From contig CP075494.1 of assembly GCA_021613535.1 (NCBI GenBank), forward strand, positions 14,880,001 through 14,944,000: a stretch of DNA of 64,000 nucleotides. The letters are read 5' to 3'. The translations under genes were made by a program, and so were the position numbers. Shown here one piece after another: positions 1 to 64,000 of this stretch. Numbering within the stretch: position 1 is the first letter of the stretch; the number at the start of each line of letters is the position of its first letter. A model generated the notes under the pieces. It ran no database searches. It worked only from the letters and a program-made list of their open reading frames with translations, and was not told the DNA's origin. The stretch is from Adineta vaga. Lineage: Eukaryota; Animalia; Rotifera.

Positions 1-678
1 AGTTGAAAATAATTATAGATTTTTCATCAATTGAGAACTAGTTCCTTTTCTGTTTTCCACGTGGGTAGGTCAAATGTATTTACTATGCTAATAAATATTA
101 TTGTAATGTTTATTCAAAAAACAACGGTGAATAATGGGCATAAAGAATTTCTTTTTCTTTCTAACGTTCATATTCAAGGTTGAGACATTGTTTTTCAAAT
201 ATAGTGGAAGAAATAATTTGAATAACATGAATAGTGATGTTTTGTTTTTCAAATGGAAAATATTTCTATTGAATCAAACGAGTTTTTCTCTCCTTTTTCA
301 TCAGAATGAAAAATCATTCGAGCAGAATAGTTTGAGAGAAATCGATGTACTTCATTAGTTGATAACATAGAACGTAGAACGAGTGTTTATTAAATACGAT
401 GAGACAGTCCGATGACTTGAAGAAAAAGAATTATATTACTTTTCTCGAGGAAATCTAACCGAAAGAAATAGTTGTATTTTGTTTTATATATATGTCGTGT
501 TTTCCCTTCGGTTACAGTTCAAGATAGAAAGAAGAAAAAAACCTCTTGCGACGTTTTTCTCTCTTTTGGATAATTTTGTTAAATGTATTTACCGATTTTC
601 TTCCTAATAATTCTGTTAGTTCCGAGAAAGAAACATGCATTGATGAAGTTTAACTATCGTTCGTTTTTTTTTCTTTAA

Positions 679-1383
679 TCAGGTAAAAGATTTCTCTTTA
701 TATTTATTTCGTAAATCTTTGACAACAATCGAACAACCTTTATGAATAGAAATATTTTGAAATGTTTTCTCGCCCGAATAATTTTCGTAGGAATTATAAT
801 TAATTGTTTTGAAAATTTGAAAATTATATTTAAGAAATGCCTTCAGTGAATAGTCACCAGTGACATCAGCGTAGATTAAATCAAAATTGTTTTCTTTTGC
901 AAATTGAATTGATTTATCAATTAATTGACTTGCTAATTGATTTCGTCGATATTTAGGATTAACACCAAGAAGATAAACATGAAATAGATTATTACATTGA
1001 AATTCTTTGAATAGATCAATATTTTCATGTAATTTTGTTAGAAGACCACTGATATGTTCATGTTTATGTAAATAATGACGATTTAAGGACGAATAGAGAA
1101 TATCAGAATGATCAGTTGTATCATCGTCTTTTTTATCATGAAGATTAAGTGAATAAGCGATTGGTAGAGAACAATTCTTTTCTAAATCATAGAAAGCTAA
1201 ACTAAGATGATCAGTTTTTGCTTTATAGAAGACTTGTTTTAACCAAGGTAAATCAATTTCATCCGGTACTTTTGTTTTCAAATATTGATTCATTGGTTCA
1301 TAGGGAAAAAATGTTTCCATAACAAATAATTCGAATTCCATTGTAAATTCATCTTCACGCATTAAACGACATGTAAAAGACAT
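679..1383 (-). CDS. GNAT-family N-acetyltransferase, insect arylalkylamine/dopamine N-acetyltransferase (iAANAT)-like
   Basis: 234-aa intronless ORF. FFPYEPMN resembles the iAANAT FFxDEP motif. HVYLLGVNPKYRRNQLASQL is GNAT motif A, followed by ADVTGDYSLKAFLKYNF (motif B). The ATG directly follows a ttttctag acceptor. Confidence 0.8.
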   Translation of the reverse strand: MSFTCRLMREDEFTMEFELFVMETFFPYEPMNQYLKTKVPDEIDLPWLKQVFYKAKTDHLSLAFYDLEKNCSLPIAYSLNLHDKKDDDTTDHSDILYSSLNRHYLHKHEHISGLLTKLHENIDLFKEFQCNNLFHVYLLGVNPKYRRNQLASQLIDKSIQFAKENNFDLIYADVTGDYSLKAFLKYNFQIFKTINYNSYENYSGEKTFQNISIHKGCSIVVKDLRNKYKEKSFT

Positions 1384-2332
1384 CTAGAAAAGAAATTTTT
1401 ATTTGCGATTATATCTTGATGTCTCAAGTTAGTTTGATAGAAAACTCTCGTCTGGTAATAATCATCAATTGAATAATCGAAGAAAAAGAAAAGTTAATGT
1501 TCGGAGAAACAATATTCAATCGGAGCTGATAGCGAGCAAGAAAACATTAGTCTGTTCTCTGAACAAAGAACATTCTTTTGTAAGACGAAGAAAAAAGAAA
1601 AGATAGTCATCTGCTTTGAGATGTTATTATAATCAGAAGCATAACCATTGAAATACATTAGAAAAAAAAACCGATGTAATCTATCATGACAGAAAAGAAA
1701 AGAAATGAGATTTTTTTTCTTCTTAGTTCACTGTAAAAAATCAATCTTCTATCTTTTTTTATATTAATCATAAACAACTATATATATATATATATAGGTC
1801 ATGTAGATAATTAATTAAAATCAATCTTATACGAATAGAAAATATTCTTTTAATTTTTATTTCTATCTATGAAATTCTCCATAGATTTGAATTGTTGTTG
1901 TTTGTTTTTCTTCCTATCAAGCAATACTTCGATTATTTCTAGGTATAAAAGATAATTTATGGCAGATTTACGAACAACTGTCAAAGAGTATTATTTTGTG
2001 AACATCGTAAATGCATCATGAGCACATATCCGTTTGTTTTCTTCTTCTCGATGTTTGTTTTCAAGTAGGCCTTACTAGTCGTATTGATGATAGACTGATG
2101 CAAACTCATCCATTGAAACACATTACATCTTCTATCTTCTTATTTTCTTTTTCTTTCTTCGTCTTCTTTTTTGCTTATTATATATCTATATTCAAATGAA
2201 TGCTTCCATCGACTAGAACTTCCCTATTGAATGATTTGCATTTCTATTTCTTCGCTTATTTGATTCTCTCATATCATTGTTAATAATATGCGTATTTCTT
2301 TTTTGTTTTGTTTTATTTTAGATTAATATCAA

Positions 2333-4061
2333 TTGATTTTAGTTTTCATTGTTAAAATGAATTTAGGAATGAATAATGATGATTTTCTTCGCGAATTTAA
2401 TCGATCACTTCGATATAATTTTCCGAAGAAACTTTTCGCATTCTCTCAACCAAAACGTTCATTTCATCCGAAAGTTTTTTCAAATTTTCAAATCATTGAA
2501 ATTTGTTTTCTTATATTTATTCTCATCGAACATACATTCATATTTCTCTTAACATTTCAAAAGAAACCATCGAAAACTAATCGAAAGTAAGAAGAAGAAA
2601 AAGTAACATACAAAGAAACCTTTCTCATTTTTTAGAATATCAAATCAATTTGCAATTGATCTTCCGTCAAAAACATTTCTTTATTGTTGTTTACATCGAA
2701 ATTGGATTCGTGCATTTTCATTTACAAATATGTGTCTTTCATGTGTGTATTTTGTTAAATTATTACTCAAACATTATCATCCAAATCTTGTTCATCATTC
2801 GTCAATTACATTTTACTCTTTACCATTAAATCTTTTACAACAAATCTTAGTTAATTTTAGTACATTTCATCTTTTAATTATATCTATTAGTGTATTTCAA
2901 TATTTTCTTCGATATTATCGTTTAATGAAAAATACTTATTCAAGTTATTTTTTTAACGAACAAAATCTTCTTTTAACTCGACATACAAATGTTGCATTGA
3001 TCTTAAGTGGATCTTTAGCCTTGATTTTTGCATATAATTTTATATTCTATGCTCCAAAACATCCACAAACATTAAGTTTACTTCCTTTGGTTACATTTAA
3101 TATGATTCTCTTACCATTGATTAATTTCATCATACTTTTATTTCTAATCATTTGTTTCATTCTAAGTTTTTCTTTTAAAACTGATGTTGAATATTTCTCT
3201 GTTGATGATGATCCAGAAAATTTACGTTTAATTATTGAAAAAAATACGTGTATTAAATGTTATTCGAAAATTTTACGAAACAATCCGAATTTATTTCAAG
3301 ATAATAATTATTCGTATCGTAATTTATATAAACATTTTTTTCCAACAAATTTACGTTCATCATATCCATTTCAAACAAAACGTATCTATCATCTCTCACC
3401 GACTAAAGAGAATTATTCTCATGAAGAACTCAATGAATCTGAAATCAATCCAACAGATGCCGCAGTTTTTAAAACAACATTAATTCAATTAAATCATCAA
3501 CATTCATTATGTCATTTATGTTATTATTTACTTGCTATATTTCTTTTGAAATATATTCTCTTTACATTTCCGCAATATATTCTTCAAATGTTATTTCATT
3601 TCAAACAATTTTATTATTTTATTTTGAAAAAAAATTATTCAAATAATATAACTGATTCTCTATATGAAAATTATGATTTGCCTTTAAAATTATTTCATTT
3701 TTTATTTTTAATATCACGATTTGGTGATAGTTTCTTATTGATACGTTTATCTTATTTTATGAAAAAATATTTTCCATGTTGGTGTCATTTCAATTCGAAA
3801 TTACTACGACGACGACAACAACAACAACTATCTCATCAAATTTTAACAATGAAAACGTCAATTTCATCGACAAATAATGAAGGAATATCTGGTAATGATG
3901 TTTCGAAAGGAAATGAAACAATTGAAAGATCACATTGGAAAAGAAAACATTGTCGATTTCGTTTTCGATTTCAATTTGTACCATTATGGTCGACGAATGG
4001 ACGGAAATTATTTAATATCGAAGGTAGAAGAAATAAGAAGGAAAATATCGAAATCTTGTGA
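2333..4061 (+). CDS. Divergent multi-pass membrane protein, possibly rhodopsin-type GPCR-like; 5' end unresolved
   Basis: Exon ~2322-2586, intron gtaag(2587)..ttttag(~2635), then a long exon to TGA at 4061. Several hydrophobic helices, a long central hydrophilic loop, a TM6-like LLKYILFTFPQYI segment and a basic C-tail. Confidence 0.5.
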
Positions 4062-4229
4062 GACTATTTACATTGATTAAGGATTAAAAAAAAACAATTT
4101 TGTTAACCATTTACTATATCAAAGAATTTCATGAGAATGAAACATGTCTGAATCTGTTTTGTATTTCATTGTTATTATTTGAATAAACATTTACTTATAC
4201 TTTGAGAAACCTTTTTACTAAATATATAA

Positions 4230-4498
4230 ACAGAATCAAATCGATCTTATTCATAGGCATTTAATATCACTAGCTGAACATGAAATCTTTACTTGTGGAC
4301 ATACAATATCAAGATGATGATTAAAAATAATCTGATACTCTGTATAATCATATAAGGAATATATTAGTTAGAATTGAAATTGGTTCAACCAAAGGTATGA
4401 AACATATACTACATCGTAACTCATAATCAATCGATTCTTCCTTGAGATATTCGTAATTGTGTATTGAAGATTGATAATATATTGGAGATGTTATATTC
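4230..4498 (-). pseudogene. Decayed RING-finger/TRAF-like gene fragment
   Basis: YEYLKEESIDYELRCSICFIPLVEP is the start of a TRAF-type RING, but the remaining Cys/His ligands are missing before a stop. A downstream relic PQVKISCSASDIKCL* resembles a TRAF zinc finger. Confidence 0.5.
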
Positions 4499-6338
4499 AT
4501 TTGTTGATGAAGTATACTAATAATAATGATACTATTCGGCACGTTCTTTTGCCATTGAAGTTGTAGAACAAAAGCAAACACATATTTTTTATAAACCGCT
4601 TCATAATCAAAAGTTTTAAAGAAATTTTCGTAAGTTTTTACGAGGTTTTGCACATAAAACATGCTAAAGTACAAGATTTTAAGGTAGAAATGTGATAAAT
4701 GTCTACTCGTCAGTATCCAAATCTAGAAATCTCTTCAAAAAGATCTTTAACGATTTTGTAAACCTTTGGCTCTAATAAAAGTTTCGCACCAAAACGTTGA
4801 AACGATTTAGTCATTTTAGAAGCTTCCGAGGGCGTTAATATGTGAAGATATTTATTCATGTCAATCCATCTTTTGGATTTTTCTGAGAACAAAATAAAAA
4901 TTTAATTTGAAATCCATGGCTGATAGTTTTGTTATAGATGTTGTAAACGATCCTCTATAATTTGTTAATATTTGATCAGAGTTGGAGTATATGAAATATA
5001 ATAAAGATTGATTCTTAACAAGAAAGCAGTATTAGATTGTTTAAATAATGTTAATATCAACAAAATCGATACTTAAGATTGTCACTGGATCCTATTCAGT
5101 TCAATTTTGAACCATTCATCTTCCTGACTTCTAACGCATCTGTTTTTTACAAATTAACTGGTATATTTGATTATGATACATGACTATTCATTACTACATC
5201 AGATGTTTAATTATTCACATATCACAAACAGATTATAAAAGTGACTTTGACATGAAATATAAACAAAAGACTATCAATCAATCAATAATTTAAATTAGTT
5301 TACAGCATGAAAGATCACCATTTCACTCATTGTATACTTTCTTAACCATTTGTATATCGAAAAAAAGACATTTCAAATCGAGAATCGTCAATAGTACGAT
5401 TAGAAAACTAATGTTTAGATTCAGACAGTTCGTTTCATATTCTATTTGTGAAATTGTTTGTACAATTCAAGATTCTCTTATCATATTGTTTACGTATTTA
5501 TTACAAATATATCTTGACCTGTTGTTTCTTATCTATCATCATAATTATGCTGATCATTATGATGAATGTCCACATACTTATACTACAAGTTTTGTTTTGT
5601 TCGATTCTTCTATGATCAAAGATTATCCTGACCGTGGTTATCTGTATCTATATCAGTATACACTATCTCCTTTGTATTATCTACTGGAAATATTAAAAAC
5701 CTATTTTCATACGTTTAATAATTCTTTGTTATATACTACTAGTACTATAAAAACAGAAATTAATTTTATCTTTTTGACGGATTTACTTGTGCATGAATTT
5801 TACTATACTGGCTCAACTGATCTATTGACATTACATTATGATGAAGTTGTCAAAAACAAAGTTCAACTCTCATCAAAGAAAGATTTCTTGACGTCATCAT
5901 TATTTATATATGAACAGTCTTTGTTGTCGATTTCTCAAACAACCATCAATGATGATTAATTAAACAATAGACTTCTTTCTTTTTTGTATTTGATAAGGAA
6001 AACTTAAAACAAATGGTCTATGCATGCAGATTTGTTTTACTGATTTCAAGTGAATGTGAATCAAAAATTAATTAAAGTTATTTCCGTATTACTATCGTCT
6101 ATGATTGACGTCATTCGATAAATTTTGTGATGTCACTACAAGATAAGTAGTTATATCTTCAAGAAGTTTTATTTTTGGGAATAAATACTTTATTTCAACA
6201 AATGTTCATACGCACGACATAGAATACAAGAGAAAACAAACCGAAATAACCTTATACAGAAGTCTTATTTTACTTGTATCATCAAATCAATTTGTTTTTT
6301 GTTTTTTTGTTTTTTCTTCTTCTAATATGTGTTTTTAT

Positions 6339-6800
6339 TTACATATGAGATTGATGTTCTTGTTCTTGAAAGAATTTATCCAATGCATCTTCAATTTGAG
6401 TTTTAATTTCATCATTTAATTGAACGAATGTTGCTGGTTTTGATTTATTCAAAGCATTTTGTTCAATCGATAAAATCAATGGTTTTGTAAGAGTATTCAC
6501 CGAATCTTTACCCATTTTTTTTTCCAAATTTTTCAAAGCAATATCTAATGCACGAGATGGAATGTGTGAAAATGTTGTGGGATTCTTAATCAGTATTAAT
6601 AACATAGCATGAACAAGTTGATCAGCATCAGATTTAATTAAGTAAAAATAACGATGAAGAATTTCTTTTGCTTGTTCAAATGTTTGATCAGTTGATAAAT
6701 CTTGAGGAACATTAATTTGTTTCGTTAATTTTTCTTGTACAGGTTTCATTGAAACAAGACCAATAAGAATTGAAATAACAATGATATATGTAGTGAACAT
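6339..6800 (-). CDS. Small secreted helical protein of unknown function
   Basis: 153-aa single-exon ORF with an N-terminal signal peptide (MFTTYIIVISILIGLVSM) and plausible coding composition. Confidence 0.65.
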   Translation of the reverse strand: MFTTYIIVISILIGLVSMKPVQEKLTKQINVPQDLSTDQTFEQAKEILHRYFYLIKSDADQLVHAMLLILIKNPTTFSHIPSRALDIALKNLEKKMGKDSVNTLTKPLILSIEQNALNKSKPATFVQLNDEIKTQIEDALDKFFQEQEHQSHM

Positions 6801-7958
6801 ATTCGTACTAAAAGATAAATAGAGAAATAAGTTGTTGTTGTTTTTCTTCTTCTTCTAAGATCATCTTGAACTTCTAATCAAATAAGAAACTACAAGTTTA
6901 TTTAACTTTTCTCATTAAAGAACTTTTAGCTAAGCTTAGCTCATCGTCATCACTTTTAAGTAGATAAGAAATAGATTTAGACGTAGATAAATGACACTAA
7001 GCGGATTGTGTCAATAGTAATTTAAGAGAAACTCATGTTTTAATGAGAGAAAAAATAGTTGAGTTCATTTAGAACTGTTCATCAAGTTAAAAAAGAGAAA
7101 TATCTATGGAATATAATATGTCTTCTCGTTCTCTATCGAAAGCAACTAATATAACTAAAGACTAAAAAAAACATCTCTCTATCTAAGCCATTCACACTCA
7201 TCAAATTCGGATGAAATTATGTTTTTTTTTCATCAATTTTTATGAACAACGGACCTTGTTATAACTGTCATTATTGACATAAATATTTATAAGATATTTC
7301 CTTAAGTTAAATTGTGAAGAACCAGAAAGTTGTTTTTCACTACCTGATAATCAATTTTTATGTTTAAATCTTGAGGGCGTGTGTTGTATGTCAGAGAAAG
7401 AAAAGAGCAAATGAATATTCTAACAATGAGTATCTGTTAAACAAGAAGAACACATAATGAATCATCAAAATGACAACAAAAAAAAGATTTCTATGTTGGT
7501 GTTCGACCAATTAAACAAAAACGATGTTTTTCTTCTCGTTTTTTTCTCTCTCTCTCTCTCTGTCTCTTTCTTTCGCTCCCTTTTGCTTATCTTATTTTCT
7601 CTTCCTTCTTCTGCTTCTTCTTTCTTTAACATACAACAAGCATGAATATTTACAAATGACATCAAAAGGTCAATGGAATTATTTTAACGTATGAACTTTA
7701 AACTTTAAATCGTTTCAATATATGATTCATAGTATTGCATCAGTAGCCTTTAATGTATTTGAATCAACGTTAATATATATATATTTTTTTTTGTTTTAAA
7801 GAAAAAGAAAAGTAATACAGATAAAACTTTGAACTAGTGTTTTTTTTGTCTAAAAATATCAATCAACGAAAGTAATAAACTTGAGAAATTATTTATCGAA
7901 TCGAATAAAAAACTACAATTGAGAAAAAAAATCAAAAAAGATACAACAATGAACAATA

Positions 7959-10900
7959 TTAAAATAGTTCTTTTTTATAAACAAATCCATATTGACGACA
8001 TTTCTTTGTTAATGTTGTTGATAATGCTGGTGGTCCACAATAAAATACGGAAATTTTTCCTTTCTTTTGATTTGATAAATCTGAAAATACCTAAAGGAAA
8101 AAAGATAAAACGCTTTCAAACATATGAATAGGAACATTTGGAGCACAGTGCCCTTTACGTATTTTGTACTCAATATACATTGAATATTATTTAAAAAAAT
8201 GTTATTTAAACAGGAAGTATACTTGGAATCTCTTACAGTACGTAAAGAAATAGTGAAGGTGAAGATCATTTGAACGTTGATAAACAGAAACGTCATACCT
8301 GTTTTTTGCTTAAGAGAATTCTTCGGGGGATGAACAGGAAGATCAGATTATCTTGTACGTGTTAGATTACTGTGGATCAAAATCTACCTATATATTATTT
8401 ATAACTTGAACGCAATAGAATTTCGATGATAAAATGAACAAAATGTCAGAAGAAATTGCTCAAGTGTCTATGTTTACGTTCGAAGTGTTCTATCTTCCTT
8501 TCTAATTTTACGCTTTATCATTTCCGAATAGTTTATCATTGATTGAAAAACCTTTTCAAAGTAATTTACTCAAAAAAGAAAGAGGTAAGACCTTGAGATT
8601 CTCGTTTATAACTATAAATAGTTCTGAATACGAGAATAAAAATTATCAATCAGATTGTTTTATCTCTGAAATTTTAAAATAATCATAAATGTAATGTAAT
8701 CTATTTTCACACCCAACGTCCTTTTGACAGAACTTGAACTTCTGTGTGACGCTTCTCATTCATTAGTCTATAAAAAAAACTCTTTGAAGATGTTCTTGTC
8801 GATCAAACGACATTTGGTTCTTTGATCAATTATTTTTATTCTACATTTCCTTATGTTTTTAATTCATCTGTTTTTTGTCCAAAGCAGAATGTCACTTTTC
8901 TAACATTTTGTTACCTGATCCCAATCGGGTCGACCATGTTTAGTTCGTTGTCGAAGACTATCTACTGCATCACAATTCGCAGCATTTTCTCGTCCAATTA
9001 AATCCAAGGAAAGATAAACATTCAATGCTTTTAAATCTGCTGCTGATTTGGCACTTGTAACATAGAGATGAACTTCAAGTAAAGATCCTTTATCAGAATT
9101 TTGTCTTAAACGTTGCTGTTCAATTTCCATTCGTGCTAATAAACTAATAAACCATTCAAGTGAACGTTGTTCACGAGTAACCCAAATGAAATCTACCTAA
9201 AGATAAAAACAATTTTTCTTTTTTTTTCGAAGAGAAAACAATCAATCTCTACTTTTTTAACAAATGGTTCATCATTTTGTGGATTATCCCAAATATAATC
9301 GCAATTTGGACATTTATGTCGAAGATTTCGATAACGACACATAATACTTTGTAAAATAGATGCAAATGGTGTAATACCAATACCAGCAGCAATTAAAACA
9401 GCATGTTCAGCTTCAAAGATATGTTGAGATGGTGCACCATATGGTCCATCAATTAAAATCTAGATAAATCAAATAGTTTCCTTTTTTTCATCACAAATCA
9501 AAAGAAATTTTATCGTTTTAATTACTTGTAAATCTTCTCGATCATTGAATTGAAGTGAATTCATTTGTATTCGATTATGATTTTGATACATACGTAAATA
9601 ACCAAGTGCATCGGATAAACGTGAATCATTGAAAGCATTTTCTTGTTGATCCTCATTCATTGATGGTGTATTCGATATGCGTAAACAATAATCACCAACA
9701 GGCGGAACAGATAGAAGATTATTTTGTTTGTGTGGTAATACAGAAACATTTTCCTCAATTGTCTCTTGAATTTTATGAACATCAGTAAGAATTGATGCAT
9801 TAGTTGAATGTAAATGATTTCGATCATATAAAGTAACCGATGAATGACATGAAGGTGATAATTTTGTTTGAAATCGAACTTGTGGTAAAGATACTGAACT
9901 ACTTTTTGGTTTAATTTCATCACTTGTTCGTACTGATGAACGTAATCGACAATCATTTTTATTGGAATCAATTGAAGAACTTGTTTCATCAGATTTTGAA
10001 CCACGTAATTCATTTATATAAGCTTGTGACATTCGAGAACGCATTGATGTACGAAGATGTATATGGCTATTATCATCAAGTAAAACGCCGTGATCTTGTT
10101 GTAATTTCGTTCGAAATAGATCATAAACACGTCGTGTCCAATGGCCACAAGCACGAACATGAAGCCAAATGTTATCTAAAAAAAATATAAATTGATAATA
10201 TTCAATTTGAGATCGAATCGATCTATTACCTTTATGTTCTGGAGCACTACTAATACTAAATGGATGCCATTCAAAACTTGCAACGGCAGGAATATTGATA
10301 TAAATATAATCACCAGGTTTATAGTTAAATTTTCTTGGTTTATTAATAACTAAATGAAGAACCTAATCATATGAGAAAAGAATTGAATTAAAATTCGATT
10401 TGAACATAGAAGAAGAAAAAAAGACTTTTACTTGAGATGGTAATAAAATTGCTTCCATAATGAAAGTTTCTCCATGTTTATTCGATCGAGATTTATGATA
10501 ACGTTGAATTTTTTCAATTACATATAAAATTCCAGGTAACATTAACCATTTCCAAAAATTAGGTCCATGTACAAGCATAATAATTAACCAAGGAAGAGTT
10601 AACATATGACACCAATAAAATAACTAAATCAATCGAAATTAATCTTTCTTTTCATCAATAAATCACTTCTTACTTGAAAATAACCACTCTTTCGAACAAA
10701 TGGTAAACACATTACATAGAAAATAGCTCCTAAAATGAATACAATCACACCAGTTATATATCCAAGACCTAATTTTGATGTAACAAGTGCATCAATATAA
10801 TTATGATGTGTATCACGATATGGTTCTAAAATAGTTGTGCAAAAAGAAAATGATTTTCTCAAAACGGAAAACATCGAAATTGAACTTACTACATCGAGCA

Positions 10901-12939
10901 ATACATTTAGCTTCTGTTCTGAAATTATTCAAATTTCCTCCACAACCATGATATCGAAAATGTTCACATTTATTTAACACGGCATCATAATGATATTTTG
11001 TTGTTAAGATCATTTCATTTGATGATGATTCATTAAAAAGACGATAATGAAGAGTACTTGAATTACTATGACATGGAAAACCACAATCTCTCGGTAATGA
11101 ACAAGCATAAAAGACATGACCTAAACGAAAACATAAATACAAATAGGACTAAAAATTTATTCTACCTAAATAAGCTAAATGAGCTAATGTATGAAGAATT
11201 GATTCTACTAGAATGATAATTCCAATAATCTTATGTGTATCAATATGATGATCAAGAGGAAGAAGAATTCCACCACCTTTTGTTCGTAACCATGTGATAT
11301 GTTTTCGAAGCATTAAAAGAAGTACTAATGCACAATTAAAATTTAACATTCCACCTATTTTAAAGAAAAGATCTATTCGAATCTTGAGAAACAAAAACAA
11401 ATTCATGATTTTCTACCATTAATTCGTGCGATAATGACAAGAAAATGAGCTTGTTGTTGAATAACATAAATTCGTAAGACATTGATACATATACAAAAGC
11501 AAATAAATAAATATAATGACCAAAAAAAGACTAGATCAAAATTATTCCGTATCCAACTACGAATTGTTAATGAACGTTTATAACTTTTACTAATCGATGT
11601 TGGTTTTGGTTGAATCCAATTACTTGTACTAGAAAGGCAAAATATTTCAATAACGAATCGAATACTTCTTTTTCTATACCTAAGTGAAAGAACTTTAAAT
11701 AAATGTTCATTTCGTTTAAATGCACTGGTTAATTCTTCTAAACTTATATCGCCAGATCGATCGACATCGGTTTCTTGAAATAAAGTTGCGGTTAATTCCG
11801 CTAATGTTTCTTCTAAATCCAACGATGGTGTTTGTTCAAGAAAACAACGAAGAATTAATTTCATTTCATTAAAATCAATAATTCCATCATCTAAATTTTC
11901 GAACAACATCTATCTGAAATCTTCATTCATATTTACTTACCATTATGATCAAAAATTTTAAAAAGAAATTCTACTTTTTCCATATCATTCGCTTCAATTA
12001 TAAATCCCATTCGTTGTATAAGAATTTCTAATTTAATTCGCCCGATTTTTTCTGTATCAAAATAATTAAATAAACATTCAGCTAGTTGTGGCTAAAGAGA
12101 AACGACTAAAACATTCGAACAAACGTGTAGATTCAATACAGACCACTTTAAAATAAAAACTATTCGTAAATGTTTCTAAATCCATACTATCTTCTATTGT
12201 AGAATGATTTCGACGTTTACTAACTATCATTTGAAATTCATAAGTCAACCATGAAAGCCATTTCATATCTGTTTTAACACTGAAAAACAAAACAAGAAAA
12301 TGTTTTTAAAAAATCAAAAAACTCGTTGAAGTAAACTTCGAAACAGCACGAAGAATATCCATGAATTCCATGACGGTTAATAGATTTGTTTCACCAAGGA
12401 ATAATAAAGCAAATTGTCGACGAAACTAGAATTATAAAAATGAATTTTATCAATCGATCTTTTGCGTTCGTTGAAACTACCGAAGAATCTTCAAATAATT
12501 TACAAAAGTTATTTAATGATAATGAACTATTTTCAGGGGACATATGTCTGAAACCATGTATAAATGCTTCCAATGATCGAATATCTTTTGTACGATTTGC
12601 TGTTCTAAAAACAAAGACGAAAAAAAAACCATCAAAACAAAAGTCAATGGAATTCAGATAGGAAATATACTCAGCAACTTTATATATGGATCCAATCCAT
12701 TCCGATTCGGATAATAAACCACTTGAATCACGATCAAATAAACAAAAAAGTGTTTCTATTAATTGCTGCGAAATAAAATCGAAGAATTTCAAAGATTGAA
12801 TGGAATAATATTATCTTACACGTTGTCGAAGTAGATGCATCAATTCTTGATAACTGAGATGTGTACGAGCATGAAGATGACGTTGCCATTTTTGTAACAG
12901 AGCTTCTTTATTAGATGAAGGAATCGATGTAGATCTCAT
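7959..12939 (-). CDS. NOX5: NOX5-type Ca2+-activated NADPH oxidase with extended EF-hand region and Kunitz insert (multi-exon)
   Basis: EF-hands (FDRDSSGLLSESE, FDHNDDGIIDFNE, TDVDRSGDISLEE). Heme-His TM3 HKIIG...HTLAH. FAD motif WHPFSISSAP. NADPH motifs IDGPYGAP and AAGIGITPFAS. KHGRPDWD, then last exon 7959-8090 VFYCGPPAL...FVYKKELF*. Probable ATG at 12939. Confidence 0.93.
10890..11120 (-). other. Kunitz/BPTI-domain exon inside the NOX5 gene (231 nt, phase 1-1)
   Basis: CSLPRDCGFPC...KYHYDAVLNKCEHFRYHGCGGNLNNFRTEAKCIARC, flanked by a tttag acceptor and a gtaag donor, in frame between the TM3 and TM4 exons. Confidence 0.88.
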
Positions 12940-14109
12940 TATATAAACTACAATGACTTAGTCTAGAAGTGATCGAAGAACATTTCATATATATATTACG
13001 ATTCTCGTCTATTCTTTCAGATGAAAGCAATTCACCATATATGGTTAACCATAATCGAAAAGAAGAATGAAACGAGGGAAAGTGAATGTATTTTTCGTTA
13101 GTATACAATGTTGTAGTATCAGAAAAATTTTGAAGAAAAAATCTTTTGGAATCAGATACTTTGAAAAAGTCAATTTTTCCGAAGAAAATCGTCATTCTTC
13201 AATGACCTTTCTGTGTACCCTTGAGATAGAATTCTATCGTCGAGAATGAACAAAACATGTGATTAGTCATTTCTATATAAAATAATAGTGTTGAATAGTT
13301 AAGTCCGTCATGATGATAATGTATGATTTATCACAATTATCTGTCTAGGCCATTCTAAACGAGACGAAATTTCGATGAATTTCTCTAAACATTACGTCAT
13401 CTTTTCATTTCTATTTCTTTGCACCGAACGGAAAGTTCAGAATCATTGTAAGATCGATGACCTTTCAGTAAAGAAAACGAAGACTATTCGACTATAATGA
13501 TTGAATTAGTTTTGATTGTGATTTGTTCATATAACCATATTTATTTTTTGTTCGCTCTTTCTTTTATAGAAAAAAAAACAATATTTTATGTGTCATGGAC
13601 ATGAAGAGAAGAAAACAAGAACACGAGACAACAAAAAAAAAAGAAAACGAATAAAGAGAAAACTAGAACGTTCAATGTTTAGCAAGTAGACAAAAAATGA
13701 AAAAGAAAATGAGAGAAAAGAATTCTATGCATTACGCAAGACACATAAAGAAAAGTGATTAAAATTGTTATTTTGATTTTGTTTCGTTTTTTCATAGATG
13801 AAGATTTACATACAACAGAAAGGCACCGGTGATCGGTGACTTTTGTTGTCGCGTTAATTTTCTTCTGGTTTTTGAAATTGCTGAACATCGGAGAAAATCG
13901 AGAGACAAATACGAAGTAGAAGAGAAGAAAAAGAGAAGCAATAAATGCGCACAAATAACGACATCAAAATTTAAAGAAAATGTAAGAGTAGAAGAAGAAG
14001 AAGAAGTACGAACACCGGTCATGAAGAAGAAAAAAAACGAAAAGAAAGATAATAAAACATTCGATATTTAAAAGTAAAATCATTTGTCAAATATTTTTTG
14101 CTTTATAAT

Positions 14110-17100
14110 TTAAGAAGCTCCACTTGTAACTGCTGATGATTCTTGTTGTTGATGATGATGATGTCCCATAGGATCCATCATGCTAGTTGGACTCGATGAT
14201 ACGGGATAACCACCTGGATACATCATCATCATTGGATTCCGAAATTGAGACATTTGAGCATAAGATCCAAAGAGATCTAAAAGAAATTTCATTTTTCAAT
14301 AAAATCAATAAGAATATTATTTAACAATTTCTATCTTACCATGTGGAGCTGGTGGATAACCACCACTAAATTGATAATGCATTGCAGCAGCTGCAGCTGC
14401 ATCAGGTGAATATGGTCCAAAACAATCGGTAAATTCTGATGGTATTGCCGCTAAAAAAACGAAAGAAAACAAAACATTAAATACAATTGTTTCTTTCTTT
14501 CTTTCTTTTCTTTATCATTTTTCATCATCTGTATTATTTCACGCATTCGTGCAAATAATTAACTTTGACAGCAGAAGAAAGAGGAGGAACAATTGCTTAA
14601 GTGTCGAAATGAATTAGATTGATTGTTCTTTTACAAATCAATTTAGTATTAACTATTGATATGTCACAGAACATTTTTATCAAGAGAAATCTGATCAAGA
14701 AGAACTGATTGTTAAGCAATATTCAGTTGACGCGTCAAAGGCATTTAAGAGAAAAAGCAGCAATACACACACACACACACGCACGCACATACATAATGAT
14801 GCATGAGTAGAAGTTCTACCTTTTTGAGCATGGGCTGGAAAAACAAAAGAAAAAGAAATTATATATGTGTGTGTATATATAGATATGTTTTTTCAATATG
14901 ATATGGATAAATAAATGAAAAAAAAGAAGAGGAAAGCATTAGAGAGAAATTGTGAGTGTTAGAGCGTTAAGAAACACTCTTGCCTTTTGCTAGATATGAG
15001 AAAGATAATTGTTGAGGATGAACTGGATTTGATTGTCGATATGATGTTTTCTTATTCGATGATAATTCTCGAGATTTAGTCTGACGTTTACATCGATTTG
15101 ATACAATAGGAGAAGATACCGATGATGGTATCGATAGTGAATTTTGTTCATTATAAGACTTACCAGCACGATTGGATTGATCAATCATAGGTTGAACGAT
15201 ACGACGTCTGGCATTAATAAACCTTTAAAGAAGAAAAGAAAAAAAAACCAAATATATTAAATGATCATCTTCTTTGAACGTTAATTGATCAATAAAGTTT
15301 GATTATTTCAAGTAAATTTAACCTTTTTCTCTGATAAGAATCAATTTGACCTCGAAAAACCTGTCAGCAGGAAGAGAAGATAGACAGATTTGTTTACAAA
15401 AGAGAGATATCTTCGCAATGATAAATGATGTCCAGCTTGTGCAAAAAGAGATATAGTAACGATCTTTTCCTTCGAGATATGTATATACAAACATGGGCAA
15501 GCTAATGTATAAGTTACGTTTCTCCTCCTTGTCTTCCTAATGTGATTTTAACGATGGCGACGATCGATTGTTGTCATCAACATCCTGCCAGATGTTTTCT
15601 TTTCCTATTCTTCGAATCTTCAATTCACATTAGAAGAGAAAAAAAACTGAAACGTGACTGATAGTTTATGCTTGTTTGATCTCGACTCGCATGTAGATAG
15701 ATAATTATCATCATCATCATCATCATAAAAAACATTTCTTGACAGTTAAATACAATTGTCGATTACGCTCGAAGATCTTTTTTTCTAATTTTCTCCTTCT
15801 TTCTCTCTCTTTATCTACACGAATAAGTATCAATGAACGGATTGTTTATTTTATTAATTGACCATTCGATTGCTTCTATGTTGATTAGATGTCAGAAAAA
15901 TGTATGTATAGAAAAAAAAGTTTGATCATTATTATTGCCGACATATACTAATAACAAACTGCCAAAAAGAAAGAGAGCATACCGGCAAATGGTAACAAGT
16001 CTCAAATTGAGAATAAACATTCTTACATACGATATATTTATATATCTCTTTTAATTGGTTTAAAGTGCAAATTAATTTTAACCAATAGGAAAGAAAGACA
16101 AAACTTGTCACTTACCAATTATTAACTAAAAGCGAACAAAAAAGAAATAAACAAGGTAATGAAAAGAAAGATAATTAACGAAATTTACCTTGTAATATTG
16201 TTAAACCAGTATCTTGAGCTAATTGTTTCTTTTGTTCTTCGGACGGATATGGATGCTATAAAGAGAAAGAGAGAGATAAATAAAGAAGAGGAATGAATGA
16301 AATTTATGAACATACTGTTAAATGTTGAAATAACCATGCTCGCATGATATTTGTAGCGACTTTTGGAAAGATACCACGTTTCTTTTGACGTTTTTTTGTA
16401 TTATCATCAAGATCATCATCATCACCTGAACCGACACTATTAGCAAAATTGTCACCTAAAAAGAAAGAAGAAAAAGGAACGTTGAACTTCAATATCTTTA
16501 AAATATGTTTCATTTTTATGATCAATTATGATTGATTGACAAGACATATTCATATCTAGTAATGCGTCTTGACAGTCGATTTGACAAAAAGCATTCGAAA
16601 TATGATTAGTCTACAAAAGAATAAGAAGAAGAAGAAGAAGAAGACAAAACTGTCTGTTCACTGTTAAATTCACTACATGAAAATCAGAGATCAGATTCAA
16701 AATGACATGCAAACATGAAATGCTCAAGAAGACTATCAATAGAAATGAACATGTCGACAGATTGATAATGTTTTTCAGTTGTAATTATTTCTATTACTTG
16801 TTTCCCTAGCGTCGTAAATGTCAATGACTTTTTTTAGTGTCTTATGTTGAGAAAGCGAGAGAGAGAGAAAACAGACAAAGAGCAATTGAAAAAACATACC
16901 CGTTTCACTATTATTGTCATGTAAACCATGATAACCATTATTTGAATTAGTCATATTAATCATTGTTGTTTGGTTGGCATTTGGTGTTGTTGTATCTGAC
17001 GAAGAATGTGTCGATTGAGTATCATCATTATGTATTGAATGATGAAAATGTGCTTGATGATGATTTAAAAGTGATGAATGATGACCAACAAGATGATTTG

Positions 17101-20100
17101 AATATGAAGGATGTGGTGGTGGTGGTGGTGGAAGTTGTGGTTGAAAATGTGCGTTGGGTGGAGGTTGAAGATGATGATGATGATGTGAAGGTGGAGGATG
17201 ACCAAGATGATGGGGCGAAACAAATGGAGTTAATTGAGATGAAGATGATCGAAGCTAAAAGAAATGAAATAAAAAGATTTGTTGAAGATTAAAATTCTTT
17301 TTACTGATTTATGTGGATGAGTAAATGGTGTGATAGAACCATCTGGACTATGTTGATTATAGGATGACGAACGTGATGAACTTGTTGGTGGATGTGGCGG
17401 ATATCCTGATGGTGGTTGAGGACTTGATTGATCATCATCTTGATCGTCATCATCATCGCCCGATTTGGTCGATGAAACATTTGAGTCACGCTCATCGATT
17501 ACTAAATCCATTGGTAATTTACCTTTTAAACATGTTATATATCGATGAGTAAAATTATCGCATAATTCATGAACCTAAAAATAGATTTTTATCATATAAA
17601 TATTGAAATTAATTCGATTTCTTTCTTACTTTTTCTAATTCAAGTAAATGAAATCGTAAGACTTGAATTGCTTGAATCATCTACAAAAAAAAGAGTTTCG
17701 AACATAAATTTCGATGAATTCAAATAAAAGAATGATTTATTTACCACATTGTCTAATTCAGGATTTGTCGTAATATAGTTTTGATCTTTTTGCAGCTAAA
17801 GAAGAGAAAAAAAAGAAAGGAAATTTATTGATCATTAAAAAAAGAACAGCAGGTGCTTTAAAAACAAAGCATATCCGGAATAGAGAAAAGGAAAGATAAT
17901 TCTGCTGGTTCGATTAGTGTGAATATGATGATGAGTTTTTCTTTCTGACCTCTTTCATTTTCATCTCTTGTGTCTTCTTCAGATGAAAAGCTAATGACAT
18001 TTTAATGATACCCTCAAGCTTTTTCTCCCATTTACACCATCGAGAAAACAAAAATAGAAGAGCGAACTTGTTCTTTTCTTATCCCGTTGCTTTTTGATAA
18101 GATGATGATGAGCTGATTTGCTCATGGGATCATCACAGCATCTCTCTCTCTATCTAGAAACAAAGATCAAGCTAATAAACAGCACGTGTTATTCGAACCA
18201 TTAAGATCAATGTAGACAAAGAATGTCTTTGAGAATTTTAATCACATTTCCATTTCATTTGATTAATTAACTAAGAATTTGACATGAGTACTTAACACCT
18301 ATCTCTTGCTTTGACAACTTCAATATTGTTTCATTCTCTACATGACATTTTTTTTTCTTCTATTTCTCATACTCTTCAAAGATAAGTCTTTATTGAAAAC
18401 ATCTGCAAAATGTCGATGACGTGAATTCATATTCGTTTTCTCTATTTGCTAGATCTTATCAGAGTTTGTTCATTCAAGTATCAATCTGACAGGAGAGTGA
18501 GAGGAGGAGGTCATAATCATCAATATATGTATATATTTTTCATTTATTTTCTTGTTCAAGTGGCTTATCAAATGTTCATCTTGCGATAACAGACATTCAT
18601 ACAGTAGCTCGATAATGCACTTCAATTTAATTCTTTTGTCTCATTCTTCTACTTGAATTTGATTGATAAGAGATGAATCTATACGTAGATCGAAGAGTAA
18701 ATTTTTACCTGTTTAGCAAATTCCGTCACATCATCATTGAACGATTCCGATGAACAAATATCTCCGGGTCCACCGGAATCTCTTGGTGTACAAGTTGCTA
18801 GTTCACATTTTTCAAAGATTAATGCCAATAGAGGAAATAATGGATGGCTAAATTAAAAAGAAAAAAAGAAATAAATTCTTCGTCTTCTTCTTATCTTTGT
18901 CTTTTCATAGTTGAACTATAATTATGATCACATATATTAACGAAATTGATCTTTCGCTTCGAGCGATTTTCTTCGACTCTTTTTGATATTTGAAAATTAA
19001 AGAGAATAGAGATTTTTGATACCTTCGTATTTCGATTACGGTCATATCAATTTACGATTTGAATAATAATCAAGAATCAGACGAGAAAAGAAACGAACCA
19101 ATAAAAATTCATATCTATGAGGTCATAATCGTAATCAGTACTTTGCTATAATTTCAGTAACCGATGAAGGAGCAGCAGGCGTAATGATCATCAATCACTG
19201 TCATACGCATGCAAGAATCGAAAGAGAGCGAGAGAGAGAGAAGAAAAAAGAAGGAAAAAATTACCAACAAGAATACATTCATGGTGTAACTGTGGAAGGA
19301 AAAAAAAGAAAATGAATACCCAATGAGACGATAAGGTTAAGAATAGACAGCAAAAAAGATCTCGATTGTATGTATGCGTTTTTCTTTTCCTTCTTACTCG
19401 ACTCGCTTTTGCCTTTCCCGATGATTATTAGTTAGTCAGTGGTACGCACTGACGCACACACAAAGGCCATCCACCACCATCATCGTCATCATCATCATCA
19501 TCACTAGTAGAATAATAACATCGACGAAGAGATAGCAACCAACCGAGTGATTAGAAAGATAGACGAGCCGAAGCGAACGAGATGATTAACAAAGAAACTC
19601 AACTAGCAAATATCGATCTAATATATATGTGGCTATACACTTTTTTTTTGTTACATCTTATCGATGTTTATCATGCCACTTTAATTGCTTTTGTTTTCTT
19701 TTTTTTACATTGACGCGAATATTGCTCTTTAACAGATCTATCGATCTATCTATATATATATATATATGCTTATACATCTAGATAGAAGTAAACATTCGTC
19801 AATCCGTGTATAAATGAAAGAAAAAGTCAGAGTACGAGAATAAAAGCACACCAAGCGTGAAGATAATGATCGGTTTCGAAATTACAGCTGTGTATGTATG
19901 TATGTATCTATGATTGTATGCAAAAGAAGGGCCGCATTGAAACAAAAAAAAAGACGAGAAGAAATGTACAATATGCTTGAAGGTGATTCGGCCCAACGAC
20001 TTTCTCATCATTATCATCAATGAACGGATGAAATAAAAACTGTTCATCTTCTCGTTTGATTAACAATGCCGAAGCATAGAAACAACGAACTAATCGATCA

Positions 20101-20609
20101 ATCTTGACATTACTCAAGACACAATAAATATGTACGGAAAAAAATAAAGAATCAGCTGTCAAGAAACGAAATATATATCTACACATACACCTCATAATTT
20201 GTTCTATCATTTTTTACAAACAAAAACAGAAATGTAAGATGAGTAAGAAAAAAGTATTACTAGACATTTACCTGTAGATCATATCTTTCTGTTGTTTTGT
20301 TTGATTATCAGCATTGACACTGTTCGGATGATTGATTGTAACTGAAGATTCACCCATCGGTCCAAGAAGTGTTTGAAGATGATGAGGAATTGGAGATGCA
20401 GACGTGGTTTCAGTCTGAAATGTTGTTGAATACATACTGTTATTACCATTGGGAGTATTTGTTGTTGGAAAATCTCCACTACCATTACCATAATAGGATC
20501 CATTTGTATCGGTAAGCAACTAAATGGAAACGAAAATAAATAAATCTTACCATTGATCAAACGTCAGAATCAAAATGACATGAAAATAAATTACCCGTTG
20601 AGCAGCCAT
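14110..20609 (-). CDS. MEIS: Meis/homothorax TALE-class homeobox transcription factor (multi-exon)
   Basis: MAAQR start. HM domain [22 protein letters not shown] and [25 protein letters not shown]. Homeodomain [68 protein letters not shown]. Confidence 0.97.
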
Positions 20610-23600
20610 TATTCTATTGAAATCGACACGAGTTCAAGACGACATGACTAATTTTTTCTATTGATTATATATAAAGACAAGTTGAGATAGATAAATAGAT
20701 GAAGATCATCATTCATTAAATAAGACACAGCAGTTTATTTTCTTCGTTTTTCTTTTGTCTTTATATCTATCTGTCTATCTATTAGATATGTCGATCTTGT
20801 CTTGTATTTATATCCGTCGTGCTTGTCGAATTGTAGCGTGTAATAAATACGGTTTATATCTGTCGAATTTAATAGGACTATGTGACGTGATCGATGCGTG
20901 TGTGATTTGATAGATTTCTGGATGTCAATCTTTATCCGTAATGCGAGCGCACAAACGTCTCACCTTTTCGCACTTTCTCTTCTTTCTATGCACAAGAGAA
21001 GAAGAAAAAAAAGGAGTCGAAGAAAAAAAAACGGAGGCTGTTGCTCACAGAAAGAGAGAAAACTAACGACGAAGCAAGCGAACACTTGTAATTACTCTTA
21101 ATGTGAACGGTTACTCTCGACCAGTCAGCAAGCGAGTTGCTCTTTCTCTTTTATTTTTTTTCTTCTCTTTTTCTCTCTCGTTTTAGACGAAAGAGAAGAA
21201 AAAAAAGGATTTTCTTCTTTTGCTTATATGTTGATAGGCGATTATATGTGTATGCCTATGTGTGCGTGTGAGAACAAGCAAAAAGCCGAGTGTTGGCGGG
21301 TATTGTCGACAATGAGATATATCAAGAAAGAAAGCGTTCGCAGGTTCGAGATTGGACGAGATAAAAAAGTACTACAACCACTATGTCGCATGCAAAAGAA
21401 CAAGACGAAGGAGAAAGAGAGAGAGAGAGAGAGAGAAGAAAGAGGAAGTAGCTCAATTCATAGTGATGTCTTACTGGAAGTTTTCTCTTTCTTGTTCTGT
21501 TCTGAAGATCTTTTTTTTTTCTTTTCTAGTGACGGAAAAGTCAGCATTTTTGGACGAATAAAAAAAAGAAAAGATTAGAAGTAACGCTTCAATTGACACT
21601 TGGAGTCGAGCGCTTGTATTTCTTTTCTTAAAATCATGATGAAATGAACTGGCACTTAGACGGAAAAGGGTGGAGAAGAAGACAGCAATGACGTTGCCAT
21701 CGGCTGCAGAAAGGCGTGTCATATCCAATCAAATTTTAGACGAAGATTGATTGGTAGACGACGATGTGACGTGTGGCATGTCAAAAAAAGAAGAAAAAAA
21801 AAGAAAAGAGAGAAGAATATTCTGTAAAAAAACTGATTCTTATTGATTGTTGAAAAAAATTGGATTTGTCACAAGATAAAAGAGAATTGGCACTAGTTTT
21901 TTGCACTGTTATTTTTTCATCAACTATATCTATCTATTAATATACATCACGTACATAGAGAAGATGATCTGTGTGTGACAGTTGCTAATAATTCTCTAGC
22001 TTTTTTTTGACATCTAGACGTATCACACATTGAAAAGCTTCTCTATTGTTTCTTTTTGACATGTGGTAAATCGATGTATATACATATATATATATATATA
22101 TTAATTGAACATCAACTTTTTTTATTCATTGAAAAGGAAAAAAAAAGTCAAGCAATTTTCTTTGCTCTCATGCTCATTTCTTTTTTTCAAAGAGCAGCCG
22201 TAACGGCAATAAAAAAAATTCTGTCTTCAGTCTTGTCGATCGGCGGCACCGTTTGTATTCCCTAAAGAATTTCCACAACCCATCAATCTTTTACTTGACA
22301 TAGTTCGTTTGTTCAGTGTGTGCTAAAAAAGAAATAAGAAGAACAAAGAAATAATGGCAAGCGGCATGTTTTTTTTTCTGCAGATATTTTGCATTCATTC
22401 TGTTCATCTGTTCCACATACAAATTCTATTTATAACAATGACATATTCCGGTTCAATAGAGAATTTTCAAAGATAGATATATATATATATATATGATAAT
22501 TTCAAAACATTCAGTATCATCTAAAAAAAAGGATCAAGAATTTCTTCGTTGTTATTGTTGTTCATCATCATTGATCGTTTTTTACACATACTTTAACTTA
22601 ATGGAATTTAACACTTCTATTTCGTCTAGCAAGCCACTCATCTTTCGCTTCTCCTGATCTCTTGACACATACTTTGATCCTCATCAATCTTTCTTTTTAT
22701 TCACCGTTATGTTGGATATTGATAAAGCATATCAAGTTTAAATACATTCATCTATATACGGTAAACTGTAAAGAAAAGGCAAACGCAAGTCTCCTTTTCT
22801 TTTTTGTATTGATATCGTGCGTATAGAAATGGGTGTAGTGAAGAAAAAAATTATCGCCCGGTATGCATTGTCGCGTTTTGATGATCTCATCAGAAGGAGA
22901 AAGACAATCAAGTGAGCGAAAAAGGTAAGCTAAGCCACTTTACCTTCATTGCTATTCATTGTAATCGAGATCAACAAAAGAATATGATGATTGATAGTGG
23001 ATACAGACGACAGAACACAAATGCTCACAAAATAAGTGACCCTATGATTATTGCTATTCGATTATGCACACATTATATTCTCTCACACACGACACCAAAG
23101 TATATACCGGTATGTGTGTGCGGTCAACTCAATTGATTATGCATATTTTTCTTTTCGCACATGATGCGAATCTTAAATCCACTTGACTCTGATCAGTCAT
23201 TCACATAACATAGATATTTACCTGCTTATGATCAAGAATTATATGAAAATATTTTAGGCGGCATTTTGTCATTTTGGAAAACAGAAGGTGTCAGTCAATA
23301 TAATTCGATGAGAAAGTCACTGGTTTGCATGTGCGGCAAGGATGGACTTTGTCTTTTTTTCTGTCTATCTGTCAGTTTAGTCTAACTATCGTTAATTGTT
23401 GGAATACGCAAATGAGGCATCGGCATGTGTATGTATGAATATTGGTCAAAAAGAAAACAATTCCAATGTCTTTGATGTGACAAATCTGATTGGGATTAAT
23501 CGAAACGACTACTTCCCTTTTCTCATGAGAGATCAGAAAGAGATGAGAGAATTCATCAACAAATAACATATCATAAGTAAATACAAGTTGATTTTCTTAA

Positions 23601-24548
23601 AAAACTATCTTAGACAAACTAAAAACATTACTAATTCTTGAGAAAAGAAGGAATCGTTTCTTTAGCTTGGTAATAGGAACCTAAATCATAAATCAATATT
23701 GAAATATGATAAGTTGATAAACTTAAACAACCAAGTATGTTAATTATAATCTTACTATTTTTTATTCCTAATAGATAAATTCATTATAAAGCTTGATTGA
23801 ATTCAAAGAATACTGTTTCCTAACAATGATTATCGAAGTTAGTTTCATAACATTTCTACGACGGAGTACATATAATTGATCCGATAAATAAGAGATGATA
23901 TGCAGAAAAATTTACTTTTTCTCCTTCAAGTAATAACTATTCCGTAACTAAGTAAAATTCATTTTGTCGAACAAAGATGATACATATATTTGACTTCAAT
24001 ATAAATATCAGTGTATGTTTATTTTTCTGATATTTTCCAAAAAAAAAGAACTTCTTCTATACATACATCATACACTTCAAACATGACAACAAATAAGATG
24101 AAAACAGTCGCTAATGCATAGTATCGCTTCGTTCCACTAGATCAATACGATTCATGTGTGACATACAAAAAAAACGCCAAGAAGATGTATTTTTTCAGAG
24201 TGAATATTTATCACGACAAATTATACGAAGACAAGAGAAGAAAAAATACATCAGCAAACAAAAGCTATGTTTGTGCGGACGAAAAGAGAAGTGAAAAGAA
24301 GTTTAACTATGATATGGAAGCAGAAAGAAAACTGGACCAAAAAAATACGATTATAGAAATGAAAGAGAGAGAGAAAGAGAGCTGATTCTTGATATAAAAA
24401 TCAGTTAAACCTGACATAAATGTGAGAAGAAAAAGAAGAAAATCAGAGTGCCGATCGATTAAAAATATACGACAAAACAAAAAGCAATAAGAAATCACAA
24501 GATCCTTAAAGAATAATATCATCATCATCATCATCGTTATTCATCTGT

Positions 24549-27500
24549 TCACTCGAGTTGGATGGATATAAAATCATTGTAATTTGATGGTTGTGGAGTA
24601 CTAGCACGACTGGATGCTGCTGAAGACATCATGGACGATGAGCCACCACCTTCCAAACGACTACCAACAAAGTTTAGCAAATATTGTTCACGTTCTAAAT
24701 GATAAAATGGTTAAAGATTCAACTAATACAATAAACATTAGTCTTACCTTGCCCAGTCAATGGACAATCACGTGAAACAGCTCGATGTAGTAAAACATAA
24801 AGTGCGGTACATGCGACGGATTCGTACGGTGTACTGATTTCTAAACTATTAGCACGTAGTGATGAAGCAATCGCAGTTGCAGCAGCTGTCGCGGATGATG
24901 AGCTTTTCGGTTTTGGTTGAGCACATTTATTCATTGAAAGTTCACGAACAAGTGGCGCTACTATTGTATTCCATTTTGTTTGTAACCAACTAAATAAAAT
25001 TCGATTAGATATTAGTTTGTGATTTGTAACAATCGATAGTACTTACTCAAAAATAGCTTCACGTTCCATAGGACAATCGAAAAATAGAGCTGGTCCAAGC
25101 AATGCATCTTGAAGACTTAATTTTTGTAAACATTCATTATAACGTTGCCAAACATTTGTCACCCATTGTAATGTTTTGATCAATTCATTATCAACTGATC
25201 GATTTTCACAAATATTACTACAAATAATCTATTTACTTTTAATCAATATAAAAACTTTCTTTAAACTTACATGTCAATCATACGTCTCCATAAATGTCGT
25301 TTGAGTAAACCATTCCAAGGTACACTATCAATTTTGAATGGTATCCATTTAAATTTCTTATAGATTTCATGTTCAGTTGACCATGTACGTTTACTCATCG
25401 TAACAAATATATGATAAACAGATGGAAAATAATAAATTACTGTCGATTCTAATGAATACAATCGAAAAATAAGTTTTAGAGAAAAAGAACTATTTCATTT
25501 CTCATTACTTGAATCATTTTCTTTCGTATAGAAAAATCGTTGACATATATCAGAGATATTTTCACTATTCAATAAAATATTTAATATATCTGTACCAACA
25601 CTATTTTGTATATTTGCAAAAAATAGAAGATGTTTTATAGATTGTTGATCATTGAGCCATGGTTGTGTACGAAAAAAATCTAAAATAGAATGAAAAAGAT
25701 TTTGAAAAAACAAAAAAAGATCCTCATACCTTGTTCAATTAATTCATCAATACAATCTTCTAAACTCGTTACACTTTCAAATTCATATCGAATTAATTTA
25801 AATTTTGGACTAGATGAAAAAGCCATTGGCCGTTCCAAATATCTCATCAAATCTTCAAATAATGATTTCTTTTGTAAATAAGCTGCACCATAAACTCCAA
25901 CATAAGGATTTTGTTCAATCTAAATAATGAAAGATTTCTTTATGACTACGTAATAAGAAATACTTACAAAACGAATGAAATTCTTTAAATTTTGACTTGG
26001 AATAAAATAATTATATCCTAAAGAATCAGTAGCATTATTTTCAATTCCTTTCAATTGAATCAGAATAGTATTTTGTTCTCGTGCAGCTGTATATGGCATA
26101 GGTGAATTATCATTTGGACTATCTTGATAATGCCATTTTGTTAAACCTAATATTAATGTATCAATTTGATTTGCTGTACAACCAATAGATGATTTGATAT
26201 AATCAAATGGTGAATCAATTTGTACAATATGATCAAGAAAAAGTTTGATACATGTTCGTTCGAGTTCAAGCCAAGATAGATCGATTGTAATTGATACTGT
26301 ACCAATTGCATAGGAATATCGACGTTCATGATTTGAAGATGCAATACGAACGATGAGATTAGTTGGTTTGGAATTAGCTAAATACAAAAGAAAGATGAGA
26401 TTTTATTAGTTTTGAAATTGATTGTTAAACCTTCTTCATCATGTAATGTGGCGAGAAGAGCAAGACATTCATTGGAAATAAATGAATTTGGATCGAAAAA
26501 TTTGACAAAATCTTGAATAGTTATCATAGCAAATGAACATTCAAGAAAATGCTAGAATAATTAAATAGTTAGAGAAACAAATTGAAATTAGAAGAAAATA
26601 ATCTTTACAGTATTTGAAGATCGTAATGATGTTCTTATCAAACGTGAAATATATGACGCATCATCTTTGACATGTTCATGTAAAATAGATAATAAATAAC
26701 CAAATGTATTCGTACGATTATGTTCAATAGCATCAAATATCAGATCTACAGGTGGCTAGACAAAAAACAAACAATACACTTGAATATTATGTTTATAAAA
26801 TAATATTTACTAGAGTTTGACTCATTTCAGTAAATAATTGTAAACATTCAAGTTCATTGATTTCATTCAATCGAGATAGATTATACCATGGTGATAAACC
26901 AAGATTATTTTCAATAGATGAATTAGCACCAAATTTAAATAAATGACGAATGCATTCGATATGTCCATTAGAAGCAGCTAGATGAAGACAAGTATTTCCA
27001 TCAAGCATTTGTGTATTTGGATTGGAACCAAGTTGAAGAAATTTGAATAATTGTTCTAAAAATAATTTATTCTTTTTTTCATTTTGAATGAATAATAAAG
27101 ATTTATTTACCTGTATCTCCATTCTCAGCAGTTCGAATAAGAATTATATCGGAATTAGCAGATGATGATGAATTGGTTGTTGTTGATAATAATGATACAG
27201 ATGTTAAGGATGATGTGGGATTCGAATCACTTTTGTCGACGTATAATGATAGATCGGCAACGTCTGTGGGAGAAGTTAAACGATTTTCAGCAACTAAAAC
27301 ATGATAGATAGAGATATCATCAATACCGATAAGATAAAAACGATTGAGCCAAGCAAATACAATTAGCATGATTAGTATATATAAAGATATGTATAAGAAA
27401 CACAAGAAGATATTTTTAAAAAATAAGCAGCTCAGTGATCAATATTCACACAAATATGAAAGAAAAGCATATAGAGATAGACGAAGGGTGATTGAATGTG

Positions 27501-29527
27501 CGGTAATATAGAATTGATCGATTTACCTGTATGAATTATTTCTAACAAAGTTTGTAGATCATCAATTTTGTGTTCTGATGAAAAGCTAGTCTATAAGATG
27601 GAGAGAGAATAGAATTCAGAAGCACATGTCGATTTAAAACTATATATTGAAATCTTCACTCATTCAATAACATCATCTTATTCTGTTTTGTCAAGTAATT
27701 GATTCTTTACCTGGCCAGGTCGTTTCGCTGGACCAGTTTTTGTTGTCGGTTTAACAATTTGATTGGAAGTTTTCGTTAAACGTGGAATACCACCGGCACG
27801 TGTTATATTATTCGTTGTTGTCGAAGATGATGAAGATGATTGACTATTGCTGGGTGATGAACGAAGATTAGACATTAATGGTGATTGTGATACATTTGAT
27901 ACTGCACGTGTAGGAATAATATTACGTTTAGCAACAGCTGGTGTTGGTGAAGATGGTAAATCAGGAAAAGATGATGTGGAAGTTGTCATGGATGGTGTTG
28001 GTTGAGTACGTGTTGGAATTGATGGAGGAACAACAGCTGGTTTTGTTATTGAACTTGCAGTATTTTTTGATGATGGTGCTGGAATGATAGTTGGACGACG
28101 AATACCACCGGCCGTTGCTGTTGATGGTGGTGGTGGTGGTAGTGGTAGTGGTTGTTGTTTTTCAATATTGAGTGGTTCATTTATTGGAACTGTTGATGAG
28201 ACTTGTCGTGGTTTATATTGAGGTTTAGATGCAGCTTCAACGACTTCGCTATCTGGTGATGGTGTATCTAATATTATCAATGAAATGATATATTTGAATA
28301 GAAAATGAATATTTACCATTTGTCATCATTGGTGATGGTGGTGGTGGAGGTGGTAGTGATGATTGTTCTTGTTGTTTTTTCTCTTTGACTAATAGATCAA
28401 TTTCTTTTTGTAATTGTGTGATACGTGCAGTTAATACTTGTTTATTGCGTTCGTTTTCTAGTTCTAATTCTTTAAATTTTGTTTCTCTTTCTGTATCATC
28501 ACTAAAATCAAACCAAACAATAGATAAAGTTTGCCTTTTCGAAATGAAATTGTTCATTGTTTACTTCAAACGATTATTTGATAACTGTTTCAATTGTTCT
28601 TGATGTTGTTCATTTTCAATTTTACGTTCATTCAAAAGAAGAATAACGAATTTCTTATGTTTTTCATGTTCATTTTCCAGTAATTTCATTACTTGAGTTA
28701 ATTGTTGTTCTAATTCTTGATTATGTGATTTAACATAATTAATCTAAAATAAATTCGCATACAAGCAAAGTTTTGTTTTAAAAAAATAGAAAAAATACTT
28801 CATTTCTTAATTGAATTTTTTCTTCTTCCATAATTACGAATTGACTTTGAAGAACTTGTAATCGACTTTTTTCTTTTCTTTCATTTTCAAGTTCTCGAAC
28901 CAACTAAAATAATTCAAGATATTAATATGAAAAACTTTCTTTTCATTCATCTTACTGTCACACAAGTTTTCTCGGCATTATCAAGTGCAATTTTTAATGT
29001 TGTAACTTGTTTTCTCTGTTGAATGATTAATTCTTCAAGTTGAACAAGTTGAGTTTCATAGGCATTTTTCATTGGCATTTGTTCGTTGAGAACATCTTCT
29101 TTCACATGTTCACTATCTCGAAGTAATGCATTATATGGATCAGTTTGACAACTAAGACGACCGAATCGAGCATTTGATAGAAGTGTTTTCATTTTTTCTG
29201 ACTAGAAACATTTAATCAATATATATTGTCTTATTTTTTATGTAATTCGAAAATGAAATTATATTTACCTTTAGTGCGGCTAATGCAATTTCTTTGGCTT
29301 GAAGTTCAGCTTCGAAACGTCCTAATAATTGAATTAATTCATCTTTTTTCAATTCATATTTTGGATTACGCTAAAAATACGAATTTTGTTTTTTACAACA
29401 ATTACAATAATCCGATGAAAATTTTTACTTTAAGCGTATTAGCACCAGCCGCTCGATTTTGTTTATTTGGCGACGAATGTTTCTTCTTTTCTTTTGCTGG
29501 TGTAGAAGTTACCATAGTTGTTGCCAT
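24549..29527 (-). CDS. CTTNBP2: Cortactin-binding protein 2 (CortBP2 coiled coil, Pro/Ser-rich region, ankyrin repeats, degenerate AAA-like region)
   Basis: N-terminal ELKKDELIQLLGRFEAELQAKEIALAALK and DPYNALLRD. Ankyrin GNTCLHLAASNGHIECIRHL. C-terminal region with LGPALFFDCP and WLQTKWNTIVAP. Confidence 0.85.
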
Positions 29528-30291
29528 GATTTTCTTTTCTTTTCCTATAAATCTACCTTTTAATATACATCTAAAAGCAAATCGATGCGTCAATTAAATA
29601 TTCAATTACAAAAAATGCATCTTGTTCAGTTTGTAACAATGTATATGTACTTGAGAAGAAATTTAATTGTTCATTACTTCGTTTAGTTATTACATCTCCT
29701 TTTCTATTCGGCTCAATGAATTTAAACGCATACTTACTTGCATCGAACATACAACTGATCAATATATTCGATCATATCAATCTCAAATCAAAGGAAAGAA
29801 GAAAAAAACCCTAAAAATAGATATATATATTGATCAATCAATTTTCATTGTCAATATTCAATGTCATGCCATCGATACACCATATGTGGCCCTAGTAGCA
29901 GTAGCAAACAAAAAACAAACGATGCCGGTAGGATAGTACAATACATTGTAAAATAATGACACTCCTATAGAATAATTGATCGATTAGATGTCGCTAATGA
30001 ACAGACGTTCATATGAATGATGATGATCAACCTTCGTAGAAAATACAATTTCAACATCATCGTCGTTGTTATATACTAATGATTCTAATTGTATGATAAT
30101 ACTTTCGTCAACAAAAGCGTTTTAGTTTACTCAACATGTAGACTTTTACTATTTACAAGTTCTAAGGTCATCTTGATTATAAACGAAGTTTATATGAAGA
30201 TAAAACGTGTCCTTCTTTCTTCCGTATCTAAATATAGATTGTAATATGACGACCTAGACAATATAAAATTTGTCTTTCATGTATGAAGTTT

Positions 30292-32725
30292 TTATTCATT
30301 TATAAACATTTGAGTTGTAACTGATGGTCTCGCAATACGAAAACGTGTTCCTTCAATAGGCGTTTCAGTTTCTATATCTTGATGATCAATACTTGTTGTA
30401 TGAAGACTTGATTCTGGTACTGAACTTTGTCGATGAAAATATACTTTAGATTTACTTGTTTGTTGTTTTTTCATTGATTGATTTCGTCGATTTTCATGTG
30501 ATTCAGAGAAAGATTTTCGAAATTTTTCGAATCGAGGTTTACGTAATGAATATGTTCGATTGAATGCTGATGACCATGACATTATTTGTCGTTGGTCTTG
30601 TTCACATAGAAATAATTCATACCATTTCGGTGGTAAAATTTCAATAATTTCTTGATAAAATGATTGCTGTTCGTTCTCTGTTGATGCTTGAGTATTACAA
30701 GGTTGTAAATGAAATAGATCAATGAATGTTATTGGTATTTCTTCTTGACACATATCAAGAAGATCATTCACAAGTAGACGTACTTTTTCTCGACTATACG
30801 AATTCAATAAATTATAATCACGTTTATCAAAAATATCGAGATTATATTCTTTTGCAAATGTATTAAAACCAATTAAATTTCGTCGTAATTCAACATCGTT
30901 TAATTCATTATCTGTAGTTACGGATGATATTTGTCCAATTTCTTGTTGATGTTGAGAATTTTCATGAGAAGTTAATGATCGAAATGTTTTCCAATGATTA
31001 TTCATTGATTGTCGTAAATTATTACGCGTCAATGGTAAATTTGTTGAGTCTAAATCACCTTCATGAATCGTTTTATTATAATCACGCGCAACTTTAACAT
31101 CGTAATGAAAAAAATTTGTTATATCTTTATTCGGTTGATGTAATGGTACAACTTCTTTTATACGTAAAATAAATAAAGCCATAATTATGATACAAATAAT
31201 ATTAACAATTGTCAATAATAGACTACAACCAGCAAGAATAGCTGCTTCAGTTGCTAAATTACATGTATACAATGGTTGATAATCATTATTAAGATACTTT
31301 GTACAATTGAGAACTGTATGATGTTCTTGTAGAGTAGTATTTTTCGAAGAAGAAGAAGAATCAAGAGCAGAAACATTTGGAAAGAAATGACTGAGTATTG
31401 TATAAGCAAATAGAAGTCCACAATTGACAGCTGGTGGAAGAAGAGATGCTAAAAAAAATCAATGAATCAATGAAGGTTTATGTAAGATCATCATAAGACA
31501 AACCTGAAATGGCAACACCAACAAGTGAACCTAATTATAAAATGAATAATAATTGATCTTCTCAAAAAATAAACATAATGTTGCATCGTACCTGTATTTC
31601 CACCAAGTACTGAAAGTGCAACACCTGCGCCACTTGGTAAAGCAATTAATATTCCAACCCATAAACGTTTAATATCTCCGCGTGACTTCATTTCTGATGT
31701 TGGAAAACTTGTTGAATTTCCCCATTTAGTTTCCGCAAATGTCGTAAATAATCTATTAACAATCCAAATCAAAACAAAAACTTCGCATTTTCTTTCAAGT
31801 TTTACCCGAGAATAAATCCACAGCTAATACAAATAATTAAACCAATCAATTCATTTCGAAAACCTCTTTTCCATAATGAATGTTCACGCACTGACAGACC
31901 AAATACAATACCTAAAATTGGATTCATCAATGGACTAACTAACATACTAGCAACGATAATAACTGTTGAGTTTTCTAATAAACCAAATGCAGCTAACATC
32001 GAAGCCAAACATATCAAAAGAACAAAATCAAATGAAAGTGCTGTTGATGCTCGAATACTTCCAACAACTTGATGAACCATTAATCGTGCTCGAACACTCT
32101 TTTTGAAATTCGATACATCAATTCGTTTACGAATTTTACTTGTTAATGTTTCATCGACAAGTTTATTATCTAGACTATTTGATAGAGGTTCAGTTTGAGT
32201 TAGATCTTCTGTGAATGATAATGTTGAAATCGATTCATTTTGTCCTTCAAGAATAATTGTGGTGGGTAAAACAAAGATTTTCGTATTCGTTCGTTTACCG
32301 ATACCAAGTTTAAGTAAATCTTGTAAAATACGATCACTAACAAAACCAAATTCCACATAAAATGTTATTTGATAAGTTTTCTTATTCTCTGATCGTATCC
32401 ATACCGCTTCGATATGATTTTGGTCAGTTAAATAATTTGTCAATGCTACACATAAGGAATCTTGTGTTTGAACATGATCTTTATCAACGATTGAAGTACG
32501 AGATGTTGATAAAGGACAAATTAACGAAGCTGGTGTAATTAAAGCAGAGATTGCATTAACGGAGGGCTTAACAAAAGTGAAAGAGATGAATTAAATATCT
32601 CGAATGAAAAAACTTACGATTGAATTTGTTGGTTTAATTGGATTCGTCGTTTCTGGATAAGTTGATGTTTGTTTATTGAAATCATCGGGTAGAAAAATCA
32701 TAAAGAGTGCATAGTCACTCGACAT
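30292..32725 (-). CDS. DUF389-domain membrane protein (multi-exon)
   Basis: LAAFGLLENSTVIIVASMLVSPLMNPILG, IALPSGAGVALS and LVGVAISASLLPPAVN, all characteristic of DUF389. Confidence 0.88.
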
Positions 32726-33954
32726 AATTGATTGTATATGAAAAAGAAGAAATTTTGAAAATGATAATAGTATTTCAGGTCTATTTTGGTCTTATTGTTA
32801 TTCAATTAATAGTTTCTAATGTCAATATTATTTGTGACGTAGACAAATATAATCAATCAATTATATTCGAAAGGAGAAAATCGACAATGAATTTAATTGA
32901 ATAAAAAAAAAACATCGATGATGTTGATCAAGATTCGACTAATGAAGACACTTTTATCAATATCCATAAGGAATCTATAGAAGAAGAAAAAATACATCGT
33001 TTTGATCTTATCAACTGTTGAGTCTTGTCATTTGAGAATTCGACATGTTGATACTATTCAATCAAATGACATATCCAAGATTTGCAGGCTAGTTAGAGAT
33101 ATATCTGTTTTATCACTCTTATGTCTTACAGAATGTCAGATTATTTCGTGGCCTTGTCTCGTCATCATCATCTTTATTTACGTATTCTCTTACAGAATTA
33201 GTTAGTATTGTTCTTCTTTGTGTTGACATCTTGCTAAGATTAGAATATCTGTATATGATGTACTTTTAATGAATCTTGAGAATGTAATTAGATGAAAATA
33301 GGAAACATATATTGACAAGTAGAGGTTCTTTCATTTATGATTGTATTGTAATGAGTTCATAAAGTTTCGATTGTATTTTGTTTTTCTCATTCATTCTGTT
33401 TATATGTTATTCAACATCCAAACATCTCAAATAACGCTGGTATGCGTCGTAATCGATATGTCGATGAGACTCTTTTTCGAGATCGACGTTTTAAAAACAA
33501 ACGAACTCGGAAAAAAAAGTATCATCGTTTTAAATACACACACACACACGTACTGTATAAAGAAATAGAAAGAGAAAGAAAAATATGCGGAGGAGAAAAA
33601 AATGATAATGGCAGAATGAGAGAAACATTGTAATGAACAACAACAACAACAACAATAACAACAAACAAAAGGAAGGGAAAAATGAAAAATTTAAGTTTGA
33701 AATCGATAGAAGTATCGATAACCTACGCTGTCGATAAAGAAAGAAAGAAAGAAAGAAAACGAAAAGTTAATCAGCGTCGGTTCGTTTAAATGTATGTGTA
33801 TAAAGCGAAACGAACATAACATCGAACGATCAAACAAAGAGCAAATGAAAATATAAGATTGTTTGTCAAAAAAGAAAGGAGGTATCATAATCAATCAGAT
33901 TGTTATAGTAGACGTCATAGGGAGAAATGTTACTGCTTTTCATTTTTGTTTTGT

Positions 33955-37259
<3,305 letters not shown>

Positions 37260-39990
37260 GATATATGGTTACTGTAATTTATTTTTCAGGAAAATAGGAA
37301 TTTAATTCTTGATGTTAAAGATTTTTTATTTTAAAACTAAACGAAAAAGAGAAAAATAAATTGATTCTAAAGACATTATATAATCATTTGAAAAATAGAT
37401 AATAGATGCGTCTGGACATAAACAGATGTTAAATGCCATTTGAACCGAAAGACTGAACGAACGAAGTAACGAGCGAACATTCGTCTTCTCTCTTCTCTTT
37501 TCGCTCGTTTTCTCTTTTTTCTATTCTCATTTGTTTGTTTATTCTTTTCCTTTCATTCGTTCTCTGATAGTCTCATCATCATCATAACCATTTTCGTCAT
37601 CTGCCAATGCAACTTAAGATATTGTTAAAAAGTAAAAATTGCGTAAACTTGTCGGATTTTTATGTCCAACTTAACCAATTACAATGCGTATAGATGATGT
37701 CTTAGAAAAAAAATCTGACAAAAATCAATAGAAAAATCAACAGGGAAATATTCGATAGAGGACGTTACAAGTCGATCGTGTAATATCGTGAAGGTGTGGA
37801 TGAGAGTGAAAATTTGATTCTCAATCAATTCTTCATTGATATAGAATCTGATTCAAACAAACAAAGAGGAGTGAAAGAAGTTTCTAATCTAAATCTTCTA
37901 TGACTAAAACTTAGAAAATTTATTGGATTTCTACAATAAATGCGAAGCACAGTGTATTATTCATACAAATTGTATCATTATCAAACTTCACTTTGACTTT
38001 ATTCGGAGTTAGATTATGTTTTACAATAACATTAAATGCACAGAATACTTTTGATAAATCCCGTAAATTCAGATGAAACAAAACAGTACAATTTCAAATT
38101 GAAACTAATCAATAACACCAGTAAGTGGAAATGGTTTTGATGAACTATTTTCAAAAAACTTGTTCTAAAAAAATATATATCTAATAAATAAGATAGACTT
38201 CTTTCGTTACCATTTTGTCTCTTGATTTTTCCATGTTCTCATTTCTCACACAAATCACAATCAAAAATAAAATATCAAAAGTTTTATCAATATTTTCATT
38301 TTCATTCTTTTCTTTTGTTTTAATTCAAATAATAAACTTAACGAAATGATTATGTCTATTTCATTAGAATGAAATTTCGTTTACATGAATGATGTTATGC
38401 GAATTTGCCAATAGAGATCATATGTTTTTCCTCTTTTCATTCGTAGAATGATTCGAAGTTTAACAGATTGAATTAATCTTATGCTATTGTAATAATAACA
38501 AATCGAATCGGAAACCTGCCCAAACGTTTCAATTAACTTTCATTCAGAGTATTGTGAATAGAATAATGGTGATAATGATTTCTTCATTTGTAGTTTTTGT
38601 GTTTTATGCATAATATCTATATTCCATAGAAATACAGAAAATATAGTGATAAACTCAAAACTCGAACGAGATAAGCCATTTGTAAGACGATCATATCTTA
38701 TTTTCTCATCATTCAATGTCGTTATTTTCATCAAATATGTCAATGAGAACATAACATTCACTACCAAACATCTTCTGATCACTAACTCAACACATACATG
38801 AGATTCTCAAGCGAATAATTGCGATCAAATCAAGAATTGTTTTCTAAAGTACTACTTTTTGATGCATAATCATCTTTGTAAATAAATAAGTACATAGAAT
38901 CAATTCTACTTATCAATTTTATTCACAATGCAAGAGCTAATGTAGATGTGCATGTTAATAGATTTGATTTCATAGCACACTTCAGACTGTTAAGAGCATT
39001 TTTGTTATTGCCAAAACTAAATCCTACTTCACGTTCATTGCTGTTGATATCAAAACGTATTGGCTGATGTTCTTTATCAACTGTTGCATTTCATCTGTTA
39101 CAGGTTTGATGTTGACGATAAATAATCATTTTGTCTGTACAGATGAATATATCAGTTGAACATGTAATAAACATAGTTCTCGATCAAAGAACATAACCGA
39201 AAGAGCAGAAACGAAAATATAAAATTTATGTTTTTCTTTCGACATGTTTTGTCTCAGATAATCGATGAAAATATGTAGCTGTGATATATTATATTATGTA
39301 GCACTTTCAAAAGGATAGATAATTTTGCAGTCAGTTAGACAACTTTTATCGAAAAAAGTGTATTAATCATCATTACTGTCAAAATATTACCGATAAACTA
39401 CAAATACAAAGTTAAAACATTACGTTTTTGTCTAGATCATATATAGATAATTTTTCTTCTTATTCTTCGAAGACATTAATTGCCACCATTGACTCAAGTA
39501 CACGATGAATATCCAGTTACCCGATCAAACACATATTACATATGAACATCAAAAATTAAACGAACATATTTTACCAGATATTCCGTTTATCAAAAATTGA
39601 AACCAATTTTTTTAACAAAGCGCATATACACTAGAGATAAAACATTTGGGATGAAACTTGTGCTGCTATTCATTTGATTTCGATAAATTTCAACGAAACC
39701 TAGATGATATTATTTCTCTGCTGATAAGTCATTGTTGAAGGTGGAATCACCATTAATCATACAACCATCTGTGATACTATAAAGCTCATACCATTGTATT
39801 TCTTTTTATGTTGATTAGACTTCACACATAAAACTCTTTATTGAAATGATATCTTATGAGCAAAATTAGAAAAACGTTAAAATATGAGCTATCACTCAAT
39901 TGATTCAGACATGCAATATCGAACATTCATTAGCTAACTTTTCATAAGCGTTCAGAAGAAAAATGACAATGAATGTGTTTCTTTATCCTA

Positions 39991-40307
39991 CGGTTAACCT
40001 GAATTTGATCGAAAAGTAAAAATATCGAACAGAAAAAGGGTGGGTGTGGGTGTTAGTGACACTCACCTGTTGATATGTTACCCACACCCACACCGTCATC
40101 CACACACACACTGTCACCAACACCAACACAGTCACTCACATGCTCACCGTCACCCACACCCACCCGAAAAAAAACAAAAAATGATAGAAGCCTGGAATTC
40201 CTTTTTCTTCTATTCTTCCATTTTCGATTTTATTGTCTGTTCGTCATTTTTATTTTCGACATTTTTACCGTCGATATTTTTCAATTCGACATTATTCACT
40301 AGAATCT
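39991..40307. mobile_element. Degenerate MITE-like element with inverted arrays of TCGA-containing short repeats
   Basis: Left end gatcgaaaagtaaaaatatcgaacag. The reverse complement of the right end reads gtcgaattgaaaaatatcgacggtaaaaatgtcgaaaataaaaatgacgaacag. No clean TSD seen. Confidence 0.45.
40038..40166. repeat. GGGTGT/CCCACA-rich inverted repeat with internal ~18-bp minisatellite (telomere-like)
   Basis: gggtgggtgtgggtg...gtgac at the left and gtcacccacacccaccc at the right, with internal units approximating CACCCACACCGTCACCCA. Confidence 0.7.
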
Positions 40308-43300
40308 GTTGAAGTTGCAACGGTCGAACCACCGTATCCGAACGAAATTACCGTGTTCACTCGATGGGCATCGACCAAGTGCTTTCCGATTTCATTGGAA
40401 CAGAGATTTAGTTCGGTGAGTGTCTAGATAAGAGAGTGCTGTCAAGGGAGAAGACAGTAGAAGAGTGAATGGAGATTACCGTGTTCACTCGAAGGGCATC
40501 AGCCAAGTGCTGTGCTCCTTCATCTCCGATTCCATTCTGATCGAGATTTAGTTCGGTGAGTGTCTAAAGAAGAGATTGCTGTCAAGGGAGAAGACAATAG
40601 AAGAGTGAATGGAGATTACCGTGTTCACTCGAAGGGCATCAGCCAAGTGCTGTGCTCCTTCATCTCCGATTCCATTCTGATCGAGATTTAGTTCGGTGAG
40701 TGTCTAAAGAAGAGATTGCTGTCAAGGGAGAAGACAGTAGAAGAGTGAATGGAGATTACCGTGTTCACTCGAAGGGCATCAGCCAAGTGCTGTGCTCCTT
40801 GATCTCCGATTTCATTACACTCGAGATCTAGTCTGGTGAGTGTCTAGATAAGAGATTGCTGTCAAGGGAGAAGACAGTAGAAGAGTGAATGGGGATTACC
40901 GTGTTCACTCGAAGCACATCAGCCAAGTGCTGTGCTCCTTCATCTCCGATTCCATTCTGATGGAGATTTAGTTCGGTGAGTGTCTAAAGAAGAGATTGCT
41001 GTCAAGGGAGAAGACAGTAGAAGAGTGAATGGAGATTACCGTGTTCACTCGAAGGGCATCAGCCAAGTGCTGTGCTCCTTCATCTCCGATTCCATTCTGA
41101 TGGAGATCTAGTCTGGTGAGTGTCTAAAGAAGAGATTGCTGTCAAGGGAGAAGACAGTAGAAGAGTGAATGGAGATTACCGTGTTCACTCGAAGGGCATC
41201 AGCCAAGTGCTGTACTCCTTGATATCGGATTGAATTGTGACTGAGGTATAGTGTGGTGAGTGTCTAGATAAGAGAGTGCTGTCAAAGAAGAAGACAGTAG
41301 AAGAGTGAATGGAGATTACCGTGTTCACTCGAAGGGCATCAGCCAAGTGCTGTGCTCCTTCATCTCCGATTCGATTCTGATGGAGATTTAGTTGGGTGAG
41401 TGTCTAGATAAGAGATTGCTGTCAAAGAAGAAGACAGTAGAAGAGTGAATGGAGATTACCGTGTTCACTCGAAGGGCATCAGCCAAGTGCTGTGCGCCTT
41501 GATCTCCGATTTCATTCCAAGCGAGATTTAGTTGGGTGAGTGTCTAAAGAAGAGATTGGTGTCAAAGAAGAAGACAGTAGAAGAGTGAATGGATATTACC
41601 GTGCTCACTCGAAGGGCATCAGCCAAGTGCTGTGCTCCGTCATCTCCGATTCGATTCTGATGGAGATCTAGTTTGGTGAGTGTCTAAAGAAGAGATTGCT
41701 GTCAAGGGAGAAGACAGTAGAAGAGTGAATGGGGATTACCGTGTTCACTCGAAGGGCATCAGCCAAGTGCTGTGCTCCTTGATCTCCGATTCGATTATGA
41801 TGGAGATTTAGTTCGGTGAGTGTCTAAAGAAGAGATTACTGTCAAGGGAGAAGACAGTAGAAGAATGAATGGAGATTACCGTGTTCACTCGAAGGGCAGC
41901 AGCCAAGTGCTGTACTCCTTGATATCGGATTGAATTGTGACTGAGGTATAGTGTGGTGAGTGTCTAGATAAGAGAGTGCTGTCAAAGAAGAAGACAGTAG
42001 AAGAGTGAATGGATATTACCGTGTTCACTCGAAGGACATCAGCTAAGAAGGACCCGTGTGAACAGTAAAGAACTTTAGGTATCTTTGTACTTCTGTATCT
42101 TATACTTTAGTGGGGAGTTAATTACCTCGAACTGATTGGTCTTCTTACTAATATGTGAAAAAGTTGTGAGTAGTTTTTGGTTGGGTTGAAATTAGTGGCG
42201 TAACCATATGTCGTGCGGTGAGTGGGCGTCGCGCTACCAGTTTCTCGAAGATCATATAAGTTGATGCATATATTTTATATATTTTTATTGAGAACAAATG
42301 ATTTCTTATATGATATCGTTTCATTTTATATTTTATTAGGAAATAAATCGTTGATGAAATCAAATCTATCAACTACGATTGGTCAAGTACATTCTCCTCT
42401 CTTTTAGCGGATAGGAGTTTTTCGTAAGTTGAAAAGTTCGAGGTGGAGCGTCGAGTAATTTTGCGAAACTTTTGAAAAACTTGAGAAAATACTGACGTAT
42501 TTTTAGCAGTTCTTCAGCTTTTCTGAACATTTCCTCGGGTGTTCAAGACGTATTCAATGTTGATCGAAAATTTCTAAAAGCGTTTTCAATTTCTTGAATT
42601 TTTTTCGAAATTTCGGAAACAAATCGACTTTTTCTCAAAAAGCTGAAGAATATTTTTGAAATTTTTAATAACTTTTGCTAATATGGTGAGCGAAAAATGA
42701 AATTCGTCAGGATTCGGAAACTTCGTGGCGTCAACAACACAGTGATTAATGGATAACTTATGTTTTAGAAAATATTTGGTTTAAAGCTTATGCATATATT
42801 GTTCTAAAAGTTCGCTTTTCAAGAACTACCGGAGAGTGGGCGAAAACGTTCGGTGAGTGGACGGCGCCCGCTCATGCCCTACCCTGGTTACACCACTAGT
42901 TCAAATAATATTTTCTCTGATTTTGTTTGAAGTGTTGCATTCAAAACTATCGTCTATTGAAAAATTACTTTAGTCTCTTTGTGAGAATGAGTGGAAGAAA
43001 AAGAGAAAAGATTTTGTGAAGAAATGGTGTTGTTCGTTGGCATTCATTGACTGATGTAGTATTTCAGCAAGTAGTGAGAGCTTTGTTCCAGCTGCATCTC
43101 AGGAGGGTTGATGTGAGTGGGTAAGAAAGGGATTGAGTTTATCGGTATTCTCTCGGTTTTGGTACCTATCCTGTTCTTGCGTTTATTCCGCCGGGATAGC
43201 CGGAGACGTGTCGTAGTATACAGATGTGATATATATATTTAAAGAGATCTTTAAAAATTTTGCATAAGTGTTTTGTCTAGTATGTTCTGTGAATTTCGAG

Positions 43301-44814
43301 AAAAAAAGATGAAGTCTATGAAAACCTTCGTTCTTGTATCTTTGTCTTCTTTATACTTGGAATTCTCGTAAAAGTCAGTGAGATTTGTTTGAGCACCATC
43401 AAAGGCAGAATCAGCAATCGACAGAATCAGTGTAGTTTCAGATTCGTCCAAATAAGAACCATCAGGTAAGATATGCTCTAGTATTCTTAACAAGTGATGG
43501 TTTTCTTCGTTCGTATAAATGATTACTGGCACACTTCCATATCGATCTCAATATTTCCTTTACTCTTTATGATGTTTTCTTCGGTCGTTTCTTTCTTTTA
43601 TACTGTAATGTAAACAAGTTTTTGTTAATGGGGATAATTGAATAGACACCTATTCTGTGAACGGCGGTGATATATTCGCGATACTCCTTTATGTTAAACA
43701 ATGTCTAGAAGCTGGTTCTCTTGGGTACATTGTAATAAAAAAAAATCTTCTATCACCGGCTCATCTCTTGTTTCTCTTTATTTGTTTCTACATGTCGCTA
43801 GACATCAAGTCAATCAACGTGTTAAAAAGAAGAAATATACTCATTACTTAGATTGTAGTTTTAATGATCAATTTAAAATCCATACAGAAAATAGTATACT
43901 TTAACGAAACCATATTATACTTATAACTTCTTCAGAAAGCAATAAGGGAATAAATCAACTTAGAATATTTCACAACTAAATTCTACAAGATAGTAGTACC
44001 GTGATTCCTAAAGTCTTTCGTCACTTCGAGAGATTTTCTCGTATAGTTGTGCATGTTGGTTTGTGATTTGATTACATTGGGAGTTTAGTTCAGTAACTGT
44101 CAGTCTATCTGCGTATGGAGAGAGGAAATCTATGCTATATTTACATTATCTATTTATCTTTTCTTATATAGAAATAGGTCAATAGCGAAAATAATTTGGA
44201 ATTACTGGTTAGTGGTTGTTAGTAGATGATGACGGTGTAGCGGAGGAAATCAACTATAAGATATACAGGGAGAATGTAATGCGTTTACGTACTTTTACAA
44301 TGTTAGAGGAATAGACTTAGACTGCCTATGTATGGACTTGACATTATTCAGTATTATTGATGGACATCTTAAGTCATCCTCTACAACTGCTGTGATAAAA
44401 ACAAGATTTAGTCCATCGATATAAACAGTGAAGTATCATACGAGAAGGTATTGGTATTTATCAAAAAGTCCCTTCGAACGGTAAACAAATATCAGAATGA
44501 TCATGATCTAGAACATAAAACTACCTTTATCATCTTTATCTTGCCCTTATAAGACATGTGCAAAGAACATTCAATACCGTGATTGAGTGATTATTTAACT
44601 TGTCTTTCAGTTAATTCACTATAGATGATATCATATGTCTTCTACAAAAGTATCGATTTACCTGATATCGATGATAGGTATTCAGAATTTGATTGAGACG
44701 ATGGCAAACGTTTTGTACCGAGCAAATGAGACTGAAGTCATTCAGATTGTCAAGAATTCTATAAACGAATTCGACAGGTAATGTGACGAAAGTTGGCATA
44801 GTTTTTGTATTCAT
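40292..44814 (-). CDS. Putative F-box + RI-type LRR protein (F-box exon 44662-44814 spliced to the LRR exon array); integrity uncertain
   Basis: F-box TFVTLPVEFVYRILDNLNDFSLICSVQNVCHRLNQIL ends in a phase-0 donor (CAG|gtaaat) compatible with the phase-0 LRR exons. The last exon can read through to TAA at 40292. The intervening ~2.7 kb contains a MITE and decayed sequence. Confidence 0.65.
40352..42045 (-). repeat. Tandem array of 140-bp units, each an 84-nt ribonuclease-inhibitor/NLRC3-type LRR exon plus a 56-nt GT-AG intron (11 full exons, one shortened 72-nt last exon, one 5'-truncated exon)
   Basis: Exon starts at 41963, 41823 ... 40423, exactly 140 apart. Consensus TLTELNLxQNxIGDEGAQHLADALRVNT. 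Intron gtaatctccattcactcttctactgtcttctcccttgacagcaatctcttctttag. Confidence 0.97.
42193..42898. mobile_element. Non-autonomous hAT-like DNA transposon (MITE), ~706 bp
   Basis: 14-bp TIRs TAGTGGCGTAACCA / TGGTTACACCACTA (1 mismatch). Flanking 8-mers GTTGAAAT / GTTCAAAT (7/8 TSD). Subterminal GGTGAGTGG(G/A)CG motifs at both ends. No transposase ORF. Confidence 0.82.
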
Positions 44815-46479
44815 TTTTTATGTGTTATTATTTGTTTGTGATCGATCGAATGCGTTGCTGTCTCCTTCCACTCGATGATTTCTCTGCTCAGGGTTGTGCA
44901 ATCTCTTAGTTTATACAGAGAATGTGAAGAAAAAAAACAATTATGTAAATATAGACTTCGTACAAACAGATGGCGTTATAGGATGTTTGTCTTCGATTCG
45001 TAATTTTGAATTTCGTTCACTTCACAGTTTATAACTAAATGTAAAAAGTTTGCTTCTATCATTCTCAATTACAGATATAGGACAGATAAAAAGAATCTAA
45101 AATTCGATTGCTATCAAATTCTGAAAGAGTGTGATACAGTACATCTCCATCATATTTGATATCGTGCCATTTCGTCGTGATAGTGCTTATAATATTATAC
45201 CGAAAAAACTTTGTATGAAATTCATGAGATAAATATAAACCAAAATAGCCTGAATAATAAATTTACAGTGTCAATCAGAATCGATTATAAACAGATATAT
45301 TGTATAATCTGTGCCGTGTTAATGTTAAAAAATGTCTCCTACATTCACGTCTAATTTTGCAAAGTCTTCGGTTTACCTATGCTTACGATACATAGATTGA
45401 AGAGAAACTGTTCTTTTATTACATCTGAGTAGATCATTGAAATTATTTGCATCATAAAAATATCTATCAATCAACAATTATCCCCACATGCTGTTGATAC
45501 AGAAGTGTATAAAAAGATAATCAATTTTTAGTGTACTATACAGTATCGTACAAAATACATTTCTCAGAAGTCTTTTGGTTTTGTTCAAGTGCAAAAAGTT
45601 CCTGAAATCATTTTTTCCGGTATTTTTATTCCACATAATCCAAGCTAGTTGGAAGACTTTCAGTTATTCTTAAGTTAAATATAAGCTTAATTTTCTTTTG
45701 TGAGAAAGAAATAATCATCGCAAACTCAACTAGATTGGTTATTTCTCTGCCATGCTCAATTAATTTTTTTGACCGAGTATAGAAGGATGTGTTCCCAGGT
45801 CGAACAATATGGTCTGTCTATAGCCTATTACGATGTCATAGCAAACTATAACATAGTAACAGCTTTGTCAGGATTTACGTTTCGAAGACGCATTGTGAAC
45901 GCCTCCGCTTAGATCGTTCTGAATATGGTGCTCAAATCTCGTGTATCAGCATGAGAAGAATTGGTAGCAAATACTAATGCTCTGCACATGGGCAACATTA
46001 TGGATCGACTTTCAACAATCCTTTCAAGAAATATTAACCCAATCAATTAATACTTCAAAGAAACAACATGCTAGAAACATCCCGATCGATACAATCTTGA
46101 CTGAATTTACTTTTAATAAAAAGCAACCATTATTGTTCGGTTTTTTAAAATTTTCGCTCAACATGAACAAATCTTTTTTTGTCTTTTCTCATGAAATAAA
46201 AGGATGTTTGAAGGTGAGGATTATATGTATATTTTCGTACTTTCATTCCCACATTACTGACTCTCAGCCAATATGATGATCTTGCCATTTTATATACTGA
46301 TATGCATGAAATAAATTCTTCATTTATTGAATATTGCTTGTTCTTTTTTTTATTTTCATTCACTGGTAATTCAAAAAATACTGTTCCATTATGACAAAAA
46401 CAAAGAAAAGAATACAGATGACGAATAAATGCGCATATGAAAACAAAAGAAAGTAAAAAGCAGATTAAATAAAATTTGT

Positions 46480-49400
46480 TCATTTATCATTGGTACTATC
46501 AAAAGGAAGCAAAGGAATTTCTTCATTATCACTATTAGCTACTGTTGTTTGCTGTTCAGTATCAAATAATGATGCAGTTATTTCTGAATTTAATGACGAC
46601 GATTGTGTCATAGTAGGATCAATTTCATTATTTGTTGACACATGAGATTGTGATGAAATATGTAATGGAAATATATCTTTGACATGAGTAATTGTTCGTG
46701 TCGTTGATTCAATAACACCGAGTGTACTCTCATTTGATGTTATACCAGATCGTGTTAATGGAATCAGAAATTTCACATTTTTTGGCCCTGAAACAATGGA
46801 TACTTTATCATTGGAATTATTTATTGCATTATGTGATGTTGTGTGCAAAAATTGACTTAGTGCAGCGTTGAGTGCATTATTTTCAGAATAGACTTGATAA
46901 TCGTTAAAAGAATCATTTGAATGAAGAGTTTCAGGACCATTTGTTTGTACTCTTGGATTCGATACGGCTTGAACACGAAATCGTGAACGTCTAGACAGAG
47001 AAAAAAGAATTCTGATCATCATCATGAATTGTTCGAAAAACAAAATCTCACAATTCTTCTTCTCGTTTTGCTCGTACCCAATTAGTAAACAATATCCAAT
47101 CACCAAATGCCATCGAAAGAATCTGAACAAAGATGTGAAGTATGATAAAGAATATCTTGTGTAATATACTCTTACTTGTTTCAATTCCTCAAGTTGACAG
47201 GCTGCTAGCACTTGACCAGTTATATTATTCTCATTTAAATCGTGAATATAGATTGATATCATGGTTGGTTTCAAACCAACAATATCATTTTTTAAACAAT
47301 CACAAATATCATTGACAGTCATTTCACTCAATGGTGGTGATAGATCAATCTATTGATTATTGAAAAGAAACATGTTCAAATCGAGAATCCAAACAATGAA
47401 GATATACCTTAACAGCTGCATCAGCATTATTCATCGAAGGTTGTTGCTGTTCAATTAATGACTGTGGTATAGGTGGTGTTGATGACGAAAGAGACGTTGT
47501 TCGAAGACGACTGTCATCTTGATCTCGTCGTTTCATTAGGATCGGCGGATATGGACGATATGGATTTACTATACAGTAGAGGAAAATAACTCATAAGTAT
47601 GAGTCAATTGAAATAATCGTTAGAATTAGATTTACCTAAATGATGTTTTGAATAATATCCACTTTTATGTCGAGCATATGGTAGAGATTGGATGTATCCA
47701 CCATGTTCATCAAAACTAGAAAAGTAAACGAATAAATTAGAAATCGAAATCTTGATAAAATGAAAGCAGTATCCATGCATTTTCGAAAATAGTCTAAGAA
47801 ACTCTGATATTTTCTTTACCATTCATTACAGTGACAATGAAACAAACTTCTGAACAAAATAATTATATTAACATACATCAATTACTTTCAATCAATTTAT
47901 TATTATTTACTTACGCATGATCATGTCGTGGAAAAAATCGTGACATATCACCATTTACAAAACCATTTTCATCAGAATTATTCATATAAAAATATGATGG
48001 TGATTCTAGATCATATGAAAAAATTTGTTTTTAACATTCAAATGAATAAATGATATACCTCGAATAATTTTATTCAAATATGGATCAAGATTGCAAGTAC
48101 ACGGAAGAAATTGTTTCAGATCTGTAACATTTAAAACCGGTTCACTTTCTTCGATACAAAGTTCAAATTTTCGTCCATTACGATCAAGTTCTAATAGTGG
48201 ATCATTCGATATTGGAATGAATGGTTTAATTCTAAATACAAACAAAAACAGCACATTCATTCACATCAAAATTCAATTCTGAGAATTTACTTATTGAAAA
48301 GAACTTTCAATGCTGTATCTTCAGAATATTCTTCTTCATGATCTTCATAGTGTACAATGATCCAAGTCATACGATATGGCCATTGTTCAACTAAATATGA
48401 CCAACAACCAAGACGTTTCCAACTAAATAGTACTTGATTAGCTCGTAATAATCGACCTGTCATAGCAATAATATTTATCAAACGTTGAAGAATTCGTGGA
48501 TTAATATCAAGAAAATAATCGGATTGAAGTAATTGATGAGTCAATTCAGACGTTGTGACCTAATGAACAAATATGGAAATTCATTTAATGAAAAAGTGAA
48601 TTAAACATACTGGTTTAGTATTTGGTAATGTGTCTCGTCTTTGTCGACGTCGTTTATTTTTGGAAAGTTTTTCAACTGTTGGTGCTTTTGCACTTACATC
48701 AAGAGTCGATGTACCATTTGATAATGTCTAGAATGAAAATAGACGACAATTTCATGAAATATAAATAGAATAATTATTATTAACTAATTGTCTCTTTTTA
48801 GAAAAACCATCAGCATTCTTTCTCATTTGTTTTGTTCGACTTAGATTTAATTGTAGATAAATTGGAAGTTGAATAATTGATAAGAGATAATCACGACCAT
48901 TGACTGTTGTATCAAAACCAGCATTTTGATTCGGTACGGCTGTTGTTGTTGCTGTTGTTGTCGTCATATCTTGCATCATTTTATGTGGATCACAAACAAT
49001 TAAAGTTATAAATGGATCATTTTCTTTCGATAAAAGAACATGTACTTGCTAGAATGAAAAATTACCAAAAAAAACAACTGGAATTTTCTGAAAGATTTTG
49101 TTTACATCAAGAATTTGAAGTACACGTTGTTGTTCACAAACATCTAAACCATCAATAAGAACAACAAGACGAGTATTAATACCAAGGAAAGCTTCAACAG
49201 TTTTAATGATGTAAGATAATTGACTAACCTATAAAAACTATGATGACTACATTTGATTTGATAAAGATTTTATACTTCTTTTCTTAGTCGATATAGAGAT
49301 GTATCATTTAGACGAGAGACATGATCGGAATATTTAATAATTTTCGATTTTGGTGATTTCATTAAACGTTTTATCAATCGAAAACATGCACCCAAAGTAA

Positions 49401-52305
49401 ATACAATTGAAGCTCCCAATGTACTTATCAGTACAATATAAGCTGTATTAACTGAACGATGAATAGATGGTACACCATTGACTAAGGCTAAGATACTTAA
49501 AGTTGTGACAAGAGAAATTTGAAATAGGACATAAATGAATGCAGGTACACAGCAAAGATGTCGAAATCGATGATGACTTGTATCTAAACAATGAAAGAAA
49601 TTATAATTTCTAAACTGCAATTAGTTCATGTCAGATAAACCTTTGGAATGTAATGCTCGACAAAGACGTGTAGCTACAATTCCAAATGTTTCCTCTACAC
49701 TCGTTGATAATTCAGCAATCATTCCTGCACTTGCTTTATCTCCATCTACAGTTGATACTTTACCATATTCCGTAAAAATAAATCTAAATAATTACATTAA
49801 TTAGATTTAATGAAGCTATTTAAAGATTTAAAAAGAATCTATACTTCATCTTTTTACAATCTGATGTATCATTTATTTTCGATCGACAATGTGCATAAGG
49901 ATTCATAAAAAGAACTTGAAGTAAAAATCGTAAGATTTCTAAACGTTTAGTAATAAATTGTGCAACATTTGCTGTCCATAGGTAATCTTTATTGCGAAGA
50001 AGATATTTAATAAGAAAGAGAAATCCAAGTGGGATAGTGAATAATGCTACTCCAAGTGAAATACCAAGAATAAAATGAATAGAAAAGCCAGTTATTAAAC
50101 CAACAACGGATGCGATAATGAAAATAACTGAAAGAAATAATGGAGAAATTTTCATTGTAGGAAAATCTAAAAGAAAAAATTCAGAGAAATTTCTACAAAA
50201 AGATTTACAAATCTAACAATACCAGTCAATTGTGCAAAACTATACATTTCATCTAAAACATACAAATTACAATAGATATAATTTAGAAAGAAAAATCATC
50301 ATGTACCTTTGAGATGTGTTAATAAAGCAGATTTTCCACTACCCCATTTAGCATATAAACCCTAGGTAAATCAAAAGAATGAAAATACTTACAAATTAAA
50401 CAAGTATTAAAATACTTACGACAGTAATTGGTGTTCGTAGAGATGGTTCACTTAATATTTCGGCTAATGCTGATGAATAGAGATCATAACCAAGAATAGA
50501 ATCATCATTTAAATTCAATGTTCCTATTGTTTCAAAAACAAAAGATTGAATCACTAGTCGACAGTAGATTTCTTGATTGAATGTACATACGTTGTCCAAA
50601 AATAGTTGTAAGAATACTTTTTTGAAGATTAGCATCGATTTTGTAAGGTGTTTCACCACGTTTGTTTGGACGATATAAATATTTTGCATGACGAGGATTA
50701 GAAAGTAATATATCAGCAATATCTCGACTACGATTACGTAGAGCAACATGTAAACTATTATCACCGAACTAGAAAACAAAATTATTCAAAAATTTATTCC
50801 TAAGAATCAATGAAGAGTTGCAACTTGATCAACAGATGATAATCGAGCACCATGTTTAATCAATTCATAAACTATTCCAACACGTTTTCGTTTGGTTGCT
50901 AATAGTAATGGGGTATCATCATCTGAACCACCCGATACTTCAATATCAGGATTATATTGAAGTAAATGTTTAACAATATTTATTCGACCACATTCAACAG
51001 CCCACCAAATTGCTGTTTTATTATCCTATTTATTCGAATAAAATCAAATTTATGAGAATGATACTTAAAAGGTGAACTTACGTCACCAATAGCATCTATA
51101 TCAGCATGATTATCAAGTAGAATTCCAACACAATCTTCACTTCCACCTTTAACAGCAGAAAATAGAACTGGATCACCATTCTAAATAAATATTCATTCAA
51201 TAGAAAATCGAATCAAGAATGAATAGTATACTTTATCAACTGTATTCACATATGCATGACGTTGAACAAGTTCAACGACAACATCTGTCAAACCTTGAGA
51301 ACAAGCATAACTCAATGCAGTTTGTCCATCCTATTATGACATTAGAATAAAAAATTTCAAATGAGAAAAAGAACCTTCTTAATCATTACTTTATCTTGTA
51401 TTTTGATATCAATTGTTCGATTTTCTAAAAGACGAAGAGCTGTTTCAGCATAGCCACCTTTTGTAGCAGTAAGTAATGCCGTCATATTTTTCATTCCAAT
51501 ATTATTCACACTAGCATTATATTTCAATAATACATCAACTACTCTTGTATATCCTAATAAATACGAAATATAGAATAGATTATCAAGATAATCATCTCAT
51601 CTCTACCTCGTCGACTAGCCCATATTAATGGTGTTGTATTATTTTTATCGCATAGATTTGGCGAAGCACCAGCAATAAGTAATAATTTTACAATATTAAT
51701 ATAATCTCGTCCTGATGCCCAACTTAAACTTGAGATTCCATGTTCATCGATAGTGTCAACATTAGCACCACATGTTAATAAATATTCGACAACTTTCGTA
51801 TGGCCTTGATAAGATGCCCACATCAATGGAGTAAAATGTCCCTACATAATCAAAAATAGAAGATTAATTTTCTTTTTAATTTTTGTCTATTTAAAACTTA
51901 CACAATCCGAATGTTCTATTTGAGCATCATGTTCAATAAGTAAACGTACCATATCTAAATTTCCATTTTGACATGCATTAAGTAATGCAGTCCAACCATC
52001 CTGAAATAAGAACTAATTCAACAAGAAAATAACTATTGTTCGACTTACCACATCTTCTGCATTGACATCAGCATGAGCTTCAATAAGAAATTTTACACAA
52101 TCGAAATGATTACATCGTGCAGCTAAGATAAGTGCTGTTTGATTATCCTAAAATATGAAGTTTGTTTTTTCTGTGCGATTTTCATTTGATTTTCTCTCAC
52201 TTCATCACGAGTTTCTAAATCAATACCATTTGTAATATTTCGTTTAACAGCTACGAAATCTCCATGTTCAACATCAAGTAGAAATTGAACAAAAACATTA
52301 GCCAT
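46480..52305 (-). CDS. KIDINS220: Kidins220/ARMS: ankyrin repeats + KAP P-loop NTPase with TM insert + SAM-like domain (multi-exon)
   Basis: Multiple ankyrin exons. [19 protein letters not shown], Walker [14 protein letters not shown] segments, Walker [45 protein letters not shown]. Confidence 0.95.
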
Positions 52306-53206
52306 TCAGATCTATCTGAAAGATAGGATCCATAGACAAAACTTTCATTCTCTACACACATTACTTCAACGAAGAGTCTTTCTATACATTGCAAACTTAC
52401 CTATAACGTATTTATAATAGCTATCAAGTCATTGAATTATTTTACATATGAAACAATTTATTTGAATACTTATAATATTATACGATTGCTTTCATATTCA
52501 AAGATTTAACTTACCGGAAAAATCATATGGATACAAAAAAATTTCCTTCGTTCAGTTTCGTATATCGTAACTATGATACTATCGTTCGTGATATCTAATT
52601 TTAACTGGTAAATGTTGTACATTTTCCAACGATTACTAAGCGTATGATTTATGTATCGAAGCAATATTTCAAAAATGTATAGTTCTGTGCAAAATACTTG
52701 TGCATAAATAGAATCGATAGCGAGGAGAGCAATAAAATAACAGAACAGGAACAAACACATTATTTTCAAAGAAACGTGCGGCAGTAAAAAGACTGTGTCT
52801 CTTTGGTAAACACACTCTTTTATTAGTGCTTAATATTTATCTTAACCAATATATTTATAGGTCGGCTGTAATCCCTAAGGTATTTCGAAAGGTTTTTATT
52901 TTTATACGCATATCCAACTGTCAAAAAAAGTCTTGGAGCTAAAGAATCTCGTTGGTTATTTGTAGAATACGAATCGGAATGATAAAGTCGACAGAGGACA
53001 GTAGTTGATAAAAGAAGAAGACTATAACAGCACTTTTAGACCATGCACAAGTCTTCCTCGAAAGGATTCACTTCTCTCGCTCAATATTATACGTATTTTC
53101 TAGTAATTCAGATGTTTTTGTAGACATAAAATTACAATTTTTATTTTTTTTGTAAAGCTAAATCGATGATAATGATAAAAAGAATTATATGTTTATTGTT
53201 ATAAAT

Positions 53207-53622
53207 CTAACGATGCATTGATACCCATTCAGCAATTGATTCAGTAATAAGATTAAACAAAACTTCAATTTTAACTTTAAGAATATTATTTTCTTCTTGT
53301 AAGATTTGAATATGTTTTCGAATTCGATCTGCAGTATCATTTGAAATTTCATGAAATATTTCAGCATTTTCTAAATAAAAAAGAGATTCTTTTCTATAAA
53401 TTAAACCAAACAATGCTCATTCTGAATTAATTTACCCGTATTCCAATTTCCATTATCAGTATTGAAGAAGATTTTTCGATCAGCAATTTTCACGTCAATT
53501 ATGTTACATATGGGACCAAACTCATGACAGGATTCTTCTGTTGATAATTTCAATGGATTTTTAGAAACATCTTTTCTTGCCTTAGTTCTTTTGAAAGAAA
53601 ACGCTTGCTTCAAAAAAGACAT
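53207..53622 (-). CDS. CBY1: Chibby-like coiled-coil protein (2 exons)
   Basis: MSFLKQAFSFKRTKARK...KIFFNTDNGNW plus coiled coil LQEENNILKVKIEVLFNLITE. Confidence 0.75.
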
Positions 53623-54328
53623 CGTGTTAGTTTTGAATAATAGATTTTCATCTATCATTTAACGTGAATCGTTGCTATCGACCTATAAATGGCGCATGAT
53701 TCTAGTCGTTTAGACCTCCATTTGTTCCTACGAACACCAACAGTTTCGTTTAGAAATTAATAAAAAGCCAACGATGTTTCAATAGTAATAAAACAATTTA
53801 CTAAGGATTCTCTCATATTCAATCAAGATATTATTAACTGACTTGAACAAGTTTAGATTTTACTCCATAATCAATTATTTCATATAACATAAATTTGATT
53901 TTCAATACAATAAGAATATTTTACTTGTAGTCTATCATAGTAACTAAGCAATAGTTTTTCTTTTCTTTCTAACTGCATTACTGTTTTAGAATCCTTCATC
54001 TACCAGCGACAATAGTATATCAAAATAGTAATTCCTTATCAAATAAATTCTTCTATCCAATATATAATTCTCAATAAAAATAAAAATTAACGGAATTTTC
54101 CAAAGAATATTTCCAATTTGGTTATGCCCTCTCTATAGATGTTAGTTCGTCGGTCCGTATTTTAATCAAGTAATATCTTCTGAATCCGCCATGTTGCATA
54201 TATGCTTGCTTGACTCTCGATAAGTGTATGTGAATCTACTTCTACTTTAGTTTTCGTATTTTCTTTTTGTTTACAATATTATCAAGTATCTTCAATTTTT
54301 CTTCAGATTATGTCACCAATCAAACAAG

Positions 54329-56197
<1,869 letters not shown>

Positions 56198-56844
56198 AAA
56201 AGATAGACAATTGTTCTTGTTCTTTCATCAATTCTTTATCATCAGAATCATACAAATAAAAATTCTCTAACCATCATCTCTCTATTCTGATGATCATAAA
56301 TAAACTTCTGTTTAACATCATCGTTACTTTTTTTTTCTTCTCCTTGTTTGCCTCTTTTAACTGAGATCTTGAATGGATACACATTGTATAAGTTTATCTA
56401 AAACTCGTAAGAGAGAAAATCGCTCCAGTCGTCTATGTTCTTTTTTCTTCGTTTGTTTGTTTTTTTTTCTTCCTTGTTATTTTTGTCGTTACGTTTTGTT
56501 CGTCAAACGGGAAAAAAAGATTCATTTCATATACACATATCATAGATACTATATCAGAAGCCTACATTAAAGCAAGAAAAAAACCAAACACATACATACA
56601 TATATATATATATGAAAGTTTTATATTAGATGATGCTATGTCTTCTGTATATAAATTACTAAATAATAATCATCAATATAAAGTTTTCAATTTTTATTCT
56701 ATTTAAAAAGAAAGAAAGAAAGAAAAACGGTATGACAATGATCTGAATAATAAATCGTTCTTGCTTAATCGTTCGAATGTAACGTAATAATTTGATTAAA
56801 AAAAAGACAAGTCTTGCGACTGATGTCCGAATACGACAACAAAA

Positions 56845-58592
56845 TTAATCAAGATCATTAGCTGAAGATGCACCAGCACCACCACCCATGCCACCTAGAA
56901 GAATACATTATGATGGAAATTCATGATGAAGCAAATAATAGAAAACTAACCTGGAAAACCTGGGAAACCACCTCCCATTGGTCCACCTGCACCACCAAAT
57001 TTACCGGCAAGTTTTTCCATAACTTTACGTACCTTTGGATTACTTTGATGAGCAGCTATTTTCGATGGATCAGCACTGACTTCCTGAAAATTATAGTATT
57101 TAGAGTACGCTGCCTATTTAAAATCATAGACATTGATGCCGAAGTTCTTACCGAAAAAGCTTTTTGTACATCAGGATCTTGTAATGCTTCCATTATTTCT
57201 GGATCATTTAGCATAGCGCCCAATCCTCCGAGATCGGCACCACCAGCACCACCACCCATATCACTCATACCTCCCATATCACCCATACCTCCCATGCCGC
57301 CCATACCTCCCATACCACCCATACCACCCATACCACCCATGCCGCCCATGCCTCCCATACCACCTAAATGGACGTAAAGATAGGACACATCAAATGGCAA
57401 ACTATCATACGGTTATACCTGGAAATCCTGGAAATTGATGTCCACCTGCAGCACGAGCTTGTTGTTCGCGTGCTCGACGTTCATTTTCTTCCTGTTGTGC
57501 TTTGGCATAAGCTTCTTGAGCTTTACGAATACGTTCACGTTTAGCTTCAATTTCTTTTGTTTCTCGACGGCGTTCATATTTACGTTTATGTTCAGTAACT
57601 TTTTTCGCCTATATAAAATTCAAACATACAATGATAAACGAAACACACTATAAAATAAATGAATTTACATTTGCTTCAACTTCTTTACACCATGTTTGTA
57701 CATCTTCGTCAAAATCCGATATTTGAGCTTTACAAAAATCTTTATAAGCTGCTTCCCAATCACCCAACATACTAAACGAATAAATCAATTATGGTGCAAA
57801 AATAATCTTATGAATTTCATACCGATGAGCTTTTCCTCTCCATTTCAAAGCTTGTTGAGAATTTTCATTGATTTCTAAAGCTCGATTACAATCACGTACA
57901 GCTGCATTTGGTTTTTGAAGTTTGATGTAACATTGAGCACGTTTAGCGTAGAGAATAGCCGATTGTGGGTTATTTTCAATTGCTTGTGTAAACAATGAAA
58001 TAGCATCTTCAAATGCACCTTCAGAAAGTTTTCCTTGAGCTTCAGATCGTTTCACATCGGCTTGTTCTAACATAGCATCTGTAACCTATTTAAATTAACA
58101 TTTCGTTATTAAATAAAACACTTAAGTTTCACACTCAATCATACTTCAGCATTAGCGTCTCCCATCGATTGTGGTGGATCATTATCTCCAGCAATAACAC
58201 CGGTTGTATCCAATTCTATTTGAAGAAGAAAATCAAGAAAATTATAAAGAATGATCAAGAAAAATGTCTTACCTAAATCACTTTCTGGGTCACTTTCTAC
58301 TTTTGGTGGTTCTGCTTCTTGACTAGTTGAAGATTTATGTTCTTCTTCATCGACATTTATCTTTGATGATTGTGAACTTTCTTGTTTTTTATTAGCAGGA
58401 AGTGTTGCACCTAATCTAAATGAAATATATATATTTTTTATAATGATTTTATTCAAATCGTTCATTTTACTTTGAAAGCCATTGTCGAAAAAACTCCAAT
58501 TCAGGTGCATGAAGTAATTCAGGTTGAGCTTCGCATAAAGAAACAAATTGTTTAAGAAGACGAACGTGTTCGCTTGGAATATTATTCGACAT
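56845..58592 (-). CDS. ST13: Hsc70-interacting protein Hip/ST13 (dimerisation domain, TPR, GGM repeats, STI1)
   Basis: LLKQFVSLCEAQPELLHAPEL...LGATLP, ELDTTGVI, TPR AILYAKRAQCYIKLQKPNAAVRDC, GGM repeats, LNDPEIMEALQDPDV, C-terminal NDLD*. Confidence 0.95.
57240..57365 (-). repeat. Coding 9-bp tandem repeat encoding (GGM)n of ST13
   Basis: Repeated ggtggtatg/ggaggtatg/ggcggcatg units. Confidence 0.9.
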
Positions 58593-59199
58593 TTATGAAT
58601 ATTTCGATGATTTCTAGAAAAGAAATAGGAAATATTTATAGAGCGCCATCTAGATTTTGCGTTCTTATAAAGATAAAATTATATTTCATTGCATATAAAA
58701 TCGAATACATCAATTCCATTCAGATGGATCAAAGTCATCGTTTTGAATGCGTATTTAGAATGATAACGATATGCATGAGAAAACGAAATAAATAAATACA
58801 GTATAGTCAGCGAAGTATACAACAACAACACAATCAATAATATCTTCGTTATTCGCTTGCATGCACGCACATATACACGCACGAATGTCAGAACGACATG
58901 ATTCATCTCGTCCTACGTACATGGTGCCATCCTCCTTGGTCATATAGATTAATTCATAACAATTGTATTTTGTGATTATTCTTGAAAATAAATCATTTTT
59001 TCTTCAATAATATTTTCATTAATACTATAATAATATAGATGGCATCAGTTCGCCACCGGAAAACTTCGAAAAATCAAATTCATAGGTATAACATTTTTTA
59101 CTAAATTACTACACGAATAAAGCATAACTACATTTAAAATATATGAAATGACAATAAAAGGGTGGATTCAAATGATTTGAACAGAAAAATCATTATGAT

Positions 59200-61109
59200 T
59201 TAATCCGTTGTTTGTTTCGATGATGTAGTTACATTTGGTCCTGAAAAATAGAAAGAATACTTGTTTATATGTATTGAAATTACTTTACCTGCTAGAGGAA
59301 CTTGTTCAGGTATAACAGGATGTTTAATGGCCCATGGTTGAACTTCACCTGATCCGATCATTAGAAATACAATCATACCAAGAATATAAATAACTGCACA
59401 AATGAAAAATACAATACGCCAATTATTTGGATCCTATTTTCATTAGTAAAGCCTTTCATGTGCATGAAAAATCTCTTGATAGAACATACTTTTTCAGTAA
59501 GAGCTCCCACAATATAAGGACTGATAATTCCTGGAATAGTAGCGAATGTATTTGATATACCAAAAACGATGCCTGCATAGGATGGAGCAATATCATTTGC
59601 AGTTAACATAAAACCTCCACCATAACAACATCCTCTAAATAAAGACAAATAAAAAAACATGCGAATAAAAAATCAACCGATCAATAATCGTAATTACGTG
59701 AATGTAATACCAACGGTTAATAAACCAACAGCAACATATTTAAGTTTACATGTCATAAATGCTAGACCAATGACAAATATAGCTGGAAATAAATTTCCTA
59801 ATACATTGAATAATTTTCTTGTTTGTGTTCGAGTTAAAAGTTTCTTTCGAATGCACATATCAGCTAGAGCACCGGATATATTTATATTGAGCCAAAATAT
59901 CAAATAAGGTAATGACGAAAGTAAACCATTCTAAGTGTAACACGAAAAAGATATCATTCTATTTACTTTTATTATTGTGATTTACTTACAGATTTAATAT
60001 CGAATCGTAATACTTCAGACATATATTTTGGTATTGATGTAAGAAATGTATATGTACCCCAATTATTACATGTATGAATAGTAAATAATGCCCAACAAGC
60101 AGGTGAAGTTAAAATAGCTTTCCATGGTGCTTCAAATTCATTTTTACTATGACTTGATAATTGTTGTTGTGTACTATCAAGAATAAATTCTTTTTCTTCG
60201 TTACTAATACAACGATGATCACGAGGTGAATCCGCATAAAATATTAACCAAAAAATACCCCATATAAGACCAATAATACCTGTCGAATAAAAAATTAAAG
60301 GCCAACCACCAACAAAATTCCATGAACACATTATACCACCGAGTGATAAGGTTAAAACATTGCCAATTTGTGCACCTATTTGTTTTTAAAAGAAAAGAAC
60401 ATAATAAAAATGATAAATTTTATCGTTTCTCTCACCAGCATTCATAAAACCAACAAGTTTGCCTCGTTCATTAGGTGGAGCCCAATGTGCCATTATAACA
60501 GTCATACTTGGCCATATAACTCCATGTGTCAGACCGACAATTAATCGTAAGAACCATAATACAGCATAATGTAAACTTGCACCCCATGGCATTAATATCG
60601 TAAAAATACCTGAGATAACCATTGCTATGCCAAATATGTATCGAGCACCAAATCGACTAGCCAAATAACCACCAGGTATTTCAGTAATTAAATAACCATA
60701 AAAATAACCTCCTAAAATAAAACCTTGAACATTTTTTGTCCATGGATATGGACCTTCCTATTAATTAGTTACGATGAGTATGTAAATTTTCTTCTTGAAT
60801 TAAATAAACTTACAATTTTCACTGTATTATTGGCGCGTGGACAATCAATATCAGCTTGTGTAAGTGGCATTGCATTACTATATTTATGTTGAGCAATTGC
60901 TGAATGATTAACCATACAAACGAGAGCAATACCCACATTGATCTTTTGTGAATAATGTGCTACCATGCCAAGAAATCCAACAAAAGCAACAGCAACACGA
61001 ATTGAACACCAGAAAGAAACTATAAATGTCTAATATTATTTTCTAAAGACTTGAATATATATTTATTTTAGTTACCCGGTCGTGATAGTTGAATCTCTGA
61101 TTGAGTCAT
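59200..61109 (-). CDS. SLC17/sialin-like MFS anion:cation symporter (multi-exon)
   Basis: [80 protein letters not shown]. Confidence 0.92.
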
Positions 61110-62729
61110 CGGAGTGATTTTGTAAAAGATATTCAATAATGATTTAAAAAAAGTCTTGTAGTTCTAAAAAATAAAGATTTAATTGGCGCTATACTTTATG
61201 TTCGTATAGTATTGTAGAAATATTAACGAATGCATAAGAAAACAAGGAATGGTTGTTTTTCTAATGAAGATTATCTGTTCTGTTCGTCATCGTCGTCACT
61301 AGATTTTTCTCTGCTACATAAGCGGAGGCAAAAAAAAACTCTCGTGTTCTATTTTTCTCTACAAAACTATCAAAAAATACTCGGTACATCGGCCTTGCTG
61401 TAAAAAAGAAAGAAAGAATAGAAACTAGTTATATGCACGCACAAGACATTATATACTCAATGCAAAATAATGACTGTGAAGAGAAGAGAACATGTATAAT
61501 ATATATGTAAATAGATAATTAAAACAAAATTCTTCTTTTTTGTTTTGTTTTTGAAGACTAGTCATCGTAATAAAATGAAAATCATTGACAAATTCATGTT
61601 CATTATTGATTTCTCAGAAATAGACGATGCTGCAGATAATCTTGCTGTTACTATAATGATAGCGACAAAATAGTGTTTATGAGTCTCATATTGAGATACA
61701 TAATGAAAAAAAACAGCGATTTCTCAGTTTAAGTGTGACATACTAGTTGAAATGCATATGTTTTAAGTACGGTTATAAAAAGGTAAAAGGTATACACTTT
61801 TTTCCTCTTCAGTACAACCAATTAAAAATGCTTTAAAGTGAATACATTATCTATATAAATCATTTTGATAATATTTTCGAGTATTAATTAATGAAAAGTA
61901 TAAACATTGCACTGAAGGTATTAGTTTACTAATGAGCAATTCAACATTGAAGAAAATGATAGTCTTTCTAATATGAAATTAGATACACATTAGATCTTTT
62001 TTATCGCCTTATTCTTGAATTTAAGTCGAAGTTTTGAGTTCGATTTGGGATATATCCAGTAGTTTGCTTCTGTCATTTATTTTTTATACTCATCACATGA
62101 ATTGTATCACCTATTATTCATTCCATATCTTGCTATCGACAGACAGGACAATGACATTTGTTTGAATCAAATTTTATACCAGTTGATAAAGAAACCACAG
62201 AAATTTTTGTATATCAAAGAGAATTATATTAATTATCAGCAATCGTTACATCGTAATAATAGATATCATCTTAATGAAAAGACTTTCTCAACAAGATTTT
62301 GATGTTATTTACAAGTGTCACTATCAAGATCACTATATACTTTCCAGTAGGAATAAAGTAAAAAAGTGATTGCAGATTTCCGACATAAGACTTAATCATG
62401 ACTGAAATAAAATTAACATCTTTTTGTCTAAATTTACTGGAAATTATTTTCAGAAACTGTTTTGTGCCGTAATAGACAAATGCGTCGATGATCAGTTTCA
62501 TCAAGTATTCTTATTTCACTACTAACATTTTCTATAGAAGAAAATGAAAAAAAAATCTCTTACTCCTTTGTTTGTGGCGCTATTATCCTACTTGATTCAA
62601 TCGAACCAATCGAGTTTCTGAATGTATCCCTTTTATCATAAACGTATCAATTGTTTCCCATTTTCTTTTTCTCTTCGTCTATCTTAAATTTAAATTAATT
62701 TCCAACATTCATACGTGTTCAGATTAATA

Positions 62730-63219
62730 ATGGCATTTACATTCGTAGCATTTGCTTATATTGTAGCACTTATACTAACAGCATTGCTTATCTTTTTCGC
62801 AATTTGGCATGTAAGACTTAATTTAGTTTTTGTTTTTTCTCACTCTTGATTTTATCTTTTCATAGATTATTGCCTTTGATGAATTAAAAAATGATCATAA
62901 AAATCCTATTGAACAATGTAATGCATTAAATCCACTTGTTTTACCTGAATATATCATACATATTTTTATCAATATTCTTTTTCTTCTTGGTGGTCAATGG
63001 TTAACATTAGTTTTCAATGCACCATTAATTGCTTATCATATCAATAAATTTCGTACACGTTCAATGAAAAGTGGATTTGGTATTTATGATCCAACGACGA
63101 TAATGAATGCTCATATATTGAGTTTAGCACAACGTGAAGGATGGATCAAACTTGGTTTCTATATGATTACATTCTTCTATTATCTCTATTCTATGATTGC
63201 TGAACTTATTCGGGAATAA
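62730..63219 (+). CDS. cni: Cornichon ER cargo receptor (2 exons; missed by the ORF track)
   Basis: MAFTFVAFAYIVALILTALLIFFAIWH | IIAFDELKNDHKNPIEQCNALNPLVLPEY...YDPTTIMN...EGWIKLGFY... Confidence 0.95.
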
Positions 63220-63561
63220 ATCAAAGGAATCGTTTTCTCACTTTCGTTATTTTTTTGTTTCAATTGTGATATTTCTTTCTTTTTGTTATTTGTTTAAGAT
63301 CATGAACGATCAAATCATATAAAATGATTCATTCGTGTATGTTAATTGAATAGATTGATAAAAAATTTGTTGGTACTAATAACGAATTGGACATATTCTG
63401 AAAAATTGAAGAAAAAAAATAAAAAGGTCCAGAGAAGTATTTTCCTTTTTCTACGATCAAGGAAGGTAATATTCGTTTCACATTCAAAATATCTGTACAC
63501 AAGACAAATCAGATGCTTTCAATGAATAAACACGAAACGATTCCTCAGATTTTCTTTTTAG

Positions 63562-63885
63562 ATGGATGCAACTGATCAACGATTTCGTACTCTTCTTATC
63601 AATGTTGGTAATAGATTATCGATGAAAGATCGACAATCTCTTGGTTTTATTCTTGGTGGTGATGTACCACGTCAAGATCTTGATACGATTGCTCGCGATA
63701 GTCATGCATCGATGAATATTATTTGGGACGCCTTAATTCAACGAGATAAAATTAATTTTCATAATGTTGATTATCTCATACGTTGTTTCGAAAGTATTGG
63801 TCGTATGGATATAGTTCGATTATTAAAAGAATATTTACAAGAACCTGCTGAACCAACAGCTCTATTCAGACAATTCAATCCATAA
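63562..63885 (+). CDS. Stand-alone death effector domain (DED) protein
   Basis: FRTLLINVGNRLSMKDRQSLGFIL...LIQRDKINFHNVDYLIRCFESIGRMDIVRLL with an RxD-I variant of the RxDL motif. Stop shortly after the domain. Confidence 0.8.
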   Translation: MDATDQRFRTLLINVGNRLSMKDRQSLGFILGGDVPRQDLDTIARDSHASMNIIWDALIQRDKINFHNVDYLIRCFESIGRMDIVRLLKEYLQEPAEPTALFRQFNP

Positions 63886-64000
63886 AATTTTCTCAACTCT
63901 TTTGAGACTTTTCTGATTTCATTTTGCTTCTTTATTAGTAAACAAAAAATTGATGTAGTTTTAATTTGTTTTTTTTTCTCAATCTTTTTTATATTAATCT

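Follow-up and report, generated by a model that had tools for sequence, protein, structure and literature searches.

A Kunitz-type exon in extracellular loop C of the NOX5 NADPH oxidases of bdelloid rotifers

Regulation of the NADPH oxidases (NOX) is thought to be cytosolic, through EF-hands, phosphorylation and organiser subunits, and the outward loops of these enzymes are viewed as short glycosylated lids above the O2-reducing haem. Canonical NOX5, represented by the Cylindrospermum transmembrane (TM) domain (5o0t) and human NOX5 (8u85), has N-terminal EF-hands, six TM helices with the motifs H-x13-H (TM3) and H-x12-H (TM5), a FAD_binding_8 region with HPFSISS, NAD_binding_6 and the usual NOX C-terminus. 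All of these features are shared by the bdelloid gene described here. However, loop C, a short linker of about 20–35 residues in the NOX5 of Brachionus, arthropods and vertebrates, holds a complete Kunitz fold of 58–77 residues in bdelloids. In DUOX1/2 a peroxidase-homology ectodomain, and in NOX4 an extended E-loop, lies over the outer haem on the extracellular side and shapes the product or the partners, and the principle of a NOX-family enzyme with added extracellular structure is common to these proteins and the bdelloid enzyme. The DUOX ectodomain, however, is N-terminal, depends on DUOXA and is joined through an additional TM helix, and the element of NOX4 is a loop extension and not a domain, whereas the bdelloid domain is an unrelated one that folds independently and lies in loop C.

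The Kunitz inhibitors (BPTI, APP-KPI, TFPI and bikunin) have in common with the bdelloid module the family PF00014, six cysteines, the core F-x-Y-x-G-C-x-G-N-x-N-N-F, the last three cysteine spacings (7/12/3) and the fold, as predicted for the bdelloid module (TMt 0.8–0.9). A canonical inhibitor needs Lys or Arg (or Leu, Met or Phe) at P1, a small P1', an uninterrupted P2'–P4' and Gly36–Gly37. Some Kunitz domains with a non-basic P1 do inhibit proteases. The KPI domain of APP is a single symmetric exon in the ectodomain of a membrane protein, and the bdelloid module is likewise one symmetric exon in such an ectodomain; unlike the inhibitors, it is held at both ends within a polytopic membrane protein. 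In the non-inhibitory Kunitz proteins (collagen VI C5, 2knt/1knt; dendrotoxin and conkunitzin-type toxins) the fold serves, as it may in bdelloids, as a structural or binding module, but these are matrix or secreted proteins and none of them lies in the membrane loop of an enzyme.

The window, a stretch of 64,000 nucleotides from the bdelloid Adineta vaga, carries the NOX5 gene whose features are listed in Table 1. Residues 1–1062 of the A. ricciae ortholog (P0169) were matched by tblastn at 12942..8906 with no exon broken, the FAD-binding motif HPFSISS lies in an open frame (10362..9472), and the last exon (8090..7962) encodes the C-terminus typical of NOX enzymes; on these three grounds the gene is intact. 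The exons of the window gene were searched singly and not as a joined spliced protein, with P0169 as the full-length proxy. In these Pfam searches, EF-hand_1/6/7 were matched on 11406–11909 (minus strand; E = 4.9e-07) and on 12394–12792 (minus strand), NAD_binding_6 was matched on one exon, and the Ferric_reduct match of the TM2–TM3 exon was weak; the orthologs have full EF-hand sets, and their FAD/NADPH-binding domains score strongly. EF-hands, a Ferric_reduct TM domain, FAD/NADPH domains and a NOX-type C-terminus are thus all present, as in NOX5. Both bis-histidine haem pairs are found in the exon translations, and their His residues are invariant in the alignment. The TM2–TM3 exon, which terminates in HTLAHLAYL with the outer-haem His nine residues ahead of its end, is 81% identical to the corresponding exon of the ohnolog, and the TM4 exon, which also encodes the remainder of loop C, is 67% identical to its counterpart. 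No Kunitz-less NOX5 paralog was found in this genome, which has only two NOX5 loci, both with the Kunitz module. Five further TM3-like matches in the genome were considered as NOX5 and rejected, as they look DUOX-like; in the C-terminal domain they match Brachionus NOX5 at only 36–38%.

Table 1. Features of the NOX5 gene in the window (positions are those of the window)
Feature	Position	Strand	Details and basis
NOX5-type NADPH oxidase CDS	7959..12939	-	ATG 12939-12937; stop 7961-7959; at least about 11 exons, short introns
EF-hand exons (cytosolic N-terminal Ca2+-binding region) and TM1 exon	11418..12800	-	Pfam EF-hand matches
TM2-TM3 exon	11166..11354	-	189 nt, phase 1-1; TM3 H-x13-H; translation and splice sites
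Upstream intron	11121..11165	-	45 nt, GTAGAA...TTTAG, phase 1; splice-site reading
Kunitz exon	10890..11120	-	231 nt, phase 1 at both ends; 7 Cys; sequons NSS and NES (N-x-S/T); P1 = His; Cys2-Cys3 = 34 residues
Codon of seventh Cys (exon residue 12, motif R-D-C-G-F-P-C)	11083..11085	-	alignment and Cys counts
Downstream intron	10826..10889	-	64 nt, GTAAGT...TTTTAG, phase 1; splice-site reading
Exon for remaining loop C and TM4	10674..10825	-	152 nt, phase 1 start, phase 0 end; contains GYITGVIVFIL
TM5-TM6 exon	10432..10623	-	second His pair H-x12-H, runs to LLPSQ; translation

The Kunitz exon begins 45 nt past the TM3 exon and ends 64 nt ahead of the TM4 exon. Its acceptor AG is at 11122–11121 and its donor GTAAGT at 10889–10884, and its 76 complete codons (10891–11118, minus strand) form an open frame. 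These results confirm the coordinates and strand of a preliminary description of this DNA, which had reported a 231-nt exon with phase-1 introns on either side; its placing of the exon in frame between TM3 (HTLAHLAYL) and TM4 (GYITGVIVFIL) agrees with the translations of the flanking exons. The exon scores 53.8 bits against PF00014 (Kunitz_BPTI; cut-off 21, E = 2.3e-14), matches 61 Kunitz chains of known structure in a PDB sequence search (E <= 1e-3), and contains the FxYxGCxGNxNNF signature that had been noticed earlier. A chance origin of the resemblance is excluded by the Pfam score and by the fact that no fewer than 10 independent bdelloid loci have conserved this exon.

The cysteine spacing of the window copy is 9/34/7/12/3, against the canonical 8/15/7/12/3, so that the last three spacings are canonical and the first two differ; that of its relatives is 9/19–35/7/12/3, Cys2–Cys3 being 15 in BPTI. 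Neither of the two deviating spacings had been recorded in the preliminary description. Owing to the Cys2–Cys3 spacing, PF00014 aligns to the window copy at profile positions 15–52 only; the Didymodactylos ortholog is aligned at 1–52. The six Kunitz cysteines reported before, which could form the three disulfides of the fold, are all there, and they are invariant in 13 of 13 aligned sequences, but the total is seven, one more than had been counted. The seventh is kept in all five A-type sequences and is missing in the B-type, Rotaria and Didymodactylos copies.

The order TM3–Kunitz–TM4 recurs in the ohnolog on another chromosome (G000:C2), where the intron phases also match, and in five environmental contigs (L018–L022), which were reached via two ORF fragments when the 76-aa exon was run against a word index covering proteins of 42–133 aa only. 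About 40 public NOX5 gene models from eight other bdelloid species (Adineta, Rotaria and Didymodactylos) all have the module and splice it likewise, which bears out the earlier structural reading of a symmetric phase 1-1 Kunitz exon in loop C. PF00014 was absent from the NOX5 of Brachionus, arthropods, molluscs, hemichordates and vertebrates among the best 120 matches. In a tree of animal NOX5, in which the rows are orthologs and not the window gene itself, all genes with the Kunitz module fall into a single clade (SH-aLRT 100) that is sister to a Brachionus-type clade inside protostome NOX5, and one change is needed. The Kunitz module was inserted a single time, on the stem of the bdelloids sampled, and every NOX5 gene sampled in this group has retained it. 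A search restricted to the Kunitz region of P0169 yielded just three candidates and is uninformative on NOX–Kunitz fusions in distant phyla.

The position and phase of the upstream intron are common to the ohnolog, A. ricciae, R. magnacalcarata, D. carnosus and the environmental contigs, and those of the downstream intron are kept in 10 of 10 loci examined. In both copies of A. steineri the upstream intron has been lost and the TM3 and Kunitz exons are fused, so the module cannot be skipped alone in that species. Omission of the symmetric exon would leave the NOX5 frame intact, and isoforms with and without Kunitz had been envisaged for this reason; however, none of the public gene models read skips the module, and this together with the A. 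steineri fusion makes a conserved Kunitz-less isoform unlikely. Transcript-derived proteins (Logan/TSA) were sought among the cluster members, and all full-length members proved to be genome annotation; inclusion of the exon in mRNA is argued from conservation, selection, the intron loss in a relative and the gene models of other groups.

Since NG86 pairwise dS is erratic on such short AT-rich exons, a maximum-likelihood omega for each exon was relied on. It amounts to 0.19 for the Kunitz exon, with rejection of omega = 1 (2dlnL = 92), while the TM exons have values of 0.05–0.09; the pairwise values are all below 1. Besides the six cysteines, 12 further positions are invariant among the 13 aligned sequences. 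Selection appears to preserve the disulfide-locked Kunitz fold itself. Within this intact EF-hand NOX5 gene the stretch 11120..10890 is genuinely coding, and the exon has long been under selection.

Folded alone with AF2 (13 sequences), the Kunitz exon of the window gave a poor model (pLDDT 51), and a model of the TM domain plus Kunitz module of the A. ricciae ortholog, which is 76% identical to the window copy in the Kunitz exon and is not the window's own protein, was therefore used for the fold search. This model has a pLDDT of 84.7 (84–90 in the Kunitz core), and its Kunitz part has the beta-hairpin (strands 149–155 and 160–166) and C-terminal helix (179–185) of the Kunitz fold. In Foldseek the model matches the NOX5 TM domain 5o0t with a TMt of 0.82, and solved Kunitz structures with a TMt of 0.8–0.9 and an rmsd of 1.4–1.7. 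DUOX structures are among the matches of its TM part. The best structural Kunitz match is collagen VI alpha-3 C5 (2knt; TMt 0.83, rmsd 1.5), in a close ranking that does not show kinship.

We consider it fairly probable (about 0.6) that bdelloid NOX5 carries an ancient, genuine Kunitz exon that encodes not an inhibitor but a module which covers the outer haem as a cap or serves for docking, glycosylated and locked by disulfides; to judge from the sequences, a cap or docking role is the most likely one. The module stands right where loop C begins, some 10 residues past the TM3 His that ligates the outer haem and on the O2-reducing side of the membrane, where it may form a rigid, oxidation-resistant extracellular surface. 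As a cap it could lend stability to the O2-reducing pocket or influence how the product leaves, and as a docking surface it could anchor the oxidase to a partner outside the cell, such that Ca2+-triggered reactive oxygen species (ROS) would be delivered locally. It would then be a built-in part of the enzyme and not an optional isoform.

The preliminary description had suggested, among other roles, protease binding or sensing, and the module could be a membrane-tethered protease inhibitor or sensor of unusual specificity, in which the binding of a protease from a pathogen, prey or a wound would lead to local ROS. Conservation of the Kunitz fold with all its disulfide cysteines, and of L8, D11 and G13 in the primary loop ahead of Cys2, is consistent with such a role, as is the fact that the nearest PDB sequences (SmCI, boophilin and bikunin) are inhibitors; the module also evolves 2–4 times faster than the TM core, as expected of an arms-race interface. 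The reactive loop, however, is not that of a canonical inhibitor. P1 is His in the window copy and His, Gln, Asn or Pro across the set, never Lys or Arg, and it varies among close relatives. Directly after P1/P1', where P2'–P4' belong, an insert of 4–20 extra residues, variable in length, disrupts the loop; it usually has N-glycosylation sites, and N-x-S/T sequons, which occur in 12 of the 13 sequences, also favour an outward-facing position of the module. In the secondary binding loop the bulky residues His, Phe, Leu or Lys stand in place of Gly36, Cys1–Cys2 is 9 and not 8, and the invariant positions are almost all of the fold core rather than contacts. A canonical protease inhibitor is unlikely because of the P1 residues, the insert and the loss of Gly36, and the module is probably not a classical serine-protease inhibitor; the same three features weaken the earlier suggestion, and a sensor of unusual specificity is likewise unlikely.

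It is rather doubtful that the module serves, in the manner of the NOX4 E-loop or the DUOX ectodomain, to tune the chemistry of the enzyme, through access to the outer haem, the fate of superoxide (with H2O2 favoured) or redox gating by the extra cysteine of the A-type sequences. Its start so close to the outer-haem His, the pTM of the model (0.80), which would allow the module a fixed place on the TM domain, and the constancy of the seventh cysteine within the A-type would suit this idea, but catalytic or metal-binding residues are not evident and the extra cysteine is confined to that type. An entrenched passenger, shuffled into a tolerant loop and kept because its loss would misfold loop C, with no function of its own, would explain why the length of the insert and the surface residues drift freely, why conservation is centred on the fold core, and why in the C2 ohnolog the Cys2–Cys3 insert region has been shortened to 19 residues with loss of the sequon. 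This is distinctly improbable in view of the omega of the exon, the persistence of the module, with its full set of six cysteines, in all lineages and in each ohnolog from before Didymodactylos branched off, and the finding that no NOX5 copy has lost it though precise exon loss keeps the frame. Hardly credible is a pseudo-exon or annotation artefact inside one 340-nt intron that never enters the mRNA: the open frame, the consensus splice sites, the phase conserved in ten loci and the strong purifying selection all contradict it, and the stretch and the TM3 coding sequence form a single exon in A. steineri.

Beyond the cap or docking module that we prefer, the module may be an element of ligand recognition or gating, which would make bdelloid NOX5 a receptor-like generator of ROS; we offer this only tentatively and think it unlikely. 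An extracellular partner, be it a protease, a microbial molecule or a protein of the matrix or eggshell, would bind the fast-evolving glycosylated face, and this binding, or oxidation of the extra cysteine, could alter electron flow or the product at the outer haem directly below. If true, it would be the first NOX, as far as is known, whose output is set from outside by a built-in binding domain.

A literature search found no published description of a NOX–Kunitz fusion, in accordance with what had been stated before. In public protein databases the architecture stands unremarked under plain 'NADPH oxidase 5' names, and for this reason it is easily overlooked. In bdelloid NOX5 an independently folding domain has been spliced into a lid of the O2-reducing haem and is under selection in all sampled bdelloids. 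It offers a natural experiment on the extracellular face of the NOX enzymes, with regard to product control, partner docking and stability, and is a clean, datable case in which exon shuffling has added a domain to a polytopic membrane enzyme. The module may also bear on the biology of bdelloids, namely on the handling of ROS in their survival of desiccation and radiation, and on cross-linking of the cuticle and the egg envelope.

The NOX5 gene of the window is intact on the minus strand, running from an ATG at 12939 to a stop codon at 7961-7959, with the order EF-hand exons, TM1-TM6, HPFSISS, NADPH-binding region and last exon. The window sequence, whose GC content is 31%, was searched exon by exon, and P0169, the public A. 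ricciae ortholog, served as the full-length proxy. In the exon located between those for TM3 and TM4, the first two bases finish a codon and the last base opens another, which puts both flanking introns in phase 1. Its 76 whole codons matched the Pfam Kunitz_BPTI profile (E=2.3e-14, 53.8 bits; curated cut-off 21), and it also matches 61 solved Kunitz chains. The phase 1-1 Kunitz exon of 231 nt between TM3 and TM4, proposed in the preliminary description, is confirmed by its splice sites, open frame and Pfam score.

Features of the NOX5 gene and its surroundings in the window
Feature	Position	Strand	Remarks
TM2-TM3 exon	11354..11166	-	189 nt, phase 1-1; H-x13-H haem pair; C-terminal end HLAYL
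Intron, TM3 exon/Kunitz exon	between 11166 and 11120	-	45 nt
Kunitz exon	11120..10890	-	231 nt, open frame; acceptor AG 11122-11121 and consensus donor GTAAGT 10889-10884
Seventh cysteine	11083-11085	-	twelfth residue of the exon for the Kunitz module; motif R-D-C-G-F-P-C
Intron, Kunitz exon/TM4 exon	between 10890 and 10825	-	64 nt
TM4 exon	10825..10674	-	152 nt; remainder of loop C and TM4
Ser/Asn-rich stretch	9472-10044	-	about 190 residues, low complexity; no Pfam match
Last NOX5 intron	8091-8905	-	about 0.8 kb, versus 45-65 nt for the measured introns around the Kunitz exon
Last NOX5 exon	8090..7962	-	C-terminus of the usual NOX type
Downstream open frame	6339-6800	-	153 aa, just downstream of NOX5; hydrophobic, signal-peptide-like N-terminus

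The Ser/Asn-rich stretch is contained in a single large exon, where it separates the FAD-binding from the NADPH-binding part of the dehydrogenase domain, and lies inside an HSP (10623..9247) with 69% overall identity to the A. ricciae ortholog.

All six expected Kunitz cysteines are present, but the preliminary description missed a seventh, as well as the non-canonical spacings: Cys1-Cys2 and Cys2-Cys3 are 9 and 34 in the window module, compared with 8 and 15 in BPTI, and for this reason the Pfam alignment is limited to profile positions 15-52. The extra residues stand directly after Cys2, where an inhibitor would have its reactive-site residues P1 to P4', and contain two N-x-S/T sequons. The seventh cysteine is kept in all five A-type sequences, that is, those of the window type (window, A. 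ricciae, A. steineri and two environmental contigs), and is absent from the B-type (the other NOX5 type of Adineta), Rotaria and Didymodactylos copies.

In the established topology of NOX enzymes, the EF-hands and the dehydrogenase domain are cytosolic, and loops A, C and E are outside; by this topology loop C, the site of the Kunitz module, is extracellular. The module starts about 10 residues past the TM3 histidine predicted to ligate the outer haem. An AF2 model of residues 335-612 of P0169 (the A. ricciae protein, rather than that of the window), based on a 62-sequence alignment, had a mean pLDDT of 84.7 and a pTM of 0.80; in its Kunitz part, pLDDT was 84-90 for the hairpin and the C-terminal helix, and the insert alone stood at 50-62. 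Foldseek matched one part of this model to 5o0t, the NOX5 TM domain (TMt 0.82, rmsd 2.8), and to human NOX5, DUOX1 and NOX2, and the other to Kunitz structures (TMt 0.8-0.9, rmsd 1.4-1.7), of which the C5 domain of collagen VI was the best match. Folded by itself, the window exon reached a pLDDT of only 51, and that model was set aside. The conserved cysteines, together with N-x-S/T sequons in 12 of the 13 aligned modules, fit an extracellular loop C. The predicted fold of the ortholog, the Foldseek matches and the conservation support the earlier structural reading of a Kunitz module in the outward loop of NOX5.

The nearest proteins to the window gene belong to Adineta species. The TM3 exon as query led to A0A814SMJ7 (733 aa) of Didymodactylos carnosus, which likewise has a Kunitz domain between TM3 and TM4, and with this protein as query, PF00014 was recognized in all NOX5 clusters of bdelloids (A. 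steineri, A. ricciae, Rotaria magnacalcarata, R. socialis and R. sp. Silwood1, with R. sordida and R. sp. Silwood2 among the cluster members). Among the best 120 of 345 NOX5-like matches, PF00014 was not found in NOX5 of Brachionus calyciflorus, arthropods, molluscs, hemichordates or vertebrates; seisonids and acanthocephalans were not knowingly in the sample. In an ML tree built from 33 proteins of the NOX5 type, from which the Kunitz columns were filtered automatically (being present in under half of the rows), the nine Kunitz-bearing rows formed one clade (SH-aLRT 100), sister to a clade containing Brachionus, and one change explains the distribution. Didymodactylos branches first within the Kunitz clade, followed by a split between Adineta A-type and Adineta B-type plus Rotaria.

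The A. vaga assembly searched (100.8 Mb in 6 contigs) contains exactly two NOX5-type loci, the window gene on C5 and an ohnolog on C2, whose TM3 and TM4 exons are 81% and 67% identical to those of the window. The C2 Kunitz exon occupies the same two phase-1 positions, has six cysteines spaced 9/19/7/12/3, and is about 45% identical to the window exon. The two copies of this one animal differ most in exactly the Cys2-Cys3 insert (19 residues in L010:1730-1912 of the C2 copy, versus 34), and the C2 module is the only one of the 13 without a sequon. In five other TM3-like matches (G000:C6:7342837, C3:8872181, C3:18172229, C3:5686141 and C6:11621009), TM3 lies in a large single open frame with EF-hand-like sequence upstream, and over the C-terminal domain they reach only 36-38% against Brachionus NOX5; they look like DUOX-like NOX-family loci, and no Kunitz domain was found in the open frames read. 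Since both NOX5 loci carry the module and the other five look DUOX-like, A. vaga has no NOX5 without it. Elsewhere, three tandem Kunitz-like open frames lie within 1.5 kb (G000:C4:4411439-4412918), 43-44% identical to the window module, with further single matches on C6 and C3; the three are candidate relatives or sources of the shuffled exon.

All of the approximately 40 public gene models examined join TM3, Kunitz and TM4, as had been proposed for the window, and none skips the module; five environmental contigs have the same order. Position and phase of both introns agree between the window gene, its ohnolog on C2, A. ricciae A and B, R. magnacalcarata and D. carnosus, as well as the environmental contigs. 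In the A- and B-type genes of A. steineri (L024:2080-2502 and L028:1955-2377), the upstream intron, retained in every other bdelloid locus examined, has been lost, and TM3 and Kunitz form one continuous exon, so that the module there is not skippable by itself. This could reflect parallel loss or gene conversion between the ohnologs, and a precise loss would also be expected had the module been part of the spliced mRNA. The fused exon and the absence of skipping in the gene models weaken the suggestion of an optional Kunitz-less isoform.

Codon-model estimates per exon, over 9-10 loci, gave an omega of 0.19 for the Kunitz exon (58 ungapped codons; omega=1 rejected, 2dlnL=92, p ~7e-22), with all pairwise values below 1 (0.12-0.73), and 0.06, 0.09 and 0.05 for the TM3, TM4 and TM5 exons. 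Constraint on the module is therefore evident, though 2-4 times looser than on the membrane core, and the module has been under selection since the divergence of the sampled bdelloids; that the stretch is a pseudo-exon is very unlikely. Invariant in the 13 modules are the six Kunitz cysteines, V2, F3, L8, G13, Y42, F54, Y56, G58, G61, N62, N64, F66 and R75. These are fold-holding positions, and surface positions drift; an entrenched passenger is a rival that may be considered beside this pattern.

The preliminary description had also proposed protease sensing. The window copy has H at P1, and its relatives have H/Q/N/P; next comes an insert that adds 4-20 residues, varies in length and usually contains a sequon, and Gly36 of the secondary loop is replaced by H/F/L/K. 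These features weaken the proposal; the module is probably not a classical inhibitor, and an unusual tethered inhibitor or sensor would be the form left to that idea. The non-basic, variable P1, the insert, the loss of Gly36 and the invariant fold core together favour a rigid, glycosylated, disulfide-locked module that would cap the O2-reducing site or offer a docking surface above it. As a further rival, it may tune the product or act as a redox gate, for which the conserved A-type cysteine is suggestive: with the usual pairing among the six canonical cysteines, the seventh would be left without a partner, and a free thiol beside the ROS source could work as a redox switch or link the protein to another molecule.

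A full-text search of the literature on NOX5 or NADPH oxidase with Kunitz, rotifer or bdelloid yielded no paper describing a NOX-Kunitz fusion, and the word Kunitz does not occur in the one comparative ROS-gene paper that covers NOX genes of A. vaga. Proteins with this architecture are already in public databases, where they go by 'NADPH oxidase 5' and similar names, and the architecture is apparently undescribed in searchable papers. In short, the sole NOX5 type of the sampled bdelloids has a built-in Kunitz-fold module in its outward loop, a design of real mechanistic interest whose candidate functions are those suggested by sequence.

What the first reader, a model, noticed from the sequence alone, without database searches (positions are those of the whole stretch)
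40352..42045. Cassette-like LRR exon array: invariant introns and scaffold, hypervariable ligand-face codons
Seen: 12 phase-0 exons at an exact 140-bp period. The 56-nt introns and the helix half (GAQHLADALRVNT) differ at only a few positions, while the x positions of LxxLxLxxNxI vary non-synonymously, often by multi-base codon changes. In 5'-3' order: TLYLSHNS, ELNLHHNR, KLDLHQNR, QLNLAWNE, QLNLHQNR, TLYLSHNS, RLDLHQNG, ELNLHQNG, RLDLECNE, ELNLDQNG, ELNLDQNG, ELNLCSNE. No stops, and all GT-AG sites are intact. The array is visibly more GC-rich than its flanks. Known: these positions line the concave ligand-binding face of RI-type LRRs, and diversified LRR cassettes underlie lamprey VLRs and the exon-shuffled LRR genes of Ectocarpus. 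Inference: a diversity-generating recognition system in which constant intron/scaffold DNA provides recombination homology around short variable segments. This is the best candidate for an undescribed system here.
Basis: partly seen in the sequence, partly recalled or inferred. Interest (0 to 1): 0.9.

Follow-up and report, generated by a model that had tools for sequence, protein, structure and literature searches.

The report
Rotifer F-box gene with diversifying LRR exons
This is an expressed gene of the asexual rotifer Adineta vaga: one of more than a hundred F-box proteins whose binding surface is built from near-identical one-repeat exons that recombine and evolve fast at the contact residues. 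It looks like a germline "arms-race" receptor family, not a lamprey-style somatic diversity generator.

Summary
On the minus strand, 12 phase-0 LRR exons (11 of 84 nt, plus a terminal exon with a 12-nt deletion) alternate with 56-nt GT-AG introns at an exact 140-bp period. The array is GC-rich and has no stops.

"Invariant introns" is overstated. The introns vary at 11 of 56 columns (K 0.07), more than the helix half of the exons (dS 0.02).

RNA contigs show the 56-nt introns removed. They also show an F-box exon 2.7 kb upstream (44814-44662) spliced onto the array.

The genome is Adineta vaga. It holds at least 149 related F-box exons and dozens of sister arrays of 5-24 units, enriched towards chromosome ends. 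Adineta steineri and Rotaria share the one-exon-per-repeat layout.

Concave-face codons (3, 4, 6, 8, 9, 11, also 14-15) have omega about 1.9, against 0.37 for the scaffold (Fisher 5e-29). Their dN exceeds intron divergence in all 21 arrays. Units are mosaics (PHI p=0.002).

No variable segment of this array recurs in the 20 other arrays examined. All 23 contigs of the best RNA-like run match the genome at 99% or better. There is therefore no support for somatic, cassette-based assembly.

Best reading: a germline family of SCF substrate receptors, diversified by unequal recombination, gene conversion and positive selection. The scan had already flagged sister arrays elsewhere in this genome.

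The parts
44662..44814 (-). Exon 1: start codon and F-box (51 aa), ending ...HRYQ, with a GTAAAT donor at 44661
   Evidence: ORF and sequence. Pfam F-box-like E=3.6e-5, 23.9 bits against a cut-off of 24.3. The homolog P0156 passes the PF00646 cut-off. An RNA contig joint ends exactly at 44662. At least 149 homologous exons occur in the genome.
41964..44661 (-). Intron 1 (2,698 nt) between the F-box exon and the first LRR exon
   Evidence: The RNA-like run X13 has zero depth from 42071 to 44575, and a CT..AC joint links 44662 to a TLYLSHNS exon. Most of the intron is homologous to intron 1 of the paralogs L022 and L041, so it is ancestral to this subfamily.
42190..42907 (.). Dispersed repeat fragment of about 700 bp inside intron 1
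   Evidence: This part of intron 1 matches scattered loci on C1, C2, C3, C5 and C6 at 70-87% identity. The coordinates are approximate.
42020..42047 (-). Dead, 5'-truncated LRR unit (only ...LADVLRVNT remains), followed by a normal 56-nt unit intron
   Evidence: nhmmer matches unit positions 113-140 (E=8.8e-5 with the exon model). It is the only significant dead unit in intron 1.
40480..41963 (-). Eleven 84-nt phase-0 LRR exons (first bases 41963, 41823, 41683, 41543, 41403, 41263, 41123, 40983, 40843, 40703, 40563) separated by ten 56-nt GT-AG introns
   Evidence: RNA contigs show 56-nt skips at 41543/41600 and 40423/40480, and spliced loose ends at 40564, 40844, 41124 and 41824.
40295..40423 (-). 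Coding part of the terminal exon: a twelfth LRR with a 12-nt in-frame deletion, reading on for 19 more codons to a stop at 40294-40292
   Evidence: RNA-like contigs of X13 and X20 are continuous across 40352 (39969-40424 and 40199-40424).
39969..40294 (-). Stop codon (40294-40292) and 3' UTR (at least to 39969), containing an 18-bp CA-rich tandem repeat at 40080-40163
   Evidence: RNA contig 39969-40424. TRF.

Best explanation
The array is the substrate-binding domain of an expressed, germline-encoded F-box/LRR gene of the bdelloid rotifer Adineta vaga. The exons sum to about 402 aa: a 51-aa F-box exon, eleven 28-aa LRR exons and a 43-aa terminal exon.

Shown here:
- The gene is spliced as predicted.
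- It belongs to a bdelloid-wide family of more than 100 genes. In that family every RI-type LRR is a separate 84-nt phase-0 exon flanked by 49-59-nt introns.
- Arrays change by tandem unit duplication or loss and by recombination or gene conversion between units.
- The concave-face codons evolve under diversifying selection, while the helix scaffold is under purifying selection.
- The introns behave neutrally. They look constant only because units within an array share very recent ancestry.

Inferred:
- The F-box docks on Skp1/Cul1, and the hypervariable concave LRR surface selects proteins for ubiquitylation.
- The family is an arms-race repertoire against fast-changing targets such as pathogen, viral, transposon or other selfish-element proteins. 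This is the role proposed for the expanded F-box families of nematodes and plants.
- Diversity arises in the germline over generations, not by programmed somatic assembly.
For: Anatomy.

Expression and splicing. 56-nt introns are removed, the F-box donor at 44662 is joined to a TLYLSHNS exon, and the terminal exon is continuous.

Organism: one search returns an A. vaga protein on a contig whose length equals that of C4 (15,224,634). One search confirms six chromosomes.

Family:
- At least 277 unit matches, 85 first-look candidates.
- 21 arrays of 5-24 units dissected.
- An F-box exon lies upstream of 19 of the 20 sister arrays, with a weak partial match at the twentieth.
- At least 149 F-box exon matches genome-wide, with 62 of 96 in the distal 20% of chromosomes (p=1.7e-6).
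- Annotated F-box+LRR_6 homologs exist in A. steineri, A. ricciae and Rotaria, with the same exon-per-repeat layout.

Fold: RI, NOD2 and NLRP matches. In the AF2 model the strand covers repeat positions 4-6 and the helix positions 13-26.

Selection:
- Window: concave dN 0.54, intron K 0.07, scaffold dS 0.023.
- Family: 322 N against 47 S changes at concave codons (omega 1.9; p=8e-6 against neutrality), and 208 N against 202 S in the scaffold (omega 0.37). Fisher p=5e-29.
- Per-codon omega exceeds 1 at positions 3, 4, 6, 8, 9, 11, 14 and 15 (and, on few counts, 21).

Recombination:
- PHI p=0.0024, with 79 of 231 informative site pairs incompatible.
- Unit 5 (exon first base 41403) carries the intron type of the TLYLSHNS units but a different exon type.
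- Units 1 and 6 (41963 and 41263) are near-identical although not adjacent.
- The recent paralogs L034 and L037 differ in unit order and number.

Skp1 docking: score 0.38 against 0.01 for the best of 3 controls. Runs agree in at least 96% of contacts and partner pLDDT is at least 67. The tool's verdict is weak support.
Against: - No functional data exist. Target class, ubiquitin-ligase activity and any immune role are inferred by analogy.
- The window's own F-box exon scores just below Pfam's gathering threshold (23.9 against 24.3 bits).
- The Skp1 prediction is only weak support, and could reflect the model's memory of solved Skp1/F-box complexes.
- Within this one array the scaffold dN/dS is about 0.9, on very few changes. 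Purifying selection on the scaffold is therefore shown for the family, not for this gene alone.
- Pairwise and parsimony counts ignore recombination and non-independence of units.
- Logan contigs cannot show rare somatic variants, unit order, or exon skipping.
- X13 and X20 are not on record as RNA. That they hold RNA is inferred from their spliced contigs and the zero depth over intron 1.
Confidence: 0.75

Rival explanations
1. A programmed somatic diversity-generating system, like lamprey VLRs. Constant intron and scaffold DNA would guide copy-choice or gene conversion that rewrites the variable segments in somatic cells.
For: The architecture is permissive: symmetric phase-0 exons, near-identical flanks and mosaic units. 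Bdelloids repair many DNA breaks and show frequent recombination between homologs (PMC8494291).
Against: - The germline gene is complete and in frame.
- All 23 contigs of run X13 laid on the locus match the genome at 99% or better, and X13 shows no differing letters inside the array.
- There are no donor cassettes. None of this array's variable segments was found in 20 other arrays, and only one dead partial unit lies nearby.
- The LRRs are of the cytosolic RI type, fused to an F-box. They are not secreted VLR-type LRRs with cysteine caps.
- Caveat: contigs drop rare variants, so low-level somatic change is not excluded.
Confidence: 0.04
2. Isoform diversity by combinatorial exon skipping. All internal exons are 84 nt and phase 0 with near-identical splice sites, so any subset could be spliced in frame, giving many receptors from one gene.
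For: The exons are symmetric and the splice sites identical. RNA contig joints skip 476 and 616 nt, and the F-box exon is joined to 41263 rather than 41963. Alternative splicing of exon-per-LRR ROCO genes is reported in brown algae (PMC11378527).
Against: Each of these long joints rests on a 20-29-nt side that is identical between units (checked against the unit alignment). They are equally explained by ordinary neighbour-to-neighbour splicing. Contigs cannot resolve exon order.
Confidence: 0.15
3. Neutral concerted evolution without positive selection. The x positions are simply unconstrained, and once diverged they block gene-conversion tracts. Only the introns and scaffold are then homogenised, which makes the x positions look hypervariable.
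For: Synonymous divergence is also higher in the concave codons than in the scaffold (window 0.155 against 0.023). Conversion among units is evident.
Against: Within the same concave codons, which share one conversion history, non-synonymous changes still exceed the neutral expectation. The family count is 322 N to 47 S, omega 1.9, p=8e-6, and the window gives omega of about 3.5-3.9. First and second codon positions vary more than third positions at codons 6, 8, 9 and 11. NG86 site counting is conservative for omega above 1 if transitions are favoured (my reasoning).
Confidence: 0.1
4. A decaying or redundant family member with no function of its own.
For: The first unit is truncated, the last has a 12-nt deletion, and the array lacks the C-terminal cap exon of the main clade. 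The closest F-box paralog, L041, has lost nearly all its LRRs. Scaffold dN/dS in this array is about 0.9.
Against: All 12 exons are open, all splice sites are intact, and the mRNA is present and correctly spliced in two RNA-like runs.
Confidence: 0.1

Closest known systems
Ectocarpus LRR-ROCO and NB-ARC-TPR genes with exon-per-repeat shuffling (Zambounis et al. 2012, PMC3341825; PMC11378527)
   Same: There is one repeat per exon, and the exons are frame-preserving and of identical length. Units are duplicated and shuffled within and between loci. Dead repeat units occur in introns. Positive selection acts on concave-face residues. The gene family is large and dynamic (one search compared).
   Different: The Ectocarpus exons are 72 nt (24 aa) and attached to ROC-COR GTPase signalling domains in a brown alga. 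Here the exons are 84 nt (28 aa, RI type), the introns are tiny (49-59 nt), the effector domain is an F-box, and the organism is an asexual animal.
Expanded F-box (and MATH-BTB) ubiquitin-ligase adaptor families of Caenorhabditis and plants under positive selection (e.g. PMC8120010, PMC8665587, PMC3719486)
   Same: There are hundreds of lineage-specific F-box genes, enriched towards chromosome ends or arms. Positive selection acts on the substrate-binding domain while the F-box is conserved. An arms-race role in pathogen or selfish-element recognition has been proposed (for the papers; for this genome).
   Different: Nematode families mostly use FTH/FBA2 substrate domains, not tandem exon-per-repeat LRR arrays. 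Array-level unit turnover and mosaicism are features of the rotifer family.
Canonical FBXL proteins (Skp2, FBXL2 and others)
   Same: An N-terminal F-box is followed by an LRR solenoid that binds substrates.
   Different: By my own knowledge, FBXL repeats are the roughly 26-aa cysteine-containing type, the genes are few, conserved and single-copy, and there is no hypervariable face. Here the nearest solved LRRs are ribonuclease inhibitor, NOD2 and NLRP.
Lamprey and hagfish variable lymphocyte receptors
   Same: LRR modules carry diversity concentrated on the concave beta-sheet, with conserved flanks between modules.
   Different: By my own knowledge, VLR germline genes are incomplete and are assembled somatically from flanking cassettes by a cytidine-deaminase-linked copy-choice process, and the proteins are secreted or GPI-anchored. 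Here the germline gene is complete, the transcripts match the germline, no cassettes were found, and the protein is a cytosolic F-box type.

Membership tests
F-box proteins (SCF substrate receptors) | An F-box motif of about 45 aa, recognisable by profile | tested here: met
   The window exon gives PF12937 E=3.6e-5, 23.9 bits against a cut-off of 24.3, which is borderline. The family homolog P0156 scores 23.9 bits on PF00646, above the 20.5 cut-off. UniRef names the homologs F-box domain-containing proteins. The AF2 model of P0012 shows N-terminal helices at residues 14-21, 26-30 and 32-46.
F-box proteins (SCF substrate receptors) | Binds Skp1 | tested here: inconclusive
   The F-box exon was folded with an A. 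vaga Skp1 exon fragment (L043:1339-1611). The score was 0.38 against 0.01 for the best of 3 controls, runs agreed in at least 96% of contacts, and partner pLDDT was at least 67. The tool's verdict is weak support, and such a pass may come from the model's memory of solved complexes. The Skp1 fragment lacks the BTB half and the last helix because exons could not be joined.
F-box proteins (SCF substrate receptors) | A C-terminal protein-interaction domain | tested here: met
   Twelve LRR exons are spliced downstream of the F-box exon.
RI-type (RNI-like, Pfam LRR_6) leucine-rich repeats | A 28-29-aa repeat, LxxLxLxxN/CxL strand followed by an alpha-helix, forming a horseshoe | tested here: met
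   The 28-aa unit carries the motif. Homologs score LRR_6 at E=3e-15 to 4e-29. phmmer against the PDB finds ribonuclease inhibitor 1dfj at 1e-27 and NOD2 at 4e-25. AF2 shows alternating strands and helices, and Foldseek finds NLRP1, RI and NOD2. A single window exon is too short for Pfam.
Lamprey VLR-type somatic assembly | An incomplete germline gene completed from flanking donor cassettes | tested here: not met
   The germline gene is complete and in frame and is spliced as encoded. Only one dead partial unit lies nearby. No variable segments are shared with 20 other arrays.
Lamprey VLR-type somatic assembly | Expressed sequences differ from the germline | tested here: not met
   All 23 contigs of RNA-like run X13 match the genome at 99% or better, and X13 shows no differing letters in the array. 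Contigs would miss rare variants.
Lamprey VLR-type somatic assembly | An AID/APOBEC-family deaminase partner | not tested
   No search was run for it.
Ectocarpus-type exon-shuffled LRR receptor genes | One LRR per exon, with equal-length frame-preserving exons, shuffled or duplicated units, and positive selection on the concave face | tested here: met
   compared with PMC3341825.
Ectocarpus-type exon-shuffled LRR receptor genes | A ROC-COR GTPase (ROCO) effector domain | tested here: not met
   The only other domain is an F-box.
Arms-race F-box expansions (Caenorhabditis and plant type) | A large lineage-specific expansion with positive selection confined to the substrate-binding domain | tested here: met
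   At least 149 F-box exons. Homologs seen are bdelloid only for the F-box plus this LRR architecture. Omega is 1.9 at concave codons and 0.37 in the scaffold.

The most novel reading that the evidence does not exclude
In an animal that has abandoned meiotic sex, exon-per-repeat F-box/LRR arrays could be a heritable recognition repertoire that is reshuffled by the animal's own break repair. Repair after desiccation, and ameiotic recombination, would drive unequal exchange and gene conversion between near-identical 140-bp units. This would create new concave-face combinations within clonal lineages, possibly multiplied by in-frame exon skipping. It would be a recombination-based substitute for sexual shuffling of resistance alleles.
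Probability: 0.1. Interest if true: 0.85.

Novelty: new variant of a known kind. Interest (0 to 1): 0.5.

Why it matters
Bdelloid rotifers are the textbook "ancient asexuals". How they keep pace with coevolving pathogens without sex is an open question.

A family of more than 100 ubiquitin-ligase adaptors, spread across bdelloid genera, has a binding face under strong diversifying selection and a gene architecture that makes repeat turnover easy. That makes it a concrete, testable candidate for an intracellular recognition repertoire.

The full-text library I could search describes it only as a generic "LRR expansion" (PMC3846280). The one infection transcriptome paper I checked did not analyse metazoan genes of this kind (PMC11258130).

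It is also an animal parallel to the exon-shuffled receptors of brown algae, and it combines that architecture with the F-box arms-race pattern known from nematodes and plants.

Tried and rejected
- **Spliced protein model.** I used exon-by-exon references and database homologs instead.
- **F-box phmmer search.** phmmer of the F-box exon against 1.84 billion representatives gave 551 hits, but the best 150 listed were 53-287 aa. Many look like single-exon calls, and eight checked clusters came from bdelloids or unnamed assemblies.
- **Word search with P0156.** It did not return the window's own protein.
- **Pfam.** A single 28-aa exon and the intronic ORF at 43254-43547 gave nothing.
- **Dead LRR exons in intron 1.** Only one partial unit was found. 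A second candidate at about 44049-44099 has E=0.43.
- **Shared cassettes between arrays.** None was found for this array.
- **Special conservation of the intron.** Rejected.
- **Exon skipping.** The joints of 476, 616 and 3,398 nt are ambiguous because the shorter side of each is identical between units.
- **A five-unit higher-order repeat.** Not supported, because only units 1 and 6 pair up.
- **Assembly collapse.** Contig depth cannot test it.
- **Skp1 docking.** Weak support only: 0.38 against a best control of 0.01.
- **Literature.** Searches for bdelloid, Adineta or rotifer with F-box or LRR found no description of this family.
Full report
**1. What is in the sequence**

Tandem Repeats Finder reports one strong array at 40403-42047: period 140, 11.8 copies, 91% matches and no indels. 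GC is 44-46% there, against about 30% for the rest of the window.

On the minus strand every unit is a 56-nt intron (GTAAT...YAG) followed by an 84-nt exon. The exon encodes a 28-aa repeat of the form TLTxLxLxxNxIGDxGAQHLADALRVNT.

There is no stop, and every AG/GT pair is intact.

- The last exon (first base 40423) has a 12-nt in-frame deletion. It is the terminal exon, reading on to a stop at 40294-40292.
- A 5'-truncated dead unit sits just upstream at 42047-42020.

**2. The gene and its expression**

An ORF at 44814-44662 on the same strand is an F-box. It scores E=3.6e-5 on Pfam F-box-like, 23.9 bits against a cut-off of 24.3. It ends ...HRYQ, followed by a GTAAAT donor.

Two runs of the same organism, X13 and X20, are not on record as RNA, but their contigs are spliced.
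- 56-nt CT..AC skips occur at 41543/41600 and 40423/40480.
- Loose ends show the previous exon's last bases at 40424, 40564, 40844, 41124 and 41824.
- A joint links 44662 to the start of a TLYLSHNS exon.
- X13 has no depth over 42071-44575, which is intron 1.
- Contigs run unbroken from 40424 to 39969, covering the terminal exon and the 3' UTR.

The TLYLSHNS acceptor is ambiguous. It could be 41963 or 41263, because those two exons are identical over the 29 nt that define the joint. The first exon (41963) is the simpler reading.

The 476- and 616-nt "skips" are ambiguous for the same reason, so they are not evidence for exon skipping.

The exon lengths add up to about 402 aa: 51 aa of F-box, eleven 28-aa LRRs and a 43-aa terminal exon.

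**3. Organism and family**

The genome has 100.8 Mb in six contigs. A homolog is annotated as an Adineta vaga protein on a contig of 15,224,634 bp, which is exactly the length of contig C4 here. This fits the six-chromosome assembly of PMC8494291.

The 280-bp two-unit query finds at least 277 matches at 71-78% identity. The first look gave 85 candidates, of which 40 were scored.

I dissected 20 sister loci.
- Arrays have 5-24 units and a period of about 137-143 bp.
- 19 of the 20 are preceded by a clearly homologous F-box exon ending in the same ...RYQ/GT donor; L027 gives only a weak partial match.
- The same positions are variable in all of them.

The F-box exon alone has at least 149 matches in the genome. 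Of 96 hits at E of 1e-10 or better, 62 lie in the distal 20% of a chromosome, against 38 expected (p=1.7e-6).

Annotated homologs occur in A. steineri, A. ricciae and several Rotaria species. They carry only names such as "F-box domain-containing protein" or "unnamed protein product". They score strongly on LRR_6, and one passes the F-box cut-off.

Their genes have the same layout.
- Rotaria magnacalcarata: 84-nt exons with 57-59-nt introns.
- A. steineri: 84-nt exons with 49-56-nt introns.

The exon-per-repeat architecture is therefore old and bdelloid-wide.

The long first intron is shared with the closest paralogs (L022, L041). It carries a fragment of a dispersed repeat, about 700 bp long.

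**4. Fold**

The nearest solved sequences are ribonuclease-inhibitor-like proteins: RI itself (1dfj, E=1e-27), NOD2 and NLRPs.

An AF2 model of the homolog P0012 has mean pLDDT 78 and pTM 0.76.
- The N-terminus is helical (residues 14-21, 26-30 and 32-46).
- It is followed by alternating strands at repeat positions 4-6 and helices at positions 13-26.

Foldseek returns NLRP1-LRR, RI and NOD2. The variable positions 4, 6, 8, 9 and 11 therefore lie in and just after the beta-strand, on the concave face. Positions 14-15 lie at its rim.

**5. Is the variation more than neutral?**

Within this array:

| Partition | dN | dS or K |
|---|---|---|
| Concave codons 3, 4, 6, 8, 9, 11 | 0.54 | dS 0.155 |
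| Scaffold | 0.021 | dS 0.023 |
| Introns | n/a | K 0.07 |

A parsimony lower bound gives 16 non-synonymous changes on 14.5 sites, against 11 changes on 56 intron sites (p=1.3e-5).

Across 21 arrays:

| Partition | Non-synonymous | Synonymous | Omega |
|---|---|---|---|
| Concave codons | 322 | 47 | 1.9 (p=8e-6 against neutrality) |
| Scaffold | 208 | 202 | 0.37 |

- Fisher's test on the two partitions gives p=5e-29.
- Concave dN exceeds intron K in all 21 arrays.
- Per-codon omega is above 1 at positions 3, 4, 6, 8, 9, 11, 14 and 15 (and, on few counts, 21). It is 0.86 at 26, about 1 at 25, and below 0.7 at the rest.
- At codons 6, 8, 9 and 11 the first and second codon positions vary more than the third.

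The omega above 1 inside the concave codons matters. Synonymous and non-synonymous sites of the same codons share one conversion history, so this result cannot be produced by differential homogenisation alone.

**6. Are the introns special?**

No. Within arrays they are similar because the units are young or homogenised.

Between arrays intron divergence (K 0.34-0.69) is about the same as scaffold synonymous divergence (0.34-0.82). In this array the introns are more variable than the helix half of the exons.

**7. Recombination**

Among 22 informative sites, 79 of 231 pairs are incompatible. The pairwise homoplasy statistic is lower than in 99.8% of site permutations (p=0.0024).

Concrete mosaics, counting units 1-12 from the 5' end:
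- Unit 5 (exon 41403) has the intron haplotype of the TLYLSHNS units (1-2 differences). Its variable segment is 12 differences away from theirs and 2-3 from other units.
- Units 1 and 6 (41963 and 41263) are near-identical (2 of 140) although not adjacent.
- Units 10 and 11 (40703 and 40563) differ at one base.

The recent paralogs L034 and L037 are only partly collinear in their units.

**8. Is it a dedicated diversity generator?**

I find no support for that.
- The germline gene is complete.
- All 23 contigs of X13 match the genome at 99% or better, and X13 shows no alternative letters in the array.
- The 281 units examined carry 206 distinct 36-nt variable segments. Only 9 are shared between arrays, all between recent paralogs, and none of this array's segments is shared.
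- Only one dead partial unit lies nearby.

Limits: contigs hide rare variants, and they cannot show unit order or exon combinations.

**9. Mechanism proposed**

Shown: an expressed F-box/RI-LRR gene from a large family, evolving by unit duplication or loss, inter-unit recombination or conversion, and diversifying selection on the ligand face.

Inferred: the F-box recruits Skp1/Cul1, and the LRR face selects targets for ubiquitylation.

A fold of the F-box exon with an A. vaga Skp1 exon fragment scored 0.38, against 0.01 for the best of 3 controls. Runs agreed in at least 96% of contacts and partner pLDDT was at least 67. The tool's own verdict is weak support. A pass for a family with solved complexes may also be memory.

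The target class is proposed by analogy with nematode and plant F-box expansions (papers found). Candidates are pathogen, viral, transposon or other selfish-element proteins.

**10. Comparison and novelty**

The system works like two known things at once.
- The exon-shuffled LRR receptors of Ectocarpus (PMC3341825).
- The arms-race F-box adaptor families of Caenorhabditis and plants.

It is not a member of the VLR kind, because two defining features were tested and not met.

In the library I could search, bdelloid LRR expansions are mentioned only generically (PMC3846280). The infection transcriptome paper does not mention F-box or LRR genes (PMC11258130). I therefore rate this a new variant of a known kind.

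Other first-stage notes of this scan had already flagged this stretch and sister arrays elsewhere in the same genome.

Noticed in passing
L041 (G000:C6:2359000-2368500): The paralog with the most similar F-box exon (92% identity) retains only one recognisable LRR unit plus a degenerate one. Whole arrays can evidently be lost while the F-box exon stays open.
   Followed up: partly
G000: C3:4379158, C6:12323741, C6:12327684, C5:6796621, C2:13031241, C3:17168109, C3:18713746, C5:5381867: Eight Skp1-domain (PF01466) matches occur in the genome, two of them 4 kb apart on C6. This may be a modest Skp1 expansion accompanying the F-box expansion, as with the C. elegans skr genes. Ohnologs could account for part of it.
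   Followed up: no
proteins P0160, P0182, P0205, P0221, P0241, P0253: In Rotaria species the same RI-type LRR arrays are annotated in fusion with other domains, including arginine ADP-ribosyltransferase (PF01129) and B-box. The LRR module may be shared among several effector families, or some gene models may be mis-joined.
   Followed up: no
window 40080-40163: An 18-bp CA-rich tandem repeat (ACCCACACC-like, 4.7 copies) lies inside the transcribed 3' UTR of the gene.
   Followed up: no
window about 42190-42907: A fragment of about 700 bp in intron 1 matches scattered loci on five other chromosomes at 70-87% identity. It is probably a piece of a transposable element.
   Followed up: partly
window 43167-44165: A low-depth contig of a 2013 run differs from the window at 18 positions and a 2-bp deletion in 997 bp (about 1.8%). 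This probably represents the other haplotype of intron 1.
   Followed up: no
window 57251-57364: A 9-bp and 45-bp tandem repeat (ACCACCCAT, 12.7 copies) lies in a locally GC-richer kilobase. It was not examined.
   Followed up: no
L042 (G000:C1:905000-914500): A family member whose 14 LRR units and introns are much more diverged from one another. It may be an old array that has escaped homogenisation, and would be a useful contrast for dating unit turnover.
   Followed up: partly
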